Part shown: in pieces, positions 1 through 64,000 of the stretch
Layout of the letters: the number at the start of each line of letters is the position of its first letter
How positions within the stretch are numbered: the first letter of the stretch is position 1
NCBI GenBank assembly: GCA_963716725.1
Contig: CAVQUB010000032.1
Coordinates: 160,001 to 224,000, forward strand
DNA from: an uncultured delta proteobacterium
Lineage (GTDB): Bacteria; Myxococcota_A; Polyangia; Polyangiales; Polyangiaceae
Direction: 5' to 3'
DNA: 64,000 nt
Made by a program: the position numbers and the translations under genes
The notes under the pieces: generated by a model
What the model was told of the DNA's origin: nothing
The model's database searches: none
Seen by the model: the letters and a program-made list of their open reading frames with translations, nothing else

Positions 1-176
1 ATGGCCTCGGGGTCGTGCTTGTTGTAGACGGCCTCGATGTAGGCGGCGTAGTCGAAGTCCTCCGTGGGACGAGCTGCTTCGGTCTCGCCGTCGGCGACCT
101 GCGGCAGCGGCTTGCAGCCGAACGAAACCGCCAACAGGCCGACCGAGAGGGCCGCGGTGAGACCGGCGCGCGTCAT
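1..176 (-). CDS. Lipoprotein, N-terminal part only (runs off the left edge of the window)
   Basis: Hand translation from ATG at 176: MTRAGLTAALSVGLLAVSFGCKPLPQVADGETEAARPTEDFDYAAYIEAVYNKHDPEA. It has a hydrophobic signal and lipobox SFG-C, is divergent from acnA, and is not in the ORF track. Confidence 0.6.
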   Translation of the reverse strand, partial: MTRAGLTAALSVGLLAVSFGCKPLPQVADGETEAARPTEDFDYAAYIEAVYNKHDPEA

Positions 177-260
177 CGTGCCGACACGCTCTCACGACTC
201 GCGCGGGTGCGGCAACCGTTGCCCTTGCGGCCCCCCAAGCGTCGCGGTACTCGGCCAGCC

Positions 261-2998
<2,738 letters not shown>

Positions 2999-3054
2999 GC
3001 TAGCGTCGACCGGAAAGCCCTCGAGTTACGGTGGGTTGGAGTGCTTGGTAGTAT

Positions 3055-3068
3055 TATGTAGTTACATA
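3055..3068. promoter_or_regulatory. Putative repressor operator TATGTA-GT-TACATA
   Basis: Perfect 6-bp inverted repeat with a 2-bp spacer, in an AT-rich patch 15 bp upstream of the ATG at 3084. Confidence 0.5.
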
Positions 3069-3083
3069 TCCTACCTTGGGGCC

Positions 3084-4844
3084 ATGAACACGTTGCGACG
3101 CACCCTCGCGCCTCTGCTCCTGTCGCTCGCCGCCGCTGTCGCCGCCTGCTCGAGCGGCGAGCCCGTTGACGACGCGGTGTCGGAGGGTCGACGCGTTCCA
3201 ACGCTACCCGGGTCGCCAGGAGGCAAGGCCGACAGCTACGTGAACAGCGCTGCCGCGGAGTACGCGTTCACCGGCACGGTGCACATGCTGACGCCCACGG
3301 GCCTCGACGCGATGACGCCCGAAGAGGTCACTGCCGCCCTCGCCAAAGCCGCGGAGACGCGCCTCGGTCCGGTGGCCTCGGCCATCGTCGGCTCCCTGCG
3401 TGAGAAGGCCAAGGCCTTCAACTCGGAGATCCCGAACGAGCTCCCGCCAGAGATCGCCGAAGCCATCGCGGGCGAGGACGACGCGACCAAGCATCACATT
3501 CTGGAGAACTGGAAGACGCAACAAGAGGTGTCAGCCGCGACGCGGTCGGGCAAGAAGCATCTGGAGACGATCCGTCAGGACACCGACGGCAGCTACATGT
3601 TCGACTTCGTGGTCGAGGGGCTGCTCTCTGCGAAGCTCGCGACCAAGATCTTTGCCGAGAGCAAGATCTTCGACGTGACCGTGACCCAGTACCAGGCGCC
3701 CACCTCGGAGACCGTCGCCGTCACCGCGGCCAAGACGCCCTCGACCGACGGCTACCCCCGCTACGACGAGCTCTTCGCCGATGGCGTGTTCGATGTCGCG
3801 ATCCACGTGGGCGGCGACTACAACAAAGAAGAAGTGAAGATCTGCTGCCCCGGCCCGAACGGCGGCGAGCCGACCTGTCAAAAGCAGGAGTGCGCGAACA
3901 ACTGCGAGCCGGTCGACGACGCCTGCTCGCAGCCGGCTCCCGCGGGCTGCACCAAAGAAAAGCTCGGGGGCCGCATCGACCGCTGGACCGCCGAGCAGCT
4001 GGTGGAGAGCCTGAAATCGGAGGGTTTCGCCCACCCAGGCGCGTCGTACCTCGACCTCCAAATCGACTCGCCGCCCTTCACCAAAGCCTACGACTTCGCG
4101 GGCAAGGCCGTAGAGGTCCGCGTCAAGATCGTCTATCCGGAGATCGTGCCCTGCGGGCAGGAGGCGAAGCTCGTCGAGTCCATGAAGGAGAGCTTGGCAA
4201 CCCGCGAGCTGATCATCTACGCGGGCCACGCCGGGCCCGGCGCCGGCTACGTGCTCGACTACCAGCCGCGCACTGAGCTCGACGACAGCGTGTGGGCCTC
4301 GCTGCCCATGCCCGACCACTATCAGGTGCTCGCCATGTACGGCTGCGAGACCTACTCGACCTACGCCGACGCGATGTACGCCAACCCGGCCAAGAACGAC
4401 GCCAACCTCGATGTGGTGACCACGGTCAACACGATGTGGACGAACATGGGGTTGCCCGGGACGACGACGCTGATGTTCGGCATGCTGATGCAGGAGCAAG
4501 ACGCGCGCCGTCACGTGCCGGTGAGCTGGCTGAACCTGCTCTCGTGGTTGAACCTGCAGGAGCAGAACGCGCACACCCACTACGGGATCCACGGCGTGGA
4601 CTCGAGCCCCAAGATCAGCCCCTGGGTGACCCCGGCGGATCTCTGCGCGAGCTGCGACACCGACACGGACTGCAAGGGCGGCGGCAACTTCTGTCTGAGC
4701 TTCCCGGACGGAACGCGTGGCTGCGGCGCCGTCTGCACCGACAGCGCGGGCTGCGGCCAGAAGTACAGCTGCGTTGCCATTCCCGGGCTCGAGAGCTCGG
4801 TGATCCCCAAGATGTGCGTGCCCAACAGCGTGACCTGCCAGTAG
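3084..4844 (+). CDS. Myxobacterial lipoprotein with GKAD motif, possible clan-CD (caspase/gingipain-like) His-Cys domain and Cys-rich C-terminus
   Basis: Signal and lipobox MNTLRR...VAA-C, motif GGKADS, LIIYAGHAG ... VLAMYGCETY, and a C-terminal CxxCxxxxDC-type disulfide module. Confidence 0.75.
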   Translation: MNTLRRTLAPLLLSLAAAVAACSSGEPVDDAVSEGRRVPTLPGSPGGKADSYVNSAAAEYAFTGTVHMLTPTGLDAMTPEEVTAALAKAAETRLGPVASAIVGSLREKAKAFNSEIPNELPPEIAEAIAGEDDATKHHILENWKTQQEVSAATRSGKKHLETIRQDTDGSYMFDFVVEGLLSAKLATKIFAESKIFDVTVTQYQAPTSETVAVTAAKTPSTDGYPRYDELFADGVFDVAIHVGGDYNKEEVKICCPGPNGGEPTCQKQECANNCEPVDDACSQPAPAGCTKEKLGGRIDRWTAEQLVESLKSEGFAHPGASYLDLQIDSPPFTKAYDFAGKAVEVRVKIVYPEIVPCGQEAKLVESMKESLATRELIIYAGHAGPGAGYVLDYQPRTELDDSVWASLPMPDHYQVLAMYGCETYSTYADAMYANPAKNDANLDVVTTVNTMWTNMGLPGTTTLMFGMLMQEQDARRHVPVSWLNLLSWLNLQEQNAHTHYGIHGVDSSPKISPWVTPADLCASCDTDTDCKGGGNFCLSFPDGTRGCGAVCTDSAGCGQKYSCVAIPGLESSVIPKMCVPNSVTCQ

Positions 4845-4859
4845 CGGCGCTGCCGGGGT

Positions 4860-6326
4860 TCAGCCTTCGAAGCGCAGCGTCAGCACCCAGGCCTCCCACT
4901 TCTTCTGAAACGCCTTCATCTCGCGCTCACTCAGGATCTTGGTGAGCGCGGCAAAGCCGCCAGGGTCGCTGGTGTGCGTCGCGGCGAAGTCGCGATAGTA
5001 GCGGCGCAAGAGATCCTTCTCTTGCAGGTAATAGAGAAGGTAGCGAGCGGCGGCGTAGTGCACGCCGCTGTCGTCGGCGTAGAACTCGGAGTCGGTGGTG
5101 GCGGTGAGCGCATCGAAGCTTGGCGCGGTCTTGCTCTGGATCGCGCGCTGCAGGCCCCGGAGCCTCCAGTTGGTGAGCCCCACGATGTGGCCGTCGCGCT
5201 CCGCGCTCTGCTCGTAGAGCGAACCGAGGCCTTCATTGAACCAAGCGGGGCAGCGCGGAAAATTCGCTTCGATGTACGGGTGCACGATCTCGTGCACCAG
5301 CGTGCCTCCGCCCGTGGCGATGTTCATCACCAGCGCGCCGTGCTGCCTGGTGTAGAACCCGTAAGGTGTGCTCGGAGCTTCGCCGGTGATCGAGCGGGCG
5401 ACCCGGCCGTAGCTCTCGGCGTCTCCGAGCAGCCAGACGTCGAGGATTCGCAGCGGTGGGCGCTCGAAGAAGTCCCGACTCAGCAGGCGCACCGCCCAGC
5501 GCACGGTGCCCTCGGCGCTGCGTTTGACGGCGGCGGAGCCGCCATTTCCCACGACCACGAAGGGCGGTTCGACGACGACCGCCATCTCCCGAGTCAGGCG
5601 CGCACGCAGCTTCATGACGTGCTGTGCGAAGTCCGCCGGACGAAAACCGGCGGTCGCCGCCGGCACTTCGACGCTCGCCGGCTCGAGCGCCAGGCGGATC
5701 ACCGTCCAGCGATCGGCCTCGTAGCGCAGCGGCCAGAGCGATAGGAATCGCGAGCGGCTCATGCGCCGGTACGCGCCGTTGTCCTCGGCCGGCTCGTGGT
5801 AGACGATCTCGTCCTTGTCCGAGTCGTAGCCGAGCACGAGCCGGAAGTGCTCCGTGGTGTCCGGGCCTTCATCGTAGCGCATGCACACGATGCAGGGCAC
5901 GCCGCGGGCGAGCTCGCCGTGCAGCGTTGCAAAGTGCTTTGCAAGCTCGTCGGCGGCGGAGGCAGCTCGAACGTGGTTCCACACCTTGCCGGGGCGGAAG
6001 CCAAGGCGGGTGAGGGCCACCTCGAGCTCGCGGGTGGTCACGCCCATGCCACGGGCCGGGTCCATGCCCGAGGCGTCGAAGACCGCGTCTTGATCCGAGC
6101 GCTTGCCCAAGGCGCCGAGCCACGCGGCGGTCACGGCCTCTCCGCAGAAGTCGGGCTTCTGGCGCACGAAGGGCACGTCGCGGATCAGCACGCTGGGCAG
6201 CGGGGCTTTGGGCGGGATTGGGACCGGCGTCCGAGCGCTTCCTGCGGCTGGGGTGCGACGATCGCAGGCCTGCGCGATCAGCGCGGCGACGGATCCGACC
6301 AGGAACTGGCGACGGTGGAGGGTCAT
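4860..6326 (-). CDS. Tat-exported lipoprotein: C39-like cysteine peptidase fused to an HEXXH metallopeptidase-like domain
   Basis: RRQFL twin-arginine motif and AQA-C. QKPDFCGEA and HFRLVLGYD...YHEPA are C39-like; LVHEIVH...WFNEGLG is gluzincin-like. Confidence 0.8.
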   Translation of the reverse strand: MTLHRRQFLVGSVAALIAQACDRRTPAAGSARTPVPIPPKAPLPSVLIRDVPFVRQKPDFCGEAVTAAWLGALGKRSDQDAVFDASGMDPARGMGVTTRELEVALTRLGFRPGKVWNHVRAASAADELAKHFATLHGELARGVPCIVCMRYDEGPDTTEHFRLVLGYDSDKDEIVYHEPAEDNGAYRRMSRSRFLSLWPLRYEADRWTVIRLALEPASVEVPAATAGFRPADFAQHVMKLRARLTREMAVVVEPPFVVVGNGGSAAVKRSAEGTVRWAVRLLSRDFFERPPLRILDVWLLGDAESYGRVARSITGEAPSTPYGFYTRQHGALVMNIATGGGTLVHEIVHPYIEANFPRCPAWFNEGLGSLYEQSAERDGHIVGLTNWRLRGLQRAIQSKTAPSFDALTATTDSEFYADDSGVHYAAARYLLYYLQEKDLLRRYYRDFAATHTSDPGGFAALTKILSEREMKAFQKKWEAWVLTLRFEG

Positions 6327-6503
6327 CACGGGTTGGACGCGAGGTCGACACTGACCTTGGCAGGCTCACCTCGGGCGGGTCAGCAGGAGTGTGACTCTCG
6401 CGGCGCTTCGGCCCACGGGTCGAGGAGGGTAGGCACTTGGAGCACACTCCTCGATTTGCCTGCGATGGGCGCGCTGGGGCTACTATCGAGGGCGAGGCCG
6501 TCG

Positions 6504-7109
6504 ATGAAGAGATTTTTCCTGTTGGTGCTCCCTTTCCTGCTCACCTTGGTGGCCGCCCCGCTCGCGTCCGCGCAGATCAAGCGCCCCGGTGCCCACCCGA
6601 AGTACAGCTTCGAGCTCGAGCCGCACCTGGTGCTCGACTGGGGCAACCACGAAGGGCCGGGCAACGACGAAGGCATCGGCCTTGGTCTCCGGGCCACCAT
6701 TCCCTTCCTCGACAACGGCCCGATCAGCAAGATCAACAACAACATGGGCATCGGCTTCGGGCTGGACTGGGCTCACAACGGCGATGCCTGTGATAGTTGG
6801 CGTCACGGCAATCGCGTGTACGACGACGAGTGCACCGTCGATGTCTTCATGGCGCCAGTGGTCGTGCAGTGGAACTTCTGGCTGACGCCGATCATCAGCG
6901 TGTTCGGCGAGGCGGGTCTTCAGATCGAGCGCACCCACTGGGAGTGGAAGGACTGTCCGTGGGGCAGCGACTGTGACGGCTCGGACACGGATCTCGAGCC
7001 GGTCTTCTGGGGCGGCGGTCGCTTTTTGTTCGGAGCCGGGAGCAGCGTGGGCGGCGTCGTACGACTGGGTTGGCCGTACGTCTCGCTGGGCGTCGGCATT
7101 CTGCTCTGA
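6504..7109 (+). CDS. Outer-membrane beta-barrel-like protein
   Basis: Sec signal MKRFFLLVL...ASA, alternating amphipathic strands, and C-terminus GWPYVSLGVGILL. The upstream part of ORF 5796..7109 is a shadow of the opposite-strand gene. Confidence 0.75.
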   Translation: MKRFFLLVLPFLLTLVAAPLASAQIKRPGAHPKYSFELEPHLVLDWGNHEGPGNDEGIGLGLRATIPFLDNGPISKINNNMGIGFGLDWAHNGDACDSWRHGNRVYDDECTVDVFMAPVVVQWNFWLTPIISVFGEAGLQIERTHWEWKDCPWGSDCDGSDTDLEPVFWGGGRFLFGAGSSVGGVVRLGWPYVSLGVGILL

Positions 7110-7203
7110 CCGCACCCTTGAATACATCAGCGCTGACTCGCACCTAGTGCTCCCGAGCTGACACAAGCGCGGTCATGTGTCCGTGCGGCGCTCGGGGTAT
7201 TCC

Positions 7204-9366
7204 ATGAAGAACAGGCTTTCGGGGCTGATGCTGGCCTCAGTGGTGTCGTGCGTCTTGGGCTGTTCGTCCGGTGACGGTGGGGGCGGGCTGGGCACCGGCG
7301 GCGCAGGCACCGGCGCGAGCGCGGGGGTTGGCGGAAATGCCGGCTTCGGCGCCAGCGCTGGTTCGGGTGCCGCAGCGGGCACCGGCGGGTTCGGTGGAGA
7401 AGGCGCCGGCGGAGCCGCGGGCGCTGGGGGATCGACCTTCGGCGGGGCTGCGGGCGCTGGCGGAGGCACCGGCGGCTCGGGCGGCGCGCCCGGCGGCAGC
7501 GGTGGCGTGGGCGGGGGCGGCGGCAGCGGTGGCGCGACCGCATGCGCGCACGGCGTGTGCACGGTTGGCAAGGCGCTCGCGGTCGGCTGCGATCCCTGCG
7601 TCACCAAGGTGTGCGGTGCGGACAGCTACTGCTGCCAGGCCGATTGGGACGACCTCTGCGTCAACGAAGCGTCGCAGTACTGCAATGGCATCTGCGGCAC
7701 CGGTACCGGAGGTGGCGGCGGGTTCGGTGGCACCGGCGGGTTCGGCGGCACCGGCGGCAGCGGTGGCACCGGCGGCAGCGGTGGCTCCGGCGGCGGCACC
7801 GGTTGCACCTACAACCAGTGCAAGAACGCGGCGGGTCAGTGCGTGACCCCCACGAGCAGCGAGTGTGGCAACTACGGCGCGCCCTGCGTCGACTGCACAA
7901 AGCTCGGCAGCGTGTGCGCGGGTACGACCTGCGCGGAGTGCAAGCCGAGCTGCGCCGGCAAGCAGTGCGGAGACTCGGACGGCTGTGGCGGAGTATGCAC
8001 GGCGGACTGCGGCACCGGGAAATTCTGCAGCACCAAGGGCCCGCAGAAGCCCGGCTGCTACGCCTGCAGCCCCAGCACCTGTCCCAGTGGGTGTTGCACC
8101 GCTGACGGCAAATGCGAGACCGGCACCAAGCGATCGCAGTGCGGCAACGGCGGACTGGCTTGCTCCGACTGCGGCGTGCAGGCCTGCGTCGGCAAGTACA
8201 CCGGCTACACCTACAAAGCCTCCTGCGGTCCTTGCGGGTCGACGTGCCAGCCGAGCTATCCGGGCTGGTCAGCGTCGTGTCAGGCCGACGGCTGCGGCAA
8301 CCTCTGCCCAGGAGCGGGATGTGATCCGGAGTACGGCGGAGGCACGTGCCAGGTGACCGGAGACTCGACAGCTACTTGCATGCCCGACGGGTTCTGTGAC
8401 CCCTATTCCTGCGCCAGCGGCTGCTGCGACTACTCGGGCGGGTGGATGAACTCGAAGTGCGTGCCCGGCAACCTCCCCAGCAAATGCGGTTCTGGTGCCG
8501 TCACTTGTGTCGACTGCATCTCGAAGGGCGGCAGCTGCGACACCAAGACCAACTCGTGCACCAACTGCACCCCGAAGTGCGACGCGGCCTACTCCTGCGG
8601 AGGGGCCGACGGCTGCGGGGGCAAGTGCACGGCCAAGACCGGAGGCAAGTGCCAGCAGTCTGGCGCCTCTTGCAGCGCCGATGGCGTCTGCGACTGCGGC
8701 ATGAGCGGCAAGTCCATCTGCTACAACGAGACCTCGAAGCTCTACGCCTGCATCGACGTGCTGGCGGACGCGAACAACTGCGGCGCCTGCGGCGCCGTGT
8801 GCCCGAGCGGCATGGCTTGCAAGGGCGGCGTGTGCGACTGCGGCCCAGGCTCCCTCTTCTGCAAGTCGGGCGATCCGAAGCTGCCGGGCGTGTGCACCAA
8901 TCTCGCCACCGACCCCAAGCACTGCGGCAATTGCACGACGGCGTGCCCTGGCACGGCGTGCGCCGACGGAAAATGCGGCGCCTGCGCGACGGGCACGAAC
9001 CAGTGCGGCTATCCAACTCCAGTCTGTGCCGACATGCAGAAGGACACCAAGCACTGCGGCAAGTGCTACAACGCCTGCCCGACCGGCATCGCGTGCGTCT
9101 CCGGCAAGTGCCAGTGCCCGACTGGCCAGACGTCGTGCAGCGCGAAGTGCACGGACACGACCAGCGACGCCAGCAATTGCGGGACGTGCGGCGTGAAGTG
9201 TCCGACCGGCGTCTCGTGTGCCGGCGGCAAGTGCCAGTGTCCCTCCGGCACAACCTGGTGCCAGAACAGCCAGACCTGCACCAACCTGTCGGTTGATCCC
9301 GACAACTGCGGGGTCTGCGGCACCAAGTGCTCCGGCAACTTCTGCTCGAACGGGAAATGCCTGTAG
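7204..9366 (+). CDS. Very Cys-rich lipoprotein with Gly-rich linkers and Stig1-like DxxN/HCGxCxxxC repeats
   Basis: Lipobox VLG-C, two Gly-rich linkers, CDPCVTKVCGADSYCC...WD..CV module, three DGCG modules, and five repeats (DANNCGACGAVC, DPKHCGNCTTAC, DTKHCGKCYNAC, DASNCGTCGVKC, DPDNCGVCGTKC). Confidence 0.85.
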   Translation: MKNRLSGLMLASVVSCVLGCSSGDGGGGLGTGGAGTGASAGVGGNAGFGASAGSGAAAGTGGFGGEGAGGAAGAGGSTFGGAAGAGGGTGGSGGAPGGSGGVGGGGGSGGATACAHGVCTVGKALAVGCDPCVTKVCGADSYCCQADWDDLCVNEASQYCNGICGTGTGGGGGFGGTGGFGGTGGSGGTGGSGGSGGGTGCTYNQCKNAAGQCVTPTSSECGNYGAPCVDCTKLGSVCAGTTCAECKPSCAGKQCGDSDGCGGVCTADCGTGKFCSTKGPQKPGCYACSPSTCPSGCCTADGKCETGTKRSQCGNGGLACSDCGVQACVGKYTGYTYKASCGPCGSTCQPSYPGWSASCQADGCGNLCPGAGCDPEYGGGTCQVTGDSTATCMPDGFCDPYSCASGCCDYSGGWMNSKCVPGNLPSKCGSGAVTCVDCISKGGSCDTKTNSCTNCTPKCDAAYSCGGADGCGGKCTAKTGGKCQQSGASCSADGVCDCGMSGKSICYNETSKLYACIDVLADANNCGACGAVCPSGMACKGGVCDCGPGSLFCKSGDPKLPGVCTNLATDPKHCGNCTTACPGTACADGKCGACATGTNQCGYPTPVCADMQKDTKHCGKCYNACPTGIACVSGKCQCPTGQTSCSAKCTDTTSDASNCGTCGVKCPTGVSCAGGKCQCPSGTTWCQNSQTCTNLSVDPDNCGVCGTKCSGNFCSNGKCL

Positions 9367-9409
9367 ACGCCCGGCCGATCGCCCGGTGACCGGAGTCATC
9401 GGGCCCCTT

Positions 9410-9450
9410 CACCCCCGCTGGGATCTCTCCGGCGGGGGTGCGCCTCTTTT
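9410..9450 (+). terminator. Probable intrinsic terminator
   Basis: CACCCCCGCTGG...CCGGCGGGGGTG forms a 12-bp stem with one G-U pair, followed by CGCCTCTTTT, downstream of the stop at 9366. Confidence 0.6.
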
Positions 9451-9655
9451 GTGCGCGAGCACGAAATCCTTTCGCGAGGCTGGCGCCCGCGGCGCTCGGC
9501 ACCAGACATAGGCCGCGGCCGGCCATTTCAAGCTCGCGTCCCAGCCCATCTTCGCGGTAACACTCGGCCGCGACTCGCCGCAGTCTGCCCAGCCGGGCAT
9601 GGCCGCGGCTGCCCGCCAGCGACGCTCGGAGAGTCGAGCCTGGAAGAATCATCCC

Positions 9656-10324
9656 ATGGCGAAAGCGATCACGCTCCTGGACACGACGATCGGTAAGAAG
9701 GTCGTCATGGCGGTGACGGGTCTCGTCCTGTACGGGTTCGTCGTCGCGCACATGCTGGGCAACCTTCAGGTCTTCATGGGCCCGGAGCAGCTCAACGGGT
9801 ATGCGAAGAAGTTGCACGACCTCGGGCCCCTGCTCTGGGCCGCCCGGGCAGTGCTCGTGGTTGCGGTGGTGCTGCACGTGCTGATGGCGGTGCAGCTGGT
9901 CTCACGCAGCGCAGCCGCGCGACCCATCGGCTACCGTCAGAAGAAGAACCCGACCACGACCTACGCCGCGCTCACCATGAAATTTGGCGGGCTCGCGCTG
10001 ATGCTCTTCATCCTGTACCACCTGGCGCACTTCACCTTTCCTGGGGTGTCGATGGCCGCCGGCTACAAACACAGCCCGACGGACGTCTACGCAAACGTGA
10101 TCGCGGGCTTCAGGGTGCCTTGGGTCAGCGCGATCTACGTGGTGGCGCAGATCTTCCTTGGCATGCACCTCTACCACGGTGCGTTCAGCCTGTTTCAGAC
10201 GCTGGGGCTCAGCCACCCGCGCTACATCGACAAAGCCAGGTTCGTCGCGCAGACCCTCGGGATCGCGGTGGCCGCAGCCAACGTCGCCATGCCCGTCGCG
10301 GTCGTGGCGGGCGTCGTGAAGTGA
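9656..10324 (+). CDS. sdhC: Succinate dehydrogenase/fumarate reductase cytochrome b558-type anchor subunit
   Basis: [11 protein letters not shown]...HMLGNL, several TM helices, His in VLHVL, LYHLAH and MHLYHG; first gene of the sdh operon. Confidence 0.9.
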
Positions 10325-10335
10325 GGGAGAGAGCC

Positions 10336-12270
<1,935 letters not shown>

Positions 12271-12289
12271 GGAAGGCGAAGAAGCTCAC

Positions 12290-13078
<789 letters not shown>

Positions 13079-13085
13079 GGCCCGT

Positions 13086-13812
13086 TCAGAACGCCAAGGC
13101 GCCGCTCCAGGTGAAGGAGCGCTCGCCCAAGAGCGACGTTTCAAAGCGGAGGTCCAGGCCCCCGGTGGCGTCTGCGCCGACCCCGAAGCCCACCGCGTAG
13201 TGGTGCTGGTCGCTGCCGATACGCGTTCTCGCCGTCGCGCTCGAACTGAACGGGACCGCCGAAGGCGCGGGCGAGGGCGAAGGGACGGAGTCGCTCGAAG
13301 AGCGTGACGCCGACCTCGGCGCCGAGCCGAAGATCGGATGCCGAGAGCGTCGACTCATCGCCGGTAGCGGTCGCTTCGATGCGCGCTCGCGAAAAACCCA
13401 TCGAGAGCGTGGTGACGGCGAAGAGCTGCCCGTCCGCGCCGCCGAGCATGCGGTAGGCCCCGGTCACGCTTGCGAGCCAGCCCGCGCCCACCGAATAGCT
13501 CCGACCCTCTCCCTCGAGCTCACCGCCCGCGAGCAGGCCGCCGGACACCACGACGGCGGTGCGTTCGCCGAGGCGCCGCCCAAAGCTCAGCACGTACGAA
13601 CTCTGGCGCAGCGTGTAGTCGGCGTCTTCGACGCGCAGCTCGGAGCTGAAGGTCGCAGCCCCAACCGCCGCGAGCCAAAGGCGTTCGTCGGCGCTCGCAC
13701 TCGCCGCGCACCCCGTCGGACCGACGGGCGCCGCGAGCCCTCAAGCCCGCGCGGGACGCGAAACGCCCAGTCCGCCCATCACGACGGCGGTCAGGAGCAG
13801 ATGTGAACGCAT
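13086..13812 (-). CDS. Candidate selenoprotein: outer-membrane beta-barrel with in-frame TGA (Sec) at 13741-13743 and one frameshift near 13227
   Basis: ATG 13812 gives MRSHLLLTAVVMGGLGVSRPARA-TGA-GLAAPVGPTGCAASAS...RQSSYV, which continues in frame into ORF 13141..13593. After a one-base shift it ends RIGSDQHHY...FTWSGALAF (terminal Phe beta-signal). Confidence 0.7.
13700..13740 (-). promoter_or_regulatory. Bacterial SECIS-like stem-loop immediately 3' of the in-frame UGA
   Basis: UGA GGG CUCGC G GCGC CCGUCG [GUC] CGACGG G GUGC GCG GCGAG. CUCGC/GCGAG, GCGC/GUGC and CCGUCG/CGACGG pair, and GGUC lies at +19..+22 after the UGA. Confidence 0.7.
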
Positions 13813-13944
13813 GGCTGCCTAGAGTGGTGGTGGCCAACGGCAGCGTCAATCTTCGAGCGCACCTCCTGGTCGAGCCTCGGGCGAAGCCGGTAAGTGCATC
13901 GCGCGGCGGCTTGAAGCCGGGTTCCCGCCGTGTTTTCTCAGCCC

Positions 13945-15024
13945 ATGCCCAAGCCCCCGCCCGCCAAAGTCGTGCAGATCGCCGAGAAGGCCCGGAACGG
14001 TCTGCGTTCCCTGGAGCGGAAGCTGGCGCCTCCGGAGATCGGACTGCTCGGCTTCGTCAGCGACCTCTGGGGATTTCAAATCGTGTACACCTTGGCCGAG
14101 CTGCGGGTCGTCGACGCCCTCAAGGGCGGGCCGAGGCGAGCCGAGGCCGTCGCCACGGAGATCGGCGTGGACTCCGATCACCTGTACCGATTGCTGCGCG
14201 CCGCTACCCACTTCGACATCGTTCGCGAAGAACCCGATCGCAGATTCTCGCTCTTGCCGATGGGGGTCGCGCTCTGCGACGTGGAGAACGAGAGCTTTCG
14301 GGACTTCCTGATCCTGGAGGGCCGCGTGGGCTGGAGATTCTGGGGGCGCTTGAAGGACTCCGTGCGCCAGGGCAAGACCGCCATCGAGATCGAGACGGGC
14401 AAGAAGTCCTTCGAGTACTTCGTAGGCGACGAGAACGCACGGCACGTCTTCAACCGCGCGATGACCGCCATCAGCGCGGTCTCCGCCGAGGCGTTCGTGG
14501 CTGCCTACGATCTCTCCGGATTCAAGCACATCGTCGACGTCGGCGGCGGGCTCGGTCGGCTGCTCTCGGCCGTGCTGGTGCAAGCTCCGCTTGCCAAGGG
14601 CGTCTTGTTCGACCTTCCCGAGGTCGTGGCTGACGCGCCGCCGGTGCTCGAGGCGCTCGGCGTGAGGTCGAGGGTCGAGATCGTCGGTGGCAGCTTCTTC
14701 GAGTCGGTACCGGCGGGCGGGGAGCTCTACGTGATGAAGTCGATCATCCACGATTGGGCCGACGACGAAGCGCTGAAGATCCTGGAAAATGTCCGGCGCG
14801 CCGCGACTCCGACCTCGAAGCTCGTGCTCTACGAGACGGTGGTGACGCCGCCGAACGTGAAGCACTTCGCCAAGCTGCTCGACATCGAGATGATGGTGCA
14901 CGCGGGGGGGCGCGAGCGGACTCGTGATGAATACGCGGCGCTCTTCGGCAAGGCGGGGTTCCGCCTGTCGCGGCTGATCCCATCGGCGGGCCCGGCCAGC
15001 GTGATCGAAGCGGTCCCAGGTTGA
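13945..15024 (+). CDS. SAM-dependent O-methyltransferase (Methyltransf_2 with dimerisation domain)
   Basis: VDVGGGLG, FDLPEV, GSFFESVP, MKSIIHDWAD, DIEMMV..GGRERT. Confidence 0.92.
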   Translation: MPKPPPAKVVQIAEKARNGLRSLERKLAPPEIGLLGFVSDLWGFQIVYTLAELRVVDALKGGPRRAEAVATEIGVDSDHLYRLLRAATHFDIVREEPDRRFSLLPMGVALCDVENESFRDFLILEGRVGWRFWGRLKDSVRQGKTAIEIETGKKSFEYFVGDENARHVFNRAMTAISAVSAEAFVAAYDLSGFKHIVDVGGGLGRLLSAVLVQAPLAKGVLFDLPEVVADAPPVLEALGVRSRVEIVGGSFFESVPAGGELYVMKSIIHDWADDEALKILENVRRAATPTSKLVLYETVVTPPNVKHFAKLLDIEMMVHAGGRERTRDEYAALFGKAGFRLSRLIPSAGPASVIEAVPG

Positions 15025-15034
15025 TGCCGACGCC

Positions 15035-15370
15035 TCAGCGCACCTTGCCGCCAGCCCGGATGGCCGCGACCGGGTAGGTGCCCACGACGTTCCTGAGCTG
15101 CTGCAGCTGGGTGGCCGGGATTTCTCCGCGCACCACCACCAGCCGAGCGCGTCGGTCTTCCACCACCACTTTGAAGCGTGCGGCCGGCAGGCGTGGCCGG
15201 CGCACGACGTCGCCCAGGTCGTCGAGCAGGCGCTGGGGCATACGCCCACGAACCGCCCGCGGCACACCGTCGACCACGTCGATCACGAACAGCTCGTTCG
15301 ACCGAGCGATCGCGATGATCAGCGGTGTCGCCAGCAAGGCTAAGATCACGAGGCCGAGCCAGGCGGTCAC
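15035..15370 (-). CDS. Small membrane protein, DUF3634-like
   Basis: N-terminal TM helix, then NELFVIDVVDG...GRMP...QQLRNVVG. Confidence 0.7.
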   Translation of the reverse strand: MTAWLGLVILALLATPLIIAIARSNELFVIDVVDGVPRAVRGRMPQRLLDDLGDVVRRPRLPAARFKVVVEDRRARLVVVRGEIPATQLQQLRNVVGTYPVAAIRAGGKVR

Positions 15371-15426
15371 CCCAGGGTGCGTAACACGATTGTGCGCGGT
15401 CGGGGCCCCGGGAGATACTCACGGCC

Positions 15427-15714
15427 ATGAGTGACGCAGGCAAGATCATCCTGGCGCGGCGCGCGCGCTTCGTCGCGGCGGCGCTGGCGTCCGTGGCCTT
15501 GGGCTCGTCGTGCGCCAGAGATCGCGGCCACGGTCCCGTGCAGTGCCTGTCGCCGCTGGCGGATCCCCAAGAAGACGGCGGTCCGCCTCCCGAGCCCTGT
15601 CTAGAGCCGCCCAATCCCCCGGAGGTCTGCCTCTCGCAGGTGCCGCCGCCCGAGGTGTGCCTCGAAGCGCCGGAGCAGCCCGGCGACAACTTCGCGAAGC
15701 CGCCGCCGGGCTAG
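15427..15714 (+). CDS. Small exported peptide/lipoprotein with four P-x-x-C-L-[S/E] cassettes
   Basis: Leader ILARRARFVAAALASVALGSS-C; cassettes PVQCLS, PEPCLE, PEVCLS and PEVCLE in Pro-rich spacers. Confidence 0.7.
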   Translation: MSDAGKIILARRARFVAAALASVALGSSCARDRGHGPVQCLSPLADPQEDGGPPPEPCLEPPNPPEVCLSQVPPPEVCLEAPEQPGDNFAKPPPG

Positions 15715-16895
15715 TCTGGACTCGTCCACGCGCACAAGAAGCGGATCAGCGCCCGCGTGCGCAAGAGCACCGTCGGCATCTCGATCTGCTCGTCGTGGGT
15801 GTGGAAGCCCCGTCCGCGCGGGCCGAGCCCGTCGATCACCGGAACGCCGAGGGCTGCCACGTCGTTTGCGTCCGAGCCACCACCGAGCAGCGGGCTCTCA
15901 CTGTCGCCGAGGGTCTCGGCAGCGGCGCATGCGGCGTAGCGACGATACAACGCCACTGATGGGTCGCTTCTTTCCAGGGGTGGTCGCCGCACGCCACCCT
16001 CCAGCTCGATGCGCGCGCCGCTCCCTCGCGCGATCTTCTCGGCAGCGGCGCCGAGCTCGGTCATCACTCGACCGCCATCGGCGCGCTGCACGATGCGGAA
16101 GTCGAGGACGCACTCCGCGTGGTCGGGCACCGTGTTCTTGCTGCTGCCGCCGGTGATGGTGCCGACGTTCACGGTCACGCCGCGTTCGTAGTCGGTGAGG
16201 GACTGCGCGGCATCGACGAAGCGGGCCAGCGCCCAGATGGCGTTCGTGCCGTCGGCATGCGCGTTGCCCGCGTGGGCCGCTTTGCCGCGCGCGCGCGCCG
16301 TGACGCTGCCGGTGCCCTTGCGCGCCGTGATGATGGCGTCGGTGGGACGACCTGCCTCGAAGACCAGCGCAGCCCGGGCGCCCTTGGCCCACTCTGCGGT
16401 GAAGGCACGCGAATCCGGTGAGCCGACCTCTTCGTCGCTCACGCACACGAAGGCGAGCGGGATCTCGGCGAGCACCCCGCTGGCGGACAGCGCCGAGAGC
16501 GCGGCGTGCACCGTGGCGATGCCTCCCTTCATGTCCAACACTCCTGGGCCGCGTGCTCGCGATCCGTCCTCGTGCCAGCCCTGGAACGTCCCCGGAGGGA
16601 ACACCGTGTCGTGATGGCCCAAGAGCAGCAGACGCGCTTCGGGCGCGCGGTCCCAGGCCGGAGTGCGGAAGCAGAGGTGATCGCCGAAGCCGCGTCCCGC
16701 GCGCGCATCGAGCGCCAGCTCGGGCAGGCCGAATGCATTCTGGAGCAGCGCCCCCATGGCGTTCACCTGGTCGATCTCGGCGGTGAAAGAGTCGCGCTCG
16801 ACCCAGCGGCGCAGGAGCGTCAGAGTCTCAGCCTGGTGGCGGTCGGCGTGGCTCAGGGGAGCGTCGGGCGCAGGCACGCCGCGAGCATAGTCCAT
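15711..16895 (-). CDS. M20 family metallopeptidase (glutamate carboxypeptidase-like)
   Basis: GHHDTVF, GVLDMKGG, SDEEVGS, FEAG, GKAAHAG, GGSDAN, HTHDE. Confidence 0.92.
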   Translation of the reverse strand: MDYARGVPAPDAPLSHADRHQAETLTLLRRWVERDSFTAEIDQVNAMGALLQNAFGLPELALDARAGRGFGDHLCFRTPAWDRAPEARLLLLGHHDTVFPPGTFQGWHEDGSRARGPGVLDMKGGIATVHAALSALSASGVLAEIPLAFVCVSDEEVGSPDSRAFTAEWAKGARAALVFEAGRPTDAIITARKGTGSVTARARGKAAHAGNAHADGTNAIWALARFVDAAQSLTDYERGVTVNVGTITGGSSKNTVPDHAECVLDFRIVQRADGGRVMTELGAAAEKIARGSGARIELEGGVRRPPLERSDPSVALYRRYAACAAAETLGDSESPLLGGGSDANDVAALGVPVIDGLGPRGRGFHTHDEQIEMPTVLLRTRALIRFLCAWTSPD

Positions 16896-16945
16896 GGGTT
16901 CCGCCCGTGCTTGAGCGGCCGGCCCGAGAATGCGAAAGTCGCGTC

Positions 16946-17485
16946 ATGAAGACCGCGACGATCACCCGAGAGGCTTTGTGGGGACTGGCTGCGCTGTCGC
17001 TCGCGCTCCTGGCCTGCAAGAAGGACAAGTCCGAAGCGCCCACCACGGAGGGCACCGGCTCGCCCAAGGGTGGCTCGGTCACCATCAGCGGCGACCAGGG
17101 TTCCATCAAGGTTCAAGGCAGCGCTGGCAGCGCTGGCGTCACCGTGGAAACGGACAAGGGCAAGGTCGAGGTCGGCAATACCGGCGGCGACTGCAAAGCG
17201 GGTCAGGCGTGCAACTGCAGCGGGATGGGCAACTGCACCAAGACCTGCTCGGGTGCCGGCTGTGAGTTCTCTGCAAACGGCATGGGCAACACCACCTTCA
17301 AGTGCCCGGACGGCAAGTGCACCGCAAAGAGCAGCGCCATCGGCAACGTGACTCTCGACTGCAAGGGCGGGGGCTGCACCCTCGAGTGCTCCGGCACTGG
17401 GAACTGCACGCTGACCGGCTGCAGCTCGGGCTGCTCGGTGAAGTGCAAAGGCGTCGGTACCTGTAGCTGCGCGAGCGGTTGCTGA
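16946..17485 (+). CDS. Cys/Gly-rich repeat lipoprotein (probable beta-solenoid)
   Basis: Lipobox LLA-C; roughly 19-20-residue periodic units CSGMGNCTKTC, ANGMGNTTFKC, SAIGNVTLDC, CSGTGNCTL, CKGVGTC. Confidence 0.75.
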   Translation: MKTATITREALWGLAALSLALLACKKDKSEAPTTEGTGSPKGGSVTISGDQGSIKVQGSAGSAGVTVETDKGKVEVGNTGGDCKAGQACNCSGMGNCTKTCSGAGCEFSANGMGNTTFKCPDGKCTAKSSAIGNVTLDCKGGGCTLECSGTGNCTLTGCSSGCSVKCKGVGTCSCASGC

Positions 17486-17492
17486 CCGGAAC

Positions 17493-18107
17493 TCACGCGG
17501 GCCGTTCGAGGCCAGGTGGGAGCGTTGCGGCAAAGGACGGGCGACGACTGATGGCGGCGTGCCAGCGATCGAGGTCTGGAAAACCGGCGCGCCAAGCGTG
17601 GGGGTAGCGAAAGTCCAGGTAGTCGAGGGCCGCGCCGAGGGCGATGTCGGCCAGGCTGAAGGCATCGACTAGGTACTCTGCGCCTCCGACGCGTTCGTTC
17701 GCCCAGGACAGCGCCCGCGTGACCTTGCCTTCTTGGTGAGCGAGCGCCGTCTTGGACTGGTGTTCCGGCGCCCGGCGCAGCTCGATCATCCGAGTGACGA
17801 CCGCGTCCATCAGGCCGTCAGCGAGTCCCTGCCAGCGCAATACCTGCCAGCGCTCCTCGCCCTCCGCGGGGATCAGTGTCGGCGAGCGCGACCGATCGAG
17901 CCACTCGAGGATGACGGGCGAGTCGAAGAGCGCGGAGCCGTCGTCCCGCAGCATGACCGGCACCTTTCCCAGGGGATTCAGCCCGGAGACTGGGCTATTC
18001 GGCGCATTCGGATCGTCCACCACCAGCTCGCAGGGGATCGATTTTTCAGCGACCAAGATGCGGATCTTGCGAGCAAAGGGCGAGGTCAGCGAGGCGTAGA
18101 GCTTCAT
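17493..18107 (-). CDS. Glutathione S-transferase family protein
   Basis: MKLYASLTSPFARKIRI, NPLGKVP, LFDSPVILEWLD, FSLADIA. Confidence 0.92.
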   Translation of the reverse strand: MKLYASLTSPFARKIRILVAEKSIPCELVVDDPNAPNSPVSGLNPLGKVPVMLRDDGSALFDSPVILEWLDRSRSPTLIPAEGEERWQVLRWQGLADGLMDAVVTRMIELRRAPEHQSKTALAHQEGKVTRALSWANERVGGAEYLVDAFSLADIALGAALDYLDFRYPHAWRAGFPDLDRWHAAISRRPSFAATLPPGLERPA

Positions 18108-18183
18108 GCGCCCAAGATACGCCGAGTTCGCAAGGGGGAAGACCCAAGACGCCCTCTGCACGTACAACTCGGGCGAGGCATCG

Positions 18184-20152
18184 ATGAACCTGCAACGTCT
18201 CCTGCTGCTCTCCGCCCTTTCGTTGTCCCTGGCAGCCGCGGGCTGCCGCAAGAAGACCCCCACCGTCGGTCCAGGCGACGCGGGGCCGATCGCCGCGACG
18301 GATGCGGGGGTCCCCCAGGTGGTCGAGGCGGCCACCCGCCCGAGCATCCAGGCCTTCGCCTCCGGCGCGGAGCTCGAGACGTTCTTGAAGGAGCTGCTCG
18401 AGGCGCAGAAGCGTGACCGCGGTCGCGTCGAACGGCGCGCCAAAGGGGAGTCGCTCGGGACACCGCCACCATCGCCTGCGCCCGCTGCGGCCGCACCCGA
18501 AGCTGCCGCCGACTCGAAGGAAGCCGAGTCGGTCACCAACGTCCAACATGCGGGGGTGGACGAGGGCGGGATCGTCAAGCTGCACGGGGACTACCTGGTC
18601 GTGCTGCGCCGCGGACGCCTGTTCACAGTCAAGGTCGGCGACGCATCATTGGCACCGGTCTCGACCGTCGATGCCTTCGGTCCCGACGTCGATCCGCGCG
18701 GCGCTTGGTACGACGAGATGCTGCTGTCCGGAAACACCATCGTGGTGATTGGCTTCAGCTATCAGCGCGGTGGCACCGAGATCGCCGTCTTCGATCTCGG
18801 TGGCGACGGGCGCATCGCCTACCGCTCGACGCACCACTTGCGCTCGAACGATTACTACTCGTCGCGCAACTACGCGAGCCGCCTGATCGGTAAGAAGCTG
18901 GTGTTCTACACCCCGCTTCACATGTCGCTGACCGACTCCGATCTCTACGGATCGTTCCCGGCGATTCGCCGCTGGCGGTCGGGGGTCACCGCGGCAGACT
19001 TCAAGCGCATCGTGGAGCCGACGCGGGTGTATCGCCCGCTGGTCTCGTCGCCGTCACTCACCCTGCACACGGTCACGAGTTGCGATCTGTCCGCGCCGGA
19101 TCTCGAGTGCAGCTCTACGGCGGTGATGGGGCCGAACGGTCGCGTGTTCTACGTGTCGCCCGGCGCAGTCTACGTGTGGATGACGGAGGGGAACCGGCGT
19201 GGGCAGGCCTCGGTGCCACGGTCCATCGTGTATCGAATGCCCCTCGACGGCGCCGCCCCGACGGCGATCCGAGCCGTCGGCAGCCCCGTCGATCAGTTCT
19301 CGTTCCTCGAGGGCGACGGGCATCTGAACGTGGTGGTCCGAGCAGACGCGGCCGGCGATGGCATGTGGCGGGCGGAAGTGACCCGCGGCGACGTCGCATT
19401 GCTCCGTGTTCCCACGGCCGCTTTCAGCATCGAAGCTCGCGAGGCGGAGCGCTCGAGCTACGCCGGGCTGCCACGACCGCGTGGCTACACGTTCCAGAAT
19501 CGTTTCGTGGGAGCGCACCTGCTCTACGGCACCGGTTCGGGGTGGGGACGTCCGCAGGAGGGCAGCGGGATGCTGTACGCCTATCGGTACGCGGGAGGCA
19601 GCGAGCCCGTATCGCTCGACCTCGGCCACGGCGTGGATCGCATCGAGGCCCTGGGACGCGACGCGCTGGTGGTGGGAACCGACGGTCGCGACCTGCACTT
19701 CTCGCCCATCGCCCTGTCGGACCGCCCGGGCGTCGTTCCTCGTTACACTCGGCAGGGCGCTTCCCAAGGGGAGCTTCGAAGCCACGGCTTCTTCTACAAA
19801 CCGGACTCTCCGAACGGCGGCTTGGTGGGGTTGCCGGTGCGGTCGGCTGGACGCCCCGGCTCGGCGCACCTGCGGGAGGGCTCGGCCTCGATCTTGTTCC
19901 TGCGCAACGACGCGCTTCGGCTCACCGAGCTCGGCGATTTCGGCCTCACGCTCCGAAGGGGTCATCGCGGACAACTGCCGGGCCTCCTGCGTCGACTGGT
20001 ACGGCAACGCGCGGCCGCTCTTCTTCCAAGGGCGAGTGCTCGCGCTTCTGGGCTACGAGATCGTGGAGGGCGAGCTCGCTGGCGGCCGGATTCGAGAAAA
20101 ACGCCGGGTGAGCTTCGCGCCCAGCGGCAGCGCGCTAACCATCGCGAAGTGA
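18184..20152 (+). CDS. Secreted beta-propeller-domain lipoprotein (one frameshift near 19940)
   Basis: Lipobox AAG-C; TNVQHAGVDEGGIVK is the Beta_propel-family N-terminal motif. The true C-terminus DNCRASCVDWYGNARPLF lies in the frame of ORF 19406..20152. Confidence 0.8.
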
Positions 20153-20165
20153 TTCGTCCCCGGAC

Positions 20166-20678
20166 TCAGCCGCACTCTGCTTTGCACTTCGTATCGGCGC
20201 AGCCCACCGCGGCCTCGTACTTCAGTTTGCCCTCGGGGAACTGCGAGTCGCAGTCTGAAAAGCAAGCCGCCAGGCCGGCGTCGCCGCCGTCGCCCGGGTC
20301 GATGGCGCAGCCGATGATGCAGTTGACGTAGCTGTCGTCGCAGATGGGCGACTGGGTGCAAGCGTTCACGAGCTCGCAACACTTCTGCTCGGCGCAGGCG
20401 TTGCAGACGGCGTCCTTCGACGAGTAGGGCGTGACGAGCTTGCAGGTCGAGGCGTCGGGCCCAGCGTCCGTCGAGCCCGCGCTGCCACCGGTCGCGCTGC
20501 TGCCACCGGTCGCGCTGCTGCCACCGGTCGCGCTGCTGCCACCGGTCGCGCTGCTGCCACCGGTCGCGCTGCTGCCGCCTCCGCCCGACGATGAGCCGCC
20601 CGAGCTTTCCGAGGAGCACGCACTGACGCCAGCGCCCAAGGCCACGAGCGCCCATCCCAAACCGGATCCTCGCTTCAT
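20166..20678 (-). CDS. Lipoprotein with GGSSAT linker repeats and a Cys-rich helical domain
   Basis: MKRGSGLGWALVALGAGVSA-C; C..C....CC..V.AC module ending CADTKCKAECG. Confidence 0.8.
   Translation of the reverse strand: MKRGSGLGWALVALGAGVSACSSESSGGSSSGGGGSSATGGSSATGGSSATGGSSATGGSSATGGSAGSTDAGPDASTCKLVTPYSSKDAVCNACAEQKCCELVNACTQSPICDDSYVNCIIGCAIDPGDGGDAGLAACFSDCDSQFPEGKLKYEAAVGCADTKCKAECG
20481..20570. repeat. Perfect 18-bp tandem repeat x5 (GCTGCCACCGGTCGCGCT), coding
   Basis: Five identical contiguous copies encoding the SATGGS linker. Confidence 0.95.
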
Positions 20679-20734
20679 CACCCGGGCATCATCGCAGAGC
20701 TGTGTCGCCGGGAACAGCGCTTCAGCGCGCGAGC

Positions 20735-21397
20735 TCAGCGACGAGCCGGGGGCACGTCCACGATCGTGACGCTTCTCGTCGCCACGTCGAAGTCCACGAC
20801 CGTGGGCGCGCGCTCGCACTCCCACGTAGTCACGTTGGCGAAGCAGGTCTCGCCCACCTGCCAGGCGCCGCCGTCCTCGTGGATGTGGCCGAAGAGGTGC
20901 AGTCGAGGTCTGACGACTTCGATCCGGGCGAGGAGATCGGCGCAGCCCTCGCGCCGGTCGGTGGTCGTGTGATCGCCGATGCCGCTCGGCGGACCGTGGG
21001 TCACGAGCACGTCGACGTCGTCGGGCATGCGCGCCCAGTGCTCTGCCAGCGCCGGGCCGCGAGGTAGGTTGAAGGCCCACGCGCAGAACTCGGGCTGCCA
21101 GGGGCTACCCCAGAAGCGCACGCCGCCGATCTCGATCGCTTCGTCTTCCAAGTAGCGCACGCCCGGGCCCAGCAAGCGCAGCGCGGCCGGTTTGTCGCGC
21201 GCGAAGGCCCAGTCGTGGTTGCCGGCCACCACGATCTTCTGCCGGTGTGGCAGCTCGGCGATCCAATCGAGCGCGATGGCGAGCTCTCGGATGTGCCCGC
21301 TCTGGCACAGGTCGCCTGCATGCACGAACACGTCCCCGTCGGGGATGCTGAGCTCGCGATGGTAGAGGTGGGTGTCCGCGACGGCGACGATGCGCAT
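20735..21397 (-). CDS. Calcineurin-like metallophosphoesterase (MPPED/239FB-like)
   Basis: VADTH, HAGD, AGNHD, THGPP, FGHIHE. Confidence 0.92.
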   Translation of the reverse strand: MRIVAVADTHLYHRELSIPDGDVFVHAGDLCQSGHIRELAIALDWIAELPHRQKIVVAGNHDWAFARDKPAALRLLGPGVRYLEDEAIEIGGVRFWGSPWQPEFCAWAFNLPRGPALAEHWARMPDDVDVLVTHGPPSGIGDHTTTDRREGCADLLARIEVVRPRLHLFGHIHEDGGAWQVGETCFANVTTWECERAPTVVDFDVATRSVTIVDVPPARR

Positions 21398-21497
21398 CAG
21401 TGACGATGCACCGTGTAGTGGCGGATGCGCGCACCGTCAATCACGCGCCGGCGGCCCATGGCCACCGAGCAGGCTCTGCGGTAGACGCTGGGGGACC

Positions 21498-21698
21498 ATG
21501 TTGAAGCTGGAGACGGAACGTGACGCAACCCAGTGGGTCTACGCCGCCAAGGCCCTGGCGACGGGCGGCGGCTGGTCCTAATGGTTCCGCGCGGCGGGTC
21601 TCGACGGTCCCGAGGTCACCCTGCTCGACACGCAGCAGCTCTTGGTGGGGCGGAAACGCGAGATCGTGCCGACGCTCACGGGCACTCGCAGGCCTTGA
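21498..21698 (+). pseudogene. Possible short gene remnant with an internal TAA
   Basis: MLKLETERDATQWVYAAKALATGGGWS-TAA(21579)-WFRAAGLDGPEVTLLDTQQLLVG reads with typical codon bias across the stop. Confidence 0.3.
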
Positions 21699-22581
21699 TG
21701 CCGGGCACCTCGCTGTCCTTGCAGACGTAGCGCTTGCAGAAGGCGTCGCCGCCGCCGCAGTCGCGAGTGGTGGTGCAGGTTCGGCGGGAGTTGGCGGTGT
21801 CCACGTAATTTGTGCACAGCGAGCCCAGGACCTGGAGTTGGCAGTGCTCGCCGGCGAGGCAGTCCTTGGAGCTGGTGCAGCGGTATCGGGGCGTACCGGA
21901 CTCGCACCCGCTCGGCTCGCGGCAACTCGGCGGGTCGCCGCAACAAGCGCTCTTGGCTCCGGTGCAGCGCTGGTTGCCGCAGCTCAGGGTCACGGCCTTC
22001 TTGCACGCGCCGTCGATGCACTCGGCTCCCGGCACGCGGCAGGTGCCGCTGTTCACGCAGATCTCGCTGAAGTCGCAGGGTGAGCGCTTCGGATCTTTGA
22101 TCGGCACGCAGACATCGGCCGAGGCGCCGCCGTACATGTTCGTCCCGCAGCACGCTTCACCCTTGCCGCAGTCCGTTGACTCGTCGCAGCGCCGGATTTC
22201 CGTCAGGCTGTACTTCTGCTTCAGCTCGGTGCAGGCGTCGATCTGTGCGGCGAGCACCTGCACGCGGTCGCCCGGTCCGGGCGGCACGCTCGCGATGCAC
22301 ACGCCCGTGTCCGAGAACACGCAGCAGCTCTCGCTGCCGGCCTTGCAGCGCGCATTCTTACAGGAGAAGACGTCCGGGTTGCTCTGTCGCGGGAGCGCGA
22401 GCGCTGCGTCGGCGACGTCTCCGGCGTCAAGCACGGTCGGGCCAGCTTCGAGGCGGTTGGGCGTCGGCGCGGTCGCCGCCGGAAGCGCGACCACGGTCTC
22501 GGGGCTGCGCCCCGTCGCGGGCTCCGGGCGGCAAGCGGTGAACGCCCAGAGAAGGAAGCAGGCCCAGCGAGCGAGCATCAT
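21676..22581 (-). CDS. Cys-rich lipoprotein
   Basis: Signal MMLARWACFLLWAFTA-C; repeated C..S.DC..GE.C modules. Confidence 0.75.
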   Translation of the reverse strand: MMLARWACFLLWAFTACRPEPATGRSPETVVALPAATAPTPNRLEAGPTVLDAGDVADAALALPRQSNPDVFSCKNARCKAGSESCCVFSDTGVCIASVPPGPGDRVQVLAAQIDACTELKQKYSLTEIRRCDESTDCGKGEACCGTNMYGGASADVCVPIKDPKRSPCDFSEICVNSGTCRVPGAECIDGACKKAVTLSCGNQRCTGAKSACCGDPPSCREPSGCESGTPRYRCTSSKDCLAGEHCQLQVLGSLCTNYVDTANSRRTCTTTRDCGGGDAFCKRYVCKDSEVPGIKACECP

Positions 22582-22637
22582 GGCCGCGGATGATGGCACG
22601 GCTCCACGGCGTTGGTGGATCGGCTAGAATGGGAACG

Positions 22638-23553
22638 ATGAGGACCTATCTGAGGCGGGCCGGGGCGGGGATTTCGGTTGTGGCCTTGGCCGCCGCATCA
22701 GGCTTCTCTGGGTGTTCGGCCGACGATCCGAGCGGCGTCGCCGGACCGAGCCTGGGCGGCTCGAGCGGCGATGCCAGCACCACGGGTGGCGCCGGCGGCA
22801 GCTCGGCCAGCGGAGGCAGCGGAGGCAGCGGAGGCAGCGGAGGGCTCGTGATCCCCGACGCCGATCCGCCCGACAAAGACACCGATCAGGACGGCGTCAT
22901 CGACACCGACGAAGGCAGCGGCGACGACGACGGCGACGGCAAGCCCAACATCGACGATCCCATCAACGACGGCCCGCCCCCGACGCTCACCTTCACCGCG
23001 ATCTCGACGACCTTCAACAACCCCATCGGTATCGACTACCACGAACCCACCAAGTCCGTGGTCGTCTCGGTCAACTACCCCAGCGGCACCCAAGATCGCA
23101 TCGGCGGGGGTCCACCTCGAGGGATCCATCGTTGTCCCCGACAAACCCGCGCGCTTCGGCCCCATCGCGGGCAAGCTGATCGCCGGCGCCGAAGATCAGG
23201 GGCTGCTCTGGGCCTTCGCCCCCGACGGCACGAGCGTCTCGTACAACCTGAGCGTCAAGGTCGAGGACATCGACCTGATCAGCGCGAAGGAGAACTACTT
23301 CGGCGTGAACTACGGCACCTCGAAGCTGCTCGGGGCCGCCGCTGACCAGTTCAAGGGCATGATCGGCGACGTCTTGCTGGCCGAAGAGTCCGTCGCTGCG
23401 GGCACCAGCGGCCTGTTTCGGCTGAAATGGGACGGTACGCAGCTGGTCGCGGAGCCCATCCCGCTCGGCGCGGCGTCGGCGATCGTGGGCCAGTGGGAGC
23501 ACGTCACCTTCGCTCCGACCGGCATCGTGGAGATCCCGCCGCCTCCGGCCTGA
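22638..23553 (+). CDS. Lipoprotein with DxDxDG Ca-binding-like motifs and a propeller-like domain; frame break near 23090
   Basis: Lipobox FSG-C; DTDQDGVID and DDDGDGKPN; NNPIGIDYH. After 23092 the coding continues in the frame of ORF 23305..23553 (KIASAGVHLEG...GKLIAGAE...WEHVTFAP). Confidence 0.65.
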
Positions 23554-23604
23554 TCGGTGACTCGCCGGTGGCCGCCTCGCCGATTCGGCGATAGGTGGAA
23601 GGGC

Positions 23605-26475
23605 ATGCGTCGTTTGCCTCGGCTTGGGTCGATCCTGCTTCTTGCCACGGCTTGCGGGTCTCCACCGCCGGTCGAAAGCCCCGTCGCGCCGAGCGCGAGC
23701 ACAGGGCAGAGCGCGGCTCCGAAATCGGTCGACGAACTCGACCGACCGCTGCCGCTCGATGCACGGGTCACGAAGGGCAAGCTGGCCAATGGCCTGACCT
23801 ACTACGTGCTGCCGCATCGCAAGCCCGAGAAGCGCGCCCAGGTCTGGCTCGCCGTGGACGCCGGCTCCGTGCTCGAAGACGACGACCAGCGTGGGCTGGC
23901 GCACTTCGTCGAGCACATGGGCTTCAATGGCACCAAGCGCTTCCCGAAGCAGCAGCTCGTCGACTTCTTGGAGAAGAGCGGCGTGCGCTTCGGTGCCGAC
24001 TTGAACGCCTACACTTCGTTCGACGAGACGGTCTACATGCTGCAAGTTCCCACCGACGACGCGGGGGTTCTGGAGCAGTCGATCAAGGTGCTGCGCGACT
24101 GGGCCGACGGCATCAGCTTCGATGCGTCCGAGGTGGCCAAAGAGCGAGGCGTTGTCCTCGAAGAGTGGCGGCTCGGGCGCGGAGCGCGCATGCGCATATT
24201 CGACAAACAGGCGCCCGTGCTGTTTCACGGATCGAAGTACGCGGACCGACTGCCCATCGGCAAACCCGAGGTCATTCAGAAGGCCTCCCGCGACACCCTC
24301 GTCCGCTTTTACCGTGACTGGTATCGCCCGGATTTGATGGCGGTGGTCGCCGTCGGCGATTTTGACGCCAAGGCCATCGAGGCTCGCATCAAGTCCGAGT
24401 TTGCCTCGCTGAGTGGACCTGGCAAGCCGCGCCCGCGCCCCCGCGCGACGCTGCCCGCCCATGCCAAGACGCTGGTCAGCATCGAGACCGATCCGGAGCT
24501 GCCGAACGCAACCGTGGCCGTGGTGAGCAAGCTGCCGCATCGCCCCGAGGGCAGCGCACGTGACTACCGACGATCCATCATCGAGCAGCTCGTGGACTCC
24601 ATGCTCGACGCGCGCCTCGACGAGATGAAGCGCAAGCCCAACGCACCCTTCTTGAGCGGGTCGTCGTCCACCAGCGGCCTGGTGCGTACGGCAGACAGCT
24701 TCCGCCAGACGGCGAGCGTCAAAGAAGACGGCGTGGAGTTGGGTCTCAGCGCTTTGCTCGAAGAGACCCTGCGGGTCGAGCGCTTTGGTTTCACCTCGAC
24801 CGAGCTCGAGCGCGCCAAGAGCCAGATCTCGAGGCAGTTCCAGCAGGCCGTGAAGGAGCGCGACAAGCGCGATGGCGGCGAGTTCGCCGCCGAAATAGTG
24901 CGAAACTACCTGGAAGCCGAGGCGATGCCGGGTCGCGAAGCGGAGCTCGCGCTCGTCGAGAGGTTCTTGCCGGGCATCGAGCTCGCCGAGCTCAACGGGT
25001 TGGTCCGATCGCTCGGGGCAGGGAGCCGCGTCTTGGTGGTCACCGGCTCCGACAAGATGAAGAAGCCGAAGCCGGAGCAGGTCCTCGCGCTGCACGCGCA
25101 GGTCGAGAAGAAGAAGCTCGAGGCCTACGTCGACGCCGGCTCCAACCTCCCGCTGATGAAGGGGCCGCCGACGCCCGGGTCTATCGTGAAGACCGCTGCC
25201 ATCGCCGAGATCGCTGTCACGGAGTGGACGCTCTCCAACGGGGCGCGCGTGATCGTGAAGCCCACGGACTTCTCCAACGATCAGGTGCGCGTCGCCGCGT
25301 TTTCTCCCGGCGGACACTCACTGGCCAAGGATGCCGACTTCGCCTCGGCGCGCTTCGCGGACATCGCCGTGGGACAGGGTGGCCTCGGTCCCTTCGACGC
25401 GGTGCAGCTCAAGAAGGCGCTGGCCGGCAAGCTCGTCAGCGTGAGCGCGAGCATTTCGGAGCTGGAGGAGGGCCTGAGCGGCAGTGCGGCGCCGGCGGAT
25501 CTCGAGACCCTGCTGCAGATGGTGCACCTGGCCTTCGTGGCGCCGCGGCGGGACGCCGAGGCATTTGCGGCGTGGCGAGTTCGGGAGTCCGAGAGCGTAA
25601 AGAACCGCAGGCTCTCCCCCGAGGGCACCTTCTTCGAGGACATGACGGCGTTCAGCACCCAGAACCACCTGCGACGTCGACCCGTGACGCCGGCGTTGCT
25701 CGAGCAGGTCGATCTCGACCGTGCCCTCGCCATCTACAAGGACCGCTTCGCCGAGGCCGGGGATTTCACCTTCGTGTTCGTCGGCAACGTGGAGGTCGAG
25801 CGCCTGAAGCCACTGGTCGAGGCCTATCTCGGTAGCCTGCCGACCAAGAAACGCAAGGAAACCTGGCGCGATCCCAAGGTGATCCTGCCCGCCGGGGTGA
25901 AGACCAAGACGGTGAAGAAGGGCAGCGAGCCGAAGAGCATGGTGTCGCTGACCTTCCACGGACCCGAGAAGTGGTCGCGAGACACCGAGAACGACCTGCG
26001 CATGCTCGGCGAGGTGCTGCGCTTTCGTCTGCGTCAGGTGCTGAGAGAAGACCTGGGCGGAGTCTACGGAGTGCAGGTCGGCGGCGGCATCAACCGTCGT
26101 CCACGTCAGGAGTATCGCTTCGGAGTCTCCTTCGGCTGCGCTCCCGACAGCGTCGAGAAGCTGGAGCGGGCGGTCTTCGACGAGGTCGCCGCGATTCAGA
26201 AGAACGGCATCGGTGACGACTACATCACGAAGGTCAAAGAGGCGAGGCGCCGCGCCCACCAGACCGAGCTTCGGGACAACGGCTACTGGCTCAGGGAGCT
26301 TTCGCGGGCCTATTCCTTCGGCGACGACCCGCGGCTGATCGTCGATATCGAGCCCATGATCACCAAGGTCAGCTCCGATCGCGTGAAAGCCGCGGCCAAG
26401 AAATATCTCTCGACGAAGCAGTACCTGCTCGGGGTGCTCGAGCCCGAGACCTCGGCCCAACCGAAACAGCCCTGA
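23605..26475 (+). CDS. pqqL: M16 family zinc protease (PqqL-like), lipoprotein
   Basis: GLAHFVEHMGFNGT (HxxEH), NAYTSFDETVY, ERGVVLEEWR, FYRDWYRPD; second half WTLSNGARV; lipobox ATA-C. Confidence 0.9.
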   Translation: MRRLPRLGSILLLATACGSPPPVESPVAPSASTGQSAAPKSVDELDRPLPLDARVTKGKLANGLTYYVLPHRKPEKRAQVWLAVDAGSVLEDDDQRGLAHFVEHMGFNGTKRFPKQQLVDFLEKSGVRFGADLNAYTSFDETVYMLQVPTDDAGVLEQSIKVLRDWADGISFDASEVAKERGVVLEEWRLGRGARMRIFDKQAPVLFHGSKYADRLPIGKPEVIQKASRDTLVRFYRDWYRPDLMAVVAVGDFDAKAIEARIKSEFASLSGPGKPRPRPRATLPAHAKTLVSIETDPELPNATVAVVSKLPHRPEGSARDYRRSIIEQLVDSMLDARLDEMKRKPNAPFLSGSSSTSGLVRTADSFRQTASVKEDGVELGLSALLEETLRVERFGFTSTELERAKSQISRQFQQAVKERDKRDGGEFAAEIVRNYLEAEAMPGREAELALVERFLPGIELAELNGLVRSLGAGSRVLVVTGSDKMKKPKPEQVLALHAQVEKKKLEAYVDAGSNLPLMKGPPTPGSIVKTAAIAEIAVTEWTLSNGARVIVKPTDFSNDQVRVAAFSPGGHSLAKDADFASARFADIAVGQGGLGPFDAVQLKKALAGKLVSVSASISELEEGLSGSAAPADLETLLQMVHLAFVAPRRDAEAFAAWRVRESESVKNRRLSPEGTFFEDMTAFSTQNHLRRRPVTPALLEQVDLDRALAIYKDRFAEAGDFTFVFVGNVEVERLKPLVEAYLGSLPTKKRKETWRDPKVILPAGVKTKTVKKGSEPKSMVSLTFHGPEKWSRDTENDLRMLGEVLRFRLRQVLREDLGGVYGVQVGGGINRRPRQEYRFGVSFGCAPDSVEKLERAVFDEVAAIQKNGIGDDYITKVKEARRRAHQTELRDNGYWLRELSRAYSFGDDPRLIVDIEPMITKVSSDRVKAAAKKYLSTKQYLLGVLEPETSAQPKQP

Positions 26476-26479
26476 AGCG

Positions 26480-27040
26480 TCAACGCATGCCGCTCGACGC
26501 GTAGGCAAAGAGCCCAGCAACGGCGACGAGGTCGAGCTCGAAGAGCAGCGACGTCGCGCTCATTCCGCGATCGTCGAAGGTGCCGTCGAGCCGGATGCCG
26601 ACTCGGAAGTCGTAGAGGTAGGCCGGAACGACCAGCTCCGAGAGCGCGCCGAGGACGAGGCGCCGGACGTGATCGTTGCCGTCTCCGCTGCCCCGAGGGC
26701 CGGCGAACCCGCCGACTCGGACATCGAAGATGTCGAAGCTCACCACCGGCACCGTGGCCATGGCGCCGTAGGACCACATGGTGTGGGTGCGCGCGTCGAT
26801 CAGGTACTCCGCGTAGGCCCCGAAGCCGAAGCCGCGTCCCGTCGAGGTCGGGTAGACCAGCAGCGCCGGCCGGAAGCCCCAGGTGAATGCGTGGAGCTTC
26901 TCTCGGCCCCAGGTGCTCCCGAGGGGCATCGAGACGTTGGCACGGACCGGCCACGCCGGCGGCCCGGCCTCGGCGTGGGCGAGACCCGGCGCGAGGACGA
27001 GCGCGAGGAGGCCGGATCCGCGCTTCAGCACTGCGATCAT
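26480..27040 (-). CDS. Hypothetical exported/outer-membrane protein
   Basis: Signal peptide ending AHA, followed by a beta-strand-rich sequence. Confidence 0.6.
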   Translation of the reverse strand: MIAVLKRGSGLLALVLAPGLAHAEAGPPAWPVRANVSMPLGSTWGREKLHAFTWGFRPALLVYPTSTGRGFGFGAYAEYLIDARTHTMWSYGAMATVPVVSFDIFDVRVGGFAGPRGSGDGNDHVRRLVLGALSELVVPAYLYDFRVGIRLDGTFDDRGMSATSLLFELDLVAVAGLFAYASSGMR

Positions 27041-27167
27041 CGTCGCCGACAAGCTAGCATGGCGCTACAAGTCGACTGCTGGAGCGCCATTTCCGGCGCC
27101 ACGCGGGCCGACTTGATCCCGGTCAAAGCGCGCCGAGCGCACGTCCGGCACCTAGAGACGACCTGCC

Positions 27168-28796
27168 ATGAGTGGAACCGAACACGACGTGATCATCATC
27201 GGGGGCGGACACCACGGGCTCACTTGCGCGGCGTACCTAGCGCGCGCCGGATTGGACGTGTGCCTGCTCGAAGGGCGCCACGAGTGGGGAGGCGCCCTGT
27301 ACACGGCGGAGGTCACCGCACCGGGCTTCTGCCACAACATTCACGCGAACTTCATGGAGTTCCTTCACATCATGCCCTTCTTTGCAGACTTCGATCTGCC
27401 GAGCCTCGGGGCACGCACCATCCACCCGGAGATCCAGGCGGGCATCGCCTTCCGCGACGGGCGCCCGCCGGTGCTGATCTATCGAAGCGACATGATCGAG
27501 GAGACGGCGAAGAGCTTCGCTGTGTACTCGGAGCGGGACGCCGACGCCTGGCGCGAGCTGAAGGCAAAGGCGAACATGTTCGAGCTGGTCATGGCCGCGG
27601 CGCTCTACACGCCGCCCGCCAAATGGAACCCGAACGAAAGCCTGCCCAACCCGCTCTTGGCCACCCAGAGCTCCTTCAGCATGTTCGGTCTCGACGAGGA
27701 GATGGCGTTCAAGACCGTCCGCGATTGCATCGACGAGTACTTCGAGTCCGACGAGGTGCGCGCGCTGCTCTACCGCGTCGCCATCGAGTTCGCCGCGCCC
27801 AGCCTCGAGTGGCCGGGATCGGGCTACTTTTTCCTGTTTGCCTGCCTGTTCATGCCGGGTTGCTGGCGCATGATGGTGGGCGGCACGCACCGACTCAATG
27901 GGGCCATGGTCACCGCCTGCATCAAGGAGGGCGTGACCATGCTCGAGTCGAGCCGGGTCAAGCGCATCCTGCTCGATGGCGGCCGCGCCGCTGGGGTCGA
28001 GCTGGTGGACGGCAAGCGCCTGAGCGCGAGGAAGGCAGTGGTCAGCGCGATTGGTCTCAAGGACACGCTGCTCGATCTGGTGGGTGCGGATCATCTATCG
28101 CCGTACACCCAGCGGCGCGCGAAGAATTTCAAAGAGGGGCCGGACCAGGTGCTCGGTTCGGTGGCGATGGCCCTGCACGAGCCGCCCAAGTACAAGAGCG
28201 CGCGCTGGGATCCCGGCATCGACCGCGCCTGGTACCAAGTGGTCGGCTACGACAGCGCCAAGGACGTGCTCGACTACTGCCGCGCCGGGCACTCTGACCG
28301 AGTGCCGGAGCTGCCGGCGGCGGCGGTGTGGGTGAACTCGCTGTGGGACGCGACGCAGGCTCCGCCCGGCAAGCACAACCTGACGGGTTGGTATTTCTTC
28401 CCGAAGGCGAGCGCGCTCAGCGAAGCCGAGTGGGAAGAGGTGCGCGTCAGCTACAACGATCGCTTCCTGAAGCTCTTTGGCGAGTTCGCGCCCAACATGA
28501 CCCGGAAGAACGTGATCGCGGACTCCCTTCACACGCCCCTCGATCAGGAGCGTGGCATGCGCATGCGCGAGGGTGATTTTGGCCACGGCGCCATGAGCTT
28601 GGATCAGTTGATGGGGCTTCGGCCCTTCGCCGGCGTGGCCCACCACGGCACCGAGATCCCCGGACTCTACCTGGCCGGCAGCTGCATGCACCCGGGCGGA
28701 GGCGTCACCGCGGCCTGCGGTTACAACGCCGTCAAAGTGCTCTGCCAAGACCTCGAGCTGCCGCCGGTGTGGCAGAACTCCAGCCGGTTCTACTGA
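27168..28796 (+). CDS. Phytoene desaturase-like FAD oxidoreductase (CrtI/PYROXD2 superfamily), copy 1
   Basis: IIIGGGHHGL..AAYLAR, GG..TAEVT.PGF.HN.H, APPGKH, GLYLAGSCMHPGGGV. Confidence 0.88.
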   Translation: MSGTEHDVIIIGGGHHGLTCAAYLARAGLDVCLLEGRHEWGGALYTAEVTAPGFCHNIHANFMEFLHIMPFFADFDLPSLGARTIHPEIQAGIAFRDGRPPVLIYRSDMIEETAKSFAVYSERDADAWRELKAKANMFELVMAAALYTPPAKWNPNESLPNPLLATQSSFSMFGLDEEMAFKTVRDCIDEYFESDEVRALLYRVAIEFAAPSLEWPGSGYFFLFACLFMPGCWRMMVGGTHRLNGAMVTACIKEGVTMLESSRVKRILLDGGRAAGVELVDGKRLSARKAVVSAIGLKDTLLDLVGADHLSPYTQRRAKNFKEGPDQVLGSVAMALHEPPKYKSARWDPGIDRAWYQVVGYDSAKDVLDYCRAGHSDRVPELPAAAVWVNSLWDATQAPPGKHNLTGWYFFPKASALSEAEWEEVRVSYNDRFLKLFGEFAPNMTRKNVIADSLHTPLDQERGMRMREGDFGHGAMSLDQLMGLRPFAGVAHHGTEIPGLYLAGSCMHPGGGVTAACGYNAVKVLCQDLELPPVWQNSSRFY

Positions 28797-28804
28797 GGCG
28801 CGCC

Positions 28805-30409
28805 ATGGGCATGTTCGATCAAGGTTTCGACGCGATCATCATCGGCGCGGGCCACAACGGCATGGCGCTCGCGGCGTATCTGGCCAAGTCGGGTTGGTCG
28901 GTGGCGGTGCTCGAGCGACGCACCGAAGAGGGCGGCGGCCTGTGCACTGAAGAGGTCACCGAGCCGAACTTCTTGCACAATCTGCACTCGAACTACCACT
29001 CGCTGGTGGGCATCTGCCCGGTCTACGACGATCTCGAACTGACCCAGAACGGCGTCGAGTACGTGCATCCGGACGTCCAGATGGGCAGCATCTTCTCTGA
29101 CGGCACTGCGCTCACCATCCACACGGACATGCAGAAGACGGCCGCGAGCTTCGCGCGCTTCTCGCAGAAGGACGCCGACACGTGGATGCGCCTGTGGGAC
29201 GAGGTGAGCGGCTACATGGACTTGATGGTGCGCACGCTGATGTACGCGCCGCCCATCGCCTTGAACGACATCACCCGCGCGCTGGCCTCATGGGGCGTGG
29301 AGGACAGGAGCGAGTTCCTCACTGCCCGCCTCCGCTCGATGAGCGTCGCGGAGTTTCTGGACAAACACTTCGAGAACGACCGGATCAAGGCCATGCTGGC
29401 GTTTCACGCGGCGGTTTGCGCCTATCAGCCCCAGATCAAGGGCCTGGCGGTCAGCTATCCGGTGCTGCTCGGCAAGATCGCCAACTGGCACGTGTGCAAG
29501 GGCGGCAGCCACCGCCTGGCCCACGCGCTGATGCGGGTGATCGTCAAGGCAGGAGGGCGGGTTTTTCCGCAGGTTCCAGTGCAGAAGATCGTGGTCGAGG
29601 GCGGCCGCGCGGTCGGAGTCATGACGCCCGACGGCTTCGTGCGCGCGCACAAGCTGGTGGCGTCCAGCATCGACGTGAACCAGACCTTCGAGACCCTGCT
29701 CGACGCCGAGCTCGTGCCCGAGCGCACTCGGCGCGAGGTCGCCAAGGTGCAGTACCAAGACGCGACGCTCTTCAATGCGCACGTGGCCATGAACGGCCTG
29801 CCGCGTTACAAGGCCGCCGCCTTCGACGCCGACATCGATCGCGCCTGGATCCTCAATATCGGCTTCGAGAGCCTCGCGGACTTCGAGCAAGAGTTCGCCC
29901 TCGTGCGCGCCGGTCGCCTGCCCGAGCGGCCGCGACTGAACGTCGCGGTCAACTCGCTCTACGATCCGACCGACGCGCCGGAGGGCAAGGCCACGGGCCT
30001 GGTCCGGGTGTTCGCCCCATTTGCCCTCGACGAGGGCGGCGCCGAAGCCTGGAGCCGCGTCTCGCGCAGCTACGGCGAAGCTTGTCTCCAGCGCTGGCGC
30101 GAGGTCATGGTGGACGACGACGCACGCGGCATCGTGCGACGCTTCGCCACTGAGTCACCCCTCGAGATCAGCCAGAAGATGATCAACTACCGATTCGGTG
30201 ACTGGATGGTCGGCCGCGTGCACCCGAAGAACCTGCTCGAGCACCGCCCCACCGACGAGCTCGCCGGCTACCGCACGCCCATCTCCGGTCTGTACCTGTG
30301 CGGCGCTTCGCAGCACCCCCACGGCTACATCACTTTCGCTCCGGGCTACAACGCCCTGGGCGTCATCGCCGAGGATCTGGGCCTCGACAAATGGTGGGAT
30401 CAGGTTTGA
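28805..30409 (+). CDS. Phytoene desaturase-like FAD oxidoreductase, copy 2
   Basis: IIIGAGHNG..LAAYLAK, GGGL.TEEVT, DPTDAPEGK, YRTPISGLYLCGASQHPHG. Confidence 0.88.
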   Translation: MGMFDQGFDAIIIGAGHNGMALAAYLAKSGWSVAVLERRTEEGGGLCTEEVTEPNFLHNLHSNYHSLVGICPVYDDLELTQNGVEYVHPDVQMGSIFSDGTALTIHTDMQKTAASFARFSQKDADTWMRLWDEVSGYMDLMVRTLMYAPPIALNDITRALASWGVEDRSEFLTARLRSMSVAEFLDKHFENDRIKAMLAFHAAVCAYQPQIKGLAVSYPVLLGKIANWHVCKGGSHRLAHALMRVIVKAGGRVFPQVPVQKIVVEGGRAVGVMTPDGFVRAHKLVASSIDVNQTFETLLDAELVPERTRREVAKVQYQDATLFNAHVAMNGLPRYKAAAFDADIDRAWILNIGFESLADFEQEFALVRAGRLPERPRLNVAVNSLYDPTDAPEGKATGLVRVFAPFALDEGGAEAWSRVSRSYGEACLQRWREVMVDDDARGIVRRFATESPLEISQKMINYRFGDWMVGRVHPKNLLEHRPTDELAGYRTPISGLYLCGASQHPHGYITFAPGYNALGVIAEDLGLDKWWDQV

Positions 30410-30900
30410 AGGACCGCCCGCGCGTGCAGTTGCTCGATGCGGACTCGGCCAGCGGGCTCGCCGATCTGCTCCACCAGTTCCTGGAGCAGACCGTGGATGC
30501 TTCTGAGGCCAAGGCCAATGCCGCCCGCGCGCTCCGGGGGGAAGTTGTCGTGCGCGCCTCCGAGGACGAAGCCATCGCCGTTCGCATCGCGTTCCGCGGC
30601 GACCAGATCGAGCTCAGCGACATCGGCGGGCAGGGTCCGGGCTCGGCGCCCAGCATCCAGGGCGATTTCCTGTCGGTGGCCCACGTGACCAGCGGGCAGG
30701 CCAGCCCCATGGCGTTGGTGCTGCGCCGGCAGTTGCGAGTGTCGTTCGGGCTGGCGCAACTTCCGTTCCTGTTTCGGGTGCTCGGATTCATGCGCGTGGA
30801 CGACGGCGCGCGGGCTGCTCGCCGCGTGCTCGTGCCCGCGCTCGTGCTCGTGCTCGCGCTCGCGCTCGTACTCGTGCTCGTGTTCTCTTTCCGCAAATGA
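30406..30900 (+). CDS. SCP2-like lipid-binding protein with a C-terminal membrane anchor
   Basis: TTG start overlapping the previous TGA; IQGDFLSV...GQASPMALVLRRQLRV is an SCP2-like pattern; C-terminal hydrophobic helix followed by FRK. Confidence 0.6.
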   Translation: MKDRPRVQLLDADSASGLADLLHQFLEQTVDASEAKANAARALRGEVVVRASEDEAIAVRIAFRGDQIELSDIGGQGPGSAPSIQGDFLSVAHVTSGQASPMALVLRRQLRVSFGLAQLPFLFRVLGFMRVDDGARAARRVLVPALVLVLALALVLVLVFSFRK

Positions 30901-30915
30901 ACCTGGAGGTCCCCA

Positions 30916-31365
30916 ATGCCCGCCATCTACTCGGACGCCTGGTACGACGACATGAAGACGCTGATCAACGGATCGCCCGAGTTCAGAAAACTGGCACCGA
31001 AGCCGCGCACGGTGATGACTCTGGAGGTCGTTGGCGACGGCAAGAGCCCGTACGTGCCGAACGGCGACGCCTCGTACTATCTGGTCGTGCTCGATGACGG
31101 ACAGGTGACGGAGTACCGGCCCCTCGCCGAGCGGCACGACGGCAAGGGCCTGGGCTTTCGCTTCACCGCCCCGGCGACGGTGTGGGAGAACATCGCAGCC
31201 GGTCTCTCGGACCCCATCACCTGCGGCCTGCGCGGTCAGATCAAGATCCGTGGCGACATGCGCTTTTTGATGCAGAACGCCGACGCCGTGAAGATCCTCG
31301 TCGACCTCTACGGTCGCCAGGGCCAGACCGAATGGCCCCAGGGAAAGCCGCCGTACCCTGGGTGA
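30916..31365 (+). CDS. SCP2 sterol/lipid-binding domain protein
   Basis: GGAGG RBS; YSDAWY...IN.SPEF; ATVWENIAAGLSDPITCGLRGQIKIRGDM. Confidence 0.8.
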   Translation: MPAIYSDAWYDDMKTLINGSPEFRKLAPKPRTVMTLEVVGDGKSPYVPNGDASYYLVVLDDGQVTEYRPLAERHDGKGLGFRFTAPATVWENIAAGLSDPITCGLRGQIKIRGDMRFLMQNADAVKILVDLYGRQGQTEWPQGKPPYPG

Positions 31366-31456
31366 GACAGCGGTCATTTACGACCTGGGTCCGAGCGGGT
31401 AAGCCGTTGACTGGTGCGGGGAGGCGGGTCGCGTCCCCATCAATCAGGAGGCAGCG

Positions 31457-32824
31457 GTGAACGATCACGTGAAGTACACGCTCGACGAGTCCGAGATCCC
31501 CAAGGCTTGGTACAACATCGCGGCTGATCTGCCGACGCCACCCGTGCCTCCCTTGCATCCGGGAACCGGTCAACCCATCGGCCCCGACGACTTGGCGCCG
31601 CTCTTCCCAATGGCGCTGATCCAGCAAGAGGTGAGTGCGGAGCGTTGGATCGAGATCCCGGACCCCGTGCGTGACGTGTACCGCCAGTGGCGCGTGACTC
31701 CGATGCACCGAGCGCGCCGCCTCGAGAAGGCGCTGGGGACGCCCGCGAAGATCTACTACAAGTACGAAGGCACCAGCCCGAGCGGCAGTCACAAACCGAA
31801 CACCGCGGTGCCGCAGGCATTCTTCAACAAAGAAGCCGGCGTGAAGCGCATCAGCACCGAGACCGGTGCCGGTCAGTGGGGCTCGTCGATGGCCTTCGCC
31901 GGAGCGCTGTTCGGCATCCAGGTCAAGGTCTACATGGTCAAGGTCAGCTTCGATCAGAAGCCGTACCGCAAGGCGTTGATGCAAGCCTTTGGCGCCGAGT
32001 GTGTCGCGAGCCCCAGCACCGAGACCGAGTCGGGGCGCGCCATCTTGGCGGCGGATCCCAACAGCCCGGGCAGCCTCGGCATCGCCATCAGCGAGGCGGT
32101 GGAGGTCGCTGCGAAGAACGACGATACGAAGTACGCCCTCGGCAGCGTGCTCAACCACGTGCTCTTGCACCAGACCGTCATCGGTCTCGAGGCGCTGAAG
32201 CAGATGGAGGTCGCCGGGGACTACCCGGACATCGTGATCGGCTGTGCCGGTGGCGGCTCGAACTTCGCGGGCCTGGTGTTTCCCTTCATCGGTGAGCAGC
32301 TCCGCGGCGGCAAGAAGGTCCGGGCCATCGCCAGCGAGCCCTCCGCGTGCCCCACGCTCACTCGGGGCAAGTTCGCCTACGATTTCGGCGACACCGGTCA
32401 CCTGACGCCGCTGGTCAAGATGCACACCCTCGGCTCCACCTTCGTCCCGCCGGCGTTCCATGCAGGCGGCCTGCGCTATCACGGGATGGCGCCCTTGGTC
32501 AGCCACCTGAAAGACCTCGGTTTGATCGAGGCCAAGGCGTACCACCAGCGGCCGTGCTTCGAGGCGGCGATCCAGTTCGCCAAGGCCGAAGGCATCATCC
32601 CAGCGCCCGAGTCGAGCCACGCGGTGCGCGCCGCCATCGACGAGGCGCTGCGCTGCAAGGAAGAGGGCGTGTCCCGCGTGATCCTGTTCAACCTGTCGGG
32701 ACACGGCCACTTCGACATGGGCGCGTACACGGAGTTCTTGAGCGGGAACCTCGAAGATCGCGACTACGACGAGAAGGCGCTGACCGCCGCGCTGGCCGCG
32801 CTGCCGGCGGTCGCAGCGGGCTGA
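31457..32824 (+). CDS. trpB2: TrpB2-type (stand-alone) tryptophan synthase beta-like PLP enzyme
   Basis: [76 protein letters not shown]. Confidence 0.93.
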
Positions 32825-32909
32825 CGGCTGACCCGGTGTCGGGGCCCGATCGCGTTGGCGCGTGGGGCCCCGGCTTCGCCAAGTTCCGAGGGCGTGCGCT
32901 GGTTGCCCG

Positions 32910-33791
32910 TCAGTCGCTCGACTCGCCAGCGCGCTGGCCCAGGAGGACCTTGCGCGGGCCGTCTTTGATCACGTCGGCCAGGAGCTCACGCTGCGCCGGG
33001 GTGAACACTCCGAGCACCGTCTCGGTGCGGCGACTCGCGCGGGCGACGTGCTTGCGCAGCACGCCGGCCTTCTTTTCTTGAAAGGAGGTCAACGCCGTTT
33101 CGAAGTCGTCGGTTTCGAAGGCGCTCACGAGCGCGAGCAGCTGTTCGCGGCTGGGTCGTAGGCGCTCCTTGTCGTCGAGCAGCTCCTTCTTGATGGCCTT
33201 CAGCTGATCGATCTGCAGCGTCGAGAGCATCAGGTGAGAGGCGAGACGGTTGAAGCCGTGGCGCTGGCGCTGCTCGGCCCGCGCGCGGAACTTCTCGTCG
33301 ATCCGCCGCCGGAGCTCGACCGCCACCGCGGCACGCTGTTCGGGCTCGAGAACGGCGTGCACTTCGCCGAGGGCGTCCGCGCCTCGCCGCATGCGGCCTT
33401 CGATGCTGCTCGCCGCCTGACTGACCGCTCGATCGACCTCGGTGGGGTCGGCGCGGCCGGCCCGCACGACGGCGATGGCGGTGCTGCGGAGCTCCTCCCG
33501 GACCTGCCGGTGGCTTCCGGAGTCCGCCGCCAGATCCTCCGAGATCACCCCCAGGGTTTGCTCTTGGGCGGCGCTCAGGTTCCCGTGGGTTCGCGCGACG
33601 TCAATCACCACGCCCACGGGTCCCAGCGGCTGTCGGTGGCCTTGGGAGACCAGCTCCGACTCGGATTGCTCGTCGTTCGGGGCTTCCTCACGAACTGTCG
33701 CGGCGCAGGCCGCGGCCCCGAGGACGGCGACGGTTCCCACCACGGCCGCCAGTCGGCGGAGCCGGGTTCGTTCCTGGGCTTGGTTCTTCAT
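32910..33791 (-). CDS. Lipoprotein with duplicated Spy/CpxP-like (LTXXQ) domains
   Basis: Lipobox AAA-C; LSAAQ, VLEPEQR, LSTLQ and VFTPAQR; helical and charged. Confidence 0.65.
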   Translation of the reverse strand: MKNQAQERTRLRRLAAVVGTVAVLGAAACAATVREEAPNDEQSESELVSQGHRQPLGPVGVVIDVARTHGNLSAAQEQTLGVISEDLAADSGSHRQVREELRSTAIAVVRAGRADPTEVDRAVSQAASSIEGRMRRGADALGEVHAVLEPEQRAAVAVELRRRIDEKFRARAEQRQRHGFNRLASHLMLSTLQIDQLKAIKKELLDDKERLRPSREQLLALVSAFETDDFETALTSFQEKKAGVLRKHVARASRRTETVLGVFTPAQRELLADVIKDGPRKVLLGQRAGESSD

Positions 33792-33862
33792 GGCATCCAG
33801 TCTAGGGCGTCAAGGCCAAAGCGCACGCCCCCGGGCGCATTCGACACAATTCTTCACACATC

Positions 33863-34750
33863 ATGAACCACGCCCAGAGCCTCCGCCTCGTCGCCACCTT
33901 CGACCTGCTCGAGTCGCTCAGGTCGCGTAAAGCCATGGTGCTCCTGCTGCTCTATTCCATGGGGGCGCTTGGCGCGTCCGGCATCTTCATTCGGATCTTG
34001 GTCGCCATCCGGGAGCGTCTCGAAGAGGAACTCGGACAAGCGGTGGACATGAAGCAGCTGATGGAGAGCCCGGCCATGGCTCGAATCGTGGGCGGGCTCA
34101 CTGGCGACTCTGACGTTGCGAACGCCATCGTCGCCATTCCGCCCATGGCCCTCTTCTACGGTTGGATCGCCATGAACTTCGTCCCGCTGCTGGTGCTGTT
34201 CACGTCTTCGGACGCCATCTCCGGAGACCTGAGCAGCGGTGCCGTCCGCTATTCGCTCTTCCGCACCGATCGTCTCAGCTGGGCGCTGGGCAAGCTGGTG
34301 GGGCAGACCGCGCTGATGGCCCTCGGGGTGCTGGTGGGCGCGGTCGTGTGTTGGGGCACGGGCATGATCTGGCTCGATAAGATGCCCGCGGGTGCGACGG
34401 CGTACTGGCTCTTGCGGATCTCTGGCCGAGCCATTGTCTACAGCTTCGCGTATCTCGGAATGGCGATGTGCGCCTCGCAGCTCACGCGCACCCGCGCTCG
34501 GGCCGGCGCCCTGGCCCTCGTCATCATGTTCTTGGCGTCGGTCGGCGGCAGCGTCGTGCAGTTCAAGCCGATCGTGGAGCAGGCGCCTGCGGTCTTCCCG
34601 GTAGTCGCCAAGCTGTTCCCGAGCGGGCACCACCTGGGGATTTGGCATCCCGGTATCGCCCAGAGCGTGACGGCGATGTTGGGTCTGGTCGTCATCGGTC
34701 TCGCCTTCTTTGCGCTGGGCTACTGGCGCTTCTCGAGGAGGGACGCATGA
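33863..34750 (+). CDS. ABC-2 type transporter permease
   Basis: About six TM helices; DAISGDLSSGAVRYSLFRTDR...LGKL. Confidence 0.85.
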   Translation: MNHAQSLRLVATFDLLESLRSRKAMVLLLLYSMGALGASGIFIRILVAIRERLEEELGQAVDMKQLMESPAMARIVGGLTGDSDVANAIVAIPPMALFYGWIAMNFVPLLVLFTSSDAISGDLSSGAVRYSLFRTDRLSWALGKLVGQTALMALGVLVGAVVCWGTGMIWLDKMPAGATAYWLLRISGRAIVYSFAYLGMAMCASQLTRTRARAGALALVIMFLASVGGSVVQFKPIVEQAPAVFPVVAKLFPSGHHLGIWHPGIAQSVTAMLGLVVIGLAFFALGYWRFSRRDA

Positions 34751-35670
34751 CCGCCGCGTTGAAAATCCGGGGGCTTCGGAAAAGCTACGGTCGCACCGTG
34801 GCGCTCGACGGTCTCGACGTGACCGTGCCCAAAGGCGTGATCTGTGGCTTTGTCGGCCCCAACGGAGCCGGCAAGACGACGACCTTCGGCGTCGTCGGCG
34901 GTCTCATCCGTCCCGACGCCGGCGAGGTCGACATCTTGGGCAAGGGCCCGCTCGCGCCCCGGCAGAACCCCGGGCTCTTCACCATGTTGCCGCAGGACTG
35001 CGAGCTCAGCCCCCATGTCTCGCTGCGCCAGCTCCTGATGCACTACGGCCGCCTCCAAGGCCTGACCCTCGCCGAGGCCGAGCGAGAGGTCGCCGCGCGG
35101 CTGGACGAGGTGGCGCTCACCGATCGCGCTGAGGCACGCATCAAGACGCTGTCGCACGGCATGCGCCGGCGCGTGGCCATCGCCCAGGCCCTGCTCGGCT
35201 CGCCGCGCCTGGTCTTGCTCGACGAACCCACCAGTGGCCTGGATCCGGAGTTGGTGTTGCGCATGCGCGATGTCTTTGCTTCGCATCGTGGCAAACGCAC
35301 CCTGGTCGTGAGTTCCCACAACCTCCTCGAGCTCGAGGCGCTGTGCGATCACGTCATCTTCATTCACGGTGGGCGCTGCACGCGCAGCGGTTCGATGGCT
35401 GAAGTGACGGAACAAGGTTTGATCATGCGCTACGCGGTCGAGAGAAGCGTAGACGTCGCGCAACTCGAGCAGGCCCAGGCTGGCCTCGAAATGGCCTGGG
35501 AAGGTTCGACCCTCATCGTTCGCGGCTCCGGGAGCTGGACCGCCCCTACCATCAACGCGGCCGTGGTGCCCTTCTTGCTCCACCTCGAAGCGGGGCTGCT
35601 CGAGATCCGCCGCGGCAAGTCCCTCGAGGACGCCTACCGGCAGATCCACGGCGAAGCCGGCGGCTCCTGA
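34747..35670 (+). CDS. ABC transporter ATP-binding protein
   Basis: GPNGAGKTT, LSHGMRRR, LLDEPTSGLD, SSH; ATGA overlap with the permease. Confidence 0.95.
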   Translation: MTAALKIRGLRKSYGRTVALDGLDVTVPKGVICGFVGPNGAGKTTTFGVVGGLIRPDAGEVDILGKGPLAPRQNPGLFTMLPQDCELSPHVSLRQLLMHYGRLQGLTLAEAEREVAARLDEVALTDRAEARIKTLSHGMRRRVAIAQALLGSPRLVLLDEPTSGLDPELVLRMRDVFASHRGKRTLVVSSHNLLELEALCDHVIFIHGGRCTRSGSMAEVTEQGLIMRYAVERSVDVAQLEQAQAGLEMAWEGSTLIVRGSGSWTAPTINAAVVPFLLHLEAGLLEIRRGKSLEDAYRQIHGEAGGS

Positions 35671-35715
35671 GCACGGCCTTGTTGCCGTGTCGTTCCGGGA
35701 CCATGTAGACGGCCG

Positions 35716-36960
35716 ATGGCCAACCCCGCCCCCGCCGACTCGAGCGGCACGACTGCGGTGAGCGCCATCTCCGAGCGCAAGCTCTTGGTCGTGCTGGCGC
35801 TCGTTCAGTTCGTGAACGTGCTCGACTTCATGATGGTCATGCCGCTCGGTCCGGACTTCGTCGAAGGTCTGGGCATTTCGAGTTCACGGCTCGGCTGGAT
35901 AGCCGGGAGCTACACCGCGTCGGCAGCCGCCTCGGGCTTGGTCGGTATGCTCTTTCTCGACCGCTTCGACAGGCGCCAGGCCCTGGTGGTCGCCCTGGCG
36001 GGGCTCTCGCTCGGGACCATCGCGGGCGGATTTGCCACCGGGCTCGGCTCGTTGATGCTCGCGCGAGTGCTGGCGGGTGCCTTCGGTGGACCGGCGACCG
36101 CGCTCGGCCTCGCGATCATCGCGGACGCCATCGAGCCCAAGCGGCGCGGTCGGGCCCTCGGTGCGGTGATGGGCGCGTTCTCGGTCGCCTCGGTGCTGGG
36201 GGTGCCGGCGGGGCTCGAGCTGGCGCGGATCGGCGGCTGGCGCATGCCCTTCTTCGCGGTCGGTGGCGTGTGCGCGGTGGTCGCCGTGGCCACTGCACGA
36301 TCGCTGCCACGACTGACCCTCCACTTGGCGGCCGCCAAGAGCGACCCGCCGGTCGGTGCCTGGCAGGTCATTCGGCGTCCCGTCGTGTTGATCGCGATGG
36401 CTGCGAGCGGCGTCACCATGCTCAGCGTCTTCTTGATCGTGCCCAACATCACCAGCTACCTGCAGTTCAACCTCGATTTTCCCCGGACTCAGCTCGGCCT
36501 GCTCTACTTGGTCGGCGGGGCTTTCAGCTTCTTCACGATGCGGGTATCGGGTCGCGTCGCCGACCGCTACGGCGCCGGGGTCGTGGTCACCATTGGCACG
36601 GCGTTGTTCATCGGAGCGACGGTGGCCGGCTTCGTGTTCGACCACGCGCTGTTGCCCATCATGGCTGTGTTTGTGGTCTTCATGGTCTCGGGCAGCTTCC
36701 GCATGGTGCCGATGAACGCCCTGGCCACGCGGGTGCCGCGGCCGACCGAGCGTGCGCGCTACATGAGCATCCAATCGACGGTTCAACACGTCGGTGCAGC
36801 CCTGGGAGCTTCGGGGGCAGCCTTCATCTTGGTCGAAGAACCCGGCGGGCGACTGCTTCACATGCGGGAAGTGGCGCTGGTGTCCATCGCACTGGCGATG
36901 CTCCTTCCGGTTCTGATTTTCGGCGTGGAGTCTCGGGTTCGTGCGGCCGAGGGTCCGTGA
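35716..36960 (+). CDS. MFS transporter
   Basis: About 12 TM helices; DRFDRR and ADRYG loops; RGRALG. Confidence 0.92.
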   Translation: MANPAPADSSGTTAVSAISERKLLVVLALVQFVNVLDFMMVMPLGPDFVEGLGISSSRLGWIAGSYTASAAASGLVGMLFLDRFDRRQALVVALAGLSLGTIAGGFATGLGSLMLARVLAGAFGGPATALGLAIIADAIEPKRRGRALGAVMGAFSVASVLGVPAGLELARIGGWRMPFFAVGGVCAVVAVATARSLPRLTLHLAAAKSDPPVGAWQVIRRPVVLIAMAASGVTMLSVFLIVPNITSYLQFNLDFPRTQLGLLYLVGGAFSFFTMRVSGRVADRYGAGVVVTIGTALFIGATVAGFVFDHALLPIMAVFVVFMVSGSFRMVPMNALATRVPRPTERARYMSIQSTVQHVGAALGASGAAFILVEEPGGRLLHMREVALVSIALAMLLPVLIFGVESRVRAAEGP

Positions 36961-36985
36961 GCGAGGCTTCTGCTAGCCTGGAGCA

Positions 36986-37626
36986 ATGCGTCTGGTTGCG
37001 GTTTTTGCCTCGGGGTTACTGGCCATGGCCGCGGGCTGCGACGACGGCGGCGGCGACTCCGGCACCGACGGCGTTGGCGGGAGCAGCGGCGGTTCCGGTG
37101 GCAGCGGAGGCAAACCGGTCGGGCCCGTGCCGCTGGATCCGACCGCGTTCACCTACGCGCTCGAAGAGGGCACGTCAGCGTTGCCGACCTGAAGGTCGGC
37201 TGGGACGCCTACGACGCGAAGAAGGGCTACGGATGGAGCGGGGAGAACATCGGCAAGGCGTCGATTGCGCTCTTTGGCTACGACGACGTCGGAGGTTTTT
37301 CCGAGGTGCAGCGGAGCTACGTCTACGACGACTATGGCCGACCGAACCTCTTCGAGTTCGCCCTCGATCCAGGCAAGTACAAAGTCACGGTCGGGGTCGG
37401 CCGGCCCGCAAAGGGCTACCCGAACGACCCGCACAACGTGAGCATCGAGGGCGTCAAGATCGTCGATGACCAAGTGACCACCAGCGGCGCACCGCTGATC
37501 ACCAAGACCACCAACGTGGACGTGACTGACGGGAGTCTGTCGCTGGTTGTCGGCGGAAAATCGGCCACCACCGGCGATTTTGCCTACACCTTCTTCGCGT
37601 ATCTGGAGATCGAGCCGGCGAGCTGA
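36986..37626 (+). CDS. Lipoprotein with a C-terminal galactose-binding/malectin-like domain; frame break near 37188
   Basis: Lipobox AAG-C and Gly linker. Then, out of frame, LKVGWDAYDAKKGYGW...FEFALDPGKYKVTVGVG...VDVTDGSLSL. Confidence 0.6.
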
Positions 37627-37630
37627 GGGA

Positions 37631-39256
37631 TCAGGGCGTGAGCACGCGTTCGCCGAGCACTCTCGAGTTGCCGTCGGTGTCGACGGCGACCACGCGCAGC
37701 AGATGCGGGCAACTCGATAGTCCGCTCACCGGGACCTTGCCCGCATAGCCGACGGCCGGACAGCCGCTATACATGGGGTAGACGGCGCACACGTCGGGGC
37801 GGGGGACGTTCACGGGGAAGCTAGCGACCTCTTGGCCGTCAATCTGCGCTTTGACGCTCACGACGTGCTGCGTGTCGAGCGCCCAACCGGAGACGTCGAG
37901 GGTCGAGCTCGTGCCGAGCTTCACATCCGTCGCCGGTGCGTCGATGACCCCGAAAGGAGCGCGCTTCTTCAAGACGCCCTCGAGCTCGGACTTCACGGCC
38001 GCGAAGCCACCGAGCGCCAGATACGATAGTCCGCGCACCGTGCCACCGGCAGGTAGCCCGAAGGTCATCTGGGCTCGCACGTTGTGGAAGTAGGGCGCGC
38101 TGGGCGGACCACCGCGCCAACCTTGGAAGTTCTTGACGCCCTGATCCATCGCGATGCCCACCCCGTAGTTCTTCGCCGAGTCTTGCCAGCTGACCCAAGG
38201 CGCGGGTGAGCTGAAGTTGTCGTAGAAGAATCCATCGTTGGCTGGCGTCGAAAGGGTGACGGTCTTCCCCGACGAGTCCAGGAGCAGCGGCAGGTCGGGT
38301 CCGCCCTTCCCGTTGGAGACGTAGAGGGTCGGCAGCTCCTGTCCCGTCGCCGGATGGGAGAACGACTCCTGGCTCTTGACCTCGTGTTCGACTTCGACCA
38401 CGTGCTCCGTGACGAAGCGGAAGCGGCTCTTGTAGACAACTTGCACCGGGACGCCCGGCCCGTTGCAGGAGCTCTTCTTGCAATCTTTGGCGTCCCAATC
38501 GGGATTCCACTGCAGCGGTTGGATCACCACTTCGAGGGCGTCAGCCGACTGCCCCTGCGAGATCAGCTTCGCCCCCCGGTTGCACTCGTCGCCTCCCTGC
38601 ACCGGGTTCCAGCCCAAGAAGGTGATCGAGTTGCCGCAGGACGTCGTCGACGAGAGGCACGAGGCGTTCCAAGCGCAGGGCTGACGGGATCGGCTCGGAT
38701 CGTAGATGGCGACTTGCAGCTCGCGGCCCGTGTCATTGGCATCGATGACATTGGAGCCCGGATTGGAGCTGAGCCCGAAGAAGACCACGGTTCCGCCCCA
38801 GTTCAGCCGCGCGCCGATGCGCGTGAGGTTCGTGGGGCTCTTGAGGAAGACGTCGGTGTGCCCTCCAGTGGTCTTGGTCTCGATGCCCCCGAAGCCCGCG
38901 CTCGGCAGGCGCATCGCCCAGGGATCGACGTGGGGCGCAGCGACGATGTTGGGACAGGCGTCACTCCCACCGCTGCCGGCGCTCGCGTCCGAGGCGCCGC
39001 CGCTGCCGCTGGTGCCTCCCGACGCACCGCCGCTGCCGCTGGTGCCTCCAGAGGCGCCACCGCTGCCACCGGTCGCGCCACCGCTGCCGCCGCTGGGCGA
39101 CCCCGCGCCGCCGCCGGCGTTGCCCGCTCCGCCTGGGCTCGAACCACCGCTGGTCGAACCGCCGGAACTGCTCTTGGGATCCCCGGGACTCGATGTGTCG
39201 TCACAGCTGGCCAGCGCGACGATTGCCGCGCCGGTGATGATGGCGAAAGACCTCAT
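37631..39256 (-). CDS. Lipoprotein of unknown function (beta-rich core and C-terminal Ig-like domain)
   Basis: Lipobox LAS-C, Gly/Ser linker, NDTGRELQ..Y and WNPVQGGD; C-terminal PFG.ID.P...VSGWALD...RPDV...HLLRVVAVD. Confidence 0.75.
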   Translation of the reverse strand: MRSFAIITGAAIVALASCDDTSSPGDPKSSSGGSTSGGSSPGGAGNAGGGAGSPSGGSGGATGGSGGASGGTSGSGGASGGTSGSGGASDASAGSGGSDACPNIVAAPHVDPWAMRLPSAGFGGIETKTTGGHTDVFLKSPTNLTRIGARLNWGGTVVFFGLSSNPGSNVIDANDTGRELQVAIYDPSRSRQPCAWNASCLSSTTSCGNSITFLGWNPVQGGDECNRGAKLISQGQSADALEVVIQPLQWNPDWDAKDCKKSSCNGPGVPVQVVYKSRFRFVTEHVVEVEHEVKSQESFSHPATGQELPTLYVSNGKGGPDLPLLLDSSGKTVTLSTPANDGFFYDNFSSPAPWVSWQDSAKNYGVGIAMDQGVKNFQGWRGGPPSAPYFHNVRAQMTFGLPAGGTVRGLSYLALGGFAAVKSELEGVLKKRAPFGVIDAPATDVKLGTSSTLDVSGWALDTQHVVSVKAQIDGQEVASFPVNVPRPDVCAVYPMYSGCPAVGYAGKVPVSGLSSCPHLLRVVAVDTDGNSRVLGERVLTP

Positions 39257-39470
39257 AGAGCGAGTGTACGCCAGGGCTCCACCGCCGGCGATCGTGGAGA
39301 GAGACGGCGCGTATCGGCGGAGTTCGAGCGCCCGGATCTGCTGGGGAGGTCTCGGGGTGTCGCCTCCTGGGCTGGGGTTGGACTTACTGAAGCGTGGCGC
39401 CGTCGCCGCCCGGGTTCTCGAAGACTGGTCCGCTTTGGCCCCCTAGGGGGACAATCGCGAGACGCGCATC

Positions 39471-40808
39471 GTGCATCGCCCTTTCTCCAAGCGTCGTCGT
39501 CGGCTTCCACTCCGGCAGTTGCTGCTGCTGGGCAGCGCCGCGTCTTTGGTGTGGGCCGGCTGCCGGGTGCGGCGGGACGCGCCGGAAGGCCCTGCTGCGG
39601 GCTTGATCGTGGCGCCCGTCGCCAGCTTCCTTCAGCGCGAGCAGATCGCCGTTCGGGACGCGGGGCCCGACGGTGACCCCCTGGTCGACGCCGGTGATCC
39701 GCCGGAAGGCTCGTTCGTATTGGTCTTCGGCGGTCTCGACTCGGCACCGGAGCGTCCCCAGTCGGAGCACAGGGCAGTGCGTATCGCGCTGGCGGCGCTC
39801 GCGCAGGGGAAATCGCCGGTGGACGCGGCCGTGGAAGGCGTCGCAGTGCTCGAGGACGATCCGGAGCGGAACGCGGGCTTGGGCTCGTCGATCCGCATCG
39901 ATGGCGTGACGGTTCAGATGGACGCGGCCGTGATGACCGAGGACGGGCGCTTTGGTGCCGTCGCGGCTTTGTCTCGAGTTCGAAACCCGGTGCGAGTGGC
40001 CCGCGGCGTATTCGACACCGATCAGCGAGTGCTCACGGGGCTCGGCGCGCAGCAGTTTGCTCGTGGACTCGGGTACGCGGACTTCGATCCGGTCACGGCC
40101 CAAGCAAAGTCGACCTACCAGGCACTGCTCGCGGCCGAGCTGGCGAGGGACGCGGGCTCGTCGTCGCTCTTGCCCAAGGGCTGGCAGATGTGGGTCGATG
40201 CATCTGCCTGGCTCGCGGACGGTGGGGCGGAGGTCGCCGAAGCGGACGCCGCGGCGGACGCCGCGCTCGCGGTGGATGACCCAGCGGATGCAGCGCCGGA
40301 GGCGGCGGCAACCCCGCCCCCAGCGCCGCCCAAACCGCCGCCCAAGATGCCGGGACCGAAGGCGCCTGCTTTCGCAGGCGATGCCTCGGTGCCCTCGGCG
40401 CCCGGGGGACACGACACGGTGGCCGCGCTGGTCCGGTCCGCCGCGGGCGGATTCGCGGGTGCCGTCAGCTCCGGCGGGCCGCCGCTGACCCTGCCCGGAC
40501 GGGTCGGGGATGTGCCGACGCCTGGGGCCGCCCTCTGGGTCGGCAAGCGAGGCGCCGTCGCGATCACGGGACCGGGCGAGCGCATCGTGGATCTCGGTCT
40601 CGCCCGCGCCGTGTACGAGAGGCTCGTGGCGCTGCGCTCGACGAAGCTAGCGGCGGCGTGGGGCGCCAAGCAGTTGCCGGCAGGAGCAGCCGTTTCCGTC
40701 GCGGTCGTCGACGGTCGAAGCTTCGCGGTGGAACCCGCCGATGCCATGGCCTGGGTGGGCTCGGAAGGCGACAAGACTTCCGAGAGCGCGACGGAGCGCA
40801 AGCCGTGA
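39471..40808 (+). CDS. Isoaspartyl peptidase/L-asparaginase family Ntn-hydrolase with an export signal
   Basis: LEDDP..NAG.GS, QMDAAVM, NPVRVAR, LTG.GA, HD-TV autoproteolysis site, SSGG, GRVGD, TGPGE; N-terminal KRRRR...WAG-C. Confidence 0.85.
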   Translation: MHRPFSKRRRRLPLRQLLLLGSAASLVWAGCRVRRDAPEGPAAGLIVAPVASFLQREQIAVRDAGPDGDPLVDAGDPPEGSFVLVFGGLDSAPERPQSEHRAVRIALAALAQGKSPVDAAVEGVAVLEDDPERNAGLGSSIRIDGVTVQMDAAVMTEDGRFGAVAALSRVRNPVRVARGVFDTDQRVLTGLGAQQFARGLGYADFDPVTAQAKSTYQALLAAELARDAGSSSLLPKGWQMWVDASAWLADGGAEVAEADAAADAALAVDDPADAAPEAAATPPPAPPKPPPKMPGPKAPAFAGDASVPSAPGGHDTVAALVRSAAGGFAGAVSSGGPPLTLPGRVGDVPTPGAALWVGKRGAVAITGPGERIVDLGLARAVYERLVALRSTKLAAAWGAKQLPAGAAVSVAVVDGRSFAVEPADAMAWVGSEGDKTSESATERKP

Positions 40809-42097
40809 ACCTCACCGTCGTGCTCGTGCTGGTGGTGATCTTCAGCTTCGGCATCGGTCATCTGCTGACCCGCTACGCGTCGCGCTTCGTCACGCTGAGC
40901 GGCGCGGAGTACATCCTGGTGGGCGTGCTGATCGGGCCTCACTTCCCCTGGAAGCTCGTGAGCGAGCAAGCCCTCGTCCAGCTCTCGCCGCTGATCTCGC
41001 TCCTGCTCGGTCTGGTTGGATTCGTCATCGGGTTGCGCGGTCGGAGCGGTCCTCGTCGTTTGGACGTGACCCTGGTCGGCTGGGTGTCCGCGCTCCTGGT
41101 GTTGATGACGGTTGCGGCGGCGGTGATCCCTGTTCTGCGTTGGCTCGTGCCGGTGAATGAGGTCGACGCCGACTTCGTCGTCAACCAGTTGGTGTATCGC
41201 GGGTTTGGCTACCTGATCGAGGTCCACTTTGCGAGCACGCACCTGTGGGTAGCGCTCGGCATTGGCGCCTCCGCCGCGGTTGCCTCGCCGCTGCTGCTCG
41301 AGTCGATGACCCGGCTCACCGGGTCGAAGGGCCGCGTCAGCATGATGCTGGAGTCGACCGCTGCGGCCAGCCAGGTGGTGGCCGTGCTGGTCCTGGGTGG
41401 CGTGCTCGCCACCGCTCGCGCCACCGAGGCGGCGGGGCGCTTCTCGATGACGGTTGCCGAGTGGGAACTCGCGGCGATTGGCGTTGGCGTGGTCAGCGGA
41501 CTCCTATTCGGGCTCTTCATCGGAAAAGAGAGCGAGCCCTCTCGCATATTCCTGGCCACCGTCGGGCTGGTGACATTTGCTTCGGGAGTCGGGGCGGCAC
41601 TGAGCATCTCGCCGCTCTTCGTCACCATGCTCGCGGCGGTCACCGTGAGCGTGACGTCCAGCCACGCCGAGCGCGTCCGGGTGCACGTCGGGCGCTTGCA
41701 GCACGCGCTCTTCGTACTGCTGATGATCTTCGCTGGTGCACTGTGGAACCCCGTGAGCGGATGGGCGTGGCTTCTGCCCGTCTTCTACGTGCTCGTCCGT
41801 TTCGCGGCGAGGCGGGTCGGGACGGCACTGTGCGCCAAGCTCATCCTCGATCCGCCCTTGCTCGCCCGTCGCCTGGGCAACGGGCTCCTGTCGCAGGGAA
41901 CCTTGGCCGTGGCCGTCGGCGTGAACTTCGCGCAGAGATTCCCCGAGTTCGCCTCGTTGATCCTGACCACGGTGTTGATTGGGACGCTGCTCAGTGACCT
42001 GTTCAGCACTCGCATGCTGCGCTCGCTGCTCGCGGACGCTGGGGAGCTCGGGGACGAGCTCGAGGGCGAAACCACAAGAGCGGAGGCCTCCACATGA
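40805..42097 (+). CDS. Cation:proton antiporter (CPA)-like membrane protein
   Basis: About 12-13 TM helices; EYILVGVLIGP, LGLVGFVIG, LSISPLF, LSQGTLAVAV; GTGA overlap with the previous gene. Confidence 0.8.
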   Translation: MNLTVVLVLVVIFSFGIGHLLTRYASRFVTLSGAEYILVGVLIGPHFPWKLVSEQALVQLSPLISLLLGLVGFVIGLRGRSGPRRLDVTLVGWVSALLVLMTVAAAVIPVLRWLVPVNEVDADFVVNQLVYRGFGYLIEVHFASTHLWVALGIGASAAVASPLLLESMTRLTGSKGRVSMMLESTAAASQVVAVLVLGGVLATARATEAAGRFSMTVAEWELAAIGVGVVSGLLFGLFIGKESEPSRIFLATVGLVTFASGVGAALSISPLFVTMLAAVTVSVTSSHAERVRVHVGRLQHALFVLLMIFAGALWNPVSGWAWLLPVFYVLVRFAARRVGTALCAKLILDPPLLARRLGNGLLSQGTLAVAVGVNFAQRFPEFASLILTTVLIGTLLSDLFSTRMLRSLLADAGELGDELEGETTRAEAST

Positions 42098-43437
42098 GAG
42101 TCGTCGTTCTCGGTGCTGGCGAGGTCGGCACGCACGTCGGGCGAGAGCTTTCCCAGGAAGGCAACGACGTCGTCTTGGTCGATCGCCGGGCTGATGCCTT
42201 GAGCCGCGCCGAGGAGTCACTCGACGCGCTGGCTCTGGCCGGAGACGCGACGCATTGGGCCGTGCTCGAGGCCGCGGAGGTTGGTCGCGCTGACTTGGTC
42301 GTGGCAGTCACCGGTTCGGACGAGGTAAACGTGGTCGCCGCCGCGCTCTCCGCGAAGCTGGGAGCACGTCGGACCGTGGCTCGAGTCGATGCTCCGAGCT
42401 TCTACCGCACCGGCGGGGGTGTCGAGCGCGGCGTGCTCGGCATTCACTCGCTCCTGTGTGCATCCCGACTCGTGAGCGAGGAACTCTTGCGTCTGGTCGA
42501 GCAGCTGGACGCGCGCTACGTTGGCAACTTCTGCGGCAACGCCCTGCAAGTGGCGCTGATGCCAGTGCTGGACGGCAGCCAAGCCTTGGGTCGGTCGCCG
42601 CAGGAGCTCAAGCTCCCGAAGGGCGTGACCGTTGCCGGCCTCGTGCGCGACTCTGCGTGGCGGCCGGTAGCCGATCTGAACCGAATCGAGATCGACGACG
42701 CCCTGGTCCTCTCCGGCACTCCGATCTCGGTCGCCTCCGCGGTGCAGTACGTCCGGGCGTCGCGGGAGGGGCAGCGGGCGGTCGTCGTCGGAGGAGGAGA
42801 CGTCGGATATCAGCTGTGCCGGATGCTCAGCAGCGGCGATAGGCGCGTGCAGGTCATCGAACGCGACCGATCGCGGTGCGAAGTGCTCTCGGAGTCCCTG
42901 CGCGGGGTCGATGTCATTCATGGCGACGGCACGAGCATTTCGCGTCTCCGCGATGAGCACGTCGAGAGCGCTGACTACCTCGCAGCGGTCACTCGAGCCG
43001 ACGAAGTCAACCTGATGGTGTCGCTCTTGGCTCACGACATCGGGGTGCCCCGGGCCTTCGCGCTGGTCCACCGCCCAGGCTACGCCGACGTCTATGCCCA
43101 CCTGGGTGTTCGAGGCACCGCCGGTACCCACGACGTGATCGCCAAGATGGTGCGCTGGCTTCGCCCGCAGCGCGGAGCGCTCGCGACCGTTCCATTGCCC
43201 GGGACGGGGCATCACCTCTTCGAGTTTCAAATCAGCGAGAATCTGCCCAAGCCGCTCGCGCTGGAGGAGCTCGGACTTCCGCCCGAGGCCGCCGTCGTCG
43301 GCTTGGCGCGTGACGGCGCGAACGCGGGGCTGGCGAGCGGAAGGGTGCAAGCGCTTGACAACCTCGTCATCGCTGCGCCGGTCACGGCGGCGCGCCAGCT
43401 CGAGAAGCGGATGTCGCGCGTCGGGGGCAAATCGTGA
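42094..43437 (+). CDS. trkA: Trk system potassium uptake regulatory subunit (two RCK domains)
   Basis: GAGEVG and GGGDVG Rossmann motifs; AVTGSDEVN and AVTRADEVN. Confidence 0.92.
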   Translation: MRVVVLGAGEVGTHVGRELSQEGNDVVLVDRRADALSRAEESLDALALAGDATHWAVLEAAEVGRADLVVAVTGSDEVNVVAAALSAKLGARRTVARVDAPSFYRTGGGVERGVLGIHSLLCASRLVSEELLRLVEQLDARYVGNFCGNALQVALMPVLDGSQALGRSPQELKLPKGVTVAGLVRDSAWRPVADLNRIEIDDALVLSGTPISVASAVQYVRASREGQRAVVVGGGDVGYQLCRMLSSGDRRVQVIERDRSRCEVLSESLRGVDVIHGDGTSISRLRDEHVESADYLAAVTRADEVNLMVSLLAHDIGVPRAFALVHRPGYADVYAHLGVRGTAGTHDVIAKMVRWLRPQRGALATVPLPGTGHHLFEFQISENLPKPLALEELGLPPEAAVVGLARDGANAGLASGRVQALDNLVIAAPVTAARQLEKRMSRVGGKS

Positions 43438-44879
43438 ACAAACGCGTCGTCGCGCTGCTCACATCGAACCTGCTCTTCCTCGTCGCGCTGCCGATGCTGT
43501 TTCCGTTCATCCTGGGCATCGTCGACCGCCAGCCGCGCTCGGCGATCGCATACGGAGTTTCCGCCGTGGTCACTGCGATTGCCGCGGCGGGCCTGCGCTA
43601 CGCGGGGCGAGGCGCTCCCGACGTCTTGCACCGCAAAGATGCCATTGGCGTGGTTGCCCTGACCTGGATCTGCCTGGGCATATTCGGAGCCGTCCCCTTT
43701 CTCGTCGAAGGCTCCATCCGTCATCCTGCGTCGGCGCTGTTCGAAGCCGTCAGCGGGTTCACGACGACCGGCGCGACGGTGGTCAGTGACGTGGACGGGC
43801 TCAGCCGCGCCACGAACCTGTGGCGGTGTCTGATCCATTGGCTGGGGGGCATGGGCATCGTCGTGCTCTTCGTCGCGGTCTTCCCTCAGCTCGGCGTGGG
43901 CGCGAAGCACCTGTTTCGGGCGGAAGTTCCGGGCCCCATCACCGAGGGATTGCGCCCAAAGATCAAGCAGACGGCGCTCGCGCTGTGGTGGATCTATTCG
44001 GCCCTCACCGTGGCCGCGGCGGCCCTCCTCGTCTTCGCGGGCATGCCCGTCTACGATGCCATCTGTCACGCTTTCTCGACCCTGGGCACGGGTGGATTCT
44101 CGACGAAGACCGCGAGCGTGGGCGCGTTCCAGAGCCCCGCGATCGACTGGATCATCACCGCGTTCATGCTGATCGCGGGCTTGAATTTTGGCCTGTTCTA
44201 CTCGGCGCTGAACGGGCAAGTGCGCGGGCTCTTCACCAACTACGAGCTGCGCTTCTATCTGCTGGTCAACGCGCTCGTGATCGGTGTGGTGTTTCTTTGC
44301 ATTCGCGGGCGCCATCCGGACTTGCTGACCGCATTGCGCTTTGCTTCGTTCCAAACCGCAGCGGTCACGACGACGACCGGCTTCATGACGGAGGACTTCG
44401 ACAAATACCCGGATGTCGCCCGCTTTGCGCTGTTCCTCTGCATGTTCATGGGTGGGTGTGCGGGTTCGACCGCCGGAGGCATCAAGGCCTCGCGCGTATA
44501 TGCCCTGCTGAAGCTCGCAACCAAGGAACTGCGTGCCATGGTTCACCCCAACGCCGTCGTCGCGATTCGACTGGGAACGAGCGCGGTGCAAGCCTCGGTG
44601 TTGAACGAGATCGCGGTCTACGTGACGACGTTCTTCCTGATTTTTGGCGCGGCTTCGCTGGTCATGGTCGCCCTCGGGTTGGATCTTCTGAGCGCCATGA
44701 GCGCGGTGGTCGCGTGCCTGTCCAGCGTCGGCCCGGGCCTCGGCTCGGTGGGGCCGAGCATGAACTTCGAGCCGGTCCCTCCCCTCGGCAAGCTGGTCCT
44801 GACGGTCTGCATGATCGCCGGTAGGCTCGAGATATTCGCGCTGCTCGCCATCTTCTCACCTGCGGTGTGGCGGAGATGA
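43434..44879 (+). CDS. trkH: Trk system potassium channel
   Basis: SGFTTTGATV, WLGGMG, LGTGGFS, TTTTGF, GGCAGSTAGGIK, VGPGLG, GRLEI. Confidence 0.95.
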   Translation: MNKRVVALLTSNLLFLVALPMLFPFILGIVDRQPRSAIAYGVSAVVTAIAAAGLRYAGRGAPDVLHRKDAIGVVALTWICLGIFGAVPFLVEGSIRHPASALFEAVSGFTTTGATVVSDVDGLSRATNLWRCLIHWLGGMGIVVLFVAVFPQLGVGAKHLFRAEVPGPITEGLRPKIKQTALALWWIYSALTVAAAALLVFAGMPVYDAICHAFSTLGTGGFSTKTASVGAFQSPAIDWIITAFMLIAGLNFGLFYSALNGQVRGLFTNYELRFYLLVNALVIGVVFLCIRGRHPDLLTALRFASFQTAAVTTTTGFMTEDFDKYPDVARFALFLCMFMGGCAGSTAGGIKASRVYALLKLATKELRAMVHPNAVVAIRLGTSAVQASVLNEIAVYVTTFFLIFGAASLVMVALGLDLLSAMSAVVACLSSVGPGLGSVGPSMNFEPVPPLGKLVLTVCMIAGRLEIFALLAIFSPAVWRR

Positions 44880-47800
44880 GGCGTCTGGTCGTTCTCGTGG
44901 TTCTGCTCGGCGTGATGTTCGGGCTCGATGCTCTGAAGATCGAAGCCGAGGGGCGGAAGCCGCTCACGCTGGCGGCCATCGGATTCGTGCTCTTGGCAGC
45001 TTTCACGGTGGCGGAGTTGGGCTCCAAGCTCACTCTGCCTCGAGTCACGGGCTACATCCTGAGTGGCGTCGTGCTGGGGCCATCGGTGTCGAACATCTTG
45101 TCTCGGGACGTGGTGACCGAGATGCGCATGTTCAACACTCTGGCCCTGGGGCTGATTGCCGTGGGGGCCGGGCTCGAGCTGGACGTCAAACAGATCGCCA
45201 AGATCTGGCGCACCTTGGTCAGCACCATCGCCGTCAAGGTCGTGCTGGTGGCGGGCATGATCGGCGCGACGCTGTTCGGATTTCAAGTGACCTTTGGCAG
45301 CCTCGACCTCGACGGTCGTGCGCAGATCCTCGCGCTCGCGCTGGTCTTCGCCGCGCTCTCCATCGGCACCTCCCCATCCATCGCTCTCGCGGTGATGAAC
45401 GAGACCCGCGCGCGTGGCCGGCTGATGGACCTGGTGCTCGGCGGGGCGGTCCTCAAGGACTTGGTCGTCGTGGTCTGCCTGGCGGTGGCCGTCGCCGTGT
45501 CCCGCTCGCTCCTGGGAACCAGCGGCAGCGAGCAGAGCGTGTTGGTGCTCGTGTCGCAGGAGCTGGGCTTCTCGATCCTGGCGGGCGCCATCCTCGGAGC
45601 GCTCTTGATCGGCTACATCCGCTTCGTCGGCGCCGAGATGCTGCTGTTTGTCGCGGCCATGATCTTGGTCGTGTCCGAGGTGGGCAAGGCTCTGCATTTG
45701 GAGCTGCTGCTCGTGTTCATCACGGCCGGCTTCGTCGTGCGAAACTTCTCGAAGCACGAGCACGACTTGATGGGCCCCGTACAGCTGGTTGCGCTGCCGG
45801 TGTTCGTCGTGTTCTTCACCAACGCCGGGGCAGGCATCGATTTGGGCACGACCTGGCGGGTGCTGCCCTTGGCACTGGCCCTGGTGGCGGTGCGCGCCGT
45901 GGGCTACGCGATTGCCTCGCGGCTCGGTGGGCGACTCGGCGGAGAGAGAGAGTACGTACGGAAGCAGGCTTGGCTGGGCTATCTGCCTCAAGCCGGCGTG
46001 ACCCTCGGCCTGGTCGGCTTGGCCGCGCATCAGCTGCCCGGATTGGCGCCGCACATCACCGCTCTGGGCATGGCGGTGGTCGCTCTGAACCTACTCGTGG
46101 GTCCCGTGACTCTCCGCAAGGCGCTGAAGGGGGCCGGAGAGATCCCACAGGTCAACGATGCGAGCAACGAAGCTCCGGTGGCGCTCCTACCGAGTGAATC
46201 GGAGGTCGAGGCAGCATTTCCTTCCGCGCCACCTCTGCCCGACGCGCGCACGCGTCTGGAAGCGATGTTCGAGCGCCTGCGAGCGCCTCGCCTCGAAGGC
46301 CTGTTGAGCGACCTCTTTGCGCAACTCGACGGCGTCACGCGGGCTTTTGCGGCGGAGCGACTGCTGCCGTGGACGCGCGCCTTCGGCCAGTCCCTCGATC
46401 CCATTAGCGCCGCCCCCAACGCTCGAAGGGTGATCGAGATCGAAAAGTGGGCCGCTCAGCCTCGCACGCTGGACGTGGACGAGCGGGTCGAGGCTTGCCG
46501 AACGCTCTATCGAGGTCTGCGCGAAACGCTCCGTCGATGTCCCGAGGAGGCTAGAGTGCCGCTGGAGGACCACAACCGGAGAGTCCAGGCCGGCGACGGC
46601 TTCACGTTGCGTTGGCGCAAGCGCAGCAGGGGCGTCCTGCGCGCACTCGCGTTCTGGCGTGGAGGCGCCGAGCGGCGGGTTCCGGCGCGCCTGATCCTGC
46701 GACGTGAACTCGAGCCGCGGATGGCGGCGCTTTCGGTCGCTCTCTTGGGCGCCTGGTGCCGAGCTCAGGCCGGCGTGGTCCACGAGCTGCGTACGCTCGC
46801 TTCCCAGGGGACGGACGCATCCGATGCTCGTAGCGCGGCTGAGCGTCGTCTCGCGCTCTTGCTGGAGCGCTTCGAGGTGGACGCGAAGGTGGCGATCCTG
46901 TCGGGGCTCGAGGCAGTGGCCGAGCCGCTCAGTCTCGTGGATGGGCCTGCGATGAGTCGCAAGAAGGTCCGCTACTCCGAGGTGGACCCCCAGGTGCGAG
47001 AGTTGCTGCGCTCCCTGGACACTCGTAGTGAAGCCTGGCGCCACGCGATGGACGCGGATCAGGGCTCGCTGAGGTTGAGCGTCGAGCTGGCCGTGATCGA
47101 AGCCGAGCTCTCGCGTTCGCTGGAAGAGAGCGTGCTCTCGCCGGCTGCCATCGCCTTCGACAACATCGAAGCCGTGGTTGCCGCGGTTCGACACGAACTC
47201 ACCAGCGTTCGCGACTCTCTGCCCGAAGACAGAGCGATCACCGCGGCAGAGCGGGACCCGCTCATCGCTCAGTGCACTCGCGCTTGCGACGACGAGACCG
47301 CCCGGTCCATCGAGCGGGGTGCGGCACGCCTGCGCGCGGCTGCGTCTGCGCACTTGGTCGCAGTGGAGGCTCGTGCGGTCATCGAGGACCTACCAGAATC
47401 GATTCTGCTTGCGCGGTCTGACACGCCAGTTCTGTTTGCGTCCGATCCGACGCTGGTCCGAACGCGGCGGGTGGCGCTGCGCCAGGCCGCAAACGTGCTG
47501 GTGATTGAGCGGCTCTTGCCGGGGATCGACGAGCAGATCCGCGACATGACCGCCACCGTGGCGAAGACTGCGGGGCTGATCCGGGAGTCTGCTGACATCG
47601 CGTCCCACGCGTTGGCGAGCACCGGGGAGGAGACCACGTCCGAGGACCGAGAGGCGGTCCGCGAGTCGTTCGAGCGCGCGCTGTCACGATTGGACGAGCA
47701 TCTGACGGCCTTGGACGCCGGCATCGCGCGGGCGAGTGCCGGCATTCGGCTCGGGGCAGATACGGCGCTCGACGACTTGGCTCGGTTGGCTGACGCAGGT

Positions 47801-49081
47801 GACGTCGTCGCGGCCGAGTCCGGAGGCGTGTTTGCTCGGTTGCTGCGCCGGGGCCGCATCGCGGTCGGCCCGATGTTCGACTCGGTTCGGGAACGGGTGC
47901 GTAGCGCCAACGCCCTCGTGCAGCGCATCGGTGGAAGCCAGATCTCGCAAGACGTCCTGCGGCACGTGGGCGAGTCAGAGGTCGCGGCGGCGGACATCCG
48001 GGAGCATGCCCAACGCTACCGCGCAGCCGAGGCAGCCCCCGCGGACTACCTGCGCCTCTTCAAGATCGAACCCGTGCGCGAGCACCGCCTCTTCACCGCC
48101 AATGAGGACGAGTTGCGGGAGATCATTCAGTGCGAGCGCAGTTGGTTGGCCGGAGCGACGGGCTCGGCGCTCTTGATCGGCGCCCACGGTTCCGGCAGGA
48201 CCAGCATGCTCAACCTCTGCGAGCTGGAGCTGTCGGCGCCGCGCTTGCTGAGGCCCCAACCCATCGAGTGGCGGCGCGAGATCGGCGTAGTCGACGCGGT
48301 GGCGATCGAGCTGGGCGTGCGCCCGCGCAGGCAAGCGGTCGTGCGTGCGCTGCAGGAGGCAAAGACCACCGTCCTCCTCGACGACCTGGAACAGTGGTTT
48401 GCACCTGATGTGCGCGGCCTGCGCGAGCTCGAGAGCTTCTTGGACTTGGTCATCGCGACCAAAGACTCGACCTTCTGGCTGGCCGCTGTCGCGAAAGACG
48501 CGTTGGCGCTCTTGGAGGAGAGCATCAACGTGCGGGAACCCTTTGCCCACCACGTCTCGCTGGAGCCGCTCAGGCCCGAGGCGCTGGCGAAGTCCATCGA
48601 AGGTCGTCACGCGCTCAGCGGTCGCCGGGTGCATTACCCGGCGACGTTTGCGTCGGGCGTATTGAGGCGCCTGCGCCAGACCGATGACCGCCTGCTGTAC
48701 TTCAGCGTCCTCTGCCGGGTGACGGAGGGCAACCTCTCGCGAGCGTTGCCGACCTGGCTCAAGTCCGTGCGAGTGGACGATGACGGTCACGTCACGCCGC
48801 AGATCCACAAGACATTCTCCCTGGGCTTGCCCTACCTGACGCGTTTCCCGGCCACCCTGGTGGGCATTTTAGTGCAGCTCGTTCGATTCGGACCGATGAA
48901 CGAGCAGGAGATCACCAAGACCCTGTGCCTTGGCGTCCCCGAGACGCGGCGACACATGCATTTCTTGGTCGCGGCGGGGCTCGTCGAGCCCATCGCGTCG
49001 AACAAACAGGCCCTGGGCATTCCCGCGGACTTGCGCCCGTTGGTGTTCCAGAGCTTGCGCGCGATGGGGGCCATCCAGTGA
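44876..49081 (+). CDS. Fusion protein: CPA-type antiporter domain, long helical region, P-loop (AAA+/STAND-like) ATPase, winged helix
   Basis: N-terminal ~420 aa hydrophobic (LPRVTGYILSGVVLGP, IAVGAGLEL, GTSPSI, VLKD, PQAGVTLGL); Walker A GAHGSGRTS; Walker B VLLDDLE; TEGN; C-terminal MNEQEITKTL...LVAAGLV. Confidence 0.85.
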   Translation: MRRLVVLVVLLGVMFGLDALKIEAEGRKPLTLAAIGFVLLAAFTVAELGSKLTLPRVTGYILSGVVLGPSVSNILSRDVVTEMRMFNTLALGLIAVGAGLELDVKQIAKIWRTLVSTIAVKVVLVAGMIGATLFGFQVTFGSLDLDGRAQILALALVFAALSIGTSPSIALAVMNETRARGRLMDLVLGGAVLKDLVVVVCLAVAVAVSRSLLGTSGSEQSVLVLVSQELGFSILAGAILGALLIGYIRFVGAEMLLFVAAMILVVSEVGKALHLELLLVFITAGFVVRNFSKHEHDLMGPVQLVALPVFVVFFTNAGAGIDLGTTWRVLPLALALVAVRAVGYAIASRLGGRLGGEREYVRKQAWLGYLPQAGVTLGLVGLAAHQLPGLAPHITALGMAVVALNLLVGPVTLRKALKGAGEIPQVNDASNEAPVALLPSESEVEAAFPSAPPLPDARTRLEAMFERLRAPRLEGLLSDLFAQLDGVTRAFAAERLLPWTRAFGQSLDPISAAPNARRVIEIEKWAAQPRTLDVDERVEACRTLYRGLRETLRRCPEEARVPLEDHNRRVQAGDGFTLRWRKRSRGVLRALAFWRGGAERRVPARLILRRELEPRMAALSVALLGAWCRAQAGVVHELRTLASQGTDASDARSAAERRLALLLERFEVDAKVAILSGLEAVAEPLSLVDGPAMSRKKVRYSEVDPQVRELLRSLDTRSEAWRHAMDADQGSLRLSVELAVIEAELSRSLEESVLSPAAIAFDNIEAVVAAVRHELTSVRDSLPEDRAITAAERDPLIAQCTRACDDETARSIERGAARLRAAASAHLVAVEARAVIEDLPESILLARSDTPVLFASDPTLVRTRRVALRQAANVLVIERLLPGIDEQIRDMTATVAKTAGLIRESADIASHALASTGEETTSEDREAVRESFERALSRLDEHLTALDAGIARASAGIRLGADTALDDLARLADAGDVVAAESGGVFARLLRRGRIAVGPMFDSVRERVRSANALVQRIGGSQISQDVLRHVGESEVAAADIREHAQRYRAAEAAPADYLRLFKIEPVREHRLFTANEDELREIIQCERSWLAGATGSALLIGAHGSGRTSMLNLCELELSAPRLLRPQPIEWRREIGVVDAVAIELGVRPRRQAVVRALQEAKTTVLLDDLEQWFAPDVRGLRELESFLDLVIATKDSTFWLAAVAKDALALLEESINVREPFAHHVSLEPLRPEALAKSIEGRHALSGRRVHYPATFASGVLRRLRQTDDRLLYFSVLCRVTEGNLSRALPTWLKSVRVDDDGHVTPQIHKTFSLGLPYLTRFPATLVGILVQLVRFGPMNEQEITKTLCLGVPETRRHMHFLVAAGLVEPIASNKQALGIPADLRPLVFQSLRAMGAIQ

Positions 49082-49992
49082 CTGCCCAGCGCATCCGCTG
49101 GATCTTGGTGCCGGCCTTGGCGGTGGCCTGCAAGCCGAAGAGCGCTCAGCCGAACGCCTCGGGCGCGACCGGCGCGCCGCCCTCCACGCTGGGCGATCGC
49201 CTAGCGGGGGAGGCTGATGGGCTCGGCGCGCTCTTCCACCTCGACGTGATGCTGCAGTTGGCGGTGCTGGTCGTCGCGGCCCTGCTCTTGACCCGCGTCG
49301 CGAGCGCGCTGGTCCGCGTTGCCAGCCGCCTGGGCATCGACTCGCAACGGCGCTTCAATTGGTGGGAGGGTGGGTCCAGGGTCCTGGTCGGCGCACTGGT
49401 TCTGTACCTCGTTGGCAGCGCCGTCGCCAGGGCGGCGCCGCTGCTCTCGGCGTTCGGCGCGCTGGCGCTGGTCGTCGCCGGATCGTGGGTGTTCTCGGCG
49501 CATCTGCAGAATGCCGTCGGCGGCGTCGGACTCTTGCTCAGGCGCAAGCTGCGGACGGGGGATCGCATCCAGGTTGGCGCCCTAGACGGAGTCGTGCGTT
49601 CCGTGGGGCTGACCCAGTTGCAGTTGGTCAAGGCTGACGGCTCCACGGTTCTGGTGCCCAACAGGCTGCTCAACGAAGCCGCGCTGACCGTAGCGCGGGA
49701 GAAGAACAGCGTGCCGGTGAGAGTGCGCTTGCGTTTCGAGAACGAGCTGTCTAGCTCGATGCTGGAGCAAGCGCGGCGCACGGCGCTGCTCTCGCCGTAT
49801 CGTGCGCCGAAGTCATCGGTGGAGGTCAGTCGCGATGCCGCGGACGGGTGTGTTCTGGAGGTGGCGGTGCAGGTTTGGGCCGCTGCTGCTGCCCGTGCGG
49901 CAACGGACCATCTCGAGAGCAGTCTGCGCTTGGCGCTCCCGCAGGAAGCGCGGCCGCCGCCGGCCAAGGACAGCGTCTTGACTGCTGGCTGA
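49078..49992 (+). CDS. MscS-family mechanosensitive channel
   Basis: GTGA overlap; three TM helices, then NAVGG...LRTGDRIQV..LDGVV..VGL...VLVPN; cytoplasmic SPY motif. Confidence 0.85.
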   Translation: MTAQRIRWILVPALAVACKPKSAQPNASGATGAPPSTLGDRLAGEADGLGALFHLDVMLQLAVLVVAALLLTRVASALVRVASRLGIDSQRRFNWWEGGSRVLVGALVLYLVGSAVARAAPLLSAFGALALVVAGSWVFSAHLQNAVGGVGLLLRRKLRTGDRIQVGALDGVVRSVGLTQLQLVKADGSTVLVPNRLLNEAALTVAREKNSVPVRVRLRFENELSSSMLEQARRTALLSPYRAPKSSVEVSRDAADGCVLEVAVQVWAAAAARAATDHLESSLRLALPQEARPPPAKDSVLTAG

Positions 49993-50127
49993 AGCTGACG
50001 CGGTCGCCCACCACACCGACTCGACGCGAGACGGAAATACGTTGCGTCCGCTCCGGTGCCTTCTGCTAGAAGAGCGATACTTCGTGCGGTACGCGCCCGG
50101 CCCAACGGAATGGAAGAGATGAAATAC

Positions 50128-51258
50128 ATGACGAATCGCTCGGTGATCTATGCGAGTGGGCTCATTGCCTTGGCCCTGCTGGCCTGCAAGAAGGAAGAGA
50201 CCGGCGGCGCGAGCGCCTCGGCGAAGCCCGCGGCGAGCGCGGCACCAACGGCCTCCGCGAGCGCAGCGCCGAAGGCTTCGTTCGAGGAACTGGCGGCGAA
50301 GAGCCAGCCCCTCGTCTTGACGCCTGCCGCGCAGAGCGTGGCCGGGAAGAAGGTCGAGGCCGTGCAGTGCAAGCTGCCGGGAGCGGGCCTGCTGGCGCCG
50401 AGTTCTTCCAGTGTCATCCGTGCCATCGAGTCCGTGGGGGACCGGATGTTGATCGCCGATCACGACGGGGTGATTCACGGCTTCAAGGTGTCGACGGCCG
50501 CTGGCTGCGAACTCAGCGTGGATGCGTCGTTCGGCGACGGCGGCAAGATGAAGCTCCCGAACAAGATCGAACACCTCTCCAAGTCGTCGGCAGGCCTGGT
50601 GATGGCGGCGTCGGGCATCTTCGACACCTACGCCATTGTCGACGGCAAGAAGCTCTTCGACTGCAAGGCCACGGGGCACTTCGAGGTCGAGCCCGGGGGC
50701 AAGTGGGGTGTCGCTCCTTGGGTCAACTCGACCGTCGAGATCGCGGATCTCAGCTCGGATTCGTGCCAGCGCAAGGACTGGGTTCTTCAGAACCTCAGCG
50801 ACGATGCCAAGCGAAAGGGGGCGTTCAAGATGGTGAACACCTCCGCTGTCATCGGCGGCAAGATCTTCATCGGCGGCATTCCGGCCGAGAAGGTCGACGG
50901 TCGGGAGGTCCGTATCGTGGCGATCTTCGACAAAGCAGGGAAGGAGCTGGGACGCTTCGGCTCGACCGGCAAGGACTTCGGCGACGACTCGTTCGGCTGG
51001 GTCCACGGCCTGAGCGCCTGTGGCCCGAACGTGTGCGCGATCGACTCGAACTTCCGCCGCCTGAGCGTCTGGAGCCTCGACGGCAAAAAGTTCATTGGGG
51101 CCGTGAGCCTGACCAAGCTGTTCGGCGCTGCCAGCGGCGCGGCCTGGATCAACGACATCTCACAGGCCAAGGACGGTTCCATCTGGCTCTCGCTCGGCCA
51201 GAACCGCGCCGGCGGCGGGGTCGCCGAGGGCGCTGTATTCCGTGTGACCGGGCTCTGA
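50128..51258 (+). CDS. Lipoprotein, probable beta-propeller
   Basis: Lipobox LLA-C, Ala-rich linker, NHL-like segments (ELGRFGS..., AIDSNFRRLSVW). Confidence 0.75.
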   Translation: MTNRSVIYASGLIALALLACKKEETGGASASAKPAASAAPTASASAAPKASFEELAAKSQPLVLTPAAQSVAGKKVEAVQCKLPGAGLLAPSSSSVIRAIESVGDRMLIADHDGVIHGFKVSTAAGCELSVDASFGDGGKMKLPNKIEHLSKSSAGLVMAASGIFDTYAIVDGKKLFDCKATGHFEVEPGGKWGVAPWVNSTVEIADLSSDSCQRKDWVLQNLSDDAKRKGAFKMVNTSAVIGGKIFIGGIPAEKVDGREVRIVAIFDKAGKELGRFGSTGKDFGDDSFGWVHGLSACGPNVCAIDSNFRRLSVWSLDGKKFIGAVSLTKLFGAASGAAWINDISQAKDGSIWLSLGQNRAGGGVAEGAVFRVTGL

Positions 51259-51266
51259 GCCCGGTT

Positions 51267-51284
51267 CCGCGGGGCTCCCCGCGG
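51267..51284. terminator. GC-rich hairpin after the stop codon (no U-tract)
   Basis: CCGCGGGG-CT-CCCCGCGG. Confidence 0.3.
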
Positions 51285-51361
51285 GTTCGGCAGTCGCACG
51301 CTTTCGCTGGGCCTCGGGCGCCGCTCGCCGCGGGGCTCGGGGCCGAGTAGTCTCAACGCCA

Positions 51362-51775
51362 ATGAGCAAGGAAGTTCTGGTAGCCGCCGTCAAGGACATC
51401 GTCACCCGCGCGCGCGGCGGCGACGCCGAAGGCTCGTTCGACGGATACAAGGCGCTCTTCGAGCGGCCCGAGTTCATCGACAACCGACCCGAGGATCAGC
51501 GGCAGGCGCTGAAGCTCCTGGTTCTCGCCAAGCACACGGGTCCGAAGAGCGAGAAGTTGATCGAGGCGCACCGTTCCGCCATCGCGCCGTTGACGGAGCT
51601 GGTGTCTAAGTACAACGAGCCCGCGGACTACGAGATGCTCGGTGTCTGTCACGTGCGCATCGGAAACGCGGAGGCGGCAGCGAACATGTTTCGTGAAGGG
51701 CTCACGCTCGAGCGCGCCAAGAACTCCGGCTCCGACCTCTGCGGTCGCCTGATGACGCGCATCTCGGGGTTGTGA
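51362..51775 (+). CDS. Small helical TPR-like protein
   Basis: PADYEMLGVCHVRIGNAEAAANMFREGL is TPR-like. Confidence 0.7.
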   Translation: MSKEVLVAAVKDIVTRARGGDAEGSFDGYKALFERPEFIDNRPEDQRQALKLLVLAKHTGPKSEKLIEAHRSAIAPLTELVSKYNEPADYEMLGVCHVRIGNAEAAANMFREGLTLERAKNSGSDLCGRLMTRISGL

Positions 51776-51814
51776 GCCGAGCGCAGCTCTCGAAGTGGCG
51801 GCACGGGGGGCTCG

Positions 51815-52255
51815 TCACTCGAGCGGGAGTGCTTCGGTGACGTCTTCGAGCGTGGCGTCGCTGTCGGCGTCAACTTCGTAGATGCGGGCCCGACCCTGGG
51901 AAAACACCGGCCGGTAGACCTTGCCGGCCCGAGCCAGAAACGACGCCCCGCTCGGGAAGCCTCCTGGCTGCGACAGATCACGCACGCGCATGGCGTGCCT
52001 GCCGGGCAGCACCTCGACGTGGATCCTGGAGTCCTTGGTTGCGCGCACGCCCACTGATTCGCCGTCGAGGGAGTCGAGGCCAACCGGCTCGCTGCCGTTG
52101 ATCCGAATCACGGCGATGGTCTCCGCCGAGCGGACGGGGCCGTCGTATTGCTGGACGATATAGGTCGGCCCCGCGCAGCCGGCGGCCAAGACCGTGAGCA
52201 GCAGCCCTCCGCCGCGAGAGAGCCGGCTCCGGACGGCGCTCGAGGTTTGCCGCAT
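51815..52255 (-). CDS. Small lipoprotein of unknown function
   Basis: LLLTVLAAG-C lipobox; YDGP.R...EVLPGRH...ARAGKVY. Confidence 0.7.
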   Translation of the reverse strand: MRQTSSAVRSRLSRGGGLLLTVLAAGCAGPTYIVQQYDGPVRSAETIAVIRINGSEPVGLDSLDGESVGVRATKDSRIHVEVLPGRHAMRVRDLSQPGGFPSGASFLARAGKVYRPVFSQGRARIYEVDADSDATLEDVTEALPLE

Positions 52256-52264
52256 TGGACGACC

Positions 52265-53194
52265 TCAGCCGTCCTGGTTGATGAGCTCGATCAGCTCGTC
52301 GAGGACCGCCGCCGCCTTGTCGTTTTCGACCTGACAGGTGCCGGCTGCGACGTGCCCGCCGCCGCCGAAGGTCAGCATCAGCTCGCCGATGTCGGTGCGC
52401 GAGCTGCGGTCGAGGATCGACTTTCCGACGGCGAACACGGTGTTCTGCTTCTGCTTGCCCCAGAGCACGTGGATCGAGATGTTCGTCTTGGGATAGAGCG
52501 CGTAGATCATGAAGCGATTGCCGGCGTAGATTGGGTCTTCGTCCCGCAAGTCGAGGACCACCAAGTTGTCGTGCACCGTCGAGCAGCGGCGAAGCTGCTC
52601 GGTGAACTTTGCCTCGTGCTCTCGGTACAGGTCAACGCGCTCCTTGACGTCGGGGAGCTCGAGGATCTCGGCGATGGTGCGCTGCCGGCAGGCCTCGATC
52701 AGCTCCATCATCAGCTGGTAGTTCGAGATGCGGAAGTCGCGGAAGCGGCCGAGACCGGTGCGTGCGTCCATCAAGAAATTGAGCAGGGCCCAACCCTCGG
52801 GGTGCAGGACTTCTTGCTCGCTGTACTGCGCCGAGTCGCCCTGGTCGACCGCCGCCATGATGTCGTCGGCGACCTGGGGCAGCTTGGCCTTCCCGCCGAA
52901 GTGGTCGTAGACCACCCGCGCTGCGGACGCCGCCTTCGGATCACAGATGTGATTGTCCCGCTTGCCGACTCGGAGGATCTCACTGTGGTGGTGATCGAAG
53001 GACAAGTACACGCCCTCGACGTAAGGCAGGTTGGTCGAGATGTCGCGAGCGGTCACCTCGACCTTGCCGTCCTGCATGTCCTTGGGGTGGACGAACAAGA
53101 TGTCGTCGATCATGTCGAGCTCGCGCAGCAGGACGGCGCAGACCAGGCCGTCGAAATCGCTGCGGGTGACCAGGCGGTACTTCTCGGTGCTCAT
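52265..53194 (-). CDS. DHH-family phosphoesterase (exopolyphosphatase/nanoRNase-like)
   Basis: TRSDFDGLVC, FDHH, AASAARVV, GGGGH..AGTCQ (DHHA1-like). Confidence 0.9.
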   Translation of the reverse strand: MSTEKYRLVTRSDFDGLVCAVLLRELDMIDDILFVHPKDMQDGKVEVTARDISTNLPYVEGVYLSFDHHHSEILRVGKRDNHICDPKAASAARVVYDHFGGKAKLPQVADDIMAAVDQGDSAQYSEQEVLHPEGWALLNFLMDARTGLGRFRDFRISNYQLMMELIEACRQRTIAEILELPDVKERVDLYREHEAKFTEQLRRCSTVHDNLVVLDLRDEDPIYAGNRFMIYALYPKTNISIHVLWGKQKQNTVFAVGKSILDRSSRTDIGELMLTFGGGGHVAAGTCQVENDKAAAVLDELIELINQDG

Positions 53195-53269
53195 GCCTCG
53201 CTTCTGGCACGCCGGGCCTCGGGCGAAAATGGGCAAACGCTGCCGTGCGCAGTCCCGCCGCGAGTGTGG

Positions 53270-54460
53270 CTACTTGCCCATCTTCATGACCGCTGTGTCC
53301 AGCGGACCGTTACCGGTCGAGCCCGCGTTCACCCAGTAGACGGAGGAGGCGTCCAGCGCGATGTCGAGCGGCCGCGGCTGGGCAGTTGCCAGCGTCGCTA
53401 TCTTGCCGGACACCAGGTTCAGTCGCCCGATAGAGCCATCGGCGAACTCCATCTCCTTCGTCCCGGCGCTGGCGAAGTACAGATGGGTGTCGTCGACTGC
53501 CAGCGCGGTCACGTTGATCAGGACGGTCGAGGAGAGCTCCTGCGGCGCAGCCGACGCCTTCAAGCTGCGGTAGAGCTTGCTCGTGATTGGGGACGTCCCG
53601 TTGCTGGTGGCAAAGTAGACGTGAGTCGAAGACAGGGCGAGTCCCCAGGTCTGCATGGTGGCTGCGGTCCAGGGGGCGGCGACCGTCGCCCCCGAACTGA
53701 GCGGCACCTTCGGCAGACGGTAGACCCCGCCGCCGTCGTAGTCGGTGGTCCACACATAGTCTTCATCTACGAGCATGTCTGCCGGGCAGGGCACCGCCAT
53801 ACCGATCTCCGTGGGGGTCACCTGCTTCGGGGCCATCTTCAGGACGGACTTCATCACGCAATCGTCGAAGAACAGCTCTGTCCCATCGGTGACCACCCAA
53901 TACGGGCCGCTCGGGGACACGTCGAAGGTCTTGAAGTTGAACTGATCGAAAGGCCCATGAACGATCTTCATGCCTTCGCTGTCCGCTCCGTAGACCTCTG
54001 CTCCGATGACCGCTAGGCCCTGCGGCGTGCCGGACATGTCTTGCACCGGGATCGCAGAACCGCCGGTCTTCAGCACGCTCCCGATGAATTTCCCCTTGTT
54101 GCTCGAGAAGATCACGCGGTCGGTCGAGAGCGCGAGTCGAGTGATCTGCTGCGTCACCTTGGGCTGCTTGGACGCGTCGACGAGCGCCACCGGCGGGCCA
54201 CCCGCGGAGCCTCCAGCCCCGGAGGAGCCTCCCGTGCTTCCGGTTCCGCCCCCACCGCTCGCGCCTCCTCCACCACTCGCGCCACCGCTCGCCGCGCCTC
54301 CTCCACCGCTCGCGCCTCCTCCACCGCTCGCGCCTCCGCTCGCCGCGCCGCCGGTGCCGGCGGGAATCGTCGAGGTACTCGAGCACCCAGCCAGCAGAGC
54401 AGAGCAGATCAATCCTACGCAGATCGACGGCGCGCGGGCAGCGCTGTGGAGCGGCTTCAT
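53270..54460 (-). CDS. Lipoprotein with Gly-rich linker and beta-propeller (repeated LAVD..xVYW blades)
   Basis: Lipobox LAG-C; blades LVDEDYVWTT, LSSTHVYFA, VDDTHLYFA, LDASSVYWV. Confidence 0.8.
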   Translation of the reverse strand: MKPLHSAARAPSICVGLICSALLAGCSSTSTIPAGTGGAASGGASGGGGASGGGGAASGGASGGGGASGGGGTGSTGGSSGAGGSAGGPPVALVDASKQPKVTQQITRLALSTDRVIFSSNKGKFIGSVLKTGGSAIPVQDMSGTPQGLAVIGAEVYGADSEGMKIVHGPFDQFNFKTFDVSPSGPYWVVTDGTELFFDDCVMKSVLKMAPKQVTPTEIGMAVPCPADMLVDEDYVWTTDYDGGGVYRLPKVPLSSGATVAAPWTAATMQTWGLALSSTHVYFATSNGTSPITSKLYRSLKASAAPQELSSTVLINVTALAVDDTHLYFASAGTKEMEFADGSIGRLNLVSGKIATLATAQPRPLDIALDASSVYWVNAGSTGNGPLDTAVMKMGK

Positions 54461-54531
54461 TGCCGAGTATCGTTCCAGGAAACGGGCTCTCGGTCCAGGC
54501 GGGCAGCGGAAGGTCGGCCGCGCGGGCCCGC

Positions 54532-55725
54532 TCAGCTGACCTTCACCACCAACGCCATGGCGGTATCGCCCGCGGCGCAGCCGCTGAACAGGCCGTAGCC
54601 GCCGCCCGCGGCGACCAGCTCCTCGATCAGCTCGATGGAGAGGCGCATGCCGGTCGGGCCTTGGGGGTGTCCGTAGACCAAGGGCGATCCGAAGTTGTTG
54701 ATCGATTTCAGATCGAGGCCGAACTCTTTGCAGAAGTAGAGATCGTTCACCGCAAACGGGTTGTGCGTCTTGATGGCCTTCAGGTCGCCGATGGCGATGC
54801 CCGCCTTGGCCAGCACGGCGCGAGCGGCCGGCACGACGGCCTTGGGCATGAATCCCTTCTCGACGCGAGCCTCCGCGGCGGCGACGACGCGCACGCGCAC
54901 TTCGGGCTTGGCGGACAGCTCGCGGGCGCGGCCTTCGCTCGTGATCACCAGGCCGGCGTTGCCGTCGGCCGGATGAGTCTGCGATCCGAAGCTGACGCTG
55001 CCGCCCGGCACCACCGGCGCCAGCTTGGCGAGGCCTTCCTGGGTGGTCGGATGGATGCCCTCGTCGGCTTCGACTTTGCCGATCTCCTTCTTGCCGCGCC
55101 GAAGCGTGATCGGCGCCATGTAGCGCCTCTGAAAGGCGCGATCGTCGGCCAGGGCGGCCTGGTACTGCTGGTAGCGAAGCAGCGCGACCTCGTCTTGCTG
55201 CTCTTTGGTGAAGCCGGCTTCCTTGGCCACGTTCTCGGCGGTCTCGATCATGGCGTTCTTCGCCCACGGGTCGCGGTTGAAGGCGTCGAGCACCGCGTTC
55301 TCGGAGGCGCCCGTCCCGCCCGGGGCGGTGGGATCCGGGTAGTAGAGGTGGGGCCCGTTGCTGGTGCGATCGCAGGCCACGGCCAGCACTGCCGCGGCGT
55401 CGCCCAGCTCGACCGCGGCGGCCGCGGAGGCGATGACCCGCGCGCTGGTGGCGCAGGCTTGAGCGAAGGTCGGGCCCGTGGCGTGGCTCGCGCCGATCAG
55501 CGCCGCGAGCCAGGGCGCGCCGTAGAACGACGAGCGTTGGATCACGGTCATGCCGAGCATCACCGAGTCGAAGGCTTTGGCGTCGACCTTCTTGGCCGCG
55601 AGCACTTCGCCGGCGACCTGCGCGGCAAGCTCGAGGGAGTGCGCGTTGGCGAGGGCGCCCTGCCAGCGGCAGAACGGGGTGGACCAATACAGGCCGTAGG
55701 GGATGAAGGTCTTTTCGAAGGGCAT
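54532..55725 (-). CDS. Thiolase family protein (last gene of the catabolic operon)
   Basis: QACATS (nucleophile Cys), ADG.AG, KTHNPFA, GHPQGPTG, GCAAGDTA. Confidence 0.92.
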   Translation of the reverse strand: MPFEKTFIPYGLYWSTPFCRWQGALANAHSLELAAQVAGEVLAAKKVDAKAFDSVMLGMTVIQRSSFYGAPWLAALIGASHATGPTFAQACATSARVIASAAAAVELGDAAAVLAVACDRTSNGPHLYYPDPTAPGGTGASENAVLDAFNRDPWAKNAMIETAENVAKEAGFTKEQQDEVALLRYQQYQAALADDRAFQRRYMAPITLRRGKKEIGKVEADEGIHPTTQEGLAKLAPVVPGGSVSFGSQTHPADGNAGLVITSEGRARELSAKPEVRVRVVAAAEARVEKGFMPKAVVPAARAVLAKAGIAIGDLKAIKTHNPFAVNDLYFCKEFGLDLKSINNFGSPLVYGHPQGPTGMRLSIELIEELVAAGGGYGLFSGCAAGDTAMALVVKVS

Positions 55726-55727
55726 GG

Positions 55728-58146
55728 TCAGGCCTTTGTCTTCGCTTTCTCTTTCAACGCCATCACGATCTTCTCGGGCGTGATGGGCAGATCGCGGATG
55801 CGGACGCCGATGGCGTCGTAGATGGCGTTGGCGATCGCCGGCGCCGTCGGCACGAGGCCAGGCTCACCGACGCCCTTGGCACCGAAGGGACCCGCCGGGT
55901 CGTCGGTCTCGACGAAGACGAGGTCGATCGGGAACGCCATCTCGTGCGCCGTGGGGATCTTGTAGTCGGTGAAGCTCGGGTTCAGGATCGCGCCCTTCGT
56001 GCGTCTTCACCTCCTCGTAGAGCGCGTAGCCGATGCCCTGGGCGAGCCCGCCCTGTACCTGTCCCAGGAGCGTCTGCTGGTTCAGCACGCGGCCCGACGT
56101 CGTGGGCCGAGACCGCCTTCAGGATCTTCACGTCGCCGGTCTCGTCGTCGACCTCGACCTCGACGCCCTGCACGCCGTAGGCGTAGGTCGCGCACATGTT
56201 GCCGACGCCCTTGGCCCAGTCGGGCAGCGCGCTCGGCGGCTCGTAGAACGCCTCTTCGATGATCATCTGCCCGGCCGCCGCGGAAGTGCAGCGCGCGCAG
56301 CAGCCTGCCGAGCTCGATGCGGAGCCACGGCTCGTCGGGGGCGTCCTTCGGGAACAAGAACGCCAGCCTGGAGCTCGAGGTTGTCGGCTCGGGCTGCGGC
56401 GGCAAAGTCGAAGGCCGGCGGCTGATACGACGGGTCCTTCTTCTGGTGCGCAGCGAGGCTCTTCGTCGGCCTCGGCGGCGAAGACTCCTCGGCGCCAGCG
56501 CGAAGATCTTCTTGCGCGCCTTGTCGGCGGCGCGGATGGCGGCGTTGCAGCGCCATGAAGGCGCCGCGGCTGGCGTGGGTGCCCACGTCCCAGGGGCAGG
56601 TCGCGGTGTCGGTCGGGTTGATGATGACCTTGTCGGGCAGCACGCCGAGCGCCTCGGCCACCGCCGAGGGTCAGCGCCGAGTGCAGGCCCTGGCCCATCT
56701 CGACGCCGCCGTAGGAGACGTTGACGTTGCCGAAGTCGTCGAGCTTCAGGATGACGCCGCCGCCGTCGGAGCGGTAGATGCGACCCGAGCCGCCGACGTG
56801 GATCAGCGAGGCCACGCCGACGCCGCGGCGCTTGCTCGCGCTGCTTGCCGCGCTTCTCGGTCCAGTCGAGGCTCTTCTCGGCGAACTCGAGGCACTCGCC
56901 CAGGCCGCAGGTGGTGATCTCGAGCCCCATCGGCGTCGTCTCGCCGGGCTGCGTTGCAGTTGAGCAGCCGCAGCTCGAGCGGGTCGATGCCGGCCTCCTC
57001 CGCCAGCTCGTCGAGGTGCTCTCGATGGCCCAGGTCACCTCGGGGTTGCCGTAGCCGCGCATGGCCTGGCAGTAGGTGTTGTTGGTGTAGACCAGCTGCG
57101 CGTCGAAGCAGACGTTCGGCACCCGGTAGAGCGAGGTGGCCGGGATCAGCATCACGGTCGGGTAGGTCGCGCCCCACGAGGTGTAGGCGCCGTTGTCCTG
57201 CAGCACCTCGACGCGGCGGAAGGTGAGCCGCCCGCTCGGCGTCGCAGCCCTGCACGATGCGGGTCCTCGCGCACTGGCGCGGCGAGAGGTAGGCGAACTC
57301 CTCGCTCGCGGTCGTAGAGGATCTTCACCGGGCGGCCGGTGCGGTGCGCGAGCAGGATGGCGATGTACTCGTAGGCGTGGGTGTCGAGCCCGGTGCCGAA
57401 GCCGCCGCCCAGCGTCGGCACGATCACCCGGGCGTTGCGGCCGCCGAGGCCCATGGCCTCGAGCGCGCGCATGAAGTCCGCTGGGCCAGGAACGGGATCT
57501 GCGTCTTGGCCCAGATGGTCAGGTTGCCGCGCATGTCGAACTCGGCGATGCAGCCCGCGGTGCCCATGCAGGTCTGCTGGATGAGCGGCGTCGAGAACTG
57601 CCCCTCGACGACGTACTTGCGAGGCGCGCTCGCCCCGCGTCGAGGTCGCCCGACTCGTGGTGGACCCGCACGCGGCAGCAGGTTCGTGCTGAGCGGGCCG
57701 GCCGCGCGGCGTCGCGCTCGTGCACCAGCGGCGCGCCCTCCGCCAGGGCCTCCTCGGGGGTGAAGACCGCCGGCAGCGGCTCGTACTCGACGCGGATCAG
57801 CTCGACGGCCTCGGCGGCGATGTCCGGATCGATGGCGGCGACCGCGGCGACCTCGTCGCGGAACTGCCGCACCTTGTCCCTTCTTCAGCGCGAAGTTGTC
57901 GCGCAGGAAGCCGATGCGCATCTCCGGCGTGTTGTAGGCGGTGATGACCGCGCGCACGCCCGGCAGGCGCTCGGCCCGGGAGGTGTCGATGTGCTTGATG
58001 CGCGCGTGGGCGTGCTCGCTGAACTTGATCTTGCCGTAGAGCATGCCCGGCCGGCTGAGGTCGTGGATGTAGAGCGCCCGCCCCGCGGCCTTGTCGGCGG
58101 CGTCGGGGCGCGGCGCGTCGTTGCCGATGTAGCGGAACTCACTCAT
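55728..58146 (-). CDS. Xanthine dehydrogenase-family molybdopterin-binding subunit (frameshifted)
   Basis: [66 protein letters not shown] across frames. Confidence 0.9.
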
Positions 58147-58635
58147 GGTCGGCTCCCTTCTTGGCGCGCCGCGTCGAGGCGGCGTGCTGCACCGAGTCGA
58201 CGATCTGCACGTAGCCCGTGCAGCGGCAGAGGTTGCCGATCAGCGCGTCGCGGATCTCGTCGTCCGTGGGGCTCGGGTTCCGCTCGAGCAGCGCGTGGGC
58301 GCTCATGACCATGCCGGGCGTGCAGAAGCCGCACTGGACTGCCGCCCTTGTCGACGAAGGCCTGCTGCAGCGGCGAGAGCTCGCCGCCGGGTCCGACCAG
58401 GCCCTCGATGGTGGTGACCTTGCGGCCCTCGACCTCGAGGGCGGGAAACAGGCAGGAGATGACCGGGCGGCCGTCGACCAGCACCGTGCAGGCGCCGCAC
58501 TCGCCGTCGCCGCAGCCTTCCTTGGTGCCGGTCAGGCCCAGCGGGCCGCGCAGCACGTCGATCAGCCGCGCGGTGGGGCTCGACCGACAGGCGAGCGGGC
58601 TCGCCGTTGACCTCGAACGAGAGAGTGACGCTCAT
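58143..58635 (-). CDS. Xanthine dehydrogenase-family 2x[2Fe-2S] subunit (frameshifted)
   Basis: [42 protein letters not shown] and NLCRCTGY in shifted frames. Confidence 0.9.
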
Positions 58636-59500
58636 GAGTCTCGCTCCAGTCATCAGCGTGCGGATGGCCCGCTCGACGCAGCGCGCCCGGCCAGGTGTCG
58701 CCGATAGTCGGCGCCCGCGCGCACGTCGCTGATCGGGCGAACGTCGCGCTCGGCGGCCTCGCGCGCTCGCGCAATGGTCGCGTCGTCGAGCGTGTTGCCC
58801 GTCGAGGAGCGGTCTCGGTCTCGCGTGAGGCGCATGGGGCAGGGGCCGACCGAGCCGGCGGCGACCCGCGCCTCGGTGCAGCTGCTGCCCGTCGATCTCG
58901 AGCAGAACGGCGACGCTGGCGAGCGCGATGTCCATGCGCACGCGGCCCTTCTTCAGGAAGATCGCGCGCGCGTCTTCGGCGCGGGAGGATCGACGACCAC
59001 GGCCGAGAGCATCTCGCCGGGCGCGAGCACGCTGGCGCGCGGACCGACGAAGAAACTCGTCGAGCGGAAGCTCGCGCGTGCCCTCCGGAGCGACGATTCG
59101 CACGCGCGCCTCGTGCACCAGGAGCGGCGGGGCGAGGTCGGCGCAGGGCGAGGCGTTGCAGAGGTTGCCGCCGACGGTGGCGACGTTGCGGATCTGCACG
59201 CTGCCGAGCGTGGCAGCGGCCGCACCAGGACCGGCAGCGACTCGACCGATGCCCGAGTGAGCCTGCGAGCGTCGGCGACCGCGAGCGCCGGCGCCGATGC
59301 ACGATGGTCGGCCCCATGGCTCGACGCGCGCCAGCTCCGGGATTCGGCGCGAGCGAGATCAGAGCGCTCGGAGCGATCTTGCCCTCGCGGATCCGCACCA
59401 TGACGTCGGTGCCGCCCGCGACGAAGCGCGCTTCGGGATCCGCGGCCGCGAGCTGCCGGGCTTCTTCGAGGGTCGAGGGCCGGTGATACGAGAAAGGCAT
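58632..59500 (-). CDS. Xanthine dehydrogenase-family FAD subunit (frameshifted)
   Basis: YHRPSTLEEA, AGGTD, QIRNVATVGGNLCNASPCAD, PISDVRA.ADYR. Confidence 0.88.
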
Positions 59501-59548
59501 GGCGGGACTCACATCACGAGTTTGGGGTCTGGGTCGGGTTTCCGCATC

Positions 59549-60785
59549 TCACGCGATCACTCCTCGCTCGCGCAAGCGACGGAAACCTCTGCGGACGAGT
59601 ACCGACTTCGTCCAGCACGCCGTCGGTGTGCTCGCCGTACGCGGGTGCGAAGGCAAGCTCGCCGGCGCTGCGCCTCGAGAAAGTCGGTGCGTCACCGCCG
59701 GCGGCGGCAGGCGGACGCTGCGACCGTCGGGGGTCGTGGTCGAGAGCAGGCAGCCCTGCACGAACGTCGCAGGTCCATCACCCCCTCGATGGGCGTGATG
59801 GGAGCGTGGGGGATCTGCGCGGCGCGCGAGCGCGCGCGGCGACCTCGCTCGGCGGGGTGCTTCGCGGTGAGCGGCGCCGATGGCGGCGTGCAGCGCGGTC
59901 TTGTCCGCGGCGCCGGCCCTCGTTGGTGGCGAGCGTCCGGTCGATCGAGTGCCGCGAACAGCGGCTCCTCGGCGACCAGCCGCTGCCACTGCACGTCGCT
60001 GCCGACGGCCATGTAGATGAAGCCGTCGCGCGGTCGGGTAGGCGTTGACCGGGATGAACTGCCGGTGCTCGTTGCCCGAGCGCTGCAGCTCCTCCGGCGG
60101 GCTGCCCATGTCGAGCATGGGCAGGAAGGTGTGCAGCCAGCGAGCGGCGACCTGCGCCATCGAGACGTCGATGCGCTTGCCCGCTGCCGGTCTCGGCGCG
60201 CTCGAGCAGCGCGAGCAGCACCTGCGCGAAGGCCTCGTCGCCGGCCTTCAGGTCGATGAGGGGCGGGCCGCACTGCATCGGCGGCCCGTCGGCGGTCGCC
60301 GGTGAGGTCCATGTAGCCGCACAGCGCCTGGAGCACCGGGTCGTAGCCGGGCACGTTCGGGATGCGCGAGCCCCATGGCCGAGATGCAGCACCAGATCAG
60401 CTCGGTCGCGCGCGCGCGCAGCGTCTCGTAGTCGATGCCCAGGGCCGCGTGGCGCGCGGGCATGGTGTTGGTGCAGAACACGTCGACGTCGAAGCTCGCG
60501 GATCAGGCGGCGCGAGCAGCGCCGCCCGTCGGCGCTCCTTCAGGTTCGAGCGCGATGGCCTCCTTGCCGACGTTGGGCGCGACGAAGTAGCTGTGCCGAT
60601 CCTCGCCGGCGACCGGGCGGCCGATGTAGCGGTTCGGATCGCCCTCGGGTCTGCGGCTCCGGCGTGGGCGTCGGCTCGACGCGGATCACGCGCCAGCCCA
60701 GGTGCACGAAGCGCAGCGTCGCGTACGACATGCTGAGCGCCTGCTCGACGCTCAGGACGACGGGCGACGCGCGCTCGTCCGCCAC
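59549..60785 (-). CDS. Family III (CaiB/BaiF) CoA-transferase (frameshifted)
   Basis: [48 protein letters not shown]...PVNAYPT.DG. Confidence 0.88.
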
Positions 60786-62409
60786 TCAGAACCTCACCGG
60801 CTCCCGGTAGGTCCCGAACACCTGCCTTGAGCGCGCCGCAGACCTCGCCGACCGTGGCGTAGGCCTCCACGGCGTCGATGACCGCGGGCATCACGTTCTG
60901 CGCCGCCCGCGGCGGCCGCGCGCACGCGCCTCGAGGGTCGCGCTCGACGCGCGGCCGCGTCGCGCTCGGCGCGCACCTGCGCCGAGGCGCGCGATCTGCT
61001 TGCTCGGCCTCCTCCTCGCGGTAGGGGTGGAACTCGACCTCGCGGCTCCTCCTCCTCCTCGACGAAGCAGTTGACGCCGACCTTCTTGACCTCGCCGCGC
61101 TGCGACGCGCCGCTCGCGCTCGTAGGCCTGGCGGTTCACCTCGGCCTGCACGCGGCCCTCGGCGACGGCCTGCACGATGCCGCCCTCGCGCGTCGAGCTC
61201 GCTCCATGATCGCGACGATGCGCTGCTCCATCTCGTTGGTCGTGCGTCTCGACGAAGTAGGAGCCGGCCAGCGGGATCGACCGTGTCGCACAGCGCCGAT
61301 CTCGTGCATCAGGATCTGCATCGTGCGCAGCGAGAGCTGCGCCGCCTGCTCGCTGGGGATGGTGTAGGCCTCGTCGTAGGAGCAGAGCGCCATCGTCTGC
61401 GTGCCGCGACGAGCGCGCTGGCCAGGGCGTAGTAGGCGCCGCGCACGATGTTGTTCTCGGGCTGCTCGATGGTGAGGCCGCCGCCGCCGCCGCCGGCGAT
61501 CATGCGCAGCTGCATCGAGCGCGGGTTCTTCGCGCCGTAGCTGCTCCTTGAGGATCTGCGCCCACAGCCGGCGCCCGGCGCGGAACTTCGCGACCTGCTC
61601 CCAGAGGTTGCCGTGGATGTCGAAGTTGAAGGAGAGCCCGCGCGCGAACGTCGTCGACGTCGAGCCCGCGCGCGAGCACGTGGTCGATGTAGGCGCAGGC
61701 GATGGCGAGGCCGTAGGCCATCTCCTGGGCCGGCGTCGCCCCGCGACTCGCGGATGTGGTAGCCGCAGACGCTGACCGGGCTGTACTTCGGCGACGTTCG
61801 CGCGCGCAGAACTCGATGGTGTCGCCGACCAGGCGCACGCGACGGCTCGACCGGGAAGATCCAGGTGCCGCGGCCGACGAACTCCTTGAGGATGTCGTTC
61901 TGGGCCGTGCCGCGCAGCGTCGCGAGGTCGAAGCCGCGCTTTCGCGCCATCGCGAAGTACATGGCCATGATCGGCGACGGCCGCGCCGTTGATCGTGAGC
62001 GAGACGGTGATCTCGTTGAGGTCGATGCCGTCGAAGGCCTCCTCCATGTCGGCGAGCGTGTCGACCGCCATGCCGACGCGCCCGACCTCGCCCTCGGCCA
62101 TGGGATCGTCGGAGTCGAGGCCGCACTGGGTCGGCAGGTCGAAGGCGACGTTGAGCCCGGTCTGGCCGTGCTCGATCAGGTAGAGGAAGCGCTCGTGGGT
62201 CTCGGCGGCCGTGCCGAAGCCCGAGTACTGGCGCATGGTCCAGGGGCGCTTGCGGTACATGAGCGGGTGGATGCCGCGGGTGAAGGGGTACTCGCCCGGC
62301 TCGCCGATCGCCTCGCGCCGCCGCTCGCTCCACGTCCTCCGGGCCGTAGACCGGCTCGACCTCGATGCCCGACTTCCCAGATCGACCGGGGGTCGCTCGT
62401 CGTGCTCAC
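60786..62409 (-). CDS. Coenzyme B12-dependent acyl-CoA mutase, large (substrate-binding) subunit (frameshifted)
   Basis: [72 protein letters not shown]. Confidence 0.92.
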
Positions 62410-62818
62410 CGCTCCACGCGCTCCCGCGAACGCAGCTCGACGATCTCGTCGAGCCGGCGTGCCGGTCGGGAAGACGCCGCCGCGACGCCGAGCTCCTGCA
62501 AGCGCGGCGCGGTCGCGCGTCGGGATGTTGCCGCCCACGACCAGCAGCGCGTCGTCGACGCCGGCGCCGCGCAGCGCCTGCCACCACCTTCTGCGCGAGC
62601 GGCAGGTGCGCGCCCGAGAGGATCGAGAGCCCGACCACGTCGACGTCCTCCTCGCGCGCGGCCGCGCGCGATCGCCTCCGGCGACTGCCGCAGGCCCGTG
62701 TAGATGACCTCCATGCCCGCGTCCATCAGGGCGCGGCAGACGAGCTTGGCGCCGACGTCGTGGCCGTCGAGGCCGGGCTTGGCGATCAGGACGCGGATGG
62801 GCGGGTGCGTCCGGTCAT
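62406..62818 (-). CDS. B12-binding small subunit of the acyl-CoA mutase (frameshifted)
   Basis: [18 protein letters not shown] (DxHxxG), [22 protein letters not shown]. Confidence 0.92.
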
Positions 62819-63955
62819 CGAGCCCCCTCGCGATGTTGACGCGCAGGATCTCGGAGGTGCCGCCGCCGATCAGCGTGAAGCGCACGTCGCGCAGGTAGCG
62901 CTCGACCGGGTACTCCGTCGCGAAGCCGTAGCTCGCCAGGACCCGCGCGGCGCGGTCGCAGACGCGGCAGCGCCGCCTCCGAGGCGAAGAGCTTGGCCAT
63001 GCTCGCCTCGCGTGTCGTTCGGGCAGCCCCTGCTCGCTGCGCCAGGCGGCCCAGTGCGGTCAGCCGGCGCGCGGCCTCGAGGTCCGTGCGCCATCTCGGC
63101 CAGGTGGGCCTGCACCGCCTGGAAGCGCGTCGATGGGCTTGCCGAACTGCTGCGCGCTCGCGCGGCGTAGGCGCAGGGCGTCCTCGTAGGCGGCGCGCGC
63201 CACGCCCAGCGCGAGCGCCGCGGTCATCGACGCGGATCTCGGCGAGGATCTCCCGCAGGTAGCTCGGTGCCCTCGCCGCGGCTCGCCGAGCAGTGCACGT
63301 GGCGGGCGACGTCGTCGAAGAGACCTCGCGAGGTGAGCGACGCGCGGACGCCCATCTTCTCGATGGCGCGGCCGACCTCGAGGCCCGTCGGCGCCCCGCT
63401 CGACCAGGAAGACGCTCGAGCGTCCTTCGTCGCCCGTGCGCGCGAAGACCGTGAAGAAGTCGGCGACCGGCGCCGAGGTGATCCAGGTCTTCGGCCCGTG
63501 ATGCAGCCAGCGCCCGTCCTGCTCCTCGGCGCGCGTGGCGATCGCGAAGCAGGTCGCTGCCCGCGTCCGGCTCGGTCATGCAGATCGTGCCGATCGCCTC
63601 GCCGCGCGAGCGCCGGGCGCGAGCAGCCGCTCGCGCACCTCGCCCGCGGCGAAGCGGTGCACGAAGTACGTGCCCATCAGCGACTGCATGGTGCAGGCGG
63701 CGGCGACCGACGAGGCTGCCCCAGGCCAGCTCCTCGACGGCGAGCAGGTAGCGAGAGCACGTCGGCGCCGCTGCCCTCGGGCTCCGGGTAGCGCATGCCG
63801 AAGAAGCCGAGCTCGCCGGCGCTTGCGCGAAGAGCTCGCGCGGGAACCGCGGGTTCTCGTCGAGCTCGCGCGCGCGCGGCCGGATCTCGCGCTCCGCGAA
63901 GTCGCGGAAGGTCGTCGCGGATCGCCTGCTGCTCGTCGGTCAGGGCGAAGTCCAT
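62815..63955 (-). CDS. Acyl-CoA dehydrogenase (frameshifted)
   Basis: [58 protein letters not shown]. Confidence 0.92.
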
Positions 63956-63958
63956 CGC

Positions 63959-64000
63959 TCAGGCCGCTCCGCCGCGCAGGCGCGCGGTCTCCGCCGCGTC
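63959..64000 (-). CDS. C-terminal 13 residues of the upstream operon gene, possibly a hydantoinase B/oxoprolinase subunit
   Basis: Reads DAAETARLRGGAA-stop, ending 3 bp before the acyl-CoA dehydrogenase ATG. D.xxTxxLR is a typical hydantoinase B C-terminus. Confidence 0.45.
   Translation of the reverse strand, partial: DAAETARLRGGAA

Follow-up and report, generated by a model that had tools for sequence, protein, structure and literature searches.

A probable new family of exported selenoproteins in the Myxococcota: a predicted outer-membrane barrel with selenocysteine as its first mature residue

The gene at 13812-13086 and its reading frame

The window analyzed in this study is a stretch of 64,000 nucleotides from an uncultured member of the Polyangiaceae (assembly GCA_963716725.1, contig CAVQUB010000032.1). 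Its minus strand carries a gene that runs from ATG 13812-13810 to a stop codon at 13088-13086 and is interrupted, directly behind the part encoding the signal peptide, by an in-frame TGA. The features of the locus are as follows.

13744..13812, minus strand: part encoding the signal peptide (ATG 13812-13810, 23 codons, hydrophobic core, A-R-A end of the signal peptidase I type)
13741..13743, minus strand: UGA predicted to be read as selenocysteine (Sec), residue 1 of the mature protein (from TGA/Cys alternation, contigs, and Sec machinery)
13712..13728, minus strand: putative SECIS core stem-loop (17 nt, 7 bp plus a G-U-C loop, 12 nt after the UGA)
13708..13710, minus strand: codon of the partner cysteine, residue +11 after Sec (U-x10-C; Cys kept together with Sec/Cys)
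13681..13740, minus strand: predicted flexible Gly/Pro-rich N-terminal tail of the mature protein, approximately 20 residues (low pLDDT)
13086..13680, minus strand: predicted 10-stranded outer-membrane beta-barrel (end ...A-L-A-F, stop 13088-13086; in two frames in the deposited sequence)
13226..13226, no strand: one surplus base of the deposited assembly (apparent frameshift; base missing in contigs of X1, X5, and X11)

An initial annotation of this DNA had described a signal peptide that starts at ATG 13812, ends in A-R-A, and is immediately followed by an in-frame TGA, and this arrangement was found exactly as described. The minus-strand frame behind the TGA (13743-13741) reads G-L-A-A-P-V-G-P-T-G-C, so that a Cys codon lies at 13710-13708 and the proposed U-x10-C spacing was confirmed. 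When the deposited sequence was read in frame, no stop codon occurred for 199 codons after the TGA, in agreement with the long open frame that had been noted; the terminal Phe was reached in the other frame. Near 13226, the homology switched frame and ran on to ...A-L-A-F and the stop at 13088-13086, and a profile search assigned the two frames to positions 6-198 and 194-243 of one family. The coding stretch beyond the TGA thus amounts to approximately 218 codons and encodes a barrel with a C-terminal Phe.

Four public runs (X1, X5, X10, and X11) supplied Logan contigs, which were placed on positions 12800-14200. One base was missing at 13226 in the contigs of X1, X5, and X11, that is, in three runs from three studies, and the X1 and X11 contigs showed no other difference from the window. 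The X5 contigs represent a strain that is approximately 95% identical, with one contig across the whole stretch 12800-14200, and the contigs of X10 were without coverage of the gene. Only X11 and X5 count as independent, since X1 is possibly the source sample of the genome itself. An assembly error accounts for the frameshift at 13226, and the frame of the gene is intact. The initial annotation was therefore right that a frameshift is present in the deposited sequence, but the shift is absent from the contigs of X1, X5, and X11. The TGA at 13741-13743 was intact in the covering contigs of X1 and X11 (no other letters), and this check of 13741 gave neither TGC nor TGG, the two codons that would have spoken against selenocysteine. 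Among the differences listed for X5, a list that leaves out 29 further ones, those flanking the TGA (13738 and 13747) were synonymous, and the three in the signal peptide were all synonymous or Leu to Val (13807 synonymous, 13797 Leu to Val).

The next in-frame ATG, GTG, or TTG beyond the TGA is GTG 13593, which lies 49 codons downstream and within the barrel. The sole signal peptide in the reading frame of the window was found upstream of the TGA, and none was found downstream of it. Public gene calls give a 150-aa ORF from GTG 13593, and close homologues are recorded as truncated "hypothetical proteins" of 150-196 aa. These records bear out the expectation that gene callers would truncate the gene by starting it after the TGA.

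The neighbouring genes in the window encode SdhA, SdhB, an O-methyltransferase, a DUF3634 protein, and peptidases, and were graded as housekeeping genes. They are conserved only within the genus, with sdhB convergent downstream. A Pfam scan of 52 ORFs flanking 34 more distant loci revealed no common theme, a result of low power because the flanks measured 1.5 kb. A glutaredoxin-rhodanese fusion recurred in the flanks of two loci, and TerB-like or TerC proteins occurred at one locus each; these hints are anecdotal.

Homologues, stem-loop, and selenocysteine machinery

A search of 41 related genomes detected the protein in 20, its own genome included, and all six other genomes of the genus carried it. 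A profile search detected the family in 37 of 401 genomes drawn from across the phylum; the full-length matches comprised 28 with one TGA and 10 without a stop. Altogether, 54 related loci in 53 genomes of the phylum were read in frame, locus by locus, and the family was spread over at least nine of the sampled taxonomic families. The aligned codon was TGA at 39 of the 54 loci, TGC or TGT (Cys) at 11, and neither of these at three, where it encoded Phe, Gly, or Asp. The remaining locus (L021 in genome G022) was left unclassed and stands outside these counts, having a longer open frame with a C-G-A-S-C stretch and an N-terminus that is not alignable. A further sequence, L056, was excluded from the alignment A4 because it was too long (272 residues after the site). 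Neither Trp nor Arg at the aligned site, nor a downstream start, was found among the homologues. The comparison of homologues at this position, proposed in the initial annotation, gave TGA or Cys at 39 and 11 loci, respectively, and the three other forms lacked both Sec/Cys and the partner Cys.

All of the internal stops were TGA, whereas TAG accounted for 4 of 18 natural terminators of family genes. A signal-peptide-like frame was present upstream of the site at every locus, and all 39 TGA forms had a signal peptide upstream and a barrel downstream of the TGA. Ala occupied position -3 in 48 of 50 sequences and position -1 in 49 of 50, and at position -2, 34 of the 50 had a charged residue or His (R 17, E 8, H 6, K 2, and D 1).

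A Cys within 21 residues of the site was found in all 39 Sec forms and in all 10 Cys forms scored; the Cys-form locus L051 also has a partner Cys. None of the three forms without Sec or Cys at the site had one. The joint retention or loss of Sec/Cys and the partner Cys argues that the two work as a pair. In an 18-row alignment, the column of the partner Cys was invariant. Two layouts were distinguished among the Sec forms. The first, U-G-x3-P-x-G-P-x-G-x(0-4)-C with the Cys at +11 to +15, was found in 23 Sec forms including that of the window; the second, U-G-C-x2-P-A-G-P with the Cys at +2, was found in 16 Sec forms from other taxonomic families. The Cys forms have a C-G-x(9-13)-C loop of variable Gly/Pro-rich sequence.

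For the analysis of the hairpin, 33 distinct TGA forms were aligned gap-free over 59 nt. RNAalifold returned one helix of 7 bp that begins 12 nt after the UGA and encloses a G-U-C loop, and two tools agreed on this 7-bp stem. In the window, 13728-13722 pair with 13718-13712 around the loop 13721-13719, and, with the U of the UGA as nucleotide 1, the G and U of the loop are nucleotides 23 and 24. The cells of the helix were paired at 98.3%, compared with 29-57% when the partners were slid by 1-3 columns, and 15 of the cells in the 33 TGA forms were compensatory, with both sides changed. The pair 23-35 was CG in 28 forms, GC in four, and UG in one; as its two partners fall on the third positions of a Pro and a Thr codon, the changes at this pair are synonymous (CCC/ACG to CCG/ACC). 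The pair 25-33 was UA in 19 forms, CG in 10, and UG in four, and the pair 26-32 was CG in 32 and GC in one. None of 500 shuffles matched the observed percentage paired, number of compensatory cells, or covariation score; because sequences of kin can beat shuffles without any structure, the argument relies more on the controls with slid partners and on the difference from the Cys forms. Much of the covariation alters residues (Val/Thr to Ala/Ala), and selection on the protein and selection on the RNA are therefore not fully separable in this alignment.

The contrast between TGA and non-TGA forms was sharp in register. GGT was present at +19..+21 in 33 of 33 TGA forms and in none of 12 non-TGA forms, and the mean number of stem pairs was 6.9 of 7 in the former versus 3.7 of 7 in the latter. 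Six further TGA forms had the same apex at the same offset, so that GGU occupied +19..+21 in 39 of 39. The folding energy of the 45 nt after the site was alike in TGA and non-TGA forms (p = 0.32), indicating that the hairpin in register alone discriminates between them. Taken alone, the window sequence folded into a long stem of -34.4 kcal/mol (z = -1.84) and 12 of 200 shuffles folded as well; this long single-sequence hairpin is not beyond chance for such a G+C-rich sequence. Its lower stem was not conserved, and only the apical 7-bp stem with the GUC loop was kept. The initial annotation had placed GGUC at +19..+22 after the UGA, which was correct, and had described a hairpin of approximately 15 bp, of which the apical 7-bp stem (a 17-nt stem-loop) was conserved, with compensatory changes in the 33 TGA forms, and the lower part was not. 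An Rfam scan of 13600-13850 gave no match at E up to 10.

The element resembles that of E. coli fdhF, as had been suggested from its register. A review (PMC8659212) describes the upper stem-loop of the E. coli element as 17 nt long and 11 nt away from the UGA, with conserved U17, G23, and U24, and the bulged U17 as needed. The barrel gene likewise has an in-frame UGA, a 17-nt stem-loop, and an apical G and U at nucleotides 23 and 24, when compared with these figures for fdhF. The stem-loop starts 12 nt after the UGA in the barrel gene rather than the 11 nt given for fdhF in that source, and, unlike the fdhF element as described there, it is without the bulged U17; its 7 bp pair without interruption, and the stem in the genome's own selD likewise has no bulge. 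With its closing G-C pair formed, the loop measures 3 nt, and opening of that pair would enlarge it to 5 nt. The barrel protein is unrelated to formate dehydrogenase.

The sel genes that a selenoprotein presupposes were found in the genome: selA, the winged-helix domain of selB, selD with an in-frame TGA, and tRNA-Sec (70.3 bits; called SeC with anticodon tca by ARAGORN). The tRNA-Sec, selA, and the selB winged-helix domain lie on the window's own contig. Across the family, selA was present in 37 of the 39 genomes with a TGA form. In one of the two others (G135), tRNA-Sec, selB, and selD were present; in the second (G004, 84% complete), selD with an in-frame TGA was found, and selA and tRNA-Sec were not found. 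In contrast, selA was detected in none of 11 Cys-form genomes (completeness 75-100%) and tRNA-Sec in none of the four Cys-form genomes tested. The three loci with neither Sec nor Cys were all in selA-positive genomes. The genomes are related: in a maximum-likelihood tree of the barrel with the tail removed, the Cys forms needed only two changes; the clean split by selA therefore represents approximately two independent events rather than eleven.

The whole genome was also scanned on both strands for hairpins with a GGTCC apex. There were 226, and 33 of these stood behind a TGA with open frames on both sides. Coding read-throughs among the candidates examined were only selD and the barrel gene. 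The selD hairpin, an 8-bp stem that stands at +27 from the in-frame TGA, shares the GGUCC apex and has no U17 bulge. Two other plausible candidates were ordinary stops, at the ends of RNase PH and of a Cys-rich protein, and the other 29 looked by eye like off-frame Arg-rich readings.

The barrel fold and its position among known families

AlphaFold2 with the 18-row alignment gave a model with a pLDDT of 85.5, in which the signal peptide and the tail were below 50. With a 51-row alignment of the mature protein, the pLDDT was 92.5 and the pTM 0.86. In this mature model, residues 1-20 had a pLDDT of 57-65 and the barrel, residues 23 to 218, more than 90; AlphaFold2 models Cys instead of Sec, and its placement of the tail is not confident. 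The best structural matches were pOmpT (Z 14.4, rmsd 3.5 over 194 residues), OpcA (Z 13.9, rmsd 3.6 over 184 residues), and a designed 10-strand barrel (Z 13.1), with 12-strand autotransporter barrels next, all of them at 5-14% identity. Foldseek returned generic outer-membrane barrels only, and the look-alikes in the Atlas were unnamed Myxococcota clusters. A C-terminal Phe was present in 12 of 18 aligned members. Outer-membrane barrels are recognized by a Sec-type signal peptide, by an even count of antiparallel strands closing a barrel, and by an aromatic residue at the C-terminus, and all three features were found. We are confident in the predicted fold, a 10-stranded outer-membrane barrel; the earlier description of a beta-barrel with a terminal Phe agrees with the models and with the structural matches.

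Omptins (pOmpT, OmpT, and Pla) and OpcA are thus the best fold matches to the barrel, but their identity to it is 8-10%; they are not selenoproteins, and a Cys/Sec N-terminal tail is absent from all of them. The omptin family PF01278 gave no sequence match at E up to 1. A barrel fold in common with omptins and OpcA tells nothing of function.

Searches with the full-length protein against Pfam and NCBIfam (June 2026 release) gave no family at E up to 1. The 54 database relatives were all "hypothetical proteins" without Pfam domains, from sources named Myxococcales or Polyangiaceae bacterium. An inventory of May 2026 lists in its Table 1 119 prokaryotic selenoprotein families or subfamilies with model accessions (PMC13188914), and no entry of this kind was present among the 119; the model comparison covered the entries with Pfam or NCBIfam models, as opposed to those under cd, PTHR, or other model types only. 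Nothing alike was present in passages of the deep-Sep paper (PMC12013277) or of Haft's preprint (10.1101/2022.07.06.499078). A full-text literature search gave, by its listings, no paper on myxobacterial selenoproteins or on an exported barrel that starts with Sec. The statement that no recognized selenoprotein family is like this one therefore holds for the Pfam and NCBIfam models and for Table 1 of PMC13188914.

Outer-membrane barrels are represented in that table only by the GSU2204/MtrB-PioB family and a TonB-dependent receptor (PMC13188914). Both GSU2204/MtrB-PioB (NF041027) and the TonB-dependent receptor of the FCYXU type (NF049945) are, according to the inventory and the deep-Sep paper, also predicted outer-membrane barrels with Sec (PMC13188914, PMC12013277). 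Neither model matched the barrel family at E up to 1. Compared with these two, the present family has a much smaller barrel, of 10 strands, and its predicted Sec is the first mature residue on a tail rather than part of a CxxU-type motif of a large barrel. The U-G-C of 16 of the 39 Sec forms resembles the UGC of DUF1573, the UGC-containing TlpA-like reductase, and the UxC of the SO_0444 Cu/Zn efflux transporter (PMC13188914). These UGC/UxC selenoproteins differ in fold and location and show no sequence relationship to the barrel, and the subtype in the window has its Cys at +11, not at +2. Catalogued selenoproteins with UGC or UxC include redox and metal-transport proteins (Table 1, PMC13188914).

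Interpretation of the Sec/Cys pair

These results make it very likely that the locus is an intact gene of a new exported selenoprotein family, in which Sec1 and Cys12 would form a pair on a flexible arm of a 10-strand barrel. The selenoprotein reading of this exported barrel, put forward in the initial annotation, is supported; each of the refuting conditions named there was tested, and none of them went against it. Translation would start at ATG 13812. The SECIS stem-loop 12 nt past the UGA would recruit SelB with Sec-tRNA(Sec), and selenocysteine would be inserted. Signal peptidase I would then cut the Sec-type signal peptide after A-x-A, at a putative site that leaves Sec as mature residue 1. 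The mature protein would consist of a Gly/Pro-rich tail of approximately 20 residues with Sec1 and Cys12, followed by the 10-stranded barrel with its C-terminal Phe. An even strand number would place both termini on the periplasmic side, so a position of the tail in the periplasm or within the lumen is expected.

The TGA is almost certainly read as selenocysteine. That it is a terminator instead, whether in a pseudogene or between a leader peptide and a separately started barrel, or that it is read through by a standard tRNA, is extremely improbable. Public gene callers do take the TGA as a stop, the copy in the window looked frameshifted, and its hairpin as a single sequence is not significant. 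However, 39 loci have the TGA at a single column, flanked by open frame on either side, a Cys codon takes its place where selA was not found, and the SECIS is conserved in register with covariation. There is no signal peptide beyond the TGA from which a separate barrel could be exported, the next in-frame start (GTG 13593) lies only inside the barrel, and the frameshift is absent from three contig sets. The invariant Cys or Sec directly after the signal peptide, preceded by A at -1 (49 of 50 sequences) and at -3 (48 of 50), could also be taken as the mark of a lipoprotein that is cut by signal peptidase II and lipidated on its +1 Cys/Sec, and a few Cys forms have an uncharged -2. The usual lipobox is of the type L-[AS]-[GA]-C, with uncharged residues at -2 to -4. 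By this rule the family does not qualify, since 34 of 50 sequences have R, E, H, K, or D at -2, and A stands at -3 in place of L, V, or I; moreover, A-x-A is the classical site of signal peptidase I, and an integral barrel with a C-terminal Phe normally needs no lipid anchor. Lipidation is thus very improbable. With -2 residues that the usual lipobox excludes and an A-x-A end suited to signal peptidase I, the protein should have Sec as its free N-terminus.

What the pair does is less certain. With a probability just short of even, Sec and its partner Cys would be a reactive pair on a swinging arm, serving either as a selenenylsulfide redox couple or as a capture site for soft metals or chalcogens. 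Counting against this functional reading are the housekeeping character of the window neighbours, the lack of a neighbour conserved beyond the genus within 1.5 kb, and the low confidence of the modelled tail. Alternatively, the pair may be only a structural staple, that is, a selenenylsulfide or disulfide that closes a loop or pins the tail, with Sec as a near-neutral habit of the lineage. The variable, Gly/Pro-rich C-G-x(9-13)-C loop of the Cys forms, the three members that dispense with both residues, and the lack of a conserved redox partner gene nearby are all consistent with such a purely structural role. Nevertheless, we consider it unlikely, because the costly Sec is retained at the site across at least nine sampled taxonomic families and the tail is predicted to be flexible, not pinned. 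The partner at +2 (U-G-C) in 16 forms also fits a vicinal redox or metal motif better, by general chemistry, and Sec in catalogued selenoproteins is typically found in redox-related motifs (PMC13188914).

A more specific version of the reactive pair is rather doubtful at present but can be stated. The free alpha-amine and the selenolate of the N-terminal Sec, together with the nearby Cys (U-G-C or U-x10-14-C), might capture Hg, Cu, or S/Se/Te intermediates covalently in the manner of a hook. It is similarly tentative that the flexible periplasmic arm might pass the captured species to or through the small barrel. If this capture by a hook is true, it would represent a previously unrecognized class of selenium-tipped capture arms on outer-membrane proteins.

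The family founds a new entry among the bacterial UGA/SECIS selenoproteins that is absent from current catalogues. The known prokaryotic selenoproteome thereby gains a widespread family that has no model and is consistently misannotated. Because starts are called 50 codons too late, the signal peptide and the putative active residues are missing from the annotated proteins; dozens of annotations would be corrected by a family model whose start takes Sec into account. Selenoproteins are usually counted in anaerobes, but the carriers here are large-genome myxobacteria recovered from metagenomes of biofilters, wastewater, sediment, and groundwater. The model of the usual "anchor" of the Sec trait, FdhA (TIGR01553), had no match in the 84%-complete genome, by which absence of the gene is not shown; maintenance of the Sec trait in this lineage may depend in part on the barrel and SelD. 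It is unusual for Sec to open a mature exported chain, on the flexible tail of an outer-membrane barrel, and this placement suggests a selenium chemistry in the cell envelope.

Variation at the mature N-terminus

A subfamily of the barrel, represented by loci L048-L050, L052-L057, L060, and L065-L070 from other taxonomic families within the phylum, has U-G-C at its mature N-terminus in place of U-x10-14-C. Its hairpin is CCCGCCGGUCCGGCGGG-like, and the replacement of Val/Thr by Ala/Ala coincided with a change from a U-A to a C-G pair in the hairpin. Three members, L059 (genome G404), L063 (G258), and L064, a second family copy in G336, had lost both the Sec/Cys residue and its partner Cys, despite the presence of selA in their genomes. 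These losses correspond to two to three separate events on the maximum-likelihood tree of the barrels, which was built with the tail removed. A longer relative, L021 (G022:C59), which was left outside the codon classes, contains a 333-aa open frame with C-G-A-S-C in an N-terminal extension ahead of the barrel.

Other open reading frames

Two long ORFs with coding-like GC3 lie in the window.

3036-4841, + strand: ORF, 602 aa
7177-9363, + strand: ORF, 729 aa, with an unusually high GC2 (0.70)

Neither matched a Pfam family at E values up to 1e-5. ORFs flanking four distant members of the family were also identified.

L044:1-1005: flanking ORF
L051:2654-3718: flanking ORF
L037:2248-3195: flanking ORF
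L040:2260-3069: flanking ORF

Together these encode two glutaredoxin-rhodanese fusions, one TerB-like protein, and one TerC protein; they were not kept at other loci, and hint faintly at a chalcogen or redox role.

Selenocysteine machinery and the selD hairpin

Three genes for Sec insertion are located on the same contig as the window (C32, where the window occupies 160001-224000), approximately 38-50 kb past the end of the window. On contig C6, also outside the window, is selD.

C32, 262227-273859: selA, selB, and tRNA-Sec, a cluster spanning approximately 12 kb
C6, 227368-228291, + strand: selD, with an in-frame TGA in G-G-G-U-A-R-K

Because the three genes of the cluster lie within approximately 12 kb, a single assembly gap could strip all of them from a draft genome. 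A further match to the SelB winged-helix domain was found at C27:135943-136059, inside a 353-aa open frame. Formate dehydrogenase alpha is the bacterial selenoprotein family of widest occurrence; its model, TIGR01553, had no match in this genome, which, at 84% completeness, is not evidence of absence. Within the same incomplete assembly, selD and the barrel were the only Sec genes identified. The selD SECIS hairpin has an 8-bp stem at +27 and a GGUCC apex. This apex is common to the selD and barrel hairpins, and both lack the bulged U. Their likeness suggests that SelB recognizes a motif specific to this lineage.
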